A stretch of DNA of 64,000 nt from the NCBI GenBank assembly GCA_000004985.1, contig GG738905.1; one strand, written 5' to 3'. The notes under the pieces were generated by a model. The model was not told the DNA's origin. It worked only from the letters and a program-made list of their open reading frames with translations, and did not search any database. The stretch comes from Naegleria gruberi. Taxonomy: Eukaryota. Positions 1 to 64,000 of this stretch are shown in pieces (positions within the stretch are counted from its first letter, which is position 1; the number at the start of each line of letters is the position of its first letter). Both the position numbers and the translations under genes were made by a program.

Positions 1-489
1 TGAATTTTAGATAAACTTCTATTAGTATCTATTAGATTCTCATCCTTATTTTCATAAGTGATTCCATTATCATTTTGACATTCTGTATTTTCCAATTCTC
101 TTCAACACAACAAAATATTTGAACATCCACCACCAACATTCTACATCCACCACAATCAAAGAATATGCAAACACACCAGAACTATTTGATAATTTAAATG
201 CTTGATACTCTGTATCAGTTGATCCAATTAGATATGTTAATAATACTAACAATTCCAACAATGAATATCCAAATATTTCAATATTTATTCTCTATTATTA
301 CCACAGCTGACATTTTTTTATTAACTTATTAACAAGTGAGTTGTTATCATTTTTGGTTTATGGAAGTAGTCTTCAAAAGGTTATCATTGGAAATTCCAAC
401 ATTGAATTATCAATTTAAATATCTGAAATTATAATTGTCATCAATTCATCTAAATCATCTTCTAATCTTAATCTTCTAATCTTAATCAT

Positions 490-3400
490 CTAATCATCAT
501 TCCAATCAATATCTTGTTTAATTCTAAAATCAACCAACCAATTTTTAACTTTTTCTTTTAATTTTTGTCCATGTTCTTGTTTTTCTCTTTCAATTATATT
601 TAAATCCTTATTTAATTTTAATTTTTTAAAATAAAATCTTTTTAAATAATTTAAATAAAATTCATCTGATTTTTTCTTATTTTCAAATTTTTTAATTAAA
701 CGTTCTTCTTTTGAAAATCTAAATTTTTTAATCCATTCATTAAAATATTTTTTAATTTTTAAATTTCTTTCAAATTCAATTGATTCTTCATAATTATTTA
801 AATGTTCTTTTAAATTTAATTTTAATCCTTTTATGGATTTTGATAAATATTTTCTTTCTTTAATTAAAATTAATTTGTTAATTTTTTCTAATTTTAATTT
901 TTTACGTAATTCAACTTGATCATTAATATTTAATTTTAATCCAATAAATATTTTAATTTTTAATTTCTTTTCATAAATATTAATTGAATTTAATTCTTTT
1001 TCTTTCTTTTCTTTAATTAAATTTAATAATGGATTAAATATTTTCCTTTTTAATAAATTTAAATAAAAATTATCTGCTTTAATTTTTTTCATATTCATTT
1101 CTTGAATTAATTTTTCCTTTTCCAATTGTTTTAATTTTAATAATTCTTTTTCTTTTCTTTTTTCTTCAATTATTTGTTTTTTCCTTTCTTGTTCTTCTTC
1201 TTGTTTTTTCTTTTCTTCTTCCAATTTTAATTTCTAATTTTGTTTTAAATTAAATTAAATAATAAAACAACTTACTTCTTTTTCTTCTTCTTGTAATTTA
1301 TATTTATCTTGTAATTGTTTCCAACGTTCTTTTCTTTCATTAACTCTTTCTTCCATTGCTTTAAGAAATTGTGGTGTTTGTTGATTTGTTGTTGGTTGTT
1401 TTTTTAAATTAATTATATTCGTTGCTGTTGCTGTTGCTGTTGATTTTTCATTATTAGTATTATTACTACTATTTGTATTACTAATATTAGTAGAATTATT
1501 AGATATCTGATTAGAATCATTAATTAAAGAAGTATTTGGTGTAATAATATCACTATGATTACTTATAGTAGAGAGACTACTATTACTATTATTAATTATT
1601 ATATTATTGATAGATGAATGAGTTTCATTATTTAATTCTATTACTTGTTCATTATTGGAAGGAATTAAATCTTTTTCATTACTTGTATTACTTTCATTAA
1701 TATTTGAATTATTATTACTAGTATTTGTAGTATTTGTAGTATTTGAAATATTTCTCTTTTTCTTATTTTCATCATTAATTTTAGAATTAATTATTTGACC
1801 TCCACCACTATTATTTTTAATTTTCCTTCTTGATGTATTAATAATTTCCTGAGGTGTGTTTGTTGTATTATTAAAATAATTACTACTATTACCACCAATA
1901 GTATTATTACTTGTATTATTTGTAGAGCTATTACTATTATTAGTAATATTATTAGAATTATTTGATTCATTTAAAGTTAATTTTTCAATAAAATTATTCA
2001 TCATTTCTTTTCTCCTTAAATGTTGTTTTTCAATAATTTTTCTATCTCTTGATATTTTATATTGACATGTCCATTTAAGGAAATAATGTGATAATATTTT
2101 ACTTCTATGCATTTGATCTGCTGCTTGAATTCTTTTCTTTTCTAATAAAATTGTTTTTTGTATTTTAATTTCTTCTTGTTTTTCTTTTGCTAATTTCCAA
2201 TTTTGTAAAATTGATTTAAATGATTTTTTTTTAATTTTCCATTCATATAATGTCTATTTAAATATTTAAATATTAAATATTAAATTAAATATTTACCTTA
2301 ACTTTTAAAATCATTTGAAATCTTTTTTGACATTTTCTAAACCAAATATTAAATATTTTACTTTTTAAAGTTAAATTATTTGTATTAATTAAATCACTTG
2401 TCATTCTATTTAACATTTCATTTCTTTCCTTTTCATGTTCTTTTAATATTTTTAATTGTTGTTGTTTTAATTTTTCCATTTCCTCTTTCCTTTTTAAAAT
2501 TATTTAATTATTATTAAATATTATTCAAATACTTACATTTGCTGATTTTGTTTAATTGATTTTAATTCTTCCTTTTTAATTTGTTGAACTTGTTTTAATT
2601 TTGATTTTTCTTCTTCAATTTGTTTTTTAATTTTTAAAACTTCTTCTTCAGCTTTTCTCTTTTCATTTTCTGCAATAAATAATTCTTTTTGAGTTGTAAC
2701 ATAATTTGATGTTGATGGTTGTTGATTTGTTCCGATAGATGGTATTTCAACAATACGTTCTTTTTTAATTTTACTATTATTATTAGATGATGGATTTACA
2801 ACAGTATTAGGTGTTGTTGAATTATTAGAATTATTTGTATAATTAGTTCCCAATAATTTAGTTTTAAAAATGTTCATTTGTTGATCTAATGAATTATTAA
2901 TTAAATTTGTATTTAAAATTGAAGAAGGTACAATTGAGTTATCATTAAATTTAGGTTTTTCAATTGAATTCATTGTTGTCACTACTAAATGGTTTATATG
3001 AAAATAATGAATCTTTCTTTTCATCATTTGAAAATATTGATGATGTAAATTTAGATGAAGATGGTCCAATTATTTCATTTACAATATTATCATTATTATT
3101 ACTCATATCATATTTATCAAAATTAAATAAATCACATTGATTCATCATGGTTGAGTTGATGTTGTTGATTATCGGAAGAGTTTAAATCATTTTTTACAAG
3201 TTGAATTTTACTTTCAAAAGTTGGTTCTAAAACATTTAAAACAACAACATTCTTTTTACGTTCCATTGAAAGTCTTAATTTCTCCCATCTTGTTAATTCA
3301 GATGGTCTTTTATCTTTAATTTTATCCATTAATGGTGTATTTAATAATTGATTAGCAGATACTTGATCATCCGATAGTGTTGATTCAATAATTGATTTTG

Positions 3401-3842
3401 TTGTTATTGGATTAGTACTTTTTAATAGTGGATTTTCATTCCTAATTGATGATGTTGTTCTTTTAATTGATGATGATGATAAATTATTACTACTCATATT
3501 AAGACTAGTATTTAATATTAAATTATCTTTAATTTGAAGATTATCTTGTTGTTCTCTTGTTGTCCATTTAGTTATTAGATTTTTAGCCTCCAATCTTAAT
3601 CTTTCCTCACTTGAATTTACTTTTGTATTTACATTATTATTACCAATTCCTTTGATACTTAAATCGGAGGATGATCCTAATGTTGATGATGATGATGAAA
3701 TTAAAAGTGGATGTTGTTGAGGTGTTGTACTTCTATTACCTCTCATATTTGATGATGTTGTTGTATTGTTGGTAGTTGTACTTGATTGGGCGGGAATTGC
3801 TTGCCTCCTTGTACTTCCACCACTGCTCTGAGGTCTTTTCAT
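490..3842 (-). CDS. Multi-exon gene encoding a long K/E-rich coiled-coil protein with Asn/Ser/Thr low-complexity segments and Sfi1-like Trp-containing repeats. Product is unassigned. The 5' part is uncertain.
   Basis: Minus-strand ORFs 490-1224, 1255-2112, 2285-2479 and 2533-3069 join in frame through three short introns. Intron coordinates are about 1234-1275, 2254-2296 and 2490-2536. Each has a GTAAGT or GTAAAT donor and an AAATTAG, TTAAATAG or AAAAAG acceptor. The upstream ORFs 2960-3148 and 3132-3842 are in other frames and could not be joined cleanly. Repeated W-containing K/R-rich units (FNIWFRKCQKRF, HYFLKWTCQYK, LYEWKIKKK, FNEWIKKFRF, KNWLVDFRIKQD) resemble Sfi1 centrin-binding repeats. 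Confidence 0.5.
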
Positions 3843-3999
3843 TAATTTTTATTCAACTTGTTTCGTCTATTTAAATACAATGAAACACATTACTTGTAAT
3901 AATAATACCTTAATATTTTACACCATCATTGAACATCTCCAAATAATGACTCAACTAAGGTTACACTAACATATAAATTTAATTTTGGAATGTAAATAT

Positions 4000-5235
4000 T
4001 TATTGTTGATATTGTAACATATCATCATCTGAATCATGATCATTTTGTTGATTCTTTTGATTTTCTAAATAAGCTTTACCTCCTTGAACAGCCAGAGATG
4101 AGGCTGCTTTTCCACCTTTAACAGCTCCCTTAGCAAGTGTCATGAATCCAGAAGCAACCTTTTTTTGAACCTCCTTATTGGTTGCTGCATTAGCAATTGC
4201 TGTTCCTGCTTTTTGTTGGAATTCCTTATTACCAACAGTTTTAGAAATGGCTGTACCAACTGTTTGTTGAACTTGTTCATTTTGAGCAAATCCTGAAACA
4301 AGTTTGTTGTCAGTATTCTTTGAAATCATATTACCAACTGATTTTTGATATTCTCTATTATTTGAAGCATTAGAAACTGCTGATCCAACTCTTTCTTGAA
4401 CTTTTTCATTGTTTGCAAAATTGGCAACTCCTTGACCCACTTTTTCTTGAACTTGGTCATTATGAACTACTTTACCAACTCCACTATAAACCTTCTTTTC
4501 ATTTTCTGTCAAGTCAGAGGTATCTTCTTTATAGGTTTTCTTTGGTAATGGTGGTGGAGCTCTTCCACTACCACTACTGCTATGACTGTTGTTACCACTA
4601 TTGCTACTGCTACCACCAAGTGACAAGTTTGAAAAACTACTCAAAATACTGCCACTTCTTGATTGTTGTTGTGGTTGCTGTTGTGATACTACTGTATTAC
4701 TATTATTATAATTATAATTGTTAACAACATTATTATTAACTGGAGGTGGAGGAAGTGATGATTGTGGTTTTGGAATGAAAGGAGGTGGAGTTGAAGATTT
4801 TTGAGTTTGTTGTTGTTGAAGAAGTGATTGTGGAAGTGGAGGTGGAACTTTCTTAAAAGAAGGAGGTGGTAATTGACCACTATTAACAACATTATTCACT
4901 GAAGAACGTTCTTCTGGATATTTCTTAAATATTTCTTCTAATATTTGTCTCTTTTCTTCTTGAACAGTTGGTAATTTCTGAGCATTATATTCATACTCTT
5001 TAGCATAATTTGGATCATTAAATTGTGCATGTTCTGATGGTAATCTATGACAAACCAATAATTCATAGGCTTGTAAATAAATATAGCAATTTTCATAATC
5101 ATTAATTCTCTTATATTGACCTGCTTGTTTTAAATAGTTTGCTCCATCTTTAAAGTATTCGGATAATGATCTATTAGAATCAATTAATCCAATCTTTCTA
5201 GAAGCTGTTACATTTAATATATCTATTTTACCCAT
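4000..5235 (-). CDS. Protein with an AMSH/USP8-type N-terminal helical (MIT-like) domain, a Pro/Gln-rich linker and a C-terminal array of ~19-aa tandem repeats. No catalytic domain is present.
   Basis: Single 411-aa ORF. The N-terminus (YFKDGANYLKQAGQYKRINDYENCYIYLQAYELLVCHRLPSEHAQF) follows the USP8/AMSH N-terminal domain pattern. The C-terminus carries about six repeats of NxExVQxxVGxAxxN, visible as ~57-nt DNA repeats around 4140-4500. Confidence 0.55.
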   Translation of the reverse strand: MGKIDILNVTASRKIGLIDSNRSLSEYFKDGANYLKQAGQYKRINDYENCYIYLQAYELLVCHRLPSEHAQFNDPNYAKEYEYNAQKLPTVQEEKRQILEEIFKKYPEERSSVNNVVNSGQLPPPSFKKVPPPLPQSLLQQQQTQKSSTPPPFIPKPQSSLPPPPVNNNVVNNYNYNNSNTVVSQQQPQQQSRSGSILSSFSNLSLGGSSSNSGNNSHSSSGSGRAPPPLPKKTYKEDTSDLTENEKKVYSGVGKVVHNDQVQEKVGQGVANFANNEKVQERVGSAVSNASNNREYQKSVGNMISKNTDNKLVSGFAQNEQVQQTVGTAISKTVGNKEFQQKAGTAIANAATNKEVQKKVASGFMTLAKGAVKGGKAASSLAVQGGKAYLENQKNQQNDHDSDDDMLQYQQ

Positions 5236-5867
5236 TTTGTGTTATTTAGTTATTATTTAATAGTAGTGATGATAATGTTATAATTGATGATCTGTTTTGA
5301 TCTAATAAATTAAAATATTGTGATGATATTCTCTCTAGAGAGTAAAGAAGAATATTTTGGATATGTACAAAAATTAATTTGATATAATTAATAGTATAGG
5401 AAAAATGTTTGATCAGTAATTGAGTCAAACCTTGTGTATCACCAAGTTGTTGTTGTGTTGTTATTTATTTGAATGATGGAAGAACAGCGAACAAGTCGAG
5501 GCTAATTTTTTGTTGGAATGTTGGATGATACTTTGGAGTTTAAATAGAACTCTCATGAATTCGCTCAGCGAAAGATATTGTGTGTAACCCTTTTTTCAAA
5601 ATTAATACATGATAAATTATCTTTCAACTAGGTTTACATGAACTTTAGTTTCAATATTGTAATATTTATTATTTTTTAATTTTATAAAATATTTAATGGT
5701 TCAATTTTGTAAACTCTCTTCCATTTTCTAAAATGAACTGTTATTATTGACCATGCAACTCAATTAATAGAAGAGATTAAACTTGAACAACAATTGGTCT
5801 TGAATATTAAATAATAATGTAATAATGTAAATACGTTTAAAAAATCTTTTTTTAAAATTTAAAAAAA

Positions 5868-7430
5868 ATGCAAAGACTCGGAAAAACAACAAATATTCTC
5901 ATCAACAGTATTGCTCGCGGATCTGCCAAGAGAGCCTTTTCTTCATCTAGTAAATTTTTCACTGCTACTAGTGAACCATGTGGATATCCTGGTGCTGTTA
6001 ATGCTACATTGACTCATGATCTTAAATTCAGATCAAGTATGAATGAAGACGGTACACCATTCCCAATTTTCAACATCATGTCCAAGGATGGTGAAATTGT
6101 CAATGAAAAGGCTTTCAAGGAAATTGATGTAAGTTTTTTATTAGCCAAGCCTTTTTTAATTTTCATCATTTTTCCACAACAAATTAAATGTTGTTACTTC
6201 TTAATACGAATATATAATACTATATACCTGTTTGAATAATATTGTTATATATTCGGTACAAATTGCAATTTATACAATGTATTCTTCTCATCTTTATCTA
6301 TTCATCACTACATTGTCATCAACATTATCATCAACATACGATTACATCATCATCATTGTACAATTTTCAATTTTCTCTTCTTTCAATAACAGTACACAAA
6401 TGAAGATTTAGTTAACATGTACAAAACCATGATTCGTTTGGAAACTATGGATGATATTTTATATAATGCTCAACGTCAAGGACGTGTTAGTTTTTACATG
6501 ACTAATTATGGTGAAGAAGCACTTCAAATTGGATCAGCAAGTGCACTCTCACGTGATGATACAATTTTTGCTCAATATCGTGAAGCAGGTGTTTTAATGC
6601 ATCGTGGATTTACTCTTGATAATTTCCTTAATCAATGCTTCTCAACAATTGAAGATTTTGGAAAAGGTAGACAAATGCCAGTTCACTACGGATCAAAGGA
6701 ATTGAATTTCCAAACAATTTCATCACCACTTGCCACACAAATTCCACAAGCTGCAGGTGCAGGTTATGTTTATAGAATTCAAGGAAAGGAAAATGTTTGT
6801 GTTTGTTACTTTGGTGAAGGTGCTGCTAGTGAAGGTGATTTCCATGCTGCTTTGAATTTTGCATCAACTTTGAATTGTCAAACAATTTTCATTTGTCGTA
6901 ATAATGGTTATGCAATTTCAACTCCAACTCGTGATCAATATCATGGTGATGGTATTGTTGCTAGAGGTATTGGTTATGGTATTCCATCTATTCGTGTTGA
7001 TGGTAATGATTTATTTGCTTCATACTTGGCAACAAAGAAGGCTCGTCAATTGAGTATAGAATCAAAGGGACCAGTTCTTATTGAATTTATGACTTATCGT
7101 GCTGGTCACCATTCTACTTCGGATGATGCTTCTCGTTATAGATCTAATGAAGAATTATCTAAATGGAGAAATGAACAAAATCCAATTATTCGTTTCCGTA
7201 AATATTTAGAAAAGAATCAATTGTGGAATGAAGAAATGGAAAAGACTGAACGTGATACTAATAGAAAGACTGTCTTGTCGTTGTTGGCAAAGGTTGAACA
7301 TGCTCCAAAACCACATCTTGATGAATTAGTTTTGGATGTTTTCGATCAAGTTCCTCAACATTTACAACATCAAAGAGAATGGACTGAAAATATTGTTAAG
7401 AAATATCCAGAAGCTTTTGAAGGTCATTAA
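5868..7430 (+). CDS. BCKDHA: 2-oxoisovalerate dehydrogenase (branched-chain alpha-keto acid dehydrogenase) E1 alpha subunit, mitochondrial. Two exons.
   Basis: Exon 1 is 5868-6128 and ends ...KAFKEID with a GTAAGT donor at 6129. The intron ends with the acceptor ...caataacAG at 6392. Exon 2 is 6393-7430. The joined protein aligns along its length with BCKDHA (FYMTNYGEEA, YREAGVLM, GKGRQMPVHYG, ISSPLATQIPQAAGA, CYFGEGAASEGD, FICRNNGYAISTP, GYGIPSIRVDGND, EFMTYRAGHHSTSDD). Confidence 0.85.
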
Positions 7431-7456
7431 ATTTGTAGTTGTTACACAAATAAAAA

Positions 7457-7462
7457 GGCGCC
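7457..7462. promoter_or_regulatory. GGCGCC-core element (AAGGCGCCAATTTT) 13 nt upstream of the 7475 ATG, in the 44-nt spacer after BCKDHA.
   Basis: One instance of the recurrent TTGGCGCCAA(A)-like GC-rich palindrome found in AT-rich spacers. Confidence 0.3.
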
Positions 7463-7474
7463 AATTTTGAAAAA

Positions 7475-9280
7475 ATGTCATCAACAAATGTAACGGAAAA
7501 GCAACAAATTAAACAACCTAAATCATCATCACCACCACTACCTCCCTCATCATCCTCAACAATTCCCACGCCAATATCTTCAAATAAGCCAAAATTAAGG
7601 AAGAAATCTTCAATGAAAAACAATGATAACAAACCCGAACCTTATGATCCCTTCAATTTATTTGAATACGACAATAGAGCCATTGCACTACAAACACTTC
7701 AGAGAATTAATGATAATCTCCTCAACAATAATACATCTAACATTTCATCAGCACTCAATTATCAAGATATCAACAATGGAATATCCCCTAATTCATCTGT
7801 ATCATCATTTCATAATAGTAGTAGTAGAAGGAGAGCATCTATTTCTTCATCATCACTTACACCAAGATCTTTATCAACTAGTAATAATAATAGGAAGAGT
7901 CCTCGTCAGCTAAGAGAAACAACACCATCTTCACAACAACCTTCAGCACCAGTGAAAAGAACTATTTCCAATCAATCATCACCATCCAAGTTTTCATCAG
8001 TGAGTGGATCTTCAACAACTCCTCGACATAATGTGTTTAATAGATCAAATTCTGATTCTCAAACAATTTCAAATCATAGACCTTCCAATTCAAAGAGAAG
8101 GGCATCTATTGGTGGTATGGGAACAAGTAATTGTCAACAACATGAAAATAATTGTATATGTAGTCATTGTGGACATGAAATGAAATTAAAAGAAGAAAAG
8201 AAACCTCTCATCACACCAACAAATGAAATTTTCAAAGCCTTAACAGAAATTGAATATGAACAGGCGCTAAAACAAAGTATGAAAGGAATGGACAAGGTTA
8301 ATTTAAATGATGAAGAACAATTGGATTTAGTTGCTGAAATATTATCTGAAACTTTATTAAAGAATGATGGATTAAGTTTATCCTCGAAAAGAAAACAAAA
8401 ACTAAAGAAAGCAACTCACTTTTCACAAACTGAAACTTATTTTGAGAATAGAATTGATAATAGACCTTCACAAACAATAGAGAAACAATTTGATTTTACT
8501 AATTGTGAATCAACTAACAAGACAAATGTCGAAACAAATCAGCAATTAGTTAATTCTAATATTGTTAATAATAATAATAGAAATGCACCAATTAAGAAAA
8601 AACCAAATATTCAAATATTTAGAAATATTGAGGAAAAGAATATTTCACCTCTTGATGAGGAATGTAAATTAATTTCAGAACCATTTATTACAATTCAAAA
8701 TAATCGAATGAATTTCTATCCAAACGAACCAACAAGAATAGCACCTGTGAGTAGGAAGAAGGATTCACGCAATATTCCATCAAGCAAACAACCAATTTAT
8801 AATGAACAAAAGGTTCAATCAAGAAAATCATCACCTCAACAAACTTCATCAGTAACTGAAAACAACAATGAAACTCAAACTAATGCATACATTGAGTATG
8901 ATACTAATGAAGATCAACCTGATAGTATTAATACTGATACTACTAGTGATGATGATAACATGGTGTATAGAGATAAATGTCTGAACACTGATGATTGTTT
9001 AATTATGAATGAAGAAATAAGGAATGAACTTTATGAAAATGCTAAACGAAAAGGACAAGATGAAATAGTTAGAATGTATATTAATTCTAAATTGAAAGAG
9101 AGATTAACAAAGCAAAGTAAGAGAAGTGATAGAAAATCATCTCTTTCATTCTTATTTCCTGGTCTTTACAAGAAAATTCAAACAGATTTGAAATTAAAAA
9201 GATTAGAAAGTACAGACCCATACAAAAAACCAATGAATAATATAATTCAAGAAATGAAATCTCTCGTTGAAAGATGTTGA
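7475..9280 (+). CDS. Ser/Asn-rich low-complexity hypothetical protein (601 aa).
   Basis: Long single ORF starting in an aaaaaATG context 44 nt after the BCKDHA stop. Serine-rich, with a small Cys/His cluster (CICSHCGHEM). No recognisable domain. Confidence 0.5.
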   Translation: MSSTNVTEKQQIKQPKSSSPPLPPSSSSTIPTPISSNKPKLRKKSSMKNNDNKPEPYDPFNLFEYDNRAIALQTLQRINDNLLNNNTSNISSALNYQDINNGISPNSSVSSFHNSSSRRRASISSSSLTPRSLSTSNNNRKSPRQLRETTPSSQQPSAPVKRTISNQSSPSKFSSVSGSSTTPRHNVFNRSNSDSQTISNHRPSNSKRRASIGGMGTSNCQQHENNCICSHCGHEMKLKEEKKPLITPTNEIFKALTEIEYEQALKQSMKGMDKVNLNDEEQLDLVAEILSETLLKNDGLSLSSKRKQKLKKATHFSQTETYFENRIDNRPSQTIEKQFDFTNCESTNKTNVETNQQLVNSNIVNNNNRNAPIKKKPNIQIFRNIEEKNISPLDEECKLISEPFITIQNNRMNFYPNEPTRIAPVSRKKDSRNIPSSKQPIYNEQKVQSRKSSPQQTSSVTENNNETQTNAYIEYDTNEDQPDSINTDTTSDDDNMVYRDKCLNTDDCLIMNEEIRNELYENAKRKGQDEIVRMYINSKLKERLTKQSKRSDRKSSLSFLFPGLYKKIQTDLKLKRLESTDPYKKPMNNIIQEMKSLVERC

Positions 9281-9335
9281 AATTATAACTACTTGAATTC
9301 TTTGTAACTTATCGTAAATTACCTTTGTTATTTAA

Positions 9336-9340
9336 GCGCC
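9336..9340. promoter_or_regulatory. GCGCC-core element (TAAGCGCCATTTTT) about 40 nt upstream of the kinesin ATG.
   Basis: Degenerate variant of the same motif. Confidence 0.25.
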
Positions 9341-9380
9341 ATTTTTAAATTCATAAACGTTAAAAGCCTTTTAAAAAAAA

Positions 9381-11552
9381 ATGAGTCTACAAGACTCTCC
9401 GTCATCATCAGCCTTAATTCAAGATGAAATGCTTCATCACTCTCCAAATGATACTCATGAATTTTTAGTGAGGAAAACAACAAATTATGATTGTGATGTT
9501 AGTTATGATATTAGTAGATCCGGACTATATTCTTCATTCTCTAGTAGTAGTATTTGTAGTAATATTCTTGATGAATCCAATACAATGCTTGTTTTTCCAT
9601 CTCCCATTGAAAAGACATCAATTAATCATCAAACTAATCAAGAAATATCCCCTCCAGGAGGTAGAACTGTTGTTGATGGAAATAATAGTGGAGATGATAG
9701 TTTAATGTTAGGTTTGCCTTCTCCAATAGATTCTTCTTGTTATCAAACACCTGTTCAGCAAAGTACAGCCTATAAGAAGAGAATGATATTTAGTGATTAT
9801 TCATCTATTGGACCATGTTCAGTAAAATCAGATTGGAGTGATGTTCCATTAAGTGAATTGAGTAATATCCAAACACCACTCAAAAGAAATGTATATATAA
9901 CTGATTCAACTCCAAGAAATGTAGTTAATGCTCTTGTATTGAATAAGGGATTCTTATCAAGCGATTCTAAGAGAAAGAGTTTAAAGGTTAAAAAATTAAA
10001 TGTTTCAGGTTCTCCTCAAAGAATATTTGATGATTTGGAATTGTCAAATATTATTGAAGAAAAGGAAAATTCTAATCCACAATTTCAACAACAATCACTT
10101 CAACTCAATAATAGTAATTGCTCAACTATTCATAATGGACAAGCATCTAAGAATTCATCCTCAATATTTTCCTCACTTAAAGATTTAAAGTATTACAATG
10201 AGTCGTCTGGTATTTTAGATTCACCTCCTGAATATAGTTTATGTAGTTGCTGCAAGAGTAAAGATAGAGAAATTGAAGAATTGAAAAGAAGATTATTTGA
10301 ACAAGAAGAAAAGTTTAATGATTTATTGAAAGAACATCAAAAATATTTAACTCTAGATAGATGTGATACATTATCGGATACTTCAACTTTGTCAACTGGT
10401 TCAAATCAATCGGATACTTCAACTAGGAAAACACTAAGAAATGTAATTTCATTTGAAAATTCAAAATTTATCAAATTGTACTGCCGAGTTAGAAATTATA
10501 CACAAGATGAATTAGAAAATGTACAGAAAAATCAAACCAATCTAAGTTCCTTAATAACACATTCAGAAGCAAATTTGTCATTTGAGTCATCAAGTCAAAT
10601 GTTGGAAGGACAAATTCAAGATGAAAGTAATTCAGTGGTTGCAACAGACGAAACAAGAATCACTATAAGAAAGTACTTAAAGAATTCAGTATCTGGAATG
10701 GGAAGTAAAATGTCAAAATATGAATTTCATTTTGACAAAGTATTTGGATATAATACAGATAATGATGAAGTTACAGATTCATTAAGTAATTTCATTGACA
10801 GAGTTGTCTATGATGAACCTCAACAAAGATTGACAGTTCTTGCGTATGGTGCAACTGGTAGTGGTAAAACATATACTATTAATGCTGTAATGAATTATGT
10901 GCAGAATATGTTGTTTAGCCCTGAAAAGAGTAGAATAGTTAGAGGTGTTTATTTCAATTGTTTTGAAATTTATAATGAACAAACTCAATTATTAATTAGC
11001 AAAGATGTTGATGAATTTATAAGAGTGGATTCAGTTCAAGATTTAGAAAGATTAATTATTAAATCCCAGAATAAGAGAAAATGTGCTGAAACTGAATATA
11101 ACAAGAAAAGTTCTAGAAGTCATTGCATTTATAGATTCAAAGTTTGTTTTGATCAACAAGATGATCAATACTACAATGTTTTGAATGTGATAGATTTGGC
11201 TGGAAGTGAGAAGTTATCAAGTGATGAATTTATTCAAAATCAAACAAAAGATACTTCAGATTTTAGAGATTTGAAAAAGATGAGAAATTCAGAGACTGTC
11301 AATATTAACAAATCACTTTCAGTGCTAAGCCAAGTAATTAAGGGACTTGCTCAAGGATCTAAATTCATTAATTATAGAGACTCTGTTCTGACAAAGATTT
11401 TAAAGAATGATTTATCTCAAGTTGCTTTGATTGTGAATATTAAACCTCCAACTCAATCCAAAGACAAGATTGAAATTGAAAAGATTGTAAATTCATTAAC
11501 CTTTGCAAAGAAAGCAAATGCTTTTGAGATTACAAAATCCAATGTAAAATAA
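9381..11552 (+). CDS. Kinesin-like protein with a divergent C-terminal motor domain.
   Basis: The C-terminal half carries the kinesin motifs GATGSGKTYTI (P-loop), SSRSHCIY (switch I) and IDLAGSE (switch II). The N-terminal ~440 aa are non-motor and low-complexity. Confidence 0.7.
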   Translation: MSLQDSPSSSALIQDEMLHHSPNDTHEFLVRKTTNYDCDVSYDISRSGLYSSFSSSSICSNILDESNTMLVFPSPIEKTSINHQTNQEISPPGGRTVVDGNNSGDDSLMLGLPSPIDSSCYQTPVQQSTAYKKRMIFSDYSSIGPCSVKSDWSDVPLSELSNIQTPLKRNVYITDSTPRNVVNALVLNKGFLSSDSKRKSLKVKKLNVSGSPQRIFDDLELSNIIEEKENSNPQFQQQSLQLNNSNCSTIHNGQASKNSSSIFSSLKDLKYYNESSGILDSPPEYSLCSCCKSKDREIEELKRRLFEQEEKFNDLLKEHQKYLTLDRCDTLSDTSTLSTGSNQSDTSTRKTLRNVISFENSKFIKLYCRVRNYTQDELENVQKNQTNLSSLITHSEANLSFESSSQMLEGQIQDESNSVVATDETRITIRKYLKNSVSGMGSKMSKYEFHFDKVFGYNTDNDEVTDSLSNFIDRVVYDEPQQRLTVLAYGATGSGKTYTINAVMNYVQNMLFSPEKSRIVRGVYFNCFEIYNEQTQLLISKDVDEFIRVDSVQDLERLIIKSQNKRKCAETEYNKKSSRSHCIYRFKVCFDQQDDQYYNVLNVIDLAGSEKLSSDEFIQNQTKDTSDFRDLKKMRNSETVNINKSLSVLSQVIKGLAQGSKFINYRDSVLTKILKNDLSQVALIVNIKPPTQSKDKIEIEKIVNSLTFAKKANAFEITKSNVK

Positions 11553-11557
11553 TAATT

Positions 11558-12384
11558 TTATGGAGCAATTGTCATTAATAAAAGTAAAATGATGCAAGTT
11601 GCAATTACAAAAGCTAAAATAATCATATCCCTTCTATTCTTTTGTTGAATTCTATTCAAAAGTCCATCAATAACAGGAAATCTTCCTAAAAAAATAATTA
11701 CAATAATTTGTCAAATTAAAATTGACTTACCTTTCATATTATTAAGAACTCTATCAAAATTTCTAAATATTTCCATTTGTTCTTCTAGAGCTGCTTTGGA
11801 AGTGTGACCTTGTGTAATTAAATTTTGCATTCTTATATTGGTATCTCTTAATCTTTGAATTTCAGATTCACGTGATGATCCTAACAACGAATCATTTTCA
11901 TTATTTCTATTCGAATTATTTAAATAATAAATAAAATCTATTAAACATACACATCCTCTTCATCAGAAATATACAATAAATCATTCCTATTTTTCTTATT
12001 TGCTAATCTTTGTCTTCTCGATTTAAATTCTTGTTTAATTCTATTAAAAAATGTTTCATGTTGTTCATATTGATACACAATTGATGATGATAATATTGAA
12101 TGATTATTTTCATCTTTAATAAATTCCTTCATCCTATCATTTACTTCTCGTAACTATTAAAATAATTAATAATCACATCATGATGATCATCATACCTCTT
12201 TTAATAAATGGTCAATTTCCTCCGTTATTGCTTCAAACAACTGTTCCGATGTTGATATATTGTTAGATACTATTGGTTCTTGGAATAATTCATCCTCTAT
12301 CTTGGTTGCTAAATTTTGGTAAGTGATTAACTTTTGTTCAATTTTATTTTCAAGTTGTGTAGCTTGTTTGAGCAGTTGATTCAT
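11558..12384 (-). CDS. GOSR1: Golgi SNAP receptor complex member 1 (GOS-28-type Qb-SNARE). Four exons.
   Basis: Exons are about 12384-12195, 12139-11950, 11905-11731 and 11685-11558. The first two introns are ~44-55 nt; the last intron is about 11686-11730 with a GTAAGT donor and a tttttttAG acceptor. The N-terminus MNQLLKQATQLENKIEQKL matches the GOSR1 N-terminus. The C-terminus GRFPVIDGLLNRIQQKNRRDMIILAFVIATCIILLLL matches the GOSR1 SNARE/TM end (ANRFPAVNSLIQRINLRKRRDSLILGGVIGICTILLLL). Its stop codon lies 5 nt from the convergent kinesin stop. Confidence 0.8.
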
Positions 12385-12545
12385 TTTTTTAATATTAAAA
12401 ATAAATTTGATGACCTATAATGCTCGTCATCACACTCTGCTTCTTTAAATTTCACCATCGTTTGTTACTACTATTGAATCTTTTTAAATCTATTTAAATC
12501 TCAAAACTTATTTCCTTATTATATTGAATGAAATGATTTAAATGG

Positions 12546-13097
12546 CTACTTTTCATTAACAACTAGTCCAACAATTGTCTTCACACTTTCATCATTCAAT
12601 CTTCCAAGTTTTGGTTGATCTTCAATGTTGTTTGATTGGTCTGAGTGATCTGAATGATGAAATAAAAGTGGTTTGTAAAAAGTATAGTTGGTAAGATGAA
12701 ATGATTTCCAATTAGGAGAAGTTTGATAATAGTAAAATCTCAAGTTATTAAAAACCATATCTTTTTTGTAGGCTGAACTAAACTCTTTTAAACAATTAAT
12801 TCTAACATAATTCTGTGATTCATTTTCATAATTTGGATTTTCCATTAATTGATATTTAGATAATAATGTAATAAATGTTCCATTTTGTGCTTTGTATTTA
12901 ATTGTTACATGGGAACAATAGAAATTTCGAAATATTATAAATCCAATCTTATTAATTCATCAATAAAAACAATTCCGAACCAAACATACTTGAGTGGGTT
13001 TTTCAAATTTTACATCTTGATATATTAAACAAGGTCTCTTTGATTGTTCCTTAACAATGTCCAGTAATTTAAAATCACACAAAACAGGTGTGTTCAT
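12546..13097 (-). CDS. Hypothetical protein. Two same-frame ORFs are separated by tandem in-frame TGA TGA, so the model is uncertain.
   Basis: ORFs 12960-13259 and 12546-12845 are in the same frame. Only a TGA TGA pair at about 12955-12960 interrupts the frame. The likely start is the internal Met MNTPVLCDF at 13097, which has a TTGGCGCCAAA element ~40 nt upstream. The region between the ORFs has no canonical intron. Confidence 0.35.
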
Positions 13098-13133
13098 CTT
13101 TTTGTATTTTTTATTTAAAAAAATGTAATTAAA

Positions 13134-13143
13134 TTGGCGCCAA
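13134..13143. promoter_or_regulatory. TTGGCGCCAA palindrome between the divergent 13097(-) and 13441(+) gene starts.
   Basis: Exact 10-nt palindrome. Confidence 0.3.
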
Positions 13144-13440
13144 ACTAATTTTACACACTTGTAATGAATATTTTCTAATTCCACCTTATAGGAGGAAGAT
13201 ATCTTATTGCAAAGTGAATGACCAACATTAATAACAATATTTGCACTCTTTAAAAACATTTAATGAGAACACACATTATTGTAAAAGTTCAAAAGCAAGC
13301 TATTATTGGAACAGTAGGAACCTGCAGCAGAGAACCACATTGGAAATTTATTATTAAAAAAAATATTGATCATCATCAACCCTTTAAAAAAATTACACGT
13401 GATTGATCATCATTAAAACTTTCCAACAATTGTACAGAAA

Positions 13441-14043
13441 ATGACTGATAAACGTATTGTAGAAATTATTAACACCAAACAATTCGGTACACTTCTTTAT
13501 GAATGCGAATCACATGAAGTTGAAGTTTTGGCCGGACAAAAACAATCAGCATCAACTCTCTTCTATGGTTCCTTCCTCTTGGGCTATCTTATCAATGATG
13601 ACTTGAATAATTGTAGATTCCTTTGGAAGAGAATGCCAAATGATGCTAAAAAAGATGATGATCTTAAAGGAATATGGGAGGTTGCCAAACAATTATGGAA
13701 TAGAAACTATGAAGGAGCCTACCAAGCAATTTCTCAATTGAGCCCTGCATCTCCACAATTGAAGGAACTTATCAATTATTTTGTCGATCAATTACGTCAA
13801 AGAACATTGTTACTCATTTCAAAGGCTTATGCTAATATTAACACTAATGATTTGATGAAATGTTTAGGTATCAATGATGTGAATGTTTTGAATCAAATTG
13901 TTTCACCATTGAATTGGACTTTTGATAGTGCTACTAATGTATACATTCCACAAGTAATTACTGTTAAACCACCAGAAATGCCTGTTGGTCTCGATGCTAT
14001 CAAGGGTATGACTCAAAAGGCTGTCTTTTTGGAATTGGACTAA
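13441..14043 (+). CDS. CSN8: COP9 signalosome subunit 8 (PCI domain, CSN8/PSMD8 family).
   Basis: The 200-aa ORF aligns with CSN8: LLYECESHEVE with LLDQCENQELE, NCRFLWKRMP with NARYLWKRIP, and GIWEVAKQLWNRNY with GIWSVGQRIWQRDF. Length matches. Confidence 0.7.
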   Translation: MTDKRIVEIINTKQFGTLLYECESHEVEVLAGQKQSASTLFYGSFLLGYLINDDLNNCRFLWKRMPNDAKKDDDLKGIWEVAKQLWNRNYEGAYQAISQLSPASPQLKELINYFVDQLRQRTLLLISKAYANINTNDLMKCLGINDVNVLNQIVSPLNWTFDSATNVYIPQVITVKPPEMPVGLDAIKGMTQKAVFLELD

Positions 14044-14644
14044 ATACTTTCTATTAAAAATCATTGTACTATTAAATGTTATTGTTGCTTCCAACATTTT
14101 GAGAAGATGAACTTTGATGAAATTAGTCTACACTCTATTAAATCAATGTCTCATTATGAATTCAAATGAATAGTGTAATGAGTATTAGACTTTAAATGAT
14201 ACATTTAATTGTTATGCTTTACACGTGCACAAACAAGTCTAAAAAATCACCCATTCTCCTTTGTTTGGTTCCAAAGTAGACGTTCGTACCAGAATATTTT
14301 TCATCGGTGCGAATCCATCAAAAGCCTTGGGAACGACAACAACAAAAAATACACCACACTGAACAACTCCGCCATCCACTTGTCAACAACAAACCACCAC
14401 CCAACAACCCAACAAATATTGTTGAACGTTGAATTGATAATAGTCTAAATTGTCTTTGGCAATACGCAAACAGTTGTTGTCCCAAAATCATCAACAAGAG
14501 TAACAATTACCAAGTCTTCAACGAACTAAACAATAACTATCTCCAAAGCTTTTATTATACAAAATTTAATTGCTTTTAATAACTAATTATCCACCATCAT
14601 ACAACTATTATTTATTATTTAAAAACGATCATCACTAAAACAAA

Positions 14645-15782
14645 ATGAATAACAACAATCCACAATCAAGACCTCCAATGTTGAACGTATCAACGGTCGT
14701 TAAATCAAAATGGAAAATTCAAGGAAAGTTAGGTCAAGGTGCATTCGGAGAAACCTATGCTGCTGTCGATCTTCATAGTGGCGAGGATGTTGCCATTAAA
14801 GTAGAAAAACTAGATAACAAGAAGATCGTACTTAAATTAGAAGTTATCGCTTTGAAGAAAGTTCAAGCTTGTCCATATGTTGTAAGATACATTCACAGTG
14901 GAAGACAAGACGATTACAATTTTCTTGTCATGGAAAGACTGGGAGAAAGTTTAGCTGATTTACGTAAACGAACACCTCGTGGAGCTTTCTCAATGAGTAC
15001 AACATTGAGATTAGGTATTCAAATGATTGAAAGTTTAGAAGGTGTACACAAATTAGGTTATATTCATCGTGATGTGAAGGTATGTTAATATTATTGTTAT
15101 TGTTTATTATAATTTTTTCATTATTTAGCCATCTAACTTTGTAATGGGAAGATCGAAACCTAAAAGAGGAAGAACCTATCTCATCGATTTTGGTCTAGCT
15201 CGTAAATATAAATTACCAAGTGGTGAAATTAGACCACCACGTAGAAATGCTGGATTTAGAGGTACAGCTCGTTATGCATCTATAAATTCCCATCATTCTA
15301 AAGAATTGGGAAGACGAGATGATTTGTGGTCTGTTTTTTATGTGTTGGTAGAATTTGCTTTAGGTTCCCTTCCATGGAGAAAGATCAAAGACAAAGAACA
15401 TATTGGTGAACTGAAAGAACGGTTCACAAATGCAGAATTGGTTAAAGATTTACCAAATGAATATCAATTATTTATGGAACATTTACAAAAATTAGGATAT
15501 GCTGATGAACCTGATTATGATTTTTTGAAGTCATTACTTCTCCAAGTATATAGCAGAGATGGTTATTCACATGATGAACCATTCGATTGGCAAAGAAGAG
15601 ACAAACAATCAATACCACCACATATTGATCTCACTAGTATTGTTGATGATCAACCTGTTGTTTCTGCCACTGAAAACTTCCCTCAAAAGTTTGTCAATGG
15701 ACAAAAGAGTGAAGATAAACCACCAAAGAATAATGTTGATTCTGAAAAGTCAAGCAAAGGATGTAAATGCGTGATTTTGTAG
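14645..15782 (+). CDS. Tau-tubulin kinase-like protein kinase (CK1 group). Two exons.
   Basis: Exon 1 is 14645-15079 and ends HRDVK with a GTATGT donor. The intron is 15080-15128 with the acceptor tatttAG. Exon 2 is 15129-15782. The spliced protein reads HRDVKPSNFVMG. It carries GQGAFGE, a VAIK lysine, LIDFGLARKY, RPPRNAGFRGTARYAS and DDLWSVFYVLVEFALGSLPWRKIKDKE, all close to TTBK1/2. Confidence 0.8.
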
Positions 15783-15910
15783 ATGGACAATATATAGCTC
15801 AATACCTTTTTATTATTGAGGCATTGTATTTCTATTTGCACCAAAATAGTGATCTTAGTCGAGTTTTTAATCTCTGAAATGTAAATGAATAAACCAATTA
15901 TTTGATTCTT

Positions 15911-15920
15911 TTGGCGCCAA
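15911..15920. promoter_or_regulatory. TTGGCGCCAA palindrome about 43 nt upstream of the SWIM/RING gene ATG.
   Basis: Exact 10-nt palindrome in the TTBK-to-SWIM spacer. Confidence 0.3.
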
Positions 15921-15962
15921 ATCATTTACTAGTATTTGAAAGTAATAACTACTCATAAAAAA

Positions 15963-17336
15963 ATGATGTACAAACAGCAAGTGGATAAGGAGGACGTAGA
16001 AAAATTAGCTCTCAATATTGAACAAGTTCAAAATCCAGGAGAAACACCATTCTATGTTATTAAGAGTCTCGGAAAAACAAATTTTCTTATAAAACACAAA
16101 GGATCAAAATATAAAGTTGCAATAGGAGAAAGGAATGAATGTTCTTGTTCATTGAAACGTTCCGTAAATTGTGTTCATATTTTATTTGTTTTATTGAAGA
16201 TTTATGGCTTGGAAACCGATTCGGCACTTCTTAAGAAGGTTGCATTCAATGAATATGAACTTCAAAATATTCTTCAAGGAAAAAAGTGTTATTATGAAAA
16301 AAAGAAACATTTATTTACAAAGGATCATCAAACACAGTCTTCATCTGGTTCTGAAGAGAGTTCGAAAAAAAGAGGTCCAAGACAAATTGAGGAAGGTGAT
16401 TGTTGTCCAATTTGTATGGATGAAATTTCAGAAAAAGACATTGATGTCAGTTTAGTGTGTTGTAGATATTCATGTGGTAATTATATTCATGCAAATTGTT
16501 TAAGGGAATACTTTGCAAATTCATATCAGAAACATAGATCTTGTCCTTTTTGCAGATTTGATTGGAAAAATGATCTTGACAATCAAATACTTGATTTAAA
16601 AAATAAGAAAATGAAAAAGAAGGAGGAAAATACTGTCACTTCATTTAATTGTGCTGAATGTCAATCTCAATTAGAAAGTAAGAAGAAAATATTTGTTTGC
16701 CATTTTTGTTACAAATGCAGAAACTCAGTGGTACCATTTTGTAATAACTGTTATCGTAGTAAGGATGTGCACATTCAACACAAAGGAAAATATTATGTTG
16801 TTAGAATTGGAAATTCAAAGAAAATTGATCATGAAATTCTCAAGGAGGAAGAAATAACAGATAGGCAGAAAGATATTATGCCATTTGCTAATTCTAATGA
16901 AGGTGTTGGGAACACATCACCAATAACTTGTCAAATTCATTCATTTCCCAATTTAATGTCCTTACCAAAGCAGTTGACTTTTCCAAATCCTCAATCAATT
17001 CAACCACCACAATTCACACCATCCCATCAACAAAATCAACCTAGTAGACTTTCCAAACCAATGTCAAGTAATTTATCTTTTAAAAACAAGGACAAACATT
17101 CAAACAGTTCAGAAGATTTAGATTCCCTATTATCAATTATTGGAAACACGTATGTTGATCAACCAAAATCACCAAGAAAACAATACAATTCCAGTCTTAA
17201 AAGAGGATTTACATTCACTCAACAAAGTAAGAGAACAGAGACTTTGAATCATACCAATAATTTAGACTCACTCTTGACCATAACGAATCATCATCCTTCA
17301 ATATTTATTCCAAATTCTTCACCCAAAAGAAAGTAA
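15963..17336 (+). CDS. SWIM zinc finger + RING-H2 + ZZ-type zinc finger protein (ZSWIM2-like E3 ligase architecture).
   Basis: SWIM motif CSCSLKRSVNCVHILFVL. RING-H2 motif CCPICMDEI...CCRYSCGNYIHANCLREY...CPFCRFDW. A second Cys-rich ZZ-like module FNCAECQSQ...CHFCYKC...CNNCY. The likely start is MMYKQQ at 15963 (aaaaaaATG). The ORF-track start at 15936 uses TTG. Confidence 0.6.
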   Translation: MMYKQQVDKEDVEKLALNIEQVQNPGETPFYVIKSLGKTNFLIKHKGSKYKVAIGERNECSCSLKRSVNCVHILFVLLKIYGLETDSALLKKVAFNEYELQNILQGKKCYYEKKKHLFTKDHQTQSSSGSEESSKKRGPRQIEEGDCCPICMDEISEKDIDVSLVCCRYSCGNYIHANCLREYFANSYQKHRSCPFCRFDWKNDLDNQILDLKNKKMKKKEENTVTSFNCAECQSQLESKKKIFVCHFCYKCRNSVVPFCNNCYRSKDVHIQHKGKYYVVRIGNSKKIDHEILKEEEITDRQKDIMPFANSNEGVGNTSPITCQIHSFPNLMSLPKQLTFPNPQSIQPPQFTPSHQQNQPSRLSKPMSSNLSFKNKDKHSNSSEDLDSLLSIIGNTYVDQPKSPRKQYNSSLKRGFTFTQQSKRTETLNHTNNLDSLLTITNHHPSIFIPNSSPKRK

Positions 17337-17362
17337 TAATAAAATTAACAAAATGAAAATGT

Positions 17363-17370
17363 GCGCCAAA
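17363..17370. promoter_or_regulatory. GCGCCAAA element (a second GCGCCAAC lies at 17427-17434) upstream of the IFT74 ATG.
   Basis: Two half-site variants in the 116-nt spacer. Confidence 0.25.
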
Positions 17371-17452
17371 AATCTAACCTCCTCTAACTACTCATCAAAA
17401 ATTGTAGTCAAAAATAGGTTGTATGAGCGCCAACAAAAACCAACCATAAAAA

Positions 17453-19231
17453 ATGAGTCGACCATTAATGAGCAGAGGTCTTTTTACTGGTGCCAATCCA
17501 GGTAACACAACAGCTGTGCCAGGAACAGGTACAAGGAGAGGAACAGGAACAGCAACAAGAGCTGGTATGCAAACAGGAGGTGTTGGCATTGGCCTTAGTA
17601 CTGATATTACTGTTGAGGATAGACCAGTTACCAGAGAAGGAATGTTTGGTATGAAAGCCCCTTTAACAAATCAAAAAAGACAAGTTCAATCATCATCATA
17701 TTTTCTCGGAGAATTACATGCAAAGATTTCATCATTGACTGAAGAATTGGAACGTTTAAGGAATGAAGGAAGAAAACTTCAACAGGATCGTGTTCAATCT
17801 GAAGCTTTAGTAAAAAAAGAAGCAGATTTAAAGGATGAAATTGTTCAATTAACAAGTAGAGCTAGGGATTTGAATGCAAGTGTCGAAAAACTTCAACAAT
17901 TCGACGCTATCAATGCTCAAGATAGAGAGCCATTGGAAAAATTAAAGGCTCAATATGAAAAGTTTAAAGCAGAGAATGAAAAACTTAAAGAAACAAACAA
18001 TGAAATTTTCAGAAAGAGAAATGCGAGTGATGAAATGATTAGAGATATTGAACAAAAGATACAAGACTATCACGATGATCTTCAAGATAAATTAAATGTG
18101 GATCTTTCAAAGAGGAATATTTACTTCTCTCTTAAAGATGAAAAAGCAGAATTGGAAGAAGTTTATAGAGAAATGGAACATCAAATGCAAGAATTGAATG
18201 ATTACTTGCAAGGAGATGGTGGTGCTGTATTATCGAATGATCCTCAAAAGCAAAAATACTATGAAAAGCTGCAAGAAAAGAGAGCTCTAGAAAAGAGAAA
18301 ACAAGATGTACAAAATAAGCTTAGTGGTGGCACTGTTACAGACGAAGAAAAGAACCATTTAATGCTCCAAATGAAAAATGATAAGCAAGATGCTGCTCGT
18401 CTCCAAGAAGCAATCAAACAATGTAAAAATCTGGTAACTTCTGAAAAGGAAAAAATGAAGGTACTTTCTGATCAATTGGATTCACATAGAGGAGATAAGT
18501 CAAAGAGTTACTCTGAATTGAAGAATAAGGATACAGTACTGACTAAGTATATGGCTAACTTTGATACTGACAAGAATAAGGAATTGAAGGAATTAGCTGA
18601 CCATCAAGAAATCATTGTAAAATTATTAGATCACATTAGTAATAACATGGGAGATCAAGAAAATATGCCAACTCAAACAAAACTTGAAGAAATGAAAGAC
18701 GATTTGGCTTTCAAACAGGACCAAAGAAATATTTCGTTATCTACACTTGAAAGATTGAGACAAGATTTGAAACAAAGAAAGGAAGAAATGGATAAGGTTA
18801 ATAATTTGGAAGTCAAGATTGTTCAAGATATGAAACGATTAGATGAATCGATGAGAGACATGAAAAATTCTCTTGATACATACAGTAATATTGATTTGTT
18901 AAAGAGGCAATACGAAAAGCAAAAATCTGATTTAGTGGAGAAGAGAGAACAATTGAAATTATTGAAAGAAAATCTGAAAACGGAAATGCACTTGCTCAGC
19001 AGATATAATACTACTTTGGATAGAAAAGTTAAATCCAATGATTTATATACTATTCTCAATGATTTAGAACAAAAGATTAGAGTGTATGAACAAAACAATT
19101 TCCTTCTCAATGATTATATTACTCAAAAGGGTGCTGAATCTGATTATTCAATGGTTAAGTATAATACAATGAAACTTGTAAATGAAGCATGTGAATCAGT
19201 CAAGGAAGCAGCTGCCAATAATGTTTTCTAA
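17453..19231 (+). CDS. IFT74: Intraflagellar transport protein 74 (IFT-B core).
   Basis: 592-aa single ORF. It has a Gly/Arg/Thr-rich basic N-terminus, then DRPVTREGMFGMKAPLTNQKRQVQSSSYFLGELHAKISSLTEEL, which aligns with human IFT74 HRPVTQQGLTGMK...[25 protein letters not shown]. A long coiled coil follows. Confidence 0.8.
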   Translation: MSRPLMSRGLFTGANPGNTTAVPGTGTRRGTGTATRAGMQTGGVGIGLSTDITVEDRPVTREGMFGMKAPLTNQKRQVQSSSYFLGELHAKISSLTEELERLRNEGRKLQQDRVQSEALVKKEADLKDEIVQLTSRARDLNASVEKLQQFDAINAQDREPLEKLKAQYEKFKAENEKLKETNNEIFRKRNASDEMIRDIEQKIQDYHDDLQDKLNVDLSKRNIYFSLKDEKAELEEVYREMEHQMQELNDYLQGDGGAVLSNDPQKQKYYEKLQEKRALEKRKQDVQNKLSGGTVTDEEKNHLMLQMKNDKQDAARLQEAIKQCKNLVTSEKEKMKVLSDQLDSHRGDKSKSYSELKNKDTVLTKYMANFDTDKNKELKELADHQEIIVKLLDHISNNMGDQENMPTQTKLEEMKDDLAFKQDQRNISLSTLERLRQDLKQRKEEMDKVNNLEVKIVQDMKRLDESMRDMKNSLDTYSNIDLLKRQYEKQKSDLVEKREQLKLLKENLKTEMHLLSRYNTTLDRKVKSNDLYTILNDLEQKIRVYEQNNFLLNDYITQKGAESDYSMVKYNTMKLVNEACESVKEAAANNVF

Positions 19232-19377
19232 GACTTAACAGCAATAAACAAAAATTCTGTAAACAACCATTTTCCAGAATGAACTTCAAATAATTATTTT
19301 ACCTGTTATCCAATTCAGAATTGACTTGTAATTCGTCAGCTAACAACAATTTATTAATAGAATTTAACTTTAAAAAA

Positions 19378-20241
19378 ATGATAAACAAGAGACAGGCATC
19401 TACATCACAACAATTTAGACAACAAAAAGACTTGGAAGAGGATACTGAAACTAGAGTACGCAACAAGATCAAGACAATCATGAAATCGGACAAGAGGAAG
19501 GTTGATCATAAACCAACAAAAATTCATAAAGATAAATTATTAAAATGTTATTCAGCATTTAAACAAGTAATGCAAGAGTCACACATTGAACATTTCCTTT
19601 CTCTTGGTAATCATGAACCAAAAGAGAATCTTATTAGATTTTCAACTAGTGAATTAGAATATATTGAACATTTACATATTTATGATTTTGATGGTACACT
19701 TTTTGAAACATTATTACCTGAAGAAGGAATGGAATTATATAGAAAAGTAACAGGAAAATCTTGGCCTCATGGAATGAGTTGGTGGTCAAGAAAGGAATCA
19801 GTTTCAACATTTACATATGTAAAAGATAAAAATGATGAACATTTAGTTAAAGAAGGTGAAGCATATCCACACTATATTCAAGCTAAAAAATCACAAAAGA
19901 AATCAGATTTAATAGTTATGATGACTGGTAGAAAGAGTGTAATGAAAAGAGAAATAACTGAATTTTTAAAACATAGATTGACTGACAAGCTGATGCCTGA
20001 AGTTTTATGTTTCAAGCCAGATGAATTTGGTAGCTCAAATACTATTGGATTCAAAGTTAGACAGATATATTCTTTCTGTAATTCTTTACCAAATTTAAAA
20101 CAAGTTACAATGTGGGAAGATAGAGTTGAACATGCAAACAGATTCCAAAAATTAGAAATCAAAAACTTTACTTTAAATAACCCTATTTCAATAACTGTAC
20201 AATTGGTTGGAAAGGAAAAAGATGAAGCAATGGTTGAATAA
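19378..20241 (+). CDS. HAD-superfamily hydrolase-like protein.
   Basis: DxDGT motif I (IYDFDGTLFETLLP), in the style of Swiss-Army-Knife RNA-repair HAD domains. The likely start is MINKRQ at 19378 (aaaaaaATG). An in-frame TTG at 19321 is the alternative start. Confidence 0.5.
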   Translation: MINKRQASTSQQFRQQKDLEEDTETRVRNKIKTIMKSDKRKVDHKPTKIHKDKLLKCYSAFKQVMQESHIEHFLSLGNHEPKENLIRFSTSELEYIEHLHIYDFDGTLFETLLPEEGMELYRKVTGKSWPHGMSWWSRKESVSTFTYVKDKNDEHLVKEGEAYPHYIQAKKSQKKSDLIVMMTGRKSVMKREITEFLKHRLTDKLMPEVLCFKPDEFGSSNTIGFKVRQIYSFCNSLPNLKQVTMWEDRVEHANRFQKLEIKNFTLNNPISITVQLVGKEKDEAMVE

Positions 20242-20245
20242 ATAA

Positions 20246-22163
20246 TTATTGTCTAACTACAATTGGAACATATGATGGATTCCACATTCTAGATCCAACA
20301 TATTCGTCCATTTCAATATTTGAGTCAATGAAACTCTTTGACTTATTAGCCAACTTTGGAGCATTTCCTTCAGCATATGCTTGTCTGATAACACCAATAG
20401 CAACTTTCTTACTGACCTCTCTGATATCTTCAACTTTTGGATAAACTTCCTTTCTTAAAATTGCTTCATCTGAAACAGTAGCAGCAAGAGCCTTAGAGGC
20501 AGCATAAAGCATATTATCAGTAATTGTGTTACATCCAGATATCTGACTCATCAGACCAAGAGCAGGGAAGATAAACATGTTATTTGCTTGTGGAGGTCTA
20601 ATAACTTGTCCATTTGGTAAAGTTACTAAATCAAATGGTGAACCACTGGCAAATACACCCTTTCCTTCAGTACATTTAAAGACAAGTTCAGCACTTGCTT
20701 CAGATTTGCTTGTTGGATTTGAAAGTGGGAAAATAATAGGTTCCTTTCCTCTTTGCTTACATTGATTACTCATTTCTTTAAGAATATCTTCAGTGAAAAG
20801 TCCACCAATACCTGAAAGACCAAGAAGAATATCAGGTTTAACAGTTCTAATTGTTTCAAGAATTGATAATCCTTCTGGTAAATCATCTCTAACTTCAGCA
20901 TAGTATCTTTGTGATGAAGTGAAATGAATTCCCTTTTCATCACCTTCTTCAATTCTACGAGAGGTTAATAAACCATCCTTATCTACAATATAAAAGTTTT
21001 TACGTGCTTCTTCGTCATCTAAACCTTCACGAACCATAGCTTCTTTCAAACTATTAGTAACTCCCAAACCTGCACTACCAGAACCAACAATCATAATCTT
21101 TTGATCCTTAATATCTTCAAACTTTTGTCCAATAGCTCTCAAACTGTTAAGAATACCAGAAACTTTGAAATATTTCAGTATTTTTCAATATTTTTCAAAA
21201 CTTACCAATAACTGAACCAGTTCCTTGAATATCATCGTTGAATGAAAGATACTTGTTTCTATACTTCTTCAAAACAACTTCTGCCTTATCACTTGTAAAA
21301 TCTTCGAATTGAATTAAAACATTTGGCCATCTTGTTGTAATTGCTTCCATAAATTCATCAACAACATCAAAATATTCTTGTCCAGTCAATCTCTTTTTCT
21401 TAATACCCAAATACAATGGATCATTTAACAACTTTTCATTATTTGTACCAACATCCAACATAACAGGAAGAACTCTACCTGGATTAATACCACCTGCAGC
21501 AACGTACAAAGCAAGTTTACCAATTGGAATACCATCACCATTTGCACCAAGATCTCCGAGACCTAAAATTCTACCACCATCTGTCACTACAATGACGTCA
21601 ACTTCATCAACAGGGTGATTATAAACCATAGCTTTCATTTCTCCACGATCTTCAGCANNNNNNNNNNNNNNNNNNNNNNNNNNNNNNNNNNNNNNNNNNN
21701 NNNNNNNNNNNNNNNNNNNNNNNNNNNNNNNNNNNNNNNNNNNNNNNNNNNNNNNNNNNNNNNNNNNTTCTATCTTGTATTGAGTACAAAATTGATACTT
21801 GTCAATATCTGTTTGTAAACTATTATATCTTTCTGTGATACGTAATAATTGAGTTTCAATATCAACAACAACAGCAGGTAATAAACCTCTGATGTGTAAT
21901 CTATCTCTTTCAGTTATAGAGAATGAAGTACCCTTATTTAATAATGAATTATTCATTACATCAATACCTGTCTATTATTGTTAAATAATAATCGGAATTG
22001 TTAATTATCATCAATATTAACATACTTGTGTAGTTAAAATTAATCCCTTCTTAAAATTTGAGTGATCTTGAAAGCCTCTTGTTTGCTCTACAAATTTACC
22101 ATTTTTGCAAATTAATGATGATGATGAGGCTTTAGCAGATGAATTTAATACTACTCTCTTCAT
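20246..22163 (-). CDS. NAD(P)-dependent malic enzyme, probably organellar. Three exons. Exon 2 is interrupted by an assembly gap.
   Basis: Exon 1 is 22163-22026 (MKRVVLNSSAKASSSSLICKNGKF..., a targeting-peptide-like leader) with a GTATGT donor. Intron 21972-22025. Exon 2 is 21971-21206 (NNSLLNKGTSFSITERDRLHIRGLLP..., VVTDGGRILGLGDLGANGDGIPIGKLALY...FNDDIQGTGSVI) and contains N 21658-21767. Intron 21163-21205. Exon 3 is 21162-20246 (VGSGSAGLGV..., IIFPLSNPT, FASGSPF). These are all malic-enzyme hallmarks. Confidence 0.8.
21658..21767. other. Assembly/scaffold gap (110 N) inside malic-enzyme exon 2.
   Basis: Run of n characters. The flanking coding sequence on both sides matches malic enzyme. 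Confidence 0.95.
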
Positions 22164-22704
22164 GTTTTTATGTACAAGTAATTCTCTCAATATTAAATAA
22201 ATAATAGTATATTATTGAATAATAACAACAAGCTTTCCTTCTATTAAGTTGAGATATTTTTTAAAAAAGATCCTCCACAGTCTGAGAAATTAGATGAGAA
22301 ACGTAACGGATGCATTCAGTGTTGTAAAAGGTGGTCCACATTAATTTCATTGCCCACACGCACAACAAGCCACCATAGAGTTGTTTTGGCTTTGTTTCTT
22401 AGAGTATCAAATGGTGGGTTGTTCTGGTTCGGTCTTCGACTTGAGATTTAAGAAGTTTCAAGTCGTATTGTAAAACAAGAATGAAATCTTGATGTGGGTA
22501 TCTAATACTTGAGAGTTTGGTGAAAAGAACATTATTAGAACATTGGATTCGTCCATGCTTTCTTTAAGCAATTATTCTACTTTCGAATAAATTGCTTAAA
22601 GAAACAACACATGACAATTTTCGGATGTAATAACATTGGTTTGTTCACAACAAAGTACAACATTTGTTAAATCATCACAAGATAAAACACATAATAATTT
22701 AATT

Positions 22705-23624
22705 TTACAAGTTTTTGTTTTCCTTCACATTATCACCATAACTATTTAAATTTAAATATTAAAGAAATGTTAAATGTTAAACTTACCAATTCCTCAAGTC
22801 AGCACCTGTGGTATCAGCATCTTTCCAATTGCATCCACCCAAATCAGAAAATTGCAAATTGACATTCCTCATATTGCAACCATCCAAACGAGCACCTTTC
22901 AGACTCACAAATTGCAAGTCAGCTCCTTCAAGATTAGCACCACGTAAATCAGCGTTCTATTGTTTTGTTAGTATTATTATTATTATTATTATTAGTATTT
23001 TGTATTTCAGCAATGTGTATAGTTGGATATTTAATATATTGTTTTTTGAATGATATTGTTATTAATATTAAAATCAAAACAGTTATTATTGTAGTAACAA
23101 TAACAATGGAAAAGAGAATGGGGTTTTGATATTTTGTTATTGTTGTTGGTGAAGAAGGTACATCAATTATTGACGTGTATTTCAAAATAATAATTCAAAT
23201 ATATTGTCATCATCATTAAAAGAAAGAAACAAACCTTCAAATTAGCCTTCTTCAAGTCTGATCTGACGAATCTAGCACCACGTAAGTTAGTCCATTCGAA
23301 TGAAGCACTTTCAAGTTTACCTTCATCGAATTTAGTACCTTCCAAGTTACTACCAGTAAAATTGGCTCTCTTTAATTGCAAATGTCTCAAGTCCAATCCA
23401 GACAAGTTACAATGAGGTAATTGAAGACCAGATTGTACGTCGAATTCTTGTCTTGTTTGATTACCAGTAACAACTTGAATAGAAACTTTAGTTTGACTCA
23501 ATTGGTTTACCATTTGTAAAATCTCCTTTCTTGTAAAACGATCTGTTGGTTCGGTATGACCTCCAACCAATCCACCAACTTCTTCTTTATGTTCCGCAGA
23601 GAGCGTGCTTTGATGTTCACTCAT
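22705..23624 (-). CDS. Pentapeptide-repeat protein. Three exons.
   Basis: Exon 1 is 23624-23235, ending KKANLK with a GTTTGT donor. Intron 22957-23234 contains an (ATT)n microsatellite. Exon 2 is 22956-22787 (NADLRGANLEGADLQFVSLKGARLDGCNMRNVNLQFSDLGGCNWKD...). Its donor is GTAAGT (intron about 22742-22786). Exon 3 is 22741-22705 (CYGDNVKENKNL). It has tandem A(N/D)LxGAxL-type pentapeptide repeats. Confidence 0.65.
22973..22995. repeat. (ATT)n microsatellite inside intron 1 of the pentapeptide-repeat gene.
   Basis: gtattattattattattattattag, about seven ATT units. Confidence 0.7.
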
Positions 23625-23773
23625 TTTTATTGTTTAGTTTTTGTTGTTGTTAATTGAAAATGATGGGTTGAAATTTTTTAATTGGTGAGTGTGCGACGAT
23701 GGATAGGTTAACAGCTTGTCATTTTAAATTTTATCAATGCTTCCCTTTTTTGAATTGGATGAGTTGTTATGAA

Positions 23774-26364
23774 TCAGAGTTTATTTATCTTTTCCAACAC
23801 TCTTTCCCTAATACTTTGAATGATAAGGTTGTCCCCAAACACTTCATTTAACACTTCGTTCAAACTACTATCAACAAGTGGTTGATGATATTTAGAGAAT
23901 AAGTTCCTTTCTTTTCCACCATTACTTCTTTCGAATAGAATCTTGTTTTTAAAATCATCAAGAAATGATTTTCTATTGAGCAGTGATGTGTCTGTTGTTT
24001 CTTCCCGTTCCCTTGCTTGTTTTGTTTGCAAGTATTTAAACTCATTGAGTGGAGTTTCCAGTATTTGCTTTGACAATTTTTGGTTACTATTCATTTGTTT
24101 TGGTAAGTATAAATCAAATACGTTTAGACCAAGATCCAGTTTCAAATGAGTCGTATCACAGTTCGGTCTGTGGTCCAAGTTCCAAAATCTACTCTTAATA
24201 ATTCTCTGTAGTGTGTAAATAATTTCTGATATGTGGTTGATACTAATCCAACTTTCCAGAGTGTATTTGCTATTTGATATTCTTGTGAATGGAAAGCATG
24301 ACATTAAACTCTCAAAAATGTGGCTGGGCATAACTGGACCTCTGTAAGCAAAACTAGGTATTGCAAGGTTATTACAATCTGTCAACTCGGTATAAAAGTA
24401 AAGAGAAATAGTGTTTAAAATTGAAACAAGCTCATTAAACACTATAAAAATCAGGTTTGATTTCAAATTTCTCTTTTTTTTCTCTAAAAATTCTAATAAG
24501 TAGGATTCCAAAACATGTGAAAGACTTCCTTCTTCATTAAAATGAAGAGAGAGCATTTGGGGTTCAGATAATTTCTTTGCAGCTTTGGAATGAACAACTG
24601 TTGGGTGACTATTTGAATATTCACTGTTTCTTTCCACAACCCTCGGTCTAGTATCTTCCCTAAAGTTTCTCCTCACTTTGGAATTCTCTGTTTTTTGAAC
24701 TAAACCATTCTAAAACTGTTAGTAAAAAAAGTGGTACAACTTACAGAAAAATAGAGATCAAGAACTAATTGTAGAATTTTGTCATCTCTTAAATCAACTT
24801 GACGTTTCGATGTTTTCCTAGAAAGTGCTTCAGACATGATAGTCTCCATATTAAATGTCCTCAAAGTATTGTTTCTCTTTGCTATTTCTTCTAAGGAAAT
24901 ATACTTGGATTGGTTTTCCTTAACTGGATAAAATATACAGTCCTCTTTCAATATTCTTTCTTCCCGTTTCTTTTCTGGTCTTTTGGGAGATGTTATTTCT
25001 GATTCTCTAACTTTGAAATCTTCCTTTGATTTGAGGGAGAGGAAAACCTTTTCAAGATTTTCTTTTGTTGTTGGCTGTGAAGATACTGGAACCGATTTTG
25101 TACTCGAAGATGATTTATCAGATCTATTATCCTCAACTACTGTACTTTCAATATTAATATTTTTTGCTAGTGGCTTAACCTTAGGAGATATTTTGATGGA
25201 TTGAATAGGATTGTAATTTTCAAGATCATCCTCTTCATTTTCAGATTTAGGAGAGTATGTTGAAGGAAGAGTAAATTTAAGAGTTGAAGTTTGTCTTTGA
25301 AGTATTGAGTTTTGATTAGATTGAAGAGTCGATTGTTTTGATGAAAGGTTTGGTTGGAGAGTTTGTTTTTGAGATGATATTGTGGATTGTTGTTCTTGTT
25401 GAATCGGTTGAACATTTTGAATTGAGGATTGAGATCTAGATGGCTGATGTGAAATTGGCAGAGCTAATTTCTGAAGAGTAGATGCTGTTGCAAGAGATGA
25501 TGTCGTTTCTTTCTGTGACTCTTGTTGAGGCTTGTAATTAATCTTAGGGGGGAGTGTCTTGGCAAAATTTTGATCCTGAATTGATTTTTGGTCAAAATTT
25601 CGATATGAATCACTTCTAATAGATTGACTGTATGGCTGATTCAAATAATTGTTTTGTGGCAGTTCTTGGGGAGTTTCTTTGTTATTGTTGATAGAGTTGA
25701 CCTGAGATTGCTCAATTTCTTCACTGTCATTTATCTCTTCCTGAGCTGCTTCATCATCGCTATAATCGTCGTAGTCATCCAGAGTTCTGTATTGTTTTTC
25801 AAAATTTACATTTTCCAGCTGGTCAGATTCATTGGATTCAAAACTTTCAGTTACTTGTTTCTCCTCTACAGTTGAAGGAACTGATGGTATTGCAATTTGT
25901 TCTTCTTTTGGAGGTGATTCAGTTTTTTTCACAATTCTGAATGAATTTGTTTGTTCATCTTCCTCAACATCGTCATCTGAAAGCTCAAAATTGTCATCAA
26001 AATCATCATCATCAGAATCCTCCAAATCATCAATTGTTCTGATTGGATTTGGTGATGGTGATTCTTGAGCTTGTTTTTCCTCCTGGTGTGATTCCTCAAA
26101 ATGTTCATTATCAAAATCATCAAAGCTCTCATTATGATCCACTTGTCCAAACATCATTGGATCCATTTCTTCCGATTCATGAGGATTATACTCTTGTTGA
26201 GGAACATAATCATTCTTCTTTGATGGAATAAGATCTTCATCCTCATCGTGATTTCTTGCTGATAATGTTTCACTGACTGTATCAAGTTGATTACTCTGTC
26301 CTCCCCAAGATGAACCATCAAAATCATCATCATCGAAATCATCCAAATCCACAAGGTTGTCCAT
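23774..26364 (-). CDS. Large acidic/Ser/Gln-rich hypothetical protein. Two exons.
   Basis: ORF 26364-24745 begins with an extremely acidic N-terminus (DDFDDDDFDG, DSDDDDFDDNFELSDDDVEEDE). It joins ORF 24709-23774 through a 35-nt intron at 24710-24744. That intron has a GTAAGT donor, a TACTAAC branch-site-like heptamer and a TTTTAG acceptor. The reading frame is restored exactly across it. The C-terminal ~300 aa form an uncharacterised globular region. Confidence 0.55.
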
Positions 26365-26399
26365 AATTTTTTGAAAAGCCTTTTTTTTGTAGTAATTTT

Positions 26400-26405
26400 G
26401 GCGGC
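26400..26405. promoter_or_regulatory. TTGGCGGCAAA variant about 36 nt upstream of the minus-strand 26364 start, between divergent genes.
   Basis: One-mismatch variant of the motif. Confidence 0.25.
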
Positions 26406-26486
26406 AAATTTTTCATCAATACAATTTCAGCTATTTAACAACAATTAAAATTATTAAAATTCCAATACATTTAATATCATTGATAA

Positions 26487-27558
26487 GTGAAAGCAATATT
26501 GAAAAATTGTAAAATCAAACATTCCGATAATATATTTAAAAAATTTAATCACGGAATGTTAAAACAATCGGAAATTCATCAATTAAAAAAAATGAACGTT
26601 GATAAATTGAAGGAATTATGTGATGATGGTAAATTCTATGAAGCACAACAAATGTTTGTTGTTCTCTTCAACAAGACATTTAAACAAGAAAAGTATGATA
26701 AATGTGCTCAAATTTTATTATCGGGTTTAAATAAGATGCATCAATTTAAACAAGTAGCCTTGTTGATCGATCTTGCTAAATACATGCTTTCTCTTTTTAC
26801 TAAATTAAATGCTTCAACCACACATACATTCACAATCAAGGAAGATAAAATTACAGCAATAGGTTTGTATAATGAAAATGTATAGAAATATTATAACATT
26901 TTGATTTTACTCAGATCTTATTAGACATATTGTTGAATCGTATCATCAACTTGAAGATATAACACCAAAAGAAGATATTCAAAGAATGATTTCATTTTTG
27001 GATAAAGTAGTGACGTGGAGTGCTGAACATCAAGTTCCTAAAATTTCAGACAGTCACGGAGAACCTTTTATACATATGGAACTTGGAAAGCTTCACTTTA
27101 AATTAGGAGCTAATGAAGAAAGTAATAAGAATTTTTTGAAATCAAACTCACCAGACGAATTTGCTGAAATGATTTCTGAATGGATTAAAAAGGGAGAAGA
27201 TGGAGAACATGATTTATTCATTACTCGTGCTGTTTTGCAATTATTGCAATTAAAGAAATTGGAAATGGCTAAAAGAGTTTTTGAATTATTACAACAAAAA
27301 ACTGAAAAATTATCATCAACTCCACTTCTTCACTTTGTTAAATTTTTGATAATTTCTATTGAAAAAGGCAATTTGGAATTGTATCATCATATCAATCAAT
27401 CTTATGCAACTGAGCTCACTAGAAGGGATGCCAGCTTTAAAGATGTTTATCTTGACAAGATTGGAAGTATTTACTTTGGTTTACAAAAATCCAAACCACA
27501 AAATCAAGGACTTGGATCAATGATTAACTCATTGTTCTCTTCAATGATGTCAAAATAA
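26487..27558 (+). CDS. GET4: Golgi-to-ER traffic protein 4 (GET4/TRC35). Two exons.
   Basis: Exon 1 is 26487-26862, with donor G|GTTTGT. The intron is 26863-26914, with acceptor ttttactcAG. Exon 2 is 26915-27558. Matches to human GET4: DGKFYEAQQMFVVLF with GDYYEAHQMYRTLFF, LFITRAVLQLLQLKK with MFVAQAVLQFLCLKN, DVYLDKIGSIYFGL with NEYLDRIGQLFFGV, and GLGSMINSLFSSMM with GLLGNLLTSLMG. Confidence 0.8.
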
Positions 27559-27699
27559 ATAATCTCATTCCAAGCTTGATATAAAAACAATAAATATATT
27601 ATTGCTTTTAAATATTTCCCTTGATATAAACTTAACCTTAGTGAACTATTTTAAAACTACAGAAAACATCACCATCCTTCAAAAAGGTACTTTGAAAAA

Positions 27700-28342
27700 A
27701 TGCAAAGAATGGTTGTACAAAGTGAAGGTGAGAAACACCTTCAAGCCTATTTGGAATATAGAATGATTGTTGGTGATCGGGATGGAGGAGTTTTATTACC
27801 TGAGGCTGAATATGAAAAATTGAGGAAAGAATTTTATGCAAAACGAGAAGAGCACAACTTGCATTTTGTTGATACAAGCAAGATGATTTCAGGTGGAAAA
27901 AACAAACGTCTGCAATCTGGATCGGAAGAGATGAAATATGAACAGAGAAAGCAAAAAGGATCAAAAACAAAAGTGTATTCATCCATATCTCCCTTAGAAT
28001 TGTATAACAAGTAAGTGTCACAAATAATGATTGTATTATTTAATATGATTATTTATTAGAGAGCCTGATTTTTCATTATCTCAATTTAGGACAATTCCTG
28101 AGGAGCCTGTAAAATCAAGAGTTTACTCTTCCAGAATGCTACCATTGAAAAAACCTTCCTCTAACACCATTTCATCAACAACTTCCACAACTAACAGTAG
28201 ACCATCATTATCAAAACCATCATCATCATCCACAACGAATAGAAAACCATCATCTACACCAATAGATAGGAAGCCACTTCCATCAGTATCTCGATTTACT
28301 GAAGTAAAAAAAGAAGTGAGAACTACCTCAATTAGAAAATAA
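27700..28342 (+). CDS. Hypothetical protein with a Ser/Thr/Pro-rich C-terminal tail. Two exons.
   Basis: Exon 1 is 27700-28010, with a GTAAGT donor. Intron 28011-28059 ends in tatttattAG. Exon 2 is 28060-28342, in frame. The overlapping minus-strand ORF 27638-28021 has no such support. Confidence 0.5.
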
Positions 28343-28390
28343 GATGTTATTCGTGACTTGTACAAAGTAAACTTTCAGTTATTATTTATT

Positions 28391-30448
28391 TTACATGGAG
28401 AAATCCAAGAGATCTTGGTTGGCTGGTTGAGTTTTGGTGGGATTGGATTCATTGTCATCGATTTGATTGATTGAAGAATCAGAAGTGTTAAATAGATCTT
28501 GACTATCAACTTGAATAATCTCTTCAGTTAATAGTTTGTAATTTTGGATAATGAATGCAGCGGCTTTGAATTTTGGAGTAATACCTTCTTTATCACCACA
28601 ATCATCTTTTACACTTCTTTGACTTGGAATTTTAGTGGAAAGTAATAAATGAGAGAAAATCATTGACAAGTCCTTAATATTTTGTTCTGTAGTGGTATAA
28701 GCATCACTAACCATACACAAAAATTCACAAACTCTATACAATATGTGAACATTATCTTTTGGAAGTGTTTTGATAAATTCTTTGAGGGCAACTATTTTTT
28801 CTTCAAATGTTAAATTGGTTGCATTACAGAGGTCAATCATCTTTCTGTAATATTGAGATGTTAAAATTGGTTCTGGAAGTGATTCCAAAAAGTAGCATAT
28901 TAAAGATGCTACTGAATAAGGTGATGTATCGTGGTCTGACAATAAATCTTGCTCATCATGAATATGTCCATGATCAAAATTGAGCATTAATCTAAGCATT
29001 AATGTATCTTGCATGTCGTAATTTGTGGAAAATAATTTTGGAAACTCTAAAGCAGCACTCTTTTTAAGATAACTCACACAAATATCGATCATATGTCTAC
29101 TTCTTTCATCAATTTCAACTCCAAACATTGGATTTGAAGTGGTACCATTCAAGTAAATCATTGATGAATAAGCATAAGACGATCCAGATCTTCCTCCAAG
29201 AACTATTAATCTATTGTTGAAAATTAATGTTTGAGCATTAACTATTGTACATTCAGGTGATCCAATACCTGCAGTAGAAAGGTTATAATTTCTAATATTA
29301 TATATAAGTACATCATCCAAAATTGGTTCTCTCATAGTTAGCAGAGATCTAGGTCTATCCAATAATTCACCTCCAACTATGAAAATAAAATCATCAAAAA
29401 TATCTGCCGAGCCCCATCTAGCTGGAATAAGATCCATCATGTCAGATCTTCTAGGAATTAGTCCTGATATTTGCCAATTACCACTGGCAATATCATATTC
29501 CAAAATTTCCTTAAATGGAACATCTTCACCTCGTTCACTTGTTCCACATCCACCAACTACATAGAATTTTTCTCTCTTTTCACATAAAACCATCATGTGA
29601 CCATATCTACCTGGTCTTGCAGGTGATTTGAGTTGTTTCCATACATTTAATTTGGTATCAAACATCCAAAAATCATTGAGAGGTTCAGGAATTGCTCTTT
29701 TCAAATTTTGGAGTGATAAATAATATCCTAATCCTTTTGGTTGTTGATTAATTGAATAATTAAAACCTTCACCTCCATAAACATATAAGTTTCCTTTGAA
29801 AGAACAAGCAGAATGATATCTTCTTGGTTTTGGTATTGGTAAATCGAGAGGTGTTCTGATTCTTTGAATTGTATTTTGAGATAAATCAATATCATAAATA
29901 TATGGATCATATTGAGTATTAACATCTGATGTACTTTTTCCAGACAATCCTTTGAAGAAATTATTTAAATTAGTACCGACACTTGATGGATTATAACCAA
30001 TTTGTCCGCCATACAATAGTAATCTATTTTCATAAATTTGATTCACTGTGTGATGGGCTCTTGGTCTTTGTTCAAATTCCGCAATAATATTAGGATCTTC
30101 TTCCTTTGCCAATTGTAATTTTACAAATTTCCAGTCCAATTTTTCAACATAATATAAATGCAATGGATTTTGAAATTGATTAAATCTAGTCTTTCCTCCA
30201 TGAACATAAAATCTATTCGGATCCTTATGTCCTTTAATATGAACGGCAGCAAATCCCTCCGATGGAAATGGAGCAAATTCATCTCTAATCATGTACATAT
30301 CATCGTTGTGCAATATTTGCCATATATTTACAGGTTTACTTGGTGATTCTGCTCCGGGCACTCCATCTGTTGTATTCAAAAAGTAGGCTATTGATTTTTC
30401 AAAGGCTGTATTAATTCCATTAGAGAGTTGATCGATGGGATTCTGCAT
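28391..30448 (-). CDS. Kelch/galactose-oxidase-type beta-propeller fused to a C-terminal RhoGAP-like domain.
   Basis: 685-aa intronless ORF. The N-terminal two-thirds has repeated propeller blades with GG motifs (RFYVHGGK, LLLYGGQIG, NLYVYGGEG, KFYVVGGCG, IFIVGGELL, LIVLGGRSG). The C-terminus has RhoGAP-like helices (PYSVASLICYFLESLPEPILT, VHILYRVCEFLCMV, NIKDLSMIFSHLLL). No obvious GxFRxSG arginine-finger motif sits at the expected position (the sequence there is EFPKLFSTNYD). Confidence 0.6.
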   Translation of the reverse strand: MQNPIDQLSNGINTAFEKSIAYFLNTTDGVPGAESPSKPVNIWQILHNDDMYMIRDEFAPFPSEGFAAVHIKGHKDPNRFYVHGGKTRFNQFQNPLHLYYVEKLDWKFVKLQLAKEEDPNIIAEFEQRPRAHHTVNQIYENRLLLYGGQIGYNPSSVGTNLNNFFKGLSGKSTSDVNTQYDPYIYDIDLSQNTIQRIRTPLDLPIPKPRRYHSACSFKGNLYVYGGEGFNYSINQQPKGLGYYLSLQNLKRAIPEPLNDFWMFDTKLNVWKQLKSPARPGRYGHMMVLCEKREKFYVVGGCGTSERGEDVPFKEILEYDIASGNWQISGLIPRRSDMMDLIPARWGSADIFDDFIFIVGGELLDRPRSLLTMREPILDDVLIYNIRNYNLSTAGIGSPECTIVNAQTLIFNNRLIVLGGRSGSSYAYSSMIYLNGTTSNPMFGVEIDERSRHMIDICVSYLKKSAALEFPKLFSTNYDMQDTLMLRLMLNFDHGHIHDEQDLLSDHDTSPYSVASLICYFLESLPEPILTSQYYRKMIDLCNATNLTFEEKIVALKEFIKTLPKDNVHILYRVCEFLCMVSDAYTTTEQNIKDLSMIFSHLLLSTKIPSQRSVKDDCGDKEGITPKFKAAAFIIQNYKLLTEEIIQVDSQDLFNTSDSSINQIDDNESNPTKTQPANQDLLDFSM

Positions 30449-30564
30449 TTTTTTTAAAAATCTAAAAATATGGAAACTTCTTGTTGAAAATTCTCATTTT
30501 CACAATCAAATGATATGATTGATTCATCAACTTGTCACAATTGATTCATTGCAGACATGATAAG

Positions 30565-31707
30565 TTATTTATTTTGATTATTGTTGGTATTGTACCATCT
30601 GAAAACATATTTGATATATTCATAAGTTGTCCATGTGACAGCTGCTGAAGGTGTGAAATAAACAACTCTAGGTATAGATCCTCTAAAGAGATTTTTAAGT
30701 AATCCTCCTTCTTCTTTCCTCAATAACGAAATTGCTTCCTTAACAGTATCTGCTTGACCTACTTGTAAAAGAGTTTTCACAACATCAAATGGATTGGAAA
30801 CGAGTCCACCAACTGCACCTGCTGCACCACCTGCCATGAAATGCTTTACATGTTTCCATTCATCGTGGTCATGATCATGGTCATCGTGGTGATGGTCGTG
30901 GTCGTGGTGGTCGTGGTCATGATGGTCAAATAATTTCTTTTTCATATATTCATAAGTCACAAAGTGGAAACTAGTATATGGAATATTCATCAAAATTGTA
31001 GTTGGTAAACTGACAAAGAATGCTCTAAGACCTCTTGTGGCATAAATTTCACGTGTTGCACTCATTAAATTATAATTTTGAACATGACCTTTCAATTGCT
31101 TTAAATATTTCAGTAAAAAAACTATTTGAAAAATAGACAACATACCATATGTTGCTTAATAACATCTGTTGGAGTTGCAATACCATCATGTGCAATAGTT
31201 GCTGCAATACCAGCAAGTGCACTAACACTCCAATCATTAACATATTGAGTTTGACGTCCTTGTAAAATATTTTTAACAGCTTCATAAGTTGTGAAATAAA
31301 ATGCATGAGATGGTAAAGCTCCATATAACACAACAGTCAATCCACTATAAAAATTACGAATTCCTCCAATAGATTTAATACTTTTAAATATTCCTTGATT
31401 ACTCGATTGAACATAAGTCTTGATAGTATCAATTGGATACATTACTAAATTTCCACACAATTATGTCAAATTAATTAAAGAATCAAAATTTACCTGCGTG
31501 TTCAACTAAGCCGGCCATAGCACCAGCAGTCATATATTGCATTGGATTACCTTTTAATTCATCATTATCTTCCATTTCTTCAACGTGTGTCAAATAAACT
31601 GGTTGTTTTACACCTTGATTTAAACGACTTGTTGAATTAATTTCCTCCTCTTCCACTGTGGAACGATCCTTCCTCCTTGATAATTTATCTTGATTATAAT
31701 TATTCAT
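30565..31707 (-). CDS. Mitochondrial carrier, mitoferrin-like (iron importer family), with a His/Asp-rich loop. Three exons.
   Basis: Exon 1 is 31707-31494 with a GTAAAT donor. Intron 31445-31493. Exon 2 is 31444-31146 with a GTATGT donor. Intron 31099-31145. Exon 3 is 31098-30565. The spliced protein reads ...[30 protein letters not shown]..., matching the mitoferrin N-terminal carrier repeat. Further carrier signatures follow. Exon 3 carries an HHDHDHHDHDHHHDDHDHDHDE insertion. Confidence 0.7.
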
Positions 31708-32330
31708 TTTCCGAATTATCTAGATAATATATTATTATTATTGTTGTGATAAAAGAAGATTTGAAAAAAGCCTAGATTCTCTAAAGAAATGATGACACAA
31801 AGCCTTCTGTTGTGTGATGATATTTTTTTCTCAAAATGCACTCCACTACAAAGCCTCGAGCGAAGAATGAAGAAGAATATCGGTCAAATGGGTTTTGAAA
31901 CTCTTACTGAATGAAGGAAGTTTATGTTTGAGGGATTTAAATGGACATTTTGCAATGTGCATTAATATTCGATATATGGTGAAAAAATTGGATATTGGAT
32001 TGATGAATGGATTTACGTGGATTCTCAATGGAGTAAGCCATGGTGTTAAATAAAATACTATTTTTAATTGATTGTTAATTTCGAAAATATTATTCCAAAT
32101 GTTAATAAACTTTTATTACACTACTTTAATAATATAAACTAATATTGTAATTTAACATCAACAAGGCTTGATTTAATTATTTAAAAAAAAATATTAAAAA
32201 TCCGATTCCAAGATGATCAATACAACAACATCATCAACAATAATAAATAAATCCAATAATAATAATACTCATCATCAACAAAGTAAATAATTTCGGAGCC
32301 TCTTCTCTCATTAATGAACAATCACTTTCA

Positions 32331-32984
32331 ATGCCAAACAATTCCCAAAAACAAAATTCAATGGAACAATATGATCCCGAATTGAAAAAGAAATTGAAAA
32401 TATTAAAAAAGGAATATTTAAAACAAAAAGCAGAGTTGGAAAGATTGGCACAAATTGCACTTTGTCAACAAGAAGAATTAAAACAAAAAGATTATCAAAT
32501 TAAGAAATATAAACAACAATGTGAAGAACAATCAATTAAACTTTCAGAATACGAATCACAATTACAAATAGAACGAGAATTATGTGAAGGAGCTATTAGA
32601 ATGAAAAAATCACAACAAGGGACGGCGACAAATGTTGCTGTTAATAATAATCAAGAAAAGGAAAAATCAAATCAACCACTTTCAGATAATGATCTTTCTC
32701 TATTATTATTAGATGAAGGATTAACAACGAAGGATATTATGGAAAAGACATATAAATATTTACAGGATGATACCTATACTTTCATGTTAAATACAGATGA
32801 ATATCAGGAAGAAGAAACAATTTCATCACTGAAACAGGAAATTGCTGCATTGAGAGAGGAAAATTTCACACTCAGAGAAGAAAAACACAAACTCAATATT
32901 GAAAAGGTACATTTATATGAACTAGTACATGATCTCAATCAGAATTATCTTCGTTCCCAACAACCAAACAATAACACAAATTAA
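32331..32984 (+). CDS. Coiled-coil hypothetical protein (217 aa).
   Basis: Single ORF, K/E/Q-rich heptad-like sequence. No domain assignable. Confidence 0.45.
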   Translation: MPNNSQKQNSMEQYDPELKKKLKILKKEYLKQKAELERLAQIALCQQEELKQKDYQIKKYKQQCEEQSIKLSEYESQLQIERELCEGAIRMKKSQQGTATNVAVNNNQEKEKSNQPLSDNDLSLLLLDEGLTTKDIMEKTYKYLQDDTYTFMLNTDEYQEEETISSLKQEIAALREENFTLREEKHKLNIEKVHLYELVHDLNQNYLRSQQPNNNTN

Positions 32985-33051
32985 CTTTTTTGTAATCCAT
33001 TATCAATATGAAACACGTGTTCAAGTTAAAAAAAGAATACTTTGAAAAAAA

Positions 33052-35145
33052 ATGAATTACATTAGACAGAGATTTTTATTGGTTGTTTTGTTGTTGGTAA
33101 TTGTTAGCACTATACCTTCTTCGGAATGTAAAATTAACAAACAAGAATTTGATCCAAATAATTTTTTTAACTTTGTACAAATAACAGATGTTCATATTGA
33201 AGATTTCACATCATTGTTAAATAGACCTTCATTTCTAAAGGAAGCACAAGAAAGGTACAATGATTATATTACACTAACTCAGAATATATTACCAAATTTT
33301 GTAAAACCTCATGTAATAACAATAACAGGTGATTTAACTCATGCAATTGCTCTGAATTTTGCTAACAGATCATTGGACTGGATTGACCGAAAGATAAATA
33401 TCTATGTTCCTGGACAATGTGAAGAACAATGGGAGTTTTATTCAAATATTACAAATCTTGCTAATGAACAGTTAGTTAATTCAATGAAAAATTCACACAG
33501 CTCAATCAAGATTGTTTATCCATTTGAGGAGGATATTTCAAATCAAAGAATATTTGATTTACCAGGAAACCATGATGCATTTGGTGTTAGTAATAAGATG
33601 GATGAAAACAAATGGCTATTTTTGAAATATTCTAAAAGTGCAAAGTTTTTTAATAACGGTCAATTTTATGTTTTTGATTTGAAAAATAATTTTGGAAAAT
33701 TTAGATATTTAATGTTTGACTCAACTCCAATAATTGGAAGTTATAGACCTGTGAATTTTTTCTCTTCAATTCAAATTTCACAATTGAGAAAACTTGAAGA
33801 ATTTTTGAGTAGTAACTCTGAAGGAATTTCACAAACATTTGCTTTTGGCCACTATCCATCATCAATGATTTCAATTATTGAGAATGATGGATCTGTATCT
33901 AATACTTATACAATTCAAGATTTTTACAAAAGATTTAATATTATTTCATATTTTAGTGGACATTTACATAAGGAATTCTTTGAAATGTCAAAATATATGC
34001 CAAAGAGTGGACATATTGAAATTCAAAGTCCTGATTTTAAAAAGGAGAGAAGTTTTAAAATTATAACAATGGATAATAATAGAATTGGGTTTAAGGATTT
34101 TACTGTTAGCGAACTGGAGAAAAAACCAGGAGTAATTATTTCGCATCCAAAGGATTGTAGATTTATCACTGATAGAGAGCCAAAAGTGTTCAATGATAAT
34201 TTCATTAGATTATTCATCGTTTATCCATATAATATTGAAAGTGACAAGTTGAATGTTATTGTAAAGCTTGATGGAAATGTTATGGATGAAAATCTCATAA
34301 TAACTAGAGGCCAATCCGAGTATAGAATCAATTTTGATTTCAATAATTTACCAAATGATTCCTCTATCCACAAAATAACTGTAGAATTTGATGGAAGCTC
34401 CATAGTTGAACATTTATTTACAAAGGATGATTCACTTTGTGAACCAGTAAATCTCTCACGCACAGATACAATAAGGTCATTTATTTCATGGTGCGTTTTG
34501 AGCTTGGATTGGAGAACAATATTTAGAGATGTTACTCATTACTCTTGTATTGCATCTGTATTCATATTATTAGCATCAAAATTTATGTTTTTAAGGAGAG
34601 TTACATTTATTGAAGTGATATCACTAGTGCTCCAATCTGTTTCTATGAGATATGGTCTTTGGTTTTTAGGAGTACTAACTGAAGATAATAGATTTGGAGG
34701 ATTACTCAATTTAACATACTTTTACTTTAATTCTGATCCAATCAATACACTAGAACCTATTCACAAATTGGAGCCATTCACTGCTCTCTCAGCTCATTTC
34801 AATAGAGTTACCATTATTGATGACAGCTCTCTATTTTTCACACTTATTGGTCCAACTTTCGTTTTCTCACATTTGGCAATTATTATTGGATACCTATTAT
34901 TGGAATGTCTCGACAGGATTGAAAGCAGATATCACAAAAAATATTTCAAATTGAGAATACTCTTATTTCTAATTATTTCCATTTCTCATATGGTTGGATT
35001 TTTCAATTTCTATAGAAAATATGTTAGATCATATGGCAAAATTGTCTTATTCACATCATTTAACAATGTAATGTTCCCATTTTTGAATATGTCAATAATG
35101 GCAGCTCGAACATACAACGATTGTACAAAGCAAAAAGTTGAATAA
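33052..35145 (+). CDS. Calcineurin-like metallophosphoesterase membrane protein (TMEM62 / PGAP5-Cdc1 family-like).
   Basis: N-terminal signal/TM segment (LLVVLLLVIVSTIPSS). Metallophosphoesterase motifs VQITDVHIED, ITGDLTH, GNHD and GHLHKE. The C-terminal third has multiple predicted TM helices. Confidence 0.6.
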   Translation: MNYIRQRFLLVVLLLVIVSTIPSSECKINKQEFDPNNFFNFVQITDVHIEDFTSLLNRPSFLKEAQERYNDYITLTQNILPNFVKPHVITITGDLTHAIALNFANRSLDWIDRKINIYVPGQCEEQWEFYSNITNLANEQLVNSMKNSHSSIKIVYPFEEDISNQRIFDLPGNHDAFGVSNKMDENKWLFLKYSKSAKFFNNGQFYVFDLKNNFGKFRYLMFDSTPIIGSYRPVNFFSSIQISQLRKLEEFLSSNSEGISQTFAFGHYPSSMISIIENDGSVSNTYTIQDFYKRFNIISYFSGHLHKEFFEMSKYMPKSGHIEIQSPDFKKERSFKIITMDNNRIGFKDFTVSELEKKPGVIISHPKDCRFITDREPKVFNDNFIRLFIVYPYNIESDKLNVIVKLDGNVMDENLIITRGQSEYRINFDFNNLPNDSSIHKITVEFDGSSIVEHLFTKDDSLCEPVNLSRTDTIRSFISWCVLSLDWRTIFRDVTHYSCIASVFILLASKFMFLRRVTFIEVISLVLQSVSMRYGLWFLGVLTEDNRFGGLLNLTYFYFNSDPINTLEPIHKLEPFTALSAHFNRVTIIDDSSLFFTLIGPTFVFSHLAIIIGYLLLECLDRIESRYHKKYFKLRILLFLIISISHMVGFFNFYRKYVRSYGKIVLFTSFNNVMFPFLNMSIMAARTYNDCTKQKVE

Positions 35146-35155
35146 ACTCCATTAT

Positions 35156-35983
35156 CTACTTGTCAAATACCTTTAGACTTTCCAAACAAGAGTCAACTAT
35201 TAAACTCTCCTTTGAATTCAACTTGTTAACTAAATCATATAATTCCTCACTATCCTTGAATCCTTGCTCAAATTTTTTCAACGTGGTTGCTATAAGTTTT
35301 TGATTTACAGGCATATTAAGATCTACTAAACTCTTGGTCGTTTGATTATTTAACGAGTTTTGCTGTTGTGATTGCATATATCTCAAATATAATTCATCCG
35401 TAGATGACATTCCATATCGTTGATTAATCTTTTCCTCTGGTTCTTCATTATTCTTTCGTTTTGCCAGCAGAACATCCACATAATAATACATGAAAACAGT
35501 GTGGAGAAATATTTGTTGTTCCTCTTTAGTACGTAATTGAGCAACAAGTCTTTGAAATTCAATTGTATGTTTAGCAAAATATTCTAAATTATCCTCAAAG
35601 AACTGTAAAGTATTAAAAACAAATGGAGTGAAATTTGCGTTTGGTAAAGCCTTTTTTCTTAACTTTTCCAAATTCTTTTGTTTCTTTTCTAAAATTTCAA
35701 TTTTTGTTAATTCCTTTTCCTTTTCTAACTTTTTAGCTTCCTCCTCCTCTTTTTTACTTATCTTTTCTTGTTGTTTTAAAAGCATGGTTAGGAAATCCTT
35801 TGTATTTGATTTATTTGCACTCGTCTTTTTTCTCTTTTCTTCCTCGAATTGTTTCATAAATTCCTCCAGGAAGGGAGCATTTAGTTTACTCTTTTCCGAT
35901 GGTTGTTTACTTGATGTTTTCATCTGAGGAAGGGAGGAATTCGGTTTTTTGATAGCAGTTTGTGGTTGTGCTCGTTTCTTCAT
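35156..35983 (-). CDS. K/E-rich hypothetical protein (275 aa).
   Basis: Single ORF with a charged, coiled-coil-like N-terminal half. No recognisable domain. The antisense ORF 35628-35927 was judged spurious. Confidence 0.45.
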   Translation of the reverse strand: MKKRAQPQTAIKKPNSSLPQMKTSSKQPSEKSKLNAPFLEEFMKQFEEEKRKKTSANKSNTKDFLTMLLKQQEKISKKEEEEAKKLEKEKELTKIEILEKKQKNLEKLRKKALPNANFTPFVFNTLQFFEDNLEYFAKHTIEFQRLVAQLRTKEEQQIFLHTVFMYYYVDVLLAKRKNNEEPEEKINQRYGMSSTDELYLRYMQSQQQNSLNNQTTKSLVDLNMPVNQKLIATTLKKFEQGFKDSEELYDLVNKLNSKESLIVDSCLESLKVFDK

Positions 35984-36041
35984 TTTTTTTCAATTAAATT
36001 ATTTATTAATAAATGGTATTTAATAAATATTATTTAATAAT

Positions 36042-37680
36042 TTATTCTTTTGTTTGTATTGTAATGTCAGAGAATGGTCCACAAATATTCTGAGAATCAA
36101 TAAATATTTTCATCATTCTATAAGCTTTTGAAATGGTAGGTCTAAGTTGAAAATGGAATTTGGTGAGATCGGATGATTCCCATCTTCTTGTACCATTTAC
36201 AGAACAGACACTTCCACCAAAGATATAGACACTATTTCTATTATAATCCAGACTCATTGAAAAATAGTTTCGTCCAACAAATGTTTCATCAAATTCTGAG
36301 ATATTAAGCTCGTGAGGTGATCTCTTTGCTTCATTTGATTCTTGCCCAAATATTTGTCCAACTCCTTGTAAACATGACTCATCTGATGCAGCGATTGAAT
36401 GTTTGGTATCAACCAAGTACACAACTTCAGGATCATGACTTGAAAGTGTATCACAAACTTGCCATGTTAATTCCTCAACATCAAATATTAAAACATCTCT
36501 TGTGAAATCCTGTGGCTGATCTCTAGTATGACATGTACCACCAAAAGATAATAACTTGGTTGGTGATATCTTTACCATGTTATGAGAACGAGTTTTTGGA
36601 GTTTTAACCCAAAAATTCTTTGTCATTACTCTGTATTCGTCTGGTATTTTCTTAAATGCTGGTATTGGAGAGCTACATGGAATGGCTGTCGATTCAACCT
36701 TAATCCATGTATTTGTTTTAAAGTAGAAAATGAGTGAATCATTACTAACCTTATTAGTTAGAAAATGAATAAATCATTACTAACCTCATTGGTGCATTCT
36801 CTCCAGATCTTAATTTTCCTCCAAACACTACCATTGCATCAATCTTATCAAAATATAAACTTTGATGATAGGCAACTGTTGATGTGACATGTTCGAATCC
36901 AAACATTTTTTCCTTTTTCATGTCTTGAAATTCAACAGTTCCTGCTACATGATCCAACAATACTCTATAGAATGAATTTGTGAAAACTAAATTTCCTCCA
37001 TGACCTCCATAAACATAATATTCTCCATTCCTACGTTTTACTATGGTATGTCCTTCAAGGCCTGGAAGCCATTGTGATGATATGTATCGTCTCCAAATAA
37101 ATGTTTTCATATCAATTCCATAAAATTCATTTGACAGAGTTCTTCCTTGTTTCAACCCTCCATATCTATTAGTAATAGTATTATTAAATATTATTAATTA
37201 AAAACATACAAAAAGACTTCCTTTAAATCATCATCATAATAACATGCTGGAAATATTCTACCTCCATAACAACCATTATATGTTTTCACCTCCTCTACAG
37301 CAATTTTCTCTAATTTAAATCATCATCATCAATTCATAGGAATGATGATAAATTTACATCAATCAACAAAACAAACCTGTTTCTTCATATAATCTATTAA
37401 TTTCATCCAAATGAATTCTCATTAAACAATAATCATTCACAACAGAATTAAAACTGTGCCAAATATTAGAACCCATGAAAATATACAAATAATCATCACA
37501 AATAAATTGATAATTGTGAGAATTTTCAAAATAACGTGATGTTGTAGGATCAATATTATGAGTTGGATATCGGATCGTTGTTGTTCTTTGTTTATCGATA
37601 GTATCACCATCAACATATAATTGTTTAACCTTATCAATAACAAAATCTAAATGAGGTTTTAGTGGTGTTTGTTGTGACAT
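36042..37680 (-). CDS. Kelch-repeat (beta-propeller) protein. Multi-exon (about five exons).
   Basis: Minus ORFs 37363-37680, 36754-37155 and 36042-36626 are linked by short introns with GTTTGT, GTATGT and GTTAGT donors. The 36627-36753 intron contains a ~30-nt tandem duplication. The protein has repeated YGG/FGG kelch blades (YYVYGGHGG, MVVFGGKLR, VYIFGGSV, LLSFGGTC). Confidence 0.55.
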
Positions 37681-38070
37681 TTTTTTCAGTTACTAATCAT
37701 ACAATTACAATGAATATTGCACATTTGATCATCAAATACATCCTATTACAATAATGTAAAACCATAGATGGTCAACCATAATTGAAACATTTGAATTGTT
37801 TACAATGAAATAGATTACTCCGACTTGGATTCTTCACAAAGATGACCATGAGCCTGTACTGTACCTTAATAGTTAACGTAGTTGATGCCGATTGGGAAAA
37901 CTGTAGTTAGCAGATAAACAACATCTTTAAAAAAAACACCACATGACCACACAACAAGAATCACTGAGGACTTGGTTAATTTGTTGTCTCTTTGTAGTAG
38001 CTTTTATTGCCTCCATACAACCATATTACTCTGTATTATCAACAACAACCACTAATACATCATCATCAAG

Positions 38071-38955
38071 TTGTTCAACAGAGGATGGTTATCTGATTTA
38101 CAACAGGAAGCAATAACATTGCAAAATACTGTATCCAAGTTGGAGAAGGCCGTTGGAGTGTTGAATACAACCAATACTAATAGTACCTCACAAATAATTG
38201 CAATGAGAGTTTCTCAGTTGAAAAAGGTAAAGACAGCCCTTAATAATCTTAACTTGGAAATTCAAGTTATTAGTGATAGATGTAATAATTATGATGGAGA
38301 TGATTGTAACATTACAAGAGCATTGAATATTACTGGTGAATTTATGTATTTTAGTTTTGACAATGGTGATTTAGCTGACAAGTATGGAATTCCAACTGAA
38401 TCCTATGGAATGTCATTCAGTGATGCTTCCCCTAGAAAGCCATATTATGGTAAATATGCTGTGTTCAACAAAGCTACTTCTTCAAACTTTAATACAAATA
38501 GTCCAACATGGGTAACTTTTGGTACTGGTAAATCTCTTTCACTGTGGCTTAGAAAGTTAACTAATACGGATTCAGGTGTTGTTTGGAGCTTTCTAATGAG
38601 CCAACCTCCTTTATTTCAACACATGGGAAGTAATGGTTTAGCTTCAAGTGATAATCTTGAATTTTATTGGAAAACATCATCAACATTACCAATAAGGTTT
38701 TATTCTTCATCCAAATTGTTAGACAATGAATGGCATCATCTTGCTGTTGTTTGCAAGGCAACTGGAGTTGATATTTATATTGATGGAGTTTTAGACAATT
38801 CCAGTTCATCAACTTTTGATCCAGTAACAAGTAATATTAAGTTTGGCGGCCTCCAAGGTATCAACTCTGCTTTTTTCAGTGGTCACATGGACGAAATTAG
38901 AATGTTCAATGTTGAATTAACAGCTGCCCAAATCCAACAAATTTATAATTATTAA
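38071..38955 (+). CDS. Concanavalin-A-like/laminin-G-like (LamG) domain protein. The N-terminus is unresolved.
   Basis: The C-terminal part (NEWHHLAVVCKATGVDIYIDGVLDN...FGGLQG...FSGHMDEIRMFNVELTAAQIQQIYN) is a typical LamG / Laminin_G_3 fold signature. An A-rich-context ATG at 37943 opens a signal-anchor ORF (MTTQQESLRTWLICCLFVVAFIASIQ...) in a different frame. That ORF terminates at 38110. Confidence 0.5.
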   Translation: MFNRGWLSDLQQEAITLQNTVSKLEKAVGVLNTTNTNSTSQIIAMRVSQLKKVKTALNNLNLEIQVISDRCNNYDGDDCNITRALNITGEFMYFSFDNGDLADKYGIPTESYGMSFSDASPRKPYYGKYAVFNKATSSNFNTNSPTWVTFGTGKSLSLWLRKLTNTDSGVVWSFLMSQPPLFQHMGSNGLASSDNLEFYWKTSSTLPIRFYSSSKLLDNEWHHLAVVCKATGVDIYIDGVLDNSSSSTFDPVTSNIKFGGLQGINSAFFSGHMDEIRMFNVELTAAQIQQIYNY

Positions 38956-39039
38956 ATCCCACTCAACAGAGTTGGTAAATGAATAAATTCAATATTGTTT
39001 ATTTACATATTAGTACATTTCAATAACCTGAAGAATTTC

Positions 39040-39486
39040 TTACTTCATAAAGGTCAAACATTTTTCAATCATTAGACTTTCATCAATTTCAGAACCATGT
39101 GAACATTGAATAGTTCCAGTCATTCCTTTAAATTTTTTCTTAACTAAATTTGTAGCTGCAGTAAATAAAAACTTTTCCCAAACATTGGTTTCATCCGGAC
39201 ACCAAGTAAGGAACATTATCTTACTTCTGATTCCTTCTCTGAGTTGAGTATTTTCAGTAGGCATTTCGAAACTCAATAAATAGCAGATGAAACGAGTGTT
39301 CTTTGGAGGAAGTTTTGGGATCAATTCGTCCAATGTGGCAAGGTTGGTCAATTCTGCATCAATTTGAATGAAATTGTCTTGCATTTTCAATACTAGAAAC
39401 TTTACATCCTTATAGACACCTTTTCCTAATCTCATTTCGTCGTAGTTTTTGACTACTTCATCGTTGATATCACAATTTTGCAACAT
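39040..39486 (-). CDS. Actin-depolymerising factor / cofilin family protein (ADF-H domain).
   Basis: MLQNCDINDEVVKNYDEMRLGKG...KNTRFICYLLSFEMP...KIMFLTWCPDETNVWEKFLFTAATNLVKKKFKGMTGTIQCSHGSEIDE aligns with the cofilin/ADF pattern (...[26 protein letters not shown]..G...E.Q.N...). The ORF extends upstream to 39735, but the upstream part looks non-homologous. Confidence 0.65.
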   Translation of the reverse strand: MLQNCDINDEVVKNYDEMRLGKGVYKDVKFLVLKMQDNFIQIDAELTNLATLDELIPKLPPKNTRFICYLLSFEMPTENTQLREGIRSKIMFLTWCPDETNVWEKFLFTAATNLVKKKFKGMTGTIQCSHGSEIDESLMIEKCLTFMK

Positions 39487-39782
39487 TGTTATAAACTGGT
39501 TGTTTTGATTTTTGTTTTGATAATATTGAAGGTTTGGAACAAAAGATTTAGCAGGATTTAAGCTCACTTGAACTGTATCAAAATGAAGACAGGTGATTAA
39601 CTTGAAAGATTGGTGGTGCATCAACCAATAGAATTGTTGTATTTTTGATGGACAAGCGGAATTTTGCATTTCATCAACTTGGTATTGTAAACTTTCCAAT
39701 ACAAAGATCACAAATAAATTTGATACAAAATTCAATTAAATAATTTTAAAACATTAAATTTGAGTGGAATTTTTAGAAAAAA

Positions 39783-41528
39783 ATGGAATCACCTCTCAAA
39801 AAGAAGAAACTCGATCACAACACAATAATACCACGAGAGGAAGAAAATATTACTTCTAATGAAAATGTTAAAATAATATTTTCTAATGAATTATCAGAGA
39901 GTTTAATGTTGAAGAAAAAACTAGGAGGAAATAAAGTCCGAACTTTCCATATAATGATGTCATCCTCCTCTGTTAGTATTGATGGTTTATATGATATAGA
40001 TTCGAAGCAAGTAAGAGCGTGTCCACAGAGGAAATGGTTAATTCTTGGTACAGGTAAAGAGATTTTAATATATGATTCGGAAAGTGGGAAATTGCTACGA
40101 ACAATTAAATTAAGGCATTATTTATTTGATTTGGATAGTAGTGGGGAATGTTTGTACATCTATTCGGATAGGAGGATGAGGAAAACGAAACTTGATTTAT
40201 CTTCGGAATGGAAAAGCTGTAAATTTTCAGTGGATCGCTTTACTGTTTGTGAATCCAAGAATGAAATTTATACCATTCACAAGTTGGATATCACTGTTTT
40301 GGATTCTAATAATGGCTCAGTTAAGAGGAGCATTGACATAGGTGAGGATTTCAGTAAGAAGTGGAGATGCACAAAAATTTCATACGACGAGAAGGAGGGA
40401 AAGATTTATCTTTCAGGTAGGGCTGCATTAGAATCAGATGACAGCAGTACTAGTTCAAATGATTCTTCAGATGAAGAACCTGGTGGTTGCGGTGTTATCA
40501 TCGTTGAGGAACGAACTGAGGAACGCAATTATGTAAAATGTGAGGATGGTGTTGATTTTACCATGCCATTTGGAAAGTATTTTGCGTGTTTCACATTTTC
40601 TGATATGGCGTATATCTATGATTCTAAGACAAAAGATTTATTGTCAACCTTTTACTCTACGGATATCTGTGAAGAAGACGAAAGGATCACTTATTTTGAC
40701 AGCGTTACTAATACATTATTCTGTCAAAAAAAAGAAAGAATTTACTGTGGAAAACTTAACATTATGGAGAGCTTAATTGAGACACCAATCAACAAAGAAA
40801 CATGCTTTGCTCTTGAGAAATTGGGAGGTAAATTACCAACAGCTATTACAATGTTTCAATCTACCAATTCATTTAATTTTCCAGAATGCTTAGAGTACTT
40901 GACTGGAATTAAGTTTGCAAATAGGAAGTTGTGGTACATTGATGAAGAGATTGCAAAATATTTTACATTTAAAAAACGCTCGGAACCCTCAACAACAATG
41001 AAGAAATGGATGAAAGAAAATGATGCCATATTGATTGGAGGTTGTTATGACGATTCAAAATTGGAACGTAACAAGTTTGGAGTTTGTCTCTTTGCAAAGA
41101 AATCAGAAGTTTCTAACACAACAAGTGGTGATTTCCCAATTTATTTGTATTACAAAAAAAATAATGATAATAATAATGTAATTAAGAGGTTTTATCTATC
41201 AGAGTTTATTTCCAAATTGGGGACTGCAGAGCTAGTCAAAGAAGAAGATAACTATTTGATTTATTTTGAAAAAATTTATGAAGAATTATTGAAACAAGGA
41301 ATTATTGATTCAGAAAAGAGAGAACTCAATCAATCTCTTTTATTTGAGCAATATCAGAAACTGTTTTGTGATATTAACGAAAAATATGGAAGTTTGGGAC
41401 AGCATTTCCAATTTTCAACAATTAGATTTGAACAAAAAGATTACAAAAAGATTGATTTGCTTGTATTATCTGAATATTGTAGTAATTATTGTGTTGTAAA
41501 TCTGGATGATGTTTATTGGAATAAGTAA
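39783..41528 (+). CDS. Hypothetical protein (581 aa).
   Basis: Long single ORF. No confident domain assignment. Confidence 0.45.
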   Translation: MESPLKKKKLDHNTIIPREEENITSNENVKIIFSNELSESLMLKKKLGGNKVRTFHIMMSSSSVSIDGLYDIDSKQVRACPQRKWLILGTGKEILIYDSESGKLLRTIKLRHYLFDLDSSGECLYIYSDRRMRKTKLDLSSEWKSCKFSVDRFTVCESKNEIYTIHKLDITVLDSNNGSVKRSIDIGEDFSKKWRCTKISYDEKEGKIYLSGRAALESDDSSTSSNDSSDEEPGGCGVIIVEERTEERNYVKCEDGVDFTMPFGKYFACFTFSDMAYIYDSKTKDLLSTFYSTDICEEDERITYFDSVTNTLFCQKKERIYCGKLNIMESLIETPINKETCFALEKLGGKLPTAITMFQSTNSFNFPECLEYLTGIKFANRKLWYIDEEIAKYFTFKKRSEPSTTMKKWMKENDAILIGGCYDDSKLERNKFGVCLFAKKSEVSNTTSGDFPIYLYYKKNNDNNNVIKRFYLSEFISKLGTAELVKEEDNYLIYFEKIYEELLKQGIIDSEKRELNQSLLFEQYQKLFCDINEKYGSLGQHFQFSTIRFEQKDYKKIDLLVLSEYCSNYCVVNLDDVYWNK

Positions 41529-41638
41529 CTGGTAATGTTTGGAAAGTAATTGAAATGGCATTGTAAACAATCCGAAATAAAAAAAGTTCCTTAAGAAATC
41601 TAAAAATATTTTTAGAATTAAAAACAAATTAAAAAATT

Positions 41639-42290
41639 TTGATCATGTCATCATCATCGGAGGAGAAAGCAACACTGAATATTAGATTATTAGATGGCAC
41701 AGCAGTTCAAGCAATATTCAAGGCCGATGCCAAACTATCTGTGGTACAGCGTTATGTTCAAACAAAAGCTGTTGAATTAAAAAAACATTTATTGCCTTTT
41801 GGGAAGGCCTACATTGAAGATAATGCTATTGAATTCCAAACTTTAAATCCAAAAGTTACATTTAAATACGAAGATTTCCCAAATATAACATTAAAAGAAG
41901 CAGGCTTATATCCTCGAGCAGCTATTTCAACAGTTCTTGTTGGTATTGATAGACAAATGAAAAAAGGATCACAAGTTGAAAAGGAAGAACGAGGTAAGTT
42001 ATTATTCTTAACTGTTACTCATCATCATAGCCATTCATAATAAGAGTAAACTCCATTCCGATCCATTAAAAGACGACTTTAAAGAAAGACTAAGAATGGA
42101 AGAAGAATTAGCCAAAAAGAAGGAACAAGAAAAGAAGAAGGAAGAATTGGAAAGACTCAGACTTCAAATCGAGGAAGACAAATCCAAGAGAAAGGAAATT
42201 GATTGGGTAGGTAATGCCTTGAGAAAGGACAAGCCAACTACTGCCACAAAATCATCACCAACACTCCCTCCATCCAATGATGATAATTAA
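41639..42290 (+). CDS. UBX/ubiquitin-like domain protein with a charged coiled-coil C-terminus. Two exons.
   Basis: Exon 1 is 41639-41993, with a GTAAGT donor. The proposed intron is 41994-42030 (37 nt), with acceptor catcatAG. Exon 2 is 42031-42290, in frame. The N-terminal ATLNIRLLDGTAVQAIFKADAKLSVVQRYV resembles the UBX/UBL fold of TUG/ASPSCR1-type proteins. Confidence 0.5.
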
Positions 42291-42706
42291 TCATTTCTTT
42301 TGTAAATTCTCTCCTTCATTCTAATGTAATCATGTAAGAGCTCTTCTCGTTGTTCTCTTGTATAATTTTGTTCGAAACGTGTTGGCCAACGTTCAATATC
42401 AACATGTTCTGCATTCATTGGAGGAATATAAAAATTATTATCACTATTAGCAGCACATGTACCCTCCTCGGAACGTTCATAACTCTTCAAAACAGAAAGT
42501 AAAAAGAGGCCTTCTCTTTGTTTTCTCTGATTGATACGATCATCAAATCTTTCCTTAACAAAATTATTTTCATAATAATTAACTAATTCATAAAACAAAT
42601 AGACATAAAAAATAGAAAGAGAAAGATGGAAGGCTGGATAAGTTCTAAATTCATACTTTCCAGAAGTTAAATACTTGAATCTATTCACTAATCCTTTTAT
42701 CGACAT
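42287..42706 (-). CDS. Small single-pass membrane protein (139 aa), unknown function.
   Basis: Single ORF with one hydrophobic helix (FHLSLSIFYVYLFYELVNYY). Its stop codon overlaps the convergent UBX-gene stop within the sequence AATTAAT. Confidence 0.4.
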   Translation of the reverse strand: MSIKGLVNRFKYLTSGKYEFRTYPAFHLSLSIFYVYLFYELVNYYENNFVKERFDDRINQRKQREGLFLLSVLKSYERSEEGTCAANSDNNFYIPPMNAEHVDIERWPTRFEQNYTREQREELLHDYIRMKERIYKRND

Positions 42707-42732
42707 TTTTTAATATTAAATTTATATTAAAA

Positions 42733-43715
42733 ATGTCTCGATCATCATTGGTTGCCTCAAACACGAAGGCTTCTTCATGTCGGAATGTTTGTACTCACTG
42801 TGGATTTATGCAGGATCATACAAGTATTTATACGGAAGGAAAAAAAGATATTAGATTAAATAGATGCGAGAATTGTAATGAATTGATTGATAAATATGTG
42901 GAGTATGAATTTACTACCATCATGTTCGATTTACTCTTGTTGAAAACTAAAGCTTTTATTCATGTTTTATTTAATTATATTAATAGATCGAGTTTAATTA
43001 ATGTAAATATTAGAAAATTTAATTTAATTATTTAAAATGTTTAGAATAATTTAATGAGATTGATATTATCTTCAATATTATTGAGAACTTGTATGTTTTA
43101 TTAATTTGGAATAGAAATTTAAATAATATCCATATAGATTTAAAGTTTTTATTGTTAGGAGAAAATGATTTGGAAAATTTATGTGGTAATTTCAAATTTG
43201 TGTTTGGAGAGCAAAACAAATTGGTTTTTCTTGAAAATTCCTCAATTTTTTACTTTATTTTCATATTAATGACTCTTGAAATTTGTCTTTCAATTGGGTC
43301 AAATGTAATACTCACATGGTTATTCCAGAAAGAAAGAATTGGAAACAGATTAAAGTTAATAGTATTGGGTACCATGTTGAGTGAATTTTCAGAGTTACTA
43401 AGAGCTCCACTTATTATTTGGAGAGATGAAATCAATCCAATGTCTCCATACATTACATTTTCCATAACTATTTACAATTTCATAACCATGATGACAATAT
43501 GTAGAGTAGTAATATTTGAGGTTAAGGAAAATATGAGCCAATATTCAAATTCTTTCTCTAAATGGTCAATCTCATTCATAATAACTTTATTTACCTTTAC
43601 TATCAAATGGTTATTCTGTTCATATTTTACAACCTTCCTTTTACACCAAATTAATTGCTCTCAGAGAGAAATCAATATTTTGGATGTTTTCAAACATATT
43701 TCATTTTGGAAGTAA
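42733..43715 (+). CDS. ARV1: ARV1 homologue (sterol/sphingolipid homeostasis protein; Arv1 homology domain + multi-TM). Two exons.
   Basis: Exon 1 is 42733-43002. It contains the zinc-ribbon CxxCG...CENCNELIDKYVEYEFTTIMFDLLLLKTKAFIHVLFN, matching the Arv1 homology domain (CxxC...C.sC....DKYIEYD...IDAILCKAQAYRHILFN). The donor is GTAAAT at 43003. The acceptor is most likely 43057-43058 (ttaatgAG) or 43084-43085. Exon 2 runs to 43715 with several TM helices. Confidence 0.7.
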
Positions 43716-43720
43716 ATTAT

Positions 43721-44611
43721 TTATTTGAAATATTTACATTCTGGGTTTTGGCGTTTACCATGTCCAAAACCTGGTAAATTCTTAGCATCTGGTTGTTGAG
43801 AAGCATAAACAGCAGCAGGAATGAGCTTTTTAGTAGTAGGTGCTTCCATATCAAATGATGTAAGATCAGTATATTGATTAAGTGGTGAGAAGAAAGAATT
43901 CGCTCTCAAATAATTGGCCCAAGAAAATTCTTGGAATTCTTGGTCAATCTTACCATAACCTCCTTGTCTTCTATCGAAATAAGCAAGAGAACGGAATGGA
44001 TCATTCTTTAAATACATAACTGAGGATGGAAGAGAATCTGGGAAATTATGTAATGGCTTGCCAAATTCATCATATGTATATGTCAAATTGTTCTTAATGA
44101 GAGTATTCCAGAAATTTGTCTTTGATAAGGTTGAATAATCTCTTTGAATAGTAGCGTAGACATATCTTTCAGTAATGTCACTATACTTTGGTGGAAGATA
44201 AGAACCCCTCATCATGAAAATAGCATAAATTAAATGGTGATGATCAGTAATATACAGACTAGAATTAGAATGGGTATGTTGATGATTAGAGTATGGACCG
44301 ATAACAACCGGAACTGGCTTCTTTTCTAATTGTTTGAAGAAGTCACCATTTTCAGCTAGTTCTTCCAATTTATCTCTTTTACATGCAGCAGCTACATAAC
44401 CAATTGGTAATTGTGTTGGAAAAGCATCAACAATTTTCATCAAACAAGTATCACCTTGCTTTGCAACACCCTTGTTAATCAAATCAAAACAGAAAACAGG
44501 TTCCGATGATTCTTTAGGTCCCTTAATCTTGAACCTTTCTTGGGGTGTTGCTGTTTGCACATAAATAACACCTAATACCAAAAGGATAGTTAATAGCGAG
44601 AACCCTCTCAT
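43721..44611 (-). CDS. Secreted hypothetical protein with a signal peptide.
   Basis: The probable start is MRGFSLLTILLVLGVIYVQTA at 44611, a classic signal peptide. The ORF extends to 44725. It is His-rich (HQHTHSN, ITDHHH). No family assigned. Confidence 0.45.
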   Translation of the reverse strand: MRGFSLLTILLVLGVIYVQTATPQERFKIKGPKESSEPVFCFDLINKGVAKQGDTCLMKIVDAFPTQLPIGYVAAACKRDKLEELAENGDFFKQLEKKPVPVVIGPYSNHQHTHSNSSLYITDHHHLIYAIFMMRGSYLPPKYSDITERYVYATIQRDYSTLSKTNFWNTLIKNNLTYTYDEFGKPLHNFPDSLPSSVMYLKNDPFRSLAYFDRRQGGYGKIDQEFQEFSWANYLRANSFFSPLNQYTDLTSFDMEAPTTKKLIPAAVYASQQPDAKNLPGFGHGKRQNPECKYFK

Positions 44612-44907
44612 CTTTTTTTTATTAAGATTTTTCGGAGTGTTGATATTGAGGCAGTGTAAGCTTTTAACAACAAAGATAAATAATGCGTACACATTTCTTT
44701 CTGTTAGTGAACCTTTCAATCTCATAGCATTTCAGTTTTTTGAAATTAGCTTTTCGAAATGTTCCCTCTGTAAATAGTTTTAGGAAACTAAATGAATATG
44801 AATCAATAATTAAGGGAATCAATGAGATGTAATAGTTGTAAACGGATTCTTATTTGATTGGATTAGTGGCGGCGGAATAGTTTTTTTTAGAATGAGGAAC
44901 GCTATTT

Positions 44908-45628
44908 ATGTGGTGGAATTTTGACGTCAATATCAAACCAATCAAAAAAATGAGTAGTAAAGTAGATGAAATTTGCAAAGTAGTACAGAAATACTCGGCT
45001 ATTGCATTTTCAGGCTTCTTAACTCTGCACTTGTCAAACACTATTGTGGGAAGAGTTTCACAGTCATTGTATGACACTTATCAATCATATTTGAGACAAG
45101 TGTATCGACCAAATTGGTTACTTGGAAGATCTGCTGAATATGTCTGCATTCTTACTCCACTAGCTGTTCATATAATTTGTGGTATTATTAGAATGAGTAG
45201 AAGATCATTTAATGAATCAAAATATGCCACTTGGATGGAATATTTGAAAAGTAAATTATCCAATCCATTACAACTCCACAGATATGCTGGATGGATTTTA
45301 ACCAGTATCGTTCCTATCCACGTTATTGCAACAAGATTCTTTTATCCAATTGATTCTGATTTCAGTCAAGTAACCCATTCTATGGAGAAGAAACCTGGTG
45401 CCTTAGTTATGCTTGCTACCTTATTATACTGCCATGTTATTGGCTGGTGTTTTCCATTATTCCTATGGATTGAATGCCACAATTTTCAAGTACAAGTTTA
45501 CAAAGAGATCTGTTTACATTGCATGTGGTGTTATATTTGCCTTGTCCTTTGCTGGATTCTTGGGCATGTCTGGTTATTTATATTCAAACATTGATAGATC
45601 CAACTATGAAATATGGAAACAATTTTAA
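44908..45628 (+). CDS. Multi-pass membrane protein of unknown family. The reading frame shifts near 45420-45470.
   Basis: ORF 44908-45594 has TM-like segments. A second, overlapping frame (ORF 45413-45628) gives a more protein-like C-terminus (GVIFALSFAGFLGMSGYLYSNIDRSNYEIWKQF). No intron of plausible size links the two frames. Confidence 0.4.
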
Positions 45629-45633
45629 ATAAA

Positions 45634-46392
45634 CTATAATTTAGATCTTCTTTCACTTGGATGTGATTCGGTGTATGGTTGTTTTTTCTCTTCCTCCCCA
45701 TCAGGAAGTATCTCAATAGTGACCCCTTCCTCTGCTTCTTTCTTTTCATCAGTGCCATCATTTTCTTGCGTGTTTTGTGGCTGGTTTGGTGCACCAAGTG
45801 GATTCTTTAAACCTAACATTCCAGCTAGGGCCTTTAATTTATCTTCGTTTTTGTGATATAATTCAAATAAATTATTACTATTCAATATTGGAGTTCCATA
45901 AACCTTTAAAGAATTAAGTTTGCATTTTCCATTTTGTTCCTCATCCAAAAGTTTGAATTGGAATTTCAAATATTTTAATTGAACAGGTTTAGAGAAAGAT
46001 ATCACAAACGGCCTTGTTCTTTTCAAATCCGTACTTCTGAGTCGTGTTAATTTTTTAAAATTAATCTTCTTTTCATCAATCGAGAATGAAATATTAATTT
46101 CTTTAGGAACAGAATTTTTATCCAAATCCAAAATAATTTTTCTAACATTGCAAGCCAAATATAATTCCAAAAGTAGTGTTTTTTGGTTGACAACATCGTC
46201 ATTATTCCATGATAAGCTTGTTGGAGGTGCATTTAAAACATGGGAGACATCCCGAACATTTTTGTTAGAAACTTCCAACAAGGAACTTCCTATCGAAGGA
46301 GAACTAATATTAACAATATTTTGCTGAGCATAATCCCAAATTTTTGGCACGAGAAGTGTGTAGAGAGCACCTGATGAAAGCATTTTTTTCAA
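45634..46392 (-). CDS. Galactose-binding-domain-like (discoidin/APC10/IFT25-like fold) protein. Assignment is tentative.
   Basis: 252-aa ORF. The middle region is beta-rich (LLLELYLACNVRKIILDL...VQLKYLKFQFKLLDEEQNGKCKLNSLKVYGTPI), reminiscent of F5/8-type-C-like domains. The C-terminus is acidic. Confidence 0.3.
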   Translation of the reverse strand: MKKMLSSGALYTLLVPKIWDYAQQNIVNISSPSIGSSLLEVSNKNVRDVSHVLNAPPTSLSWNNDDVVNQKTLLLELYLACNVRKIILDLDKNSVPKEINISFSIDEKKINFKKLTRLRSTDLKRTRPFVISFSKPVQLKYLKFQFKLLDEEQNGKCKLNSLKVYGTPILNSNNLFELYHKNEDKLKALAGMLGLKNPLGAPNQPQNTQENDGTDEKKEAEEGVTIEILPDGEEEKKQPYTESHPSERRSKL

Positions 46393-46691
46393 TTTTAAAA
46401 TAAATTATTAAATAATTATTATAATATTACAATATCAATTCAATGACGATCTTATTGTCCAATTATGTACAAGGTACAAAACTGTTCTCGATAGATTAAG
46501 AATAGCAATTCTAAAAAATTGAACAAAACATCAAACTGTTACCCCATCACGAATGCCACAACAGCGTCATCATCATACGAGTAGTAACCTCGTGAGCCAT
46601 CATCACTTTTTTTTCTTTGCCGCCTTGCTTGTGATTGCATTAATCATTCTCTATCTGATTGGAAAGGCCTTTGGATCAAAGTGATTTCAAA

Positions 46692-46701
46692 TTGGCGCCA
46701 A
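46692..46701. promoter_or_regulatory. TTGGCGCCAA palindrome (a CCCGCCAAAT lies at 46716-46725) about 60 nt upstream of the 46760 ATG.
   Basis: Exact 10-nt palindrome. Confidence 0.3.
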
Positions 46702-46759
46702 TAATGTAGATTCTTCCCGCCAAATGCAAAATAAAATTAAAAAAGTTTAAGAAAAAAAG

Positions 46760-48232
46760 ATGAACAGTTCTACCACCTCAAATTCAACTTATTCTCAAAG
46801 CTATAAGACTGGCAGTGACTCATCATCTTCCGGGTTCATTTCATTACCTGGTATTCCATCGGGAAGAAGAAAAGTATTTAGAAATGAACCTGTTGTATCG
46901 AATACTAAATATTCCTTCTCCTCTTGTACTAAGAGAAGAATTTTAAAACACGTTGCTGATAATGAGGATAATATTAATAACTATCTCGTGAGGGAGAATA
47001 AAACTCAAGAAGACGATCCGAAGAAGAGATTCATTTTCAATGCAGAATTTCATGTTTGTCTCCATACCAATAAGAATATCAAGGTAGTCAAGGATTTGGG
47101 AAAACAACCTTCCGATGTTGTTGATGTTGAAGGTAGTAAGCATTCTTTCTCCAATGCAAATGATGCTGCATGTTTTTATCAGGACAGCACAACAGAAAGA
47201 AGGAGAAGAAAGGAAGAAAAGCTAAGAGTTTTCAATGATACTGTAAAACAAAGAATCAAAGAGAAGAGTAAGTCAACCTTAATAGAAAAAGAAGCAGCTG
47301 CTGCTAGGATAAAATATGAAAAGGAGAGAAAGAAGGAGCTCTATAGAAAAATGTGTAATTATGGCAAACAAGCTAATAATTTGAATATGAAAATTGCGTC
47401 CGGAGGAACTACCCCAAGATTGAATTCAACAAATGGAAATATATCACCAAACTCTTCTAAAATTTCTTCTGGATCAGTAAGCAATACTCCCAGAACACCA
47501 AGAACACCAAGAGCAGATGCAAGAGGCCAAGCGTTTTCATTGGTAGATTTAGATTTGCAAGATCAAAGTCATGAAGAGTGTGAAGGTCATGACGAACAAT
47601 TTGTAAATTTCAAATCTCCAACCCAGTCCAACAGTTCTGAATCAACTAGTGTAACCACAGAAGACTCTTACACAAATGAATCAGACAATGGTAACCCTAA
47701 AAAGACAGTGAATGCCTTTAACCTTTTCGCCAGACAAAACTTGGCAAATGTTGTTCCATCAACTTCCTCAGAGGTTTACGCTCATTTCGAAAAGGGAATA
47801 AGCAAAGAGGATAACAATATTATTGTACAAGCTCCATGTTTTACAGTATACTTAGACGATCCAATTCATACTTTTACTCTCAACAAACCTAATTACATCC
47901 CTCTCAATACTAGTAAGGCTTCAGATAGCGAAATTATGTCATTCAAATCATCAGATACTTATCAATCTGCTGTTCATTCAAATGCTAGGTCAGGATCAAA
48001 TAAGGAACAAAAGAAGAAGGAATACAGAGAAGAAAAGAGGTATCTCAAACAACTCAATAAGCAGTTCTTAGAAACGGTAAAGAACATGAGTATTGAACTG
48101 CCTAGTCTGTGTCACTGTGACATTGAAACCATGGATGTCAATGCACAACATTCCAATAACTGTTATTACTTCCAAAATAAGAATGATTATGCAAGAGATT
48201 TATCTTCTCTATTTCATTCGTATAACCTTTAG
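46760..48232 (+). CDS. Ser-rich hypothetical protein (490 aa).
   Basis: Single ORF with low-complexity S/T/N/K-rich composition. Tandem TTGGCGCCAAT and CCCGCCAAAT elements lie 40-70 nt upstream. Confidence 0.45.
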   Translation: MNSSTTSNSTYSQSYKTGSDSSSSGFISLPGIPSGRRKVFRNEPVVSNTKYSFSSCTKRRILKHVADNEDNINNYLVRENKTQEDDPKKRFIFNAEFHVCLHTNKNIKVVKDLGKQPSDVVDVEGSKHSFSNANDAACFYQDSTTERRRRKEEKLRVFNDTVKQRIKEKSKSTLIEKEAAAARIKYEKERKKELYRKMCNYGKQANNLNMKIASGGTTPRLNSTNGNISPNSSKISSGSVSNTPRTPRTPRADARGQAFSLVDLDLQDQSHEECEGHDEQFVNFKSPTQSNSSESTSVTTEDSYTNESDNGNPKKTVNAFNLFARQNLANVVPSTSSEVYAHFEKGISKEDNNIIVQAPCFTVYLDDPIHTFTLNKPNYIPLNTSKASDSEIMSFKSSDTYQSAVHSNARSGSNKEQKKKEYREEKRYLKQLNKQFLETVKNMSIELPSLCHCDIETMDVNAQHSNNCYYFQNKNDYARDLSSLFHSYNL

Positions 48233-48302
48233 CTCCGAGTTGTCAAAGTTTGTAAATATCCCTAAGTTATTGAATAAATTAATTTTTATTCTCAACTCGT
48301 AT

Positions 48303-49970
48303 TTAGGCTGAGAAAATAACAAATATTGGTAAAATAATATCATTAATAATGAACGGCAGAATATCTTGTGTAGTAATGTAATAAGTTGAAAAACACAACA
48401 TTGCAATAGTTGTACAAGCATTTGTCAACATTCCCAAAGTTCGAAGAGAATGGTGAATAGTATATCCAATCCAAAAGAAAATCCTACAAAGTAGAAAGGT
48501 TATAGAAGCAAATACAATAATTCTAAGATTTTCTCTCGAAACATAATAACCAAGTATGAGACAGCCCATTGAATGCATTATAAACTGCTCAATTGAATTT
48601 TGTAACACTCTTTGATGAATAGTTATCCTTAATTGATGTTCCTTATTAATTAAATTAGTTAGTAGTGGATTACTCGCTTCTTCAAAAAGTCTATTCCTAA
48701 CAATGGCCACAAATACAAGTGGAAATATCCAAGAGCTAACAAATATACATTTCATTGTAAAGTAAAATCTTTCAGTCAAATTATCTCGTCCTTCCAATAT
48801 ATTTTTCAATACATCTGTATTAAAGTAAATATTATACCAAATAATTGCAAAAATTCCAAACATTGAAAATCCACTAATAAACATAGTTAACATATCTCTT
48901 TGTATAGTTCTGTTTGCTTTTTCTTGTTTCCTTATTGCTTCAATACTTTGAGGGCTACTACCATTAGGTGCAATTACTCTTGATTGAATTCTGAAAAATT
49001 TAGCAATCATTAAAGAAAACAACCTAAAGTATCTATTTTGAGACATACTTGTCAGTAACATATCATCATCTGTATCCGTATCAGTTGCAAAACTTGATTG
49101 TTGTTGAATTTGCTGTTTGTACTTTTGCATTATTCTCTGTTTTAACAAGGTTGGAGTTGAAGGATAAGTTTCAGTTCTGTTTCTTCTCGTAATAAATGTA
49201 TCCAAATTTCCCTCACTCTTTGTGTGAATAATTTTAGATTGGAGTGGAATTGGTTTTGTTGAAATTGGTTCTTCCTCCTCTTCTTCTTCTTCTTCCTCAT
49301 CGTCCTTCCTTGTAGAGAGGAGTTTCTCTGAATTACTTAAAATTGTAGAGAAATCCATCATATTTACAAGACTGCTATTTGGTGTTTGTGGACTCTTCTT
49401 TTCCTCATTGTTATTAACATTATCTGATTCCATTTCTTCCAAAGTATTATCATCATAAAGTAGAGCATTTGCTTCCTCTTCTACCAATTGTTCAAATGAT
49501 AGAAAACTTCCATGACTTGGTTTAATTAAAATTCCTTCCGATGACGATTCCGGAGTTTGATCATTCCCCACACCTCCACTAACAAGAGATTGTTTGTTAT
49601 ATTGTTGTTGGGTGGTAATGTCCATGTCTGTGTTAATTTCCTTCTTCTCTCCAATTTCCTCTCCATCATTAATGGAGTAAATTGGTTGTGTATGATGGTT
49701 GTTTGTTGATGATGAAGTTATTGGTTCTACTATATGAGGTTCTTGTTCTTCTTGCATTATTACTTGATTATTTACAGCATGATGATCATCTTCCGAAACG
49801 TGTGGTGCTTTAACCATTTGATCATCATCCTCTTGTTGTGTTGTTGATGATGAAGGTTTGGAGGTGGGTGATGACGATGATGAATTTTCTGTTAGTTGTT
49901 GGTGTTGACTCATTTTTAAAATGGTGATGAAGATAAAAATTGTGAATGGAAAATTTAAGGAGAATATCAC
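48303..49970 (-). CDS. Membrane protein with an acidic/Ser-rich N-terminal region and a C-terminal multi-TM domain.
   Basis: 555-aa ORF. The C-terminal ~230 aa carry 5-6 hydrophobic helices. The N-terminus has an EEEEEEEEEE run. The likely start is MSQHQQ at 49913. Confidence 0.45.
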   Translation of the reverse strand: MIFSLNFPFTIFIFITILKMSQHQQLTENSSSSSPTSKPSSSTTQQEDDDQMVKAPHVSEDDHHAVNNQVIMQEEQEPHIVEPITSSSTNNHHTQPIYSINDGEEIGEKKEINTDMDITTQQQYNKQSLVSGGVGNDQTPESSSEGILIKPSHGSFLSFEQLVEEEANALLYDDNTLEEMESDNVNNNEEKKSPQTPNSSLVNMMDFSTILSNSEKLLSTRKDDEEEEEEEEEEPISTKPIPLQSKIIHTKSEGNLDTFITRRNRTETYPSTPTLLKQRIMQKYKQQIQQQSSFATDTDTDDDMLLTSMSQNRYFRLFSLMIAKFFRIQSRVIAPNGSSPQSIEAIRKQEKANRTIQRDMLTMFISGFSMFGIFAIIWYNIYFNTDVLKNILEGRDNLTERFYFTMKCIFVSSWIFPLVFVAIVRNRLFEEASNPLLTNLINKEHQLRITIHQRVLQNSIEQFIMHSMGCLILGYYVSRENLRIIVFASITFLLCRIFFWIGYTIHHSLRTLGMLTNACTTIAMLCFSTYYITTQDILPFIINDIILPIFVIFSA

Positions 49971-50030
49971 AATTTAAAACTGGATTATATAATACAATAG
50001 AGAATGTTAACCTAGTCCAATAGTTTTCAA

Positions 50031-51074
50031 TTAATGACCATACATGAATCTGAATTGTTCCAAAAAGACGAAAGTGAGAAGAGTGTGAGGACCCAATCTC
50101 AAAAAGTATGGAGTGAAACCTCTCCACAAACTCAATATACCTTCATTCTTAATAGCCTTAGTAATGACATCAAGTGGTCCCTTATATTCAGGAACCATTT
50201 GACCAGTAACTGGATCCAAAACAGTTTTCATACTTTGAAGTCTTGTCTTGGCCAAATCTACAGGAATTGAAACAGCAGTTGATGCAAATCCACTGATTAA
50301 TGAACTGACACAGTGACATCCAATACCATCTTGCATAATATTGTATTTGATAAGAACTTCCTTAGCTTGAGAATAGAAAGATAATTGAGCAGCATTGAGA
50401 ATAACAGCTCTAGTAACAGTTGGTGATGTTCCTCTCCATAAACTCTTAATTCCTTCATCTTTAGCTATTCTAACTAATGCTTGACCTACATGGCTATAAT
50501 TGAATTTACCAGATGTCATTCTAATCAAACAAACTTCAGCAGGATTTCCTACAACCTAAATAATGATAAGTATTAAATTCCTATTTCCTTACTTACAGCA
50601 CCAATACCACCAGCAACCATTCCTGAAACAATTTTCATTGCAAAGTTTGGTTGAACTTTCTTTCCATTACTATCTGTGGTTGTGAGATAATCTTGCAGAG
50701 CATTAAAAACACCCAATCTAGTTGTTGTGTAAGTGAGTTGTCTCAATATACCAGCATCTAATCCTTTATAAATTCTAAGAATACCTTCTTGTTTAATAAG
50801 ATTAGAAACAATAGTCACTGGGGATCCTCCTTGCAATTGCATTCTTGTCTATTATTATGATGGGCAATAATTCAAACATGATGATATTATTCATCCTATT
50901 CGGAAATGAAAAATTTACCTTTATAAGATCAACTGGTTGAACAACACAAGTTGCCATCATTCCACTTAAACCTCCAAAGTAAAATCCTAAATATTAAACA
51001 TTAGAATCATTTGATTATATTGTCATCATACCTTGAGCACTTGTTAATGTTTTTGCCTTCTCTGTCGTTGCCAT
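50031..51074 (-). CDS. SLC25A11: Mitochondrial 2-oxoglutarate/malate carrier (SLC25A11 family). Four exons.
   Basis: Exons are 51074-51032, 50984-50919, 50847-50597 and 50555-50031. Introns are 50985-51031, 50848-50918 and 50556-50596, with GTATGA, GTAAAT and GTAAGT donors and TTTAG/AATAG acceptors. The spliced protein is MATTEKAKTLTSAQGFYFGGLSGMMATCVVQPVDLIKTRMQLQGG...LRQLTYTTTRLGVFN...VVGNPAEVCLIRMT...LWRGTSPTVTRAVILNAAQLSFYSQAK...LWRGFTPYFLRLGPHTLLTFVFLEQ. It is collinear with human OGC. Confidence 0.8.
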
Positions 51075-51251
51075 TTTTTTTGGTATTTTTACTTTTAGTT
51101 TTTAAGCCGATAAGTTGGTTTAAATTTTCCCTTCGCCTTGTTTGATATTTTCCGATTGAGTAAAAGTGCCATAACTGAATGTTTTTTCCTAACCGTGACA
51201 AGTGGCATCTTGTTTACAAAATTAAGATTCTCAAATAATTTATTCCTAGGT

Positions 51252-54149
51252 TTAGTTGGTTTCTTCGTCATCTTCAATAATGTGTGGGTTGACAAAACCA
51301 GTTCTTCCTTCAATGTTAACATCTGCTTGTTCTTCTTCTTCATCTTCTTCTTCTCCCTTAATTTTAGCAACTGGATCTTGTTGAGGACCAGCAATTAAAA
51401 GTAAAGAAGGCAAGAATAATAAACCATGAAGAGCTCCAGAAACTACAATAGACAAATACATTCTAAAGTAATAAATTCTGAAAAGTTCAGAGTGGGAGAA
51501 GGCAAGGACAATTACACCAATAAATTTGGTGAAGGTAATACCAGAAAGGACAGATGAGCCCATTTCAATCATGGCCTTCTTTACTCTGTCTTTATGGGTT
51601 CCTCTAGCTTTCATAAATGCTCTAGTAATATGTACACAAAATTCAACACTTATACCAATTGACATTACCAAGTTGACAACAGATAAAGCATTTACATAAA
51701 TACCCCAAACTGCCATAATTCCCAACAAATTAGTCAAAATCATGGAAATACAAATCAAAACATAGATTGAGGCAACTGGAGAGCCTAGTAAAATTAAAGT
51801 AGTAAGGAAAACTGCACCACTAGCAATCATAATGTTCATTGCTGAAATTTCTGGTAAATAGAGATATTGGGCGAAATAAATATAATAAATACTATAAGGA
51901 TAGGTTTCAAGTGGACCAAAACCGCTGGTTGGACTATACTTTTGTGGATTGGAAAGATAAGTGGAAGTAAAGTATGATGACTTCATACTATTGATAAAAT
52001 CTTCCTGTGTTACCAATGTCTTGGTTTGTGTCATTAATCTTGCTGCATCAATAGATTTTCCATCAGCAGAGAATTTCACATCTTGCTTAAATTGGAAGCC
52101 ACAAAGTGGGACAACTTGGAAATTAATTTTACAGCATTCTTCTTGTTGAAGGAATTCCTTTAGCCATTCTACATAGTGTTCAGGAGGTACGTGGCTTGCA
52201 GAAACGTTCTTGTGTGAGCATTCATTACTCAAAACCCACTTTTTGAAATCTGTGTAGAAGAAAAGAATACTTCCTCTATCCAAATACTCGGTTTCTGCAA
52301 CAATATTCATCATTCTACTCATTTGATCTTGAACTGCATGTGAAGTATAATCCAAATTCTTTGTAACATAATAAACAGGAGGTCCTAAATCAACATATTC
52401 TCTTTGTTTTAAAAAGTATTCACCAAGATATGATCCAGTTGGTAAGGCAGTAATTTGATCAAGACCTTGGCTCAAAAACATGGAAGCATAAATAGAGGCA
52501 CCACATAGACCAAGGAAAACAATTAGAATGAAAAAGCTCACAGGAAGGAATGTCACAATTGGTGCAATAATCTTTTTCATGATAAATCTGGCTCCTCCTG
52601 CAATACTGATCCAATCTCTAGTGAAGTACTTGTTAGTAATAACGACAGTAGGTTCCAATTCCAATCTATTAGAAAGTCTTCTTCTCAAATCCAAAGATAA
52701 TAAAGCAGAGAAACATGTAACCTGAAGAACAAAGTTTGCAATAATTGCAACACCTGAAAAGATACAAAAGGCTTGTACGGCAGGCATTTTGGTCAAACTA
52801 CCAAGCATGAAAGCCAAAAATTCAGAAATTGAGGCAAGGGTCATTGAAGAACCGACAGTAGCCATTGTTTCAGCAATAGCCTCAGCAACTGTTAACTTGG
52901 AGCCCTTTCTTTTAACAACTTGATCAAGATGGTTAGCCATAATAAACATGTTATCTACACCAATAGCAAGAATAAGGAAAGGCATGACCTCCATAATAAT
53001 TAATGTGGCTGGTACACCTGCCAGACAACAAATACCAGCTGAAATAACAATTGACATTACCACAATAATCACACCAGCAAGACCCATGATAATTCTGGAT
53101 TTGATTGGGTGAATTTGACCTAGTGAAATGGCAACATAAACAAACATTACAGCATAACTTATGAGAACTGTAGAAATATCTCCACTGGTTTCATCAGCCA
53201 ATTCATCTTGTACAGATCTTTCAGCAGACACATAAATGGTGGAATAAGTACGAGGTTTTTGAGCAACTTTCAAAAATTCCTTTTCCCATAATAAAGCTCT
53301 TTCAGCTGTCACATTATCATTATTGAGAAGTATTGTGACAATAAGTGCCTGTGCTGTGGCATATGATGTTGTTGCATTGTAGGATACTTTACCAAACATT
53401 TGCTTATCATAAAGAGGAATACCAATATCTGATAAACAAATTGGGGATAAACTAATTCTTTGACTAAAATCCTTGTTAATAAACAATACTTTGAATAATT
53501 AAAACATACGTGCACAAGTATACGTGATTGACGAGTTGGTTTTTTCCAGTTTCGAAAGTGTTGTAATTCATTTGATAAAATTGAAGTGGTGATTGAATCA
53601 TGCATCCCTTAGATGGAATAGGCTTGTAGCATAAATCATCAAGTGTAATAGGTGCTGTTGAACAATTTCCATCATAAATTTTAATACTGTCAATTTCTCT
53701 TTGAATTTGAAATAATTCTTCCATCATGTCCACATTGATTGCATTCGTAATTGAAGTGTTTTTAGGGAAAATAATCATTTGTTCAATTCTAAAGAATGGT
53801 GAGAATTGGTCATCGAAATAGTTCTTTTGTTTCACAGTATCACTGTCAGGTGGAACCTATCAAAAAAAACACATTAATATCATATGATGATTTTAAATCC
53901 ACTTACCCAAAGACCTTGAGGATCAGTGATTAATTGAATGTTTTTAATTCCCACACCAATTCCGGCAGTAAAAATCACTGCAATCACAATAAATAATATA
54001 GGAACTGTAGCAGTAGCATATCCAATATAATAAAAGATGGTACGGAAAATCTTATCCAAATAATATGATGGTAATGATAAATAATAGGATAAACCCTTCT
54101 GATTGTTGTTATTATTGCTATACATTTTGTGTTGATGAAGGCTTGACAA
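51252..54149 (-). CDS. NPC1/Patched-family sterol-sensing-domain (RND-type) transporter lacking the NPC1 N-terminal domain. Three exons.
   Basis: Exon 1 is 54149-53907 (TM1, then ...DPQGLW) with a GTAAGT donor. Intron 53857-53906. Exon 2 is 53856-53510 (VPPDSDTVKQKNYFDDQFSPFFRIEQMIIFP, matching the NPC1 segment [32 protein letters not shown]) with a GTATGT donor. Intron 53464-53509. Exon 3 is 53463-51252. It carries the SSD/RND core (GVDNMFIMANHL..., two 6-TM bundles) and an acidic C-tail. Confidence 0.75.
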
Positions 54150-54744
54150 TCAAAATAAATATGTTGTGTTGTTTAATAATCTATTAAAATTGTTTTAATA
54201 CTCCAAACACTGAATCAAAGTCGTTGTAGGGAGGAGGTATCACACAATTATAATACTATTAATGATAATGTTGATGCTGATGATGTATTAGTGTGCCTTT
54301 AGCCTTTGCAATAAGTCTTAGAGGAGTTTTTTTTTAGCTTTTTGTCAATACATGATCGGAATACGATAATCCAATGTAACTCCTCAATAATAATAATGGA
54401 GGAGGAATTAAGAGGCTTTATCAAGTTGGTTGATTTTGTAAATTTAGAGTAAGGAAGAGGAAATGGAAGGAAAGATTGAATGCATTCATGATATTGGTTT
54501 GAATGGAGAAGGTTTCCATTTAAGTTAAAGTTGTTGGAAGATATTTTTTTGGATTCAATGATCAGAATGAAATAGTTTAGTTTACAATAATATTTGAAAC
54601 ATGGCAAATAAAACTGTAGTTAAGAGATCCGTACCTGCACAATTACGGAGAGTCAAGTACTTGTTGTCTAATCACAAATCATTAATGGATCGCTTTAAAA
54701 CAGAGTTGACTAATCACAACTTCCTTCACATAAAAACAAAAAAA

Positions 54745-55705
54745 ATGTCTAGAGCTTTCTCTCGTTTTGATTCTATCAAATTCACTGTTGTTAGAGGTGA
54801 AAAACTAATGGTTGGTGATTCGAATGGACTTAGTGACCCATACGTTTTAATTATTGATCAATCAACAAAGCAAACTCTTCACAAAACGGTTGTCGATAGA
54901 AAAACTTTAAATCCAAGATGGAATTCAACATTTTGGAAACGTTACACTGAAGAAACACCAAAGAATCTCAAGTTAAAGATTGAAGTTTATGATTGGGATG
55001 ATGACAAGGATGATGTAAGTTATTATGATATATCTTCTTGGTCAATTAAACAACATATAGGATTTCCTTGGTTGGTTTGAAATTGAACTTGATCCAAACG
55101 TATTGAATCCAGATCAAACATATGAATCTTCACATCAATTAGAAGATGCTACAACTGGTAAAGTTTGGATCAATTACAAATGGGATACATCAGAAAGAAA
55201 GCCAAGTGCCAAGACATCAAGTACAGGAATTGGGTCAGATGGTTTCAAGGTCATTACAGAATTGAATTCAAGTTGTTTCATTCCTAAAGTTCCAAGCTCT
55301 TTTGTTCTTATTGGAACAGATGTTGATTCATTGAATCAAGATTACACAGTCACTTGTGTTGATTCCACAAATGGTAATACTCTCCTCTTTACCTTTACAA
55401 AACTCAAATCCAAAACATTTGAGAAGGCAAAGGAAGATCACTTATTCATCATGTTAAAGAGTTTGAAAGATAAATATCCAAACTTGAAGGCATTGAAGAG
55501 TGATGTTGCTGGATCCACATTTGGAGGAAAGGTCAACTCTTCAACCAAGAGTGTTTATGATGCTGGTAATAAGACAGTTATAACATCAATTTGTGCCAAT
55601 TTCAAGAACAAGGCATTCATCAATTTGGCTTTAATTTCAAAAGGAGAAGATTTGGCTGCCATGTTAGACGATGTAATGATCAAGACAACTTTGTTAGCTC
55701 TTTAA
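54745..55705 (+). CDS. C2-domain protein. Two exons.
   Basis: Likely start MSRAFSRFDSIKF at 54745 (aaaaaaaATG). The ORF-track start is 54601. Exon 1 ends at 55014 (…DWDDDKDD) with a GTAAGT donor. The intron is 55015-55060 with acceptor acatatAG. Exon 2 is 55061-55705. C2 signatures: GLSDPYVLI, LNPRWN and KLKIEVYDWD. Confidence 0.6.
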
Positions 55706-55807
55706 AAAATTTGTAATTTATTAATGTACTTGTAACTGATATAAAATTGAACTAATTTGAACTAATTTTCCATTGTAACGTTTTGATTTTGGTAAAATTC
55801 AAGAGTT

Positions 55808-58501
55808 TTAAATAAACAATACGGATAAAATAGAAATGATTATTACATCTAAACTAAGGATGGCCATGAATGATGAATTAATTACAGAACCTCCACCAAC
55901 TACTTTCTTACTTTGGCTAGTGATTGGACAATTAGATGCCATTATTTGGTAGGATCCATAATAATCCAATCCTATTTCAATACCATTTGTTGTCTTTGAT
56001 ATCTTTGAAATTCCACCATTTCCAACAGTACTTCCAATAGAGTAGACCTTTGAATTAATACTCACACATGATGCACTTGAAATCTGTTGAAGAACTACAG
56101 TTCCCTTTGATTTTGGAGGAACTTCAACAGTAATAGAAAAGAGGTTATTAGAATTGGACCAATACACTGATAACTTTCCGTTTGGAGTTTGTACTGCTCC
56201 TTTAGCCCATGTTAATGAACCAGTTTGAGGTTTTACAACCCATTCAGAGTAACCAGTACTAGTAGGTCTGATTCCTAGAACGTATTTTGAAAGCAATGGA
56301 GAAACGCCACCACTCCAAGCATGAGCAAAACTGTTTGAGGCGCTTTGAGTGGCTCCAATTTCAATACTTTCCCAAAAAGCATTGGTAAAGTAAGGTCCCT
56401 CAACAGTCATTGGTGTCCAAACTGAATTAATAATATCAAATGCATGATCTTCTCTATTTGATTCAAATGCTGCTGCTGCATGGAAGTAAGAAATGTATGG
56501 AGAGGTAAAAGATGCTCCAGCATTCTTGAATGTTAAATAATTAGAGCCAGACTTCAATTGATCTTTCATAGTATCCAGTAATGTGCTGGAAAAGTTCTTT
56601 CCTCTCAAAGATGCAATGCCTGATAATATTGCGAATGCATTGGTATCCTGAGCTATGCCAGACTTTTGATCTGAAATAATGTAAGTACCCGAGTTTGTAT
56701 CAAACAACTTTTCATTAACTAGTTGTTTTGTAGAGTTAGCTCTTATTAAGTACGTTTCAGCCAAATTTGTTTCTCCAACTGCTTTTGCCAAAACTGAAGC
56801 AGATTCCATTGCCATAGCATATTGAATATTTAGTTTTGTAAATCTTCCCAAAAGCATTCCTAAACTTGGATAAAAGTCATAGGTCCAATTTGGATTAACA
56901 CCTTGCAACAAACCATCACTACCTTTAAGAGAATCGAAAGCATTAATGAGTAATTTCAATCTTGTCCATTGTTCCTTAACAAAAGATAAATCGCCAGAAT
57001 ATAGATAGTATTCCTCAATAGCTGATAACGAAGCTAAAAAGTATGTATAACTGTAAAATATTGGTGTTACAAAATCGTCAGATGGATCAATGGTTTGATA
57101 AGGGAAACCAGTACCAATTCTAGAAGAAACAAATCCACTTTTCAATTGATAGGATGTGCATATTCCAAGAGTTCCACTTGCATATTCATTAGCATAATAA
57201 GAATAGTATAATAATGGGCCTGCTACGAGTAAGTCACCACTCCAAACATTACGATCTCTCTTAGCACCATCCAGAATTACAGCTACAGGGTTGGTTCCAA
57301 CTCCAAAATCATGAGCTGATTGTTTTGATGTGAGAGGATCTTGATGAAGAATGCTACCACTGACATCAACTACTTTAAGATTCTTAATAAATGCACTTTG
57401 ATACTTTTTAGCAGAAAATCCAACTCCACCTGGAACAACTGATGGGATGTATGGATTAGTGGACTGAGGAAGATTAATATCAAATATCAAGGCACCATCT
57501 ATATAAACCTTAAATACAAGTTGATTAACAGAAGCAAATACATCATACCATTGATTTTCAACCAAGTTAGGAAGCGAAGTATTGTAATACAAGGTTTCAT
57601 AAGGGTAAAGCTCTTGTGCACTTATTACTTGAATCATATTTGGATTATGAGAACTATTTAGGCTATTTAAGGTGACTCTTGTTTCAGAATAGTCGTTTGA
57701 TCTAATAGCAAAAGAAATACCATTCTTCATAAATAGAGTAGAGAAGGATACATTATAATTAATCCATGACATTCCCTTTAAAAAGACACCTGCAGTACCT
57801 GGTGAAATATAAAGACCTTGATCAGTGCTAATAAACCCAGGTTGAACAGTTCTTGGTGGGACCATGTTCAATTGTAAAGTTCTTACCCCCATATTCCACA
57901 TCTTGTTGTAAACCTCATTAGAACAAGAGAAAGCACCATTAGATTGAGAAGGATCTCTGGTATAGATAGCTGATGTGAATGAAACAGAAGAGATGGTAAT
58001 AGAAGCTCCAACAGTAAGTAATTCAATTCTCTGATAACGTTGAGCTCCTTGGATACCATTTGTATCAAAATGGCCAGCTATTTCAATGGTATGGATATTT
58101 ACTCTGTCCAAATCAAAGGCACGAATCATTGGATTGAACAACATGTCGCCATCCTTAATATTTGGAAGACTTTCAGAATAGGATACTCTAATTTCTATTG
58201 GACTTTGAGAAATGGATGCAATGTCAAACATTGGAAAACCAGCAACATTTTGTCCATAATCCAAAACAATGGAAGCAAGATTACCAGACATGTCATTATT
58301 GAGAGTAAATGGAAACATTCCATCAGCACCTGCAACAGTAACACTACCATTCACAGATAAAACAGATTTTGGTTTTTGGACAAGTGGCAAATCAGCAATA
58401 CTGCTGTCACCATTCACAAACATTTCATTGAGGTTAACCCACAACGCAACCAAAACGCTTAATACCAAGCATAAAACAGCTCTACTAGTTGTAGTTGTCA
58501 T
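55808..58501 (-). CDS. Secreted glycoside hydrolase family 78 (alpha-L-rhamnosidase)-like protein.
   Basis: Intronless 897-aa ORF. Signal peptide MTTTTSRAVLCLVLSVLVALWVNLN. The GH78 catalytic-region signature DGAKRDRNVWSGD is present. There is a C-terminal (alpha/alpha)6-barrel-like region (NAFWESIEIGATQSASNSFAHAWSGGVSPLLSKYVLGIRPTSTGYSEWVVKP...LTWAKGAVQTPNGKLSVYW). Confidence 0.6.
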   Translation of the reverse strand: MTTTTSRAVLCLVLSVLVALWVNLNEMFVNGDSSIADLPLVQKPKSVLSVNGSVTVAGADGMFPFTLNNDMSGNLASIVLDYGQNVAGFPMFDIASISQSPIEIRVSYSESLPNIKDGDMLFNPMIRAFDLDRVNIHTIEIAGHFDTNGIQGAQRYQRIELLTVGASITISSVSFTSAIYTRDPSQSNGAFSCSNEVYNKMWNMGVRTLQLNMVPPRTVQPGFISTDQGLYISPGTAGVFLKGMSWINYNVSFSTLFMKNGISFAIRSNDYSETRVTLNSLNSSHNPNMIQVISAQELYPYETLYYNTSLPNLVENQWYDVFASVNQLVFKVYIDGALIFDINLPQSTNPYIPSVVPGGVGFSAKKYQSAFIKNLKVVDVSGSILHQDPLTSKQSAHDFGVGTNPVAVILDGAKRDRNVWSGDLLVAGPLLYYSYYANEYASGTLGICTSYQLKSGFVSSRIGTGFPYQTIDPSDDFVTPIFYSYTYFLASLSAIEEYYLYSGDLSFVKEQWTRLKLLINAFDSLKGSDGLLQGVNPNWTYDFYPSLGMLLGRFTKLNIQYAMAMESASVLAKAVGETNLAETYLIRANSTKQLVNEKLFDTNSGTYIISDQKSGIAQDTNAFAILSGIASLRGKNFSSTLLDTMKDQLKSGSNYLTFKNAGASFTSPYISYFHAAAAFESNREDHAFDIINSVWTPMTVEGPYFTNAFWESIEIGATQSASNSFAHAWSGGVSPLLSKYVLGIRPTSTGYSEWVVKPQTGSLTWAKGAVQTPNGKLSVYWSNSNNLFSITVEVPPKSKGTVVLQQISSASCVSINSKVYSIGSTVGNGGISKISKTTNGIEIGLDYYGSYQIMASNCPITSQSKKVVGGGSVINSSFMAILSLDVIIISILSVLFI

Positions 58502-58927
58502 GTTTTTTTCTAATTGATTTTCTCAACATTTCAGAAGAACTTATTCACTTAAATACTCGCCACTCTGCTTGAGCAAAACTTGCTTGGTTTTGTGCGTTGG
58601 AATACTAAAACCAAGTTCCATCTTCCCTGCGCTGAGTAGAAGGAAACTCAGCTTGGAGCGATATAGTTGATTGAATCAGAAATGTAACAAAATATTAGAT
58701 GCAAAAGGGATATGTTTTGATGCAAGGAAGTACAACACATGATTGAAATAAAACATGACAGATTCAAAAGAGTTCCACCCGATTGCTTGTAATTTTTGTA
58801 GACATCTACATAAACAATGGTAAGAATTTGATAATTATTATTTAAATTATTTAAATATGATGAAAAATTATTATAGTGGTAAGTTGTTGAAAGGAAACAT
58901 TTTTTAATAATAATTATGAAATAATAG

Positions 58928-60288
58928 GAAAACAATTACCGACATGTTCCAGATGTGCAACAAAAGGTATTACATGTGAATATAAAACACCAAAGAAGAG
59001 AAAGATTGCTTCGATATCATCAGCATCGGAATTGCCTGCAAAAGCAGTTTCAAAAGAAGTTGTGGAAAATAAGGATGTACCAGCTGATACAACAATTGTT
59101 TCTAGGTATTCAAAGCAATTTACAAAGAAACAAATAATTGATTTGTATTATGTGATGATTTGTGATCATTATATTATTGTTGAAAAAGAATTGTTGGAGA
59201 AGTACATCTTGAATGAGGAAATAACAGATCAGCAACCCTTAAAGAAGGAAATGAATGCCTTCTTTCATTCTATTCAAGCATTGTTGGAACAGAGATTTGG
59301 TTTTTGCGAAATTGCAGAAAAATCAGCCAAGAAATCAAGAGATTTACTATCAAAGATTTTTGATCAAGTTTCAAACTATTATGTTGCTTGCTGCTATTCA
59401 TCTCTTGGAATTTATGAAATAGGAACAGGAAGAGGAAAACTTGCAAAATTCTATATCAAAACAGCTAAATTTTACTTTGATGGGATTGAATTGGAAAAAC
59501 TTAATAATTCTGAACGTTTACTGCTCGAACTTATATCAGTAATGGAACTAATGATTGAGGATGATTTAGGCACGAACAAAATTCTAAAAGATTTCCCAAG
59601 TTACTTTTACATGGCAACCAGTACATCAGTTCCTCAACAATTTCTAGAAAAGATTCCACAACAAGTTGACTTATCAAATTTGGAGACGTATTTGGAAGTT
59701 ATTTGTCAAAGTCTCAAAGAATTTTTCATTTCTAAAGCAAAATCAACCAGATCACAATTTGACCTTATTTGGTATAGTGCTGGTTCTAATTATTATTTTG
59801 AAATAGTTCATTATGGACTGAAATTATTGTTTCTTATTCAAAATTGTCCAGAATATAGATCAGAAATTGAGCAAACTGCTTGTAAAATAACATTACTTTC
59901 AGATAGTGAATATTTTCCATTTACTACATTTGCTGCTATTCCTTATTTTACAATGGCTAGTAGAGTCCATGTACAAGTGGCCAAGGAAATTGAAAAGGGA
60001 TTGAGAAGCAATCTGTCTTATGATATTTATTCAATGATTACAAAGGATTACCGATCTCTGCATGTATTGAAATCACGTTATAAAAGAGTGAATGTTGTGG
60101 CTGGAAGTGTGATATTGGAAATGGAGGAAATATTGAAAAAAAGAGATATTGAACCAATCACCCAAGCAGAACACAACAGTGTATATTCTCCCCTTACTAA
60201 TTTCTTAGATATGTTGTTCAATCCAGACGATTCATTCAGCACTTCTATGATTTCCAGTTTAATGGACCCTTCACAAGATAAGATTTAA
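58928..60288 (+). CDS. Putative Zn2Cys6-type (fungal-type binuclear cluster) DNA-binding protein. The model is incomplete at the 5' end.
   Basis: ORF-track ORF 59032-60288 (418 aa) extends in frame upstream to 58891. The extension encodes ...LPTCSRCATKGITCEYKTPKKRK, which has the C-x2-C-x6-C + basic-tail second half of a Zn2Cys6 cluster. A possible upstream exon at 58755-58819 (MTDSKEFHPIACNFCRHLHKQ + tg|GTAAGA) would supply the first half. It cannot be joined to 58928 with canonical sites while keeping the third Cys. Confidence 0.4.
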
Positions 60289-61226
60289 CAAATCGGAGAG
60301 TTTAAGTTGCACAATAAACAAGGAAATTAAATGTACTACCACGACTAATTTAACATTTGTAGTATTCCTATCAAATTCAAGCAACACTTTAATCATTTCA
60401 CTATTTACAAAATCACTACAGTCAACCATCAATTCTTGTCAACTGATTGTTGCTTACCATTTTAATAGACTTGACGTCAAGAGCACATTATTATAATTAG
60501 CAAGGACATTTCAATAAACTTTCCATTTGCACAAAATCGAAGCAACACCCAAAATCCATCTGCCTTCTTGTTATTCATGCAGTGCTTGTTTTGGTTGGGT
60601 AACATAACGGCTCACATGTCCCTTTTTGTAACACTTGAAAACACTCATTCTCAATTGAATAATAATATTTTCTGTTTTTAAGCATTCAATCATTACAATT
60701 AAATTGGGATTCTCTCTTTCCGAAGTCTCCATTCCAATAATAACACTGAGATGTTGTCTACCACATCAACAAACGTCGTACAGAGAATTGAATCGTAGTT
60801 GGAGGAGGTATTAATAGATAAAACTACAACACGATCGCACATGAACATTCTCATTTTTGCATTCATGCGCCCTTATCTGATGCTTCAGTTAATAATTAAT
60901 TGTGTGATGATGGAAGTACAGAGAGAATAGCCCATTAACGAGGTGAAGAAGGAGGAAGAATTGGAAATGATGCGCGCTCGCCATTTGCTCTTAATAAGTC
61001 TTGGTGATTTTTAATGGCGGACCGTTTCATTATTTGATTGTCAAAACCAAAAAAACAACTCAACAACACTACCCAACCAACCTGCAAACTGCATAGCGTG
61101 GTTATTATCCAACACACAAAAACCGAAAGGCATTAAACGTTCGATTTTGAAAAGATTTTCTGAACGTTCCCTCACTAATAATATAATTCGAATAGAGCCA
61201 GTTATTGAAAATATTCTTCAACAACA

Positions 61227-62288
61227 ATGAGTAGTACTCTTGATTTACAAACAACTAATACCACATCAACAATGCCACACAGTTACTCGGAATCTGAGAT
61301 TCAAAACTTGGGTGATGATGTTTCTATTGATAGTGAAGAATTCAATAATACCGTAGTTGCTATGGACCAATTAACACTTGGTTCCACACCACTAGACGGT
61401 CTTACTGATAAGCAATTGGAAATATTGAAGAAGTTTACCCAAATGTTTGAAGATGACCGTTCCAAACTGACCCAACTTCAACAATATTATTGTTTCCATG
61501 ATAGATTCTGTTTTGTCAGATATTTGAAAGCCAGAGATTGGGACATTCCAAATGCTACTAAATTATTGAAGAGTTCTCTTACTTGGATTGAATCCTCATA
61601 CAAGCCATTTAGTTTAACTGCTAAACAATTATGGTTAGAAGCATCACCTGCCAAGACTTATATCAAGGGTCATGATAAGGCTGGTCGTCCAATTATTTAT
61701 CTTCATGCCGGTAGAGATTTCACAAATGATCCTGCTACTGGTGTTAGTTTACTTGTTTATAATTTGATTGCTGCCAGTTATAGAATGGGTCCAAATGGTT
61801 CTCAAATGACTTGGATTTGTGATTTCAGTTCCTACACAACAAAGTCTGCTCCTCCATTGGCAGTTTGTAAACAAGCTGTTGAAATTTTATCTTCACACTT
61901 CCCTGAAAGACTTGGTTTGTGTTTGATGGTCTTTGCTCCTAAGGTTTTCTATTGGTTCTTCAAATTAATTTCTCCTCTCATTCCACCTGTCACTAAGCAA
62001 AAGATTCAATTCTGTAAGGGCACCAAACAAAAGGATATGAGAGCATTCTTTGAACCATTTGTGGATATGTCTCAACTTGAAAAGAAATATGGAGGTGATC
62101 AAGATTTCACATACAATCATAAGGAAATGTGGGCTCACGAAATTGAACATGATTTGAAGAGATTGCACAAAATTAAGGAAGCTGGTGGTATGAAACCAGA
62201 AGAAGCTGATGCTTTAATTAATGAACCAATTATTGACACTTTGGAAAAGCACAACAAGTTTTTCAAAGCCAGACATGCTTCCAAATAA
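61227..62288 (+). CDS. SEC14/CRAL-TRIO lipid-transfer protein.
   Basis: 353-aa single ORF. It has a CRAL-TRIO N-terminal helical region (YYCFHDRFCFVRYLKARDWDIPNATKLL) and the lipid-binding domain (DKAGRPIIYLHAGR..., QMTWICDFS..., HFPERLGLCLMVFAPKVFYWFFKLISPLI). Confidence 0.75.
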   Translation: MSSTLDLQTTNTTSTMPHSYSESEIQNLGDDVSIDSEEFNNTVVAMDQLTLGSTPLDGLTDKQLEILKKFTQMFEDDRSKLTQLQQYYCFHDRFCFVRYLKARDWDIPNATKLLKSSLTWIESSYKPFSLTAKQLWLEASPAKTYIKGHDKAGRPIIYLHAGRDFTNDPATGVSLLVYNLIAASYRMGPNGSQMTWICDFSSYTTKSAPPLAVCKQAVEILSSHFPERLGLCLMVFAPKVFYWFFKLISPLIPPVTKQKIQFCKGTKQKDMRAFFEPFVDMSQLEKKYGGDQDFTYNHKEMWAHEIEHDLKRLHKIKEAGGMKPEEADALINEPIIDTLEKHNKFFKARHASK

Positions 62289-62653
62289 GACGAGCTATCT
62301 AATAATTTAAACATCCATTCTCTTTCCTCCACTGTGAATAACACCTCCATCAACACACTAAAACAAAAATAAATTAATTTATTCGAATGTATTTGCTGTA
62401 GTATTTAATTTTCAAGAAATTCAACCTTTTGTTGGACTGCAACTGTCCTTAATGCCACCTAGTGATGAATAATGAACGGTATCAGTTGCAGATTTTTTAA
62501 ATACCACACCAAAACATGGAAAATTCACTCCCAAATTTCCAATCTTTATTTTTCAAATTTGGAATTTCCACACACAATTCAACATTCCTTTGAATTTAAT
62601 ACTTACACCTCAGCGTGTGAATAGAATTGAAGAATTGAAAAAAACACTAAGAG

Positions 62654-64000
62654 ATGGTCACCAAACATTACACTTCCATTAACCATGACAGTGCACCAGA
62701 TGATTTCACAACACAGCAACAAGCAGTATCATTCCACCACAACACAACTGTGAAATATCATACAGTAGTAACTCAGACAGAGAATCATAACAACCAAACA
62801 ATCAGCACAGCTAAAAAGACACCCACTCCGAAAGGTCCTCACACCTACAATTCATTTGTTGCCTATTGTTATTGTGTGAATTATATATTGGGAGTTGGAG
62901 TTTTGGGAATTCCTTATGCTTTTCAGAAAGGTGGTCTACTAATGGGTCCTATCTTTCTCTTAATAGTTACATTATTGGCTGGTATGGTTCTGGTTTGGAT
63001 TTTAGAAACATTGTGTAGATCTGTGCCATTCTTTAAGGAAAAAGAAGAACAAAAGAAGGATTACAAAATGTTGTCTGCTTCCTCTTCAGTTTCATTACCC
63101 ACAGTTGAATCGTCAGCTTCTGTAGATTCTAATATTAATGCTGTTGAAGAAGAGGAAACATCTACTACTCCTCCTGATGATAAAAAAGAAACTAAACAAG
63201 TTGACACTACTTCAATTGCAACAGAAGAAGGAACAAGGATTGAATTTCCATTCCCAGAAAAGAAGTATGAAATGAATGAATTGTGTGCACTCCTTCTTGG
63301 TTGGCCAGGTAAAATAATCTATGAAGGAGCTCTTGCATTATGTCTGTATGGTAATTTATGGGCCTTGTCAACTATATTTGCAGAGTCAATGTCATCAAAT
63401 GTTCCACTTCCAGTTGGACCTAATAATTACAATTGGTTTACTTGTAATGTTTACACAGATGGTTCATCAAATTGTGATGCATTGTACAAAATTTATATTG
63501 GAGTTTTTGCTTTATTTGTTATTCCAATGACTTGTTTGAATTTAACAGAACAAAAGATTGTTCGTAAGTAGAATTTCATGCTTTTTAGTTAACATTTTAC
63601 AATTTCAGAAATATTCTTGACAATATTTAGATATGTTGCTTTAACATTGATGGTTGTGACAACTTTGGTTTCCATATTTGTTGATCCTTATTCAAGATAT
63701 GAACATAATCCACATATTGCAATGGAAAGACATGGACCATATACTTCACCAACTAGCTTAGTTTCTGTGTTGGGATTTTCTACTCTATTACCTGTTTGCA
63801 TTTATGCTCAAATTTTACATCATTCAGTTCCTGGTTTGGTAAGTTGCAACAATTTTTGAAATATTTTACAATTGTTGTAAATGTAGTGTGAACCAGTGAG
63901 GAATAAGAAACATTTACCTAAAATTTTCACATCAACCTTCATTACCACATTCTTTATTTATTCATTATTGGGAATTGTGCTTAGTATTTATTATGGAGAT
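62654..64000 (+). CDS. Transmembrane amino-acid transporter (Aa_trans/SLC38-like), 3' partial. At least three exons.
   Basis: Exon 1 is 62654-63563 (FVAYCYCVNYILGVGVLGIPYAF...). GTAAGT donor. Intron 63564-63608 (tttcAG). Exon 2 is 63609-63838 (IFLTIFRYVALTLMVV...). GTAAGT donor at 63839. A probable exon 3 starts at about 63893 and runs off the end of the window. Confidence 0.6.

What the first reader, a model, noticed from the sequence alone, without database searches (positions are those of the whole stretch)
58755..59031. Split Zn2Cys6-like cluster that cannot be joined with canonical splice sites
The extension of ORF 59032-60288 encodes CSRCATKGITCEY followed by KTPKKRK. That is the C-x2-C-x6-C + basic second half of a fungal-type binuclear cluster. 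A short ATG-initiated ORF 130 nt upstream encodes ACNFCRHLHKQ and ends in tg|GTAAGA. The third Cys would therefore be completed by the first base of the next exon. No AG acceptor places a T or C in the required phase before an in-frame TGA at 58888-58890. The usable acceptor at 58926-58927 gives Trp and the wrong frame. The cause may be a sequencing indel, a non-canonical intron, or a false pairing. If real, a GAL4-type factor sits next to metazoan-type cilium genes, which bears on the lineage.
Basis: partly seen in the sequence, partly recalled or inferred. Interest (0 to 1): 0.5.

Follow-up and report, generated by a model that had tools for sequence, protein, structure and literature searches.

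The report
Two-base exon completes Naegleria zinc-cluster gene
The two halves of this Naegleria gruberi zinc-cluster transcription-factor gene can be joined with ordinary splice sites if a predicted exon only two bases long (TG) sits between two short introns; the public gene model misses this and so loses half of the DNA-binding domain, but no transcript data were available to confirm the splice.

Summary
The claim that they cannot be joined canonically is wrong.

- **Gene model:** exon 1 (58755-58819), intron GTAAGA..TATAG (58820-58876, 57 nt), a 2-nt exon TG (58877-58878), intron GTAAGT..AATAG (58879-58927, 49 nt), then exon 3 (58928-60288).
- **Product:** 475 aa with a perfect CX2CX6CX6CX2CX6C cluster. 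Pfam Zn_clus scores 33.1 bits over the full profile. A family HMM scores 67 bits, against 34 bits for the annotated model.
- **Uniqueness:** it is the only canonical one- or two-intron path that keeps both halves.
- **No sequencing error:** an independent metagenome contig (99.2% identical overall) is identical across both introns and the 2-nt exon.
- **Organism:** Naegleria gruberi. The RefSeq model XP_002671401.1 starts inside intron 1 and has half a cluster.
- **Family:** a large heterolobosean family of Zn2Cys6 proteins with a Cep3-like helical domain.
- **Intron 2** sits at a position shared by four other family loci.
- **Relatives** carry 31-, 12- and 7-nt exons within the cluster-coding stretch (the 12- and 7-nt ones in the linker); two N. 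fowleri models include the 12-nt one.

No transcript evidence could be obtained. The splice is inferred, at about 75% confidence.

The parts
58755..58819 (+). Exon 1: ATG plus 21 codons plus TG. Encodes MTDSKEFHPIACNFCRHLHKQ and the first two bases of the Cys3 codon.
   Evidence: The EFHPIAC..CR..HK motif matches the family consensus. GC is 34% against 11% in the following intron. The only difference from the second strain here is synonymous, GCT to GCA.
58820..58876 (+). Intron 1 (57 nt), GTAAGA...TTATTATAG, phase 2 inside the Cys3 codon. Not in the public gene model.
   Evidence: Its size and 11% GC match six ORF-bridging introns in the window (35-49 nt, 12-29% GC). Identical in independent contig L001.
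58877..58878 (+). Predicted 2-nt exon TG. T completes Cys3 (TG|T) and G starts the next codon (G|GA = Gly).
   Evidence: In a shuffle test, a rescue with a GTRAG donor arose in 0.4% of shuffles of the 108-nt interval. No transcript evidence.
58879..58927 (+). Intron 2 (49 nt), GTAAGT...AATAATAG, phase 1 directly after the Cys3 codon.
   Evidence: Used by the annotated model XP_002671401.1 (P0006). Four other family loci have an intron at the same position and phase: L004, L007, L009 and L010.
58928..60288 (+). Exon 3: second half of the cluster (KQLPTCSRCATKGITCEY), a basic stretch KTPKKRK, a disordered linker, an all-helical Cep3/MHD-like domain, and the TAA stop.
58788..58977 (+). Span coding the six-cysteine cluster (Cys12 TGT at 58788 to Cys39 TGT at 58975-58977), interrupted by both introns.
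59095..60144 (+). Approximate coding span of the helical C-terminal domain (residues about 56-405 of the exon-3 protein).
   Evidence: No Pfam hit in any of 49 family members.
58861..58863 (+). ATG used as start by the public model (MKNYYSG...). It lies inside predicted intron 1.
   Evidence: P0006 = NAEGRDRAFT_73457 / XP_002671401.1 / D2VWP6, 459 aa.

Best explanation
This is Naegleria gruberi gene NAEGRDRAFT_73457, a member of a large heterolobosean family of transcription factors. Family members combine an N-terminal Zn2Cys6 binuclear cluster with a C-terminal helical domain resembling the middle-homology domain of the yeast zinc-cluster protein Cep3.

The true coding sequence most likely has three exons: 58755-58819, a 2-nt exon TG at 58877-58878, and 58928-60288. 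They are separated by two ordinary short GT..AG introns of 57 and 49 nt.

- **Intron 2** is an old family intron (phase 1, directly after the third Cys codon).
- **Intron 1** lies only 2 nt upstream, inside that Cys codon, at a position seen in none of the other eight loci examined; whether it was gained here or lost elsewhere cannot be told.

A 3' splice site and a 5' splice site 2 nt apart can hardly be occupied at once. The two introns must therefore be removed one after the other. Either order works, because removing one leaves the other with a normal-sized flanking exon.

The product is a 475-aa protein with a complete CX2CX6CX6CX2CX6C cluster. It presumably binds DNA as fungal zinc-cluster proteins do. 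The public model misses exon 1 and the 2-nt exon and so predicts a protein with half a cluster.

Shown here: the sequence, splice-site anatomy, domain scores, family conservation, and absence of sequencing error. Inferred: that the 2-nt exon is actually spliced in, the order of splicing, and DNA binding.
For: 1. **The join works.** The joined CDS is 1428 nt, open, and 475 aa. Pfam Zn_clus scores 33.1 bits, E 6e-8, profile 2-39/39. Exon 3 alone scores 19 bits, below the cut-off of 21.
2. **It is the only good path.** Enumeration of canonical paths found 0 open one-intron and 4 open two-intron paths. The 2-nt-exon path scores 67.4 bits on an HMM built from 58 other family members. The other three score 32.7-36.0 bits and the annotated model 34.0 bits.
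3. **Conserved residues line up.** All six Cys and His19 of the joined model sit on columns that are invariant in the 22-sequence alignment, which includes this model. The third-to-fourth Cys spacing (CGKQLPTC, x6) equals the family's CDKxLPxC.
4. **Intron 2 is well supported.** It is used by the JGI/RefSeq model. Its position and phase recur in L004, L007 (a near-identical copy, in a N. gruberi-like strain, of NAEGRDRAFT_63195, whose JGI model has the full cluster), L009 and L010.
5. **Small exons are a family trait in the cluster-coding stretch.** N. fowleri has a 12-nt exon CAATGCGATAAG (L002 3774-3785), included in models XP_044567429.1 and CAG4711921.1 but skipped in XP_044567455.1. Metagenome locus L003 has a 7-nt exon ATTACCT (606-612). 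L010 has a 31-nt exon.
6. **The introns look like local introns.** Their size (57 and 49 nt) and GC (11% and 18%) match six ORF-bridging introns in the window, and the exons are 32-36% GC.
7. **Chance is unlikely.** A rescue with a strong donor appears in only 0.4% of shuffles of the interval.
8. **No sequencing error.** The independent contig L001 is identical over 58820-58927, and the exon-1 difference is synonymous.
9. **Precedent exists.** Spliced 1-nt exons are experimentally confirmed in plants and Fusarium (PMC4674806, PMC8831610, PMC12940212).
Against: - No transcript or cDNA evidence could be obtained. No protein in the 5.8-billion-sequence collection carries the spliced N-terminus.
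- The only close relative available is a 99%-identical strain, so conservation of the 2-nt exon across species is untested. The next homologue is 43% identical and has its introns at other positions.
- The donor of intron 1 is GTAAGA rather than GTAAGT. By my own reading of the sequence, it has no clear yTrAy branch motif near its 3' end.
- Skipping the 2-nt exon through the 108-nt outer intron uses the same outer sites and could compete with inclusion.
Confidence: 0.75

Rival explanations
1. The public model is right. Transcription or translation starts at ATG 58861, only intron 2 is spliced, and the protein has half a cluster. Exon 1 would be a recently orphaned relic or an upstream ORF.
For: The RefSeq/JGI model XP_002671401.1 reads MKNYYSGKQLPTC.... 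No transcript contradicts it. Other family members also have models without the cluster (P0009 and others).
Against: - The first 18 nt of that model are AT-rich, intron-like sequence (11% GC over 58820-58876).
- The model fails the Pfam cut-off and scores 33 bits less than the joined model on the family HMM.
- Exon 1 is intact: it has an ATG, every conserved family residue, an exact GT donor after TG, and a synonymous-only polymorphism.
- Cluster-less models elsewhere in the family can be traced to missed small exons. The same error type is documented for fungal Zn2C6 genes (PMC10141177).
Confidence: 0.13
2. The DNA-binding end of the gene is decaying. Exon 1 is spliced straight to exon 3 through one 108-nt intron (58820-58927), or intron 1 is not removed. 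Either gives a frameshift or stop and a non-productive mRNA.
For: The outer donor and acceptor are the same good sites. The direct join gives ..HKQWKTITDMFQMCNKRYYM*. A 2-nt exon is intrinsically hard to define.
Against: The 1361-nt exon 3 is fully open, and within the CDS the two strains differ by two synonymous changes, one Thr/Ala replacement and one in-frame 12-nt indel. The AG|TG|GTAAGT arrangement that exactly restores the Cys codon, frame and family spacing is improbable by chance (0.4%).
Confidence: 0.07
3. A sequencing or assembly indel, or a non-canonical intron, separates the halves. These were the first reader's alternatives.
For: None beyond the failure of single-intron models.
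Against: The independent metagenome assembly L001 is identical over the whole interval. A fully canonical solution exists, so no non-canonical site is required.
Confidence: 0.03

Closest known systems
Experimentally confirmed ultra-short exons: the 1-nt exons of plant APC11 and VPS55 (PMC4674806, PMC8831610) and of Fusarium CYP621A (PMC12940212)
   Same: An exon shorter than a codon is flanked by canonical AG and a GTRAGT-type donor. It is needed to keep the frame and to encode a conserved residue. Genome annotation missed it, which truncated the N-terminus.
   Different: This exon is 2 nt rather than 1 nt, and the organism is a heterolobosean protist. It rests on sequence and family comparison only, whereas those cases have RNA-seq or RT-PCR proof. 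Conservation across species is not shown here.
Mis-annotated fungal Zn2C6 genes (CeGAL study, PMC10141177) and the Trichoderma Xlr2 microexon inside the GAL4-like domain (PMC11121469)
   Same: The zinc-cluster coding region is broken by short introns and small exons. Gene models then lose the DNA-binding domain and appear to contain only the middle-homology domain. In Xlr2, an 18-nt microexon encodes two of the six cysteines.
   Different: Those are fungal genes with the Pfam Fungal_trans domain, and the Xlr2 exon is alternatively spliced in frame. Here the exon is 2 nt, skipping it shifts the frame, and the organism is not a fungus.
Fungal zinc-cluster proteins with a middle-homology domain, such as Cep3 (PDB 6F07, 6P7V), Gal4, Ppr1 and Put3
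   Different: No Pfam Fungal_trans match in any of 49 members. No coiled-coil dimerisation element is evident. About 8% identity to Cep3. The family was found named only in Heterolobosea (Naegleria, Willaertia, Acrasis).
Recursive splicing and spliceosomal twin introns (stwintrons) — compared from my own knowledge of these systems, no paper read
   Same: Two splicing reactions must happen in sequence on sites that are almost adjacent.
   Different: In this gene both introns have complete splice sites in the genome. No site is created or split by the other intron, and a real (2-nt) exon remains in the mRNA.

Membership tests
Zn2Cys6 binuclear cluster domain (Pfam PF00172, GAL4-type) | Six cysteines spaced CX2CX6CX5-12CX2CX6-8C | tested here: met
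   The joined model reads CNFCRHLHKQCGKQLPTCSRCATKGITC. This is met only if the 2-nt exon is included.
Zn2Cys6 binuclear cluster domain (Pfam PF00172, GAL4-type) | Score above the Pfam gathering threshold over the full profile | tested here: met
   33.1 bits against a cut-off of 21, profile 2-39/39, E 6e-8. Exon 3 alone scores 19 bits and fails.
Zn2Cys6 binuclear cluster domain (Pfam PF00172, GAL4-type) | Sequence relationship to solved zinc-cluster DNA-binding domains | tested here: met
   The family profile that includes this protein hits LAC9 (7e-8), PUT3, PPR1, GAL4, HAP1, Cep3, RSC3 and LEU3.
Zn2Cys6 binuclear cluster domain (Pfam PF00172, GAL4-type) | Binds two Zn(II) ions and CGG-type DNA sites | not testable with these tools
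   Needs biochemistry.
Fungal-type zinc-cluster regulators with a middle-homology domain (Pfam PF04082 Fungal_trans) | Pfam Fungal_trans / Fungal_trans_2 match C-terminal to the cluster | tested here: not met
   No such hit in this protein or in any of 49 family members.
Fungal-type zinc-cluster regulators with a middle-homology domain (Pfam PF04082 Fungal_trans) | C-terminal domain has the Cep3-type helical fold | tested here: met
   [not shown]
Heterolobosean FHPIAC zinc-cluster family (this work; 125 representatives) | N-terminal FHPIAC..CR..HK.CDK.LP.C..C..RG..C.Y..PK signature plus the conserved C-terminal domain | tested here: met
   phmmer found 125 representatives at E<=1e-3 and 74 at E<=1e-10. 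Named members come from N. gruberi, N. fowleri, Willaertia magna and Acrasis kona. The joined model scores 67.4 bits on the N-terminal family HMM.
Ultra-short (sub-codon) exons | Canonical AG upstream and GT donor downstream; inclusion required for the frame and a conserved residue | tested here: met
   The sequence reads TATAG|TG|GTAAGT. It is the only open path that retains both cluster halves.
Ultra-short (sub-codon) exons | Junction reads or cDNA showing that the exon is in the mRNA | not testable with these tools
   No spliced product is in the protein collection. Both metagenome scans found nothing. The only other source, run ERR1078381, is genomic.
Ultra-short (sub-codon) exons | Conservation of the exon and its splice sites in orthologues | tested here: inconclusive
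   It is identical in a 99%-identical strain, and no intermediate-distance orthologue was found. Intron 2's position is shared by four paralogues. Intron 1's position was not seen in the other eight loci examined.
Stwintron / recursive splice site | One intron interrupts, or its removal regenerates, a splice site of the other | tested here: not met
   Both donors and both acceptors are intact in genomic DNA.

The most novel reading that the evidence does not exclude
The 2-nt exon is really spliced, which would put it among the shortest exons known and make it, to my knowledge, the first reported from a discoban protist. Inclusion versus skipping would then act as an on/off switch for the DNA-binding form. 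Skipping the exon frameshifts the mRNA, and an internal start would give a protein without the binding domain. The roughly 30-nt linker between the two halves of the cluster would also be a hotspot of intron gain and movement in Heterolobosea: relatives carry 12-, 7- and 2-nt exons in it at different positions (and a 31-nt exon across the first half of the cluster in another).
Probability: 0.2. Interest if true: 0.7.

Novelty: new member of a known kind. Interest (0 to 1): 0.45.

Why it matters
- **Annotation:** it corrects a public gene model (XP_002671401.1 / D2VWP6), which predicts a transcription factor without a working DNA-binding domain. The same error recurs in the family. XP_002671853.1 (N. 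gruberi) is truncated, and XP_044567455.1 (N. fowleri) skips a 12-nt exon that holds a zinc-binding cysteine. Counts of DNA-binding zinc-cluster factors in Naegleria are therefore likely too low.
- **Splicing:** if RNA data confirm it, a 2-nt exon between two roughly 50-nt introns is a clean natural test case. It would show how an intron-defining spliceosome handles splice sites that cannot be occupied together.
- **Evolution:** the family pairs a GAL4-type cluster with a Cep3-like domain outside fungi. That bears on whether this 'fungal' architecture is ancient or was transferred.

Tried and rejected
- **Single-intron joins:** none is open.
- **Sequencing error:** rejected by the independent contig.
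- **Origin of intron 1 by duplication of intron 2:** the two introns are no more alike than shuffled controls (p = 0.57).
- **Stwintron reading:** rejected, because all four splice sites are intact in the genome.
- **Search for a spliced product or closer orthologues:**
  - The word-indexed protein search found only this gene's own cluster.
  - The profile version of that search saturated on low-complexity candidates and returned 2 hits.
  - An exact-pattern metagenome scan found nothing.
  - A profile-guided metagenome scan found nothing.
- **Look-ups of N. gruberi genomic loci:** the assembly is not in the gene-position index. N. gruberi paralogues could be seen only through a near-identical strain in metagenome ERZ929261.
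- **The Logan contig** for this gene comes from the same genomic run, not from RNA.
- **AlphaFold-database fold search:** unavailable.
- **Literature searches** for Naegleria together with Zn2Cys6 or Zn_clus returned no paper.

Full report
**What is in the sequence**

On the + strand an ATG at 58755 opens MTDSKEFHPIACNFCRHLHKQ. That reading ends ...CAA TG followed by GTAAGA at 58820. The long ORF 59032-60288 extends upstream in frame to give (G)KQLPTCSRCATKGITCEYKTPKKRK. An in-frame TGA at 58888-58890 closes that frame further upstream. Joining 58819 directly to the acceptor at 58926-58927 gives Trp and a frameshift.

The split-codon pattern (TGY-N6-TGY-N18-TG|GTRAG) occurs once in both strands of the window, at this site. 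The upstream piece is therefore not a chance look-alike.

AG at 58875-58876 is followed by T-G at 58877-58878 and then by a consensus donor GTAAGT at 58879. Read as a gene model, this gives:

| Feature | Coordinates | Notes |
|---|---|---|
| Exon 1 | 58755-58819 | ends with TG of the Cys3 codon |
| Intron 1 | 58820-58876 | 57 nt, GTAAGA..TATAG |
| 2-nt exon | 58877-58878 | TG |
| Intron 2 | 58879-58927 | 49 nt, GTAAGT..AATAG |
| Exon 3 | 58928-60288 | includes the TAA stop |

TG+T makes the third cysteine codon and G+GA makes glycine. The CDS is 1428 nt and open. The N-terminus reads ACNFCRHLHKQCGKQLPTCSRCATKGITCEYKTPKKRK, a perfect CX2CX6CX6CX2CX6C cluster.

Pfam Zn_clus matches the joined protein at 33.1 bits (cut-off 21) over profile positions 2-39 of 39. 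Exon 3 alone reaches 19 bits and fails.

I enumerated every canonical GT..AG path with one or two introns of at least 20 nt between the ATG and the stop. No one-intron path is open, and four two-intron paths are. On an HMM built from the cluster regions of 58 other family members, the 2-nt-exon path scores 67.4 bits. The other three score 32.7-36.0 bits and the annotated model 34.0 bits. In shuffles of the 108-nt interval, a rescue with a GTRAG donor arises in 0.4% of trials, and one with any GT in 13%.

**Organism and current annotation**

Three neighbouring ORFs are exact matches to Naegleria gruberi proteins on a 290,827-bp scaffold, including kinesin-14 XP_002671391.1 and XP_002671477.1. 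The gene is NAEGRDRAFT_73457 (XP_002671401.1, UniProt D2VWP6; 459 aa).

The public model starts MKNYYSGKQLPTC. It begins at ATG 58861 inside my intron 1 and uses the same intron 2. It therefore carries only three of the six cysteines.

**Not a sequencing artefact**

An independent metagenome contig (ENA ERZ929261, locus L001) is 99.2% identical over 2.6 kb. It is identical at every base of 58820-58927. In the stretch aligned in detail (58640-59080) its differences are:
- a base change in the 5' flank upstream of the ATG;
- a synonymous GCT to GCA in exon 1;
- a synonymous TCG to TCA in exon 3;
- an in-frame 12-nt indel in exon 3.

Further downstream the predicted proteins differ by one Thr/Ala replacement.

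**The family**

A full HMMER scan with the exon-3 protein found 125 cluster representatives at E<=1e-3 and 74 at E<=1e-10. Named members come from N. gruberi, N. fowleri, Willaertia magna and Acrasis kona, which are all Heterolobosea.

Fifty-eight of the fetched sequences have the full six-cysteine pattern, preceded by a characteristic FHPIAC motif: FHPIAC..CR..HK.CDK.LP.C..C..RG..C.Y..PK. Exon 1 of the window gene carries this signature (EFHPIACNFCRHLHKQ). In a 22-sequence alignment, which includes the joined model, Cys12, Cys15, His19, Cys22, Cys29, Cys32 and Cys39 of that model fall on the seven invariant columns. Cys22 is the residue completed by the 2-nt exon.

**Introns in relatives**

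| Locus | Source | Intron structure in the cluster-coding stretch |
|---|---|---|
| L004 | ENA metagenome | TGT G\|GTAAGT..AG\|AC — same position as window intron 2 |
| L007 | N. gruberi-like strain; near-identical copy of NAEGRDRAFT_63195, whose JGI model has a full cluster | TGT A\|GTATGT..AG\|CA — same position |
| L009 | ENA metagenome | TGC G\|GTATGT..AG\|AC — same position |
| L010 | ENA metagenome | TGT G\|GTACGT..AG\|AC — same position, plus a phase-0 intron after Cys1, leaving a 31-nt exon |
| L002 | N. fowleri | ..CAT AAG\|GTAAGT (3706-3773) \|CAATGCGATAAG\| (12-nt exon QCDK, 3774-3785) GTTAGT (3786-3972) \|AAA CTC CCA |
| L003 | JGI metagenome | 7-nt exon ATTACCT (606-612) between introns of 36 and 59 nt |
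| L006 | N. gruberi-like strain | Phase-2 intron two codons before Cys3 |
| L005 | GCA_041937235.1 | None |

- Intron 2 (phase 1, directly after the Cys3 codon) is shared with L004, L007, L009 and L010. I read it as an old family intron.
- Two N. fowleri models (XP_044567429.1 and CAG4711921.1) include the 12-nt exon and read HKQCDKKLPSC. A third (XP_044567455.1) skips it and loses the third cysteine.
- Small exons within the cluster-coding stretch are therefore a recurring trait of this family, and annotators often miss them.
- Intron 1 of the window gene, 2 nt upstream of the shared intron, was seen at that position only here.

**Do the two introns look like local introns?**

Six short introns that bridge long ORFs elsewhere in the window are 35-49 nt. 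They begin GTAAGT, GTATGT or GTTAGT, end TAG, and have 12-29% GC. Introns 1 and 2 are 57 and 49 nt, begin GTAAGA and GTAAGT, end TAG, and have 11% and 18% GC. The flanking exons have 32-36% GC. The two introns are not detectably similar to each other.

**The protein**

The exon-3 protein, modelled with a 49-sequence alignment, gives a confident model with mean pLDDT 85. It has a short zinc-cluster piece, a disordered linker, and an all-helical domain of about 350 residues.

No Pfam family other than Zn_clus matches the domain in any of 49 members. The family profile hits the solved DNA-binding domains of LAC9, PUT3, PPR1, GAL4, HAP1, Cep3, RSC3 and LEU3. The architecture thus mirrors fungal zinc-cluster regulators, although membership of Pfam Fungal_trans is not met.

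**Mechanism**

A 3' splice site and a 5' splice site separated by 2 nt cannot plausibly be bound at the same time, so the two introns must be removed in sequence. This step is inference. Removing either one first leaves the other with normal flanks: ...CAATG-TG|GTAAGT, or ...TATAG|TG-GAAAAC. No splice site has to be created, so this is not a twin intron.

Confirmed 1-nt exons in plant APC11 and VPS55 and in Fusarium CYP621A show that the spliceosome can do this (PMC4674806, PMC8831610, PMC12940212). Use of the outer sites alone would skip the exon and frameshift the mRNA. How often that happens is unknown.

**Comparison with what is known**

- Missing zinc-cluster domains caused by unpredicted introns are documented for fungal genes (PMC10141177).
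- A Trichoderma microexon encodes two cluster cysteines and is alternatively spliced (PMC11121469).
- The present case is a new, more extreme member of these known kinds, in a non-fungal lineage.
- No paper linking Naegleria with Zn2Cys6 was found in the searchable library. UniProt already names the N. fowleri and Acrasis proteins as Zn(2)-C6 domain proteins.

**Limits**

- No RNA evidence was reachable. No spliced product exists in the protein collection, and both metagenome scans were empty.
- The N. gruberi assembly is not in the gene-position index.
- I put the 2-nt-exon model at about 0.75. The annotated cluster-less start is at about 0.13, a non-productive or decaying 5' end at about 0.07, and an indel or non-canonical splicing at about 0.03.

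Noticed in passing
window 55808-58501 (-): The divergently transcribed neighbour, 253 bp from the ATG of the zinc-cluster gene, is an 897-aa protein with bacterial-type alpha-L-rhamnosidase domains (Bac_rhamnosid6H and Bac_rhamnosid_C). It corresponds to N. gruberi XP_002671477.1. A zinc-cluster regulator head-to-head with a glycosidase recalls fungal regulator and target gene pairs. No link was tested.
   Followed up: partly
L002 3706-3972 (N. fowleri VFQX01000007.1): N. fowleri model XP_044567455.1 (FDP41_010721) skips a 12-nt exon (CAATGCGATAAG, QCDK) and so lacks the third cluster cysteine. Models XP_044567429.1 and CAG4711921.1 of the same or a duplicate gene include it. Because 12 nt is in frame, this could be an annotation error or a real isoform lacking DNA binding.
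   Followed up: partly
P0009 = N. gruberi NAEGRDRAFT_73153 (XP_002671853.1): Another N. gruberi family member is annotated starting at MRYPN..., just after where the cluster should be. Its N. fowleri and metagenome counterparts (L002, L003) have the cluster split by 12-nt and 7-nt exons. It is probably truncated in the same way. The N. gruberi locus could not be fetched.
   Followed up: partly
L002, L003, L004, L006, L007, L009, L010 and window 58800-58945: Within about 30 nt coding the H-K-x-C-x-K-x-L-P-x-C linker, family members have introns at seven or more different positions and phases. Even close subfamily members (N. fowleri versus L003) differ. This is an unusually high turnover of intron positions in one short stretch.
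   Followed up: partly
[not shown]
   Followed up: yes
window about 59039-59050: There is a 12-nt in-frame indel (AVSK present in NEG-M, absent in the metagenome strain) within a CAAAAG repeat in the disordered linker after the cluster.
   Followed up: no
window 1-4000: GC content is 20-23% in the first 4 kb, against 28-35% in the rest of the window, with strongly negative AT skew. The cause was not examined.
   Followed up: no
L002 5814-7802: In N. fowleri a second Zn_clus gene (639 aa) lies immediately downstream of the homologue on the same strand, as a tandem pair. The N. gruberi window gene has no such neighbour; a CRAL/TRIO gene follows at 61227-62288.
   Followed up: no
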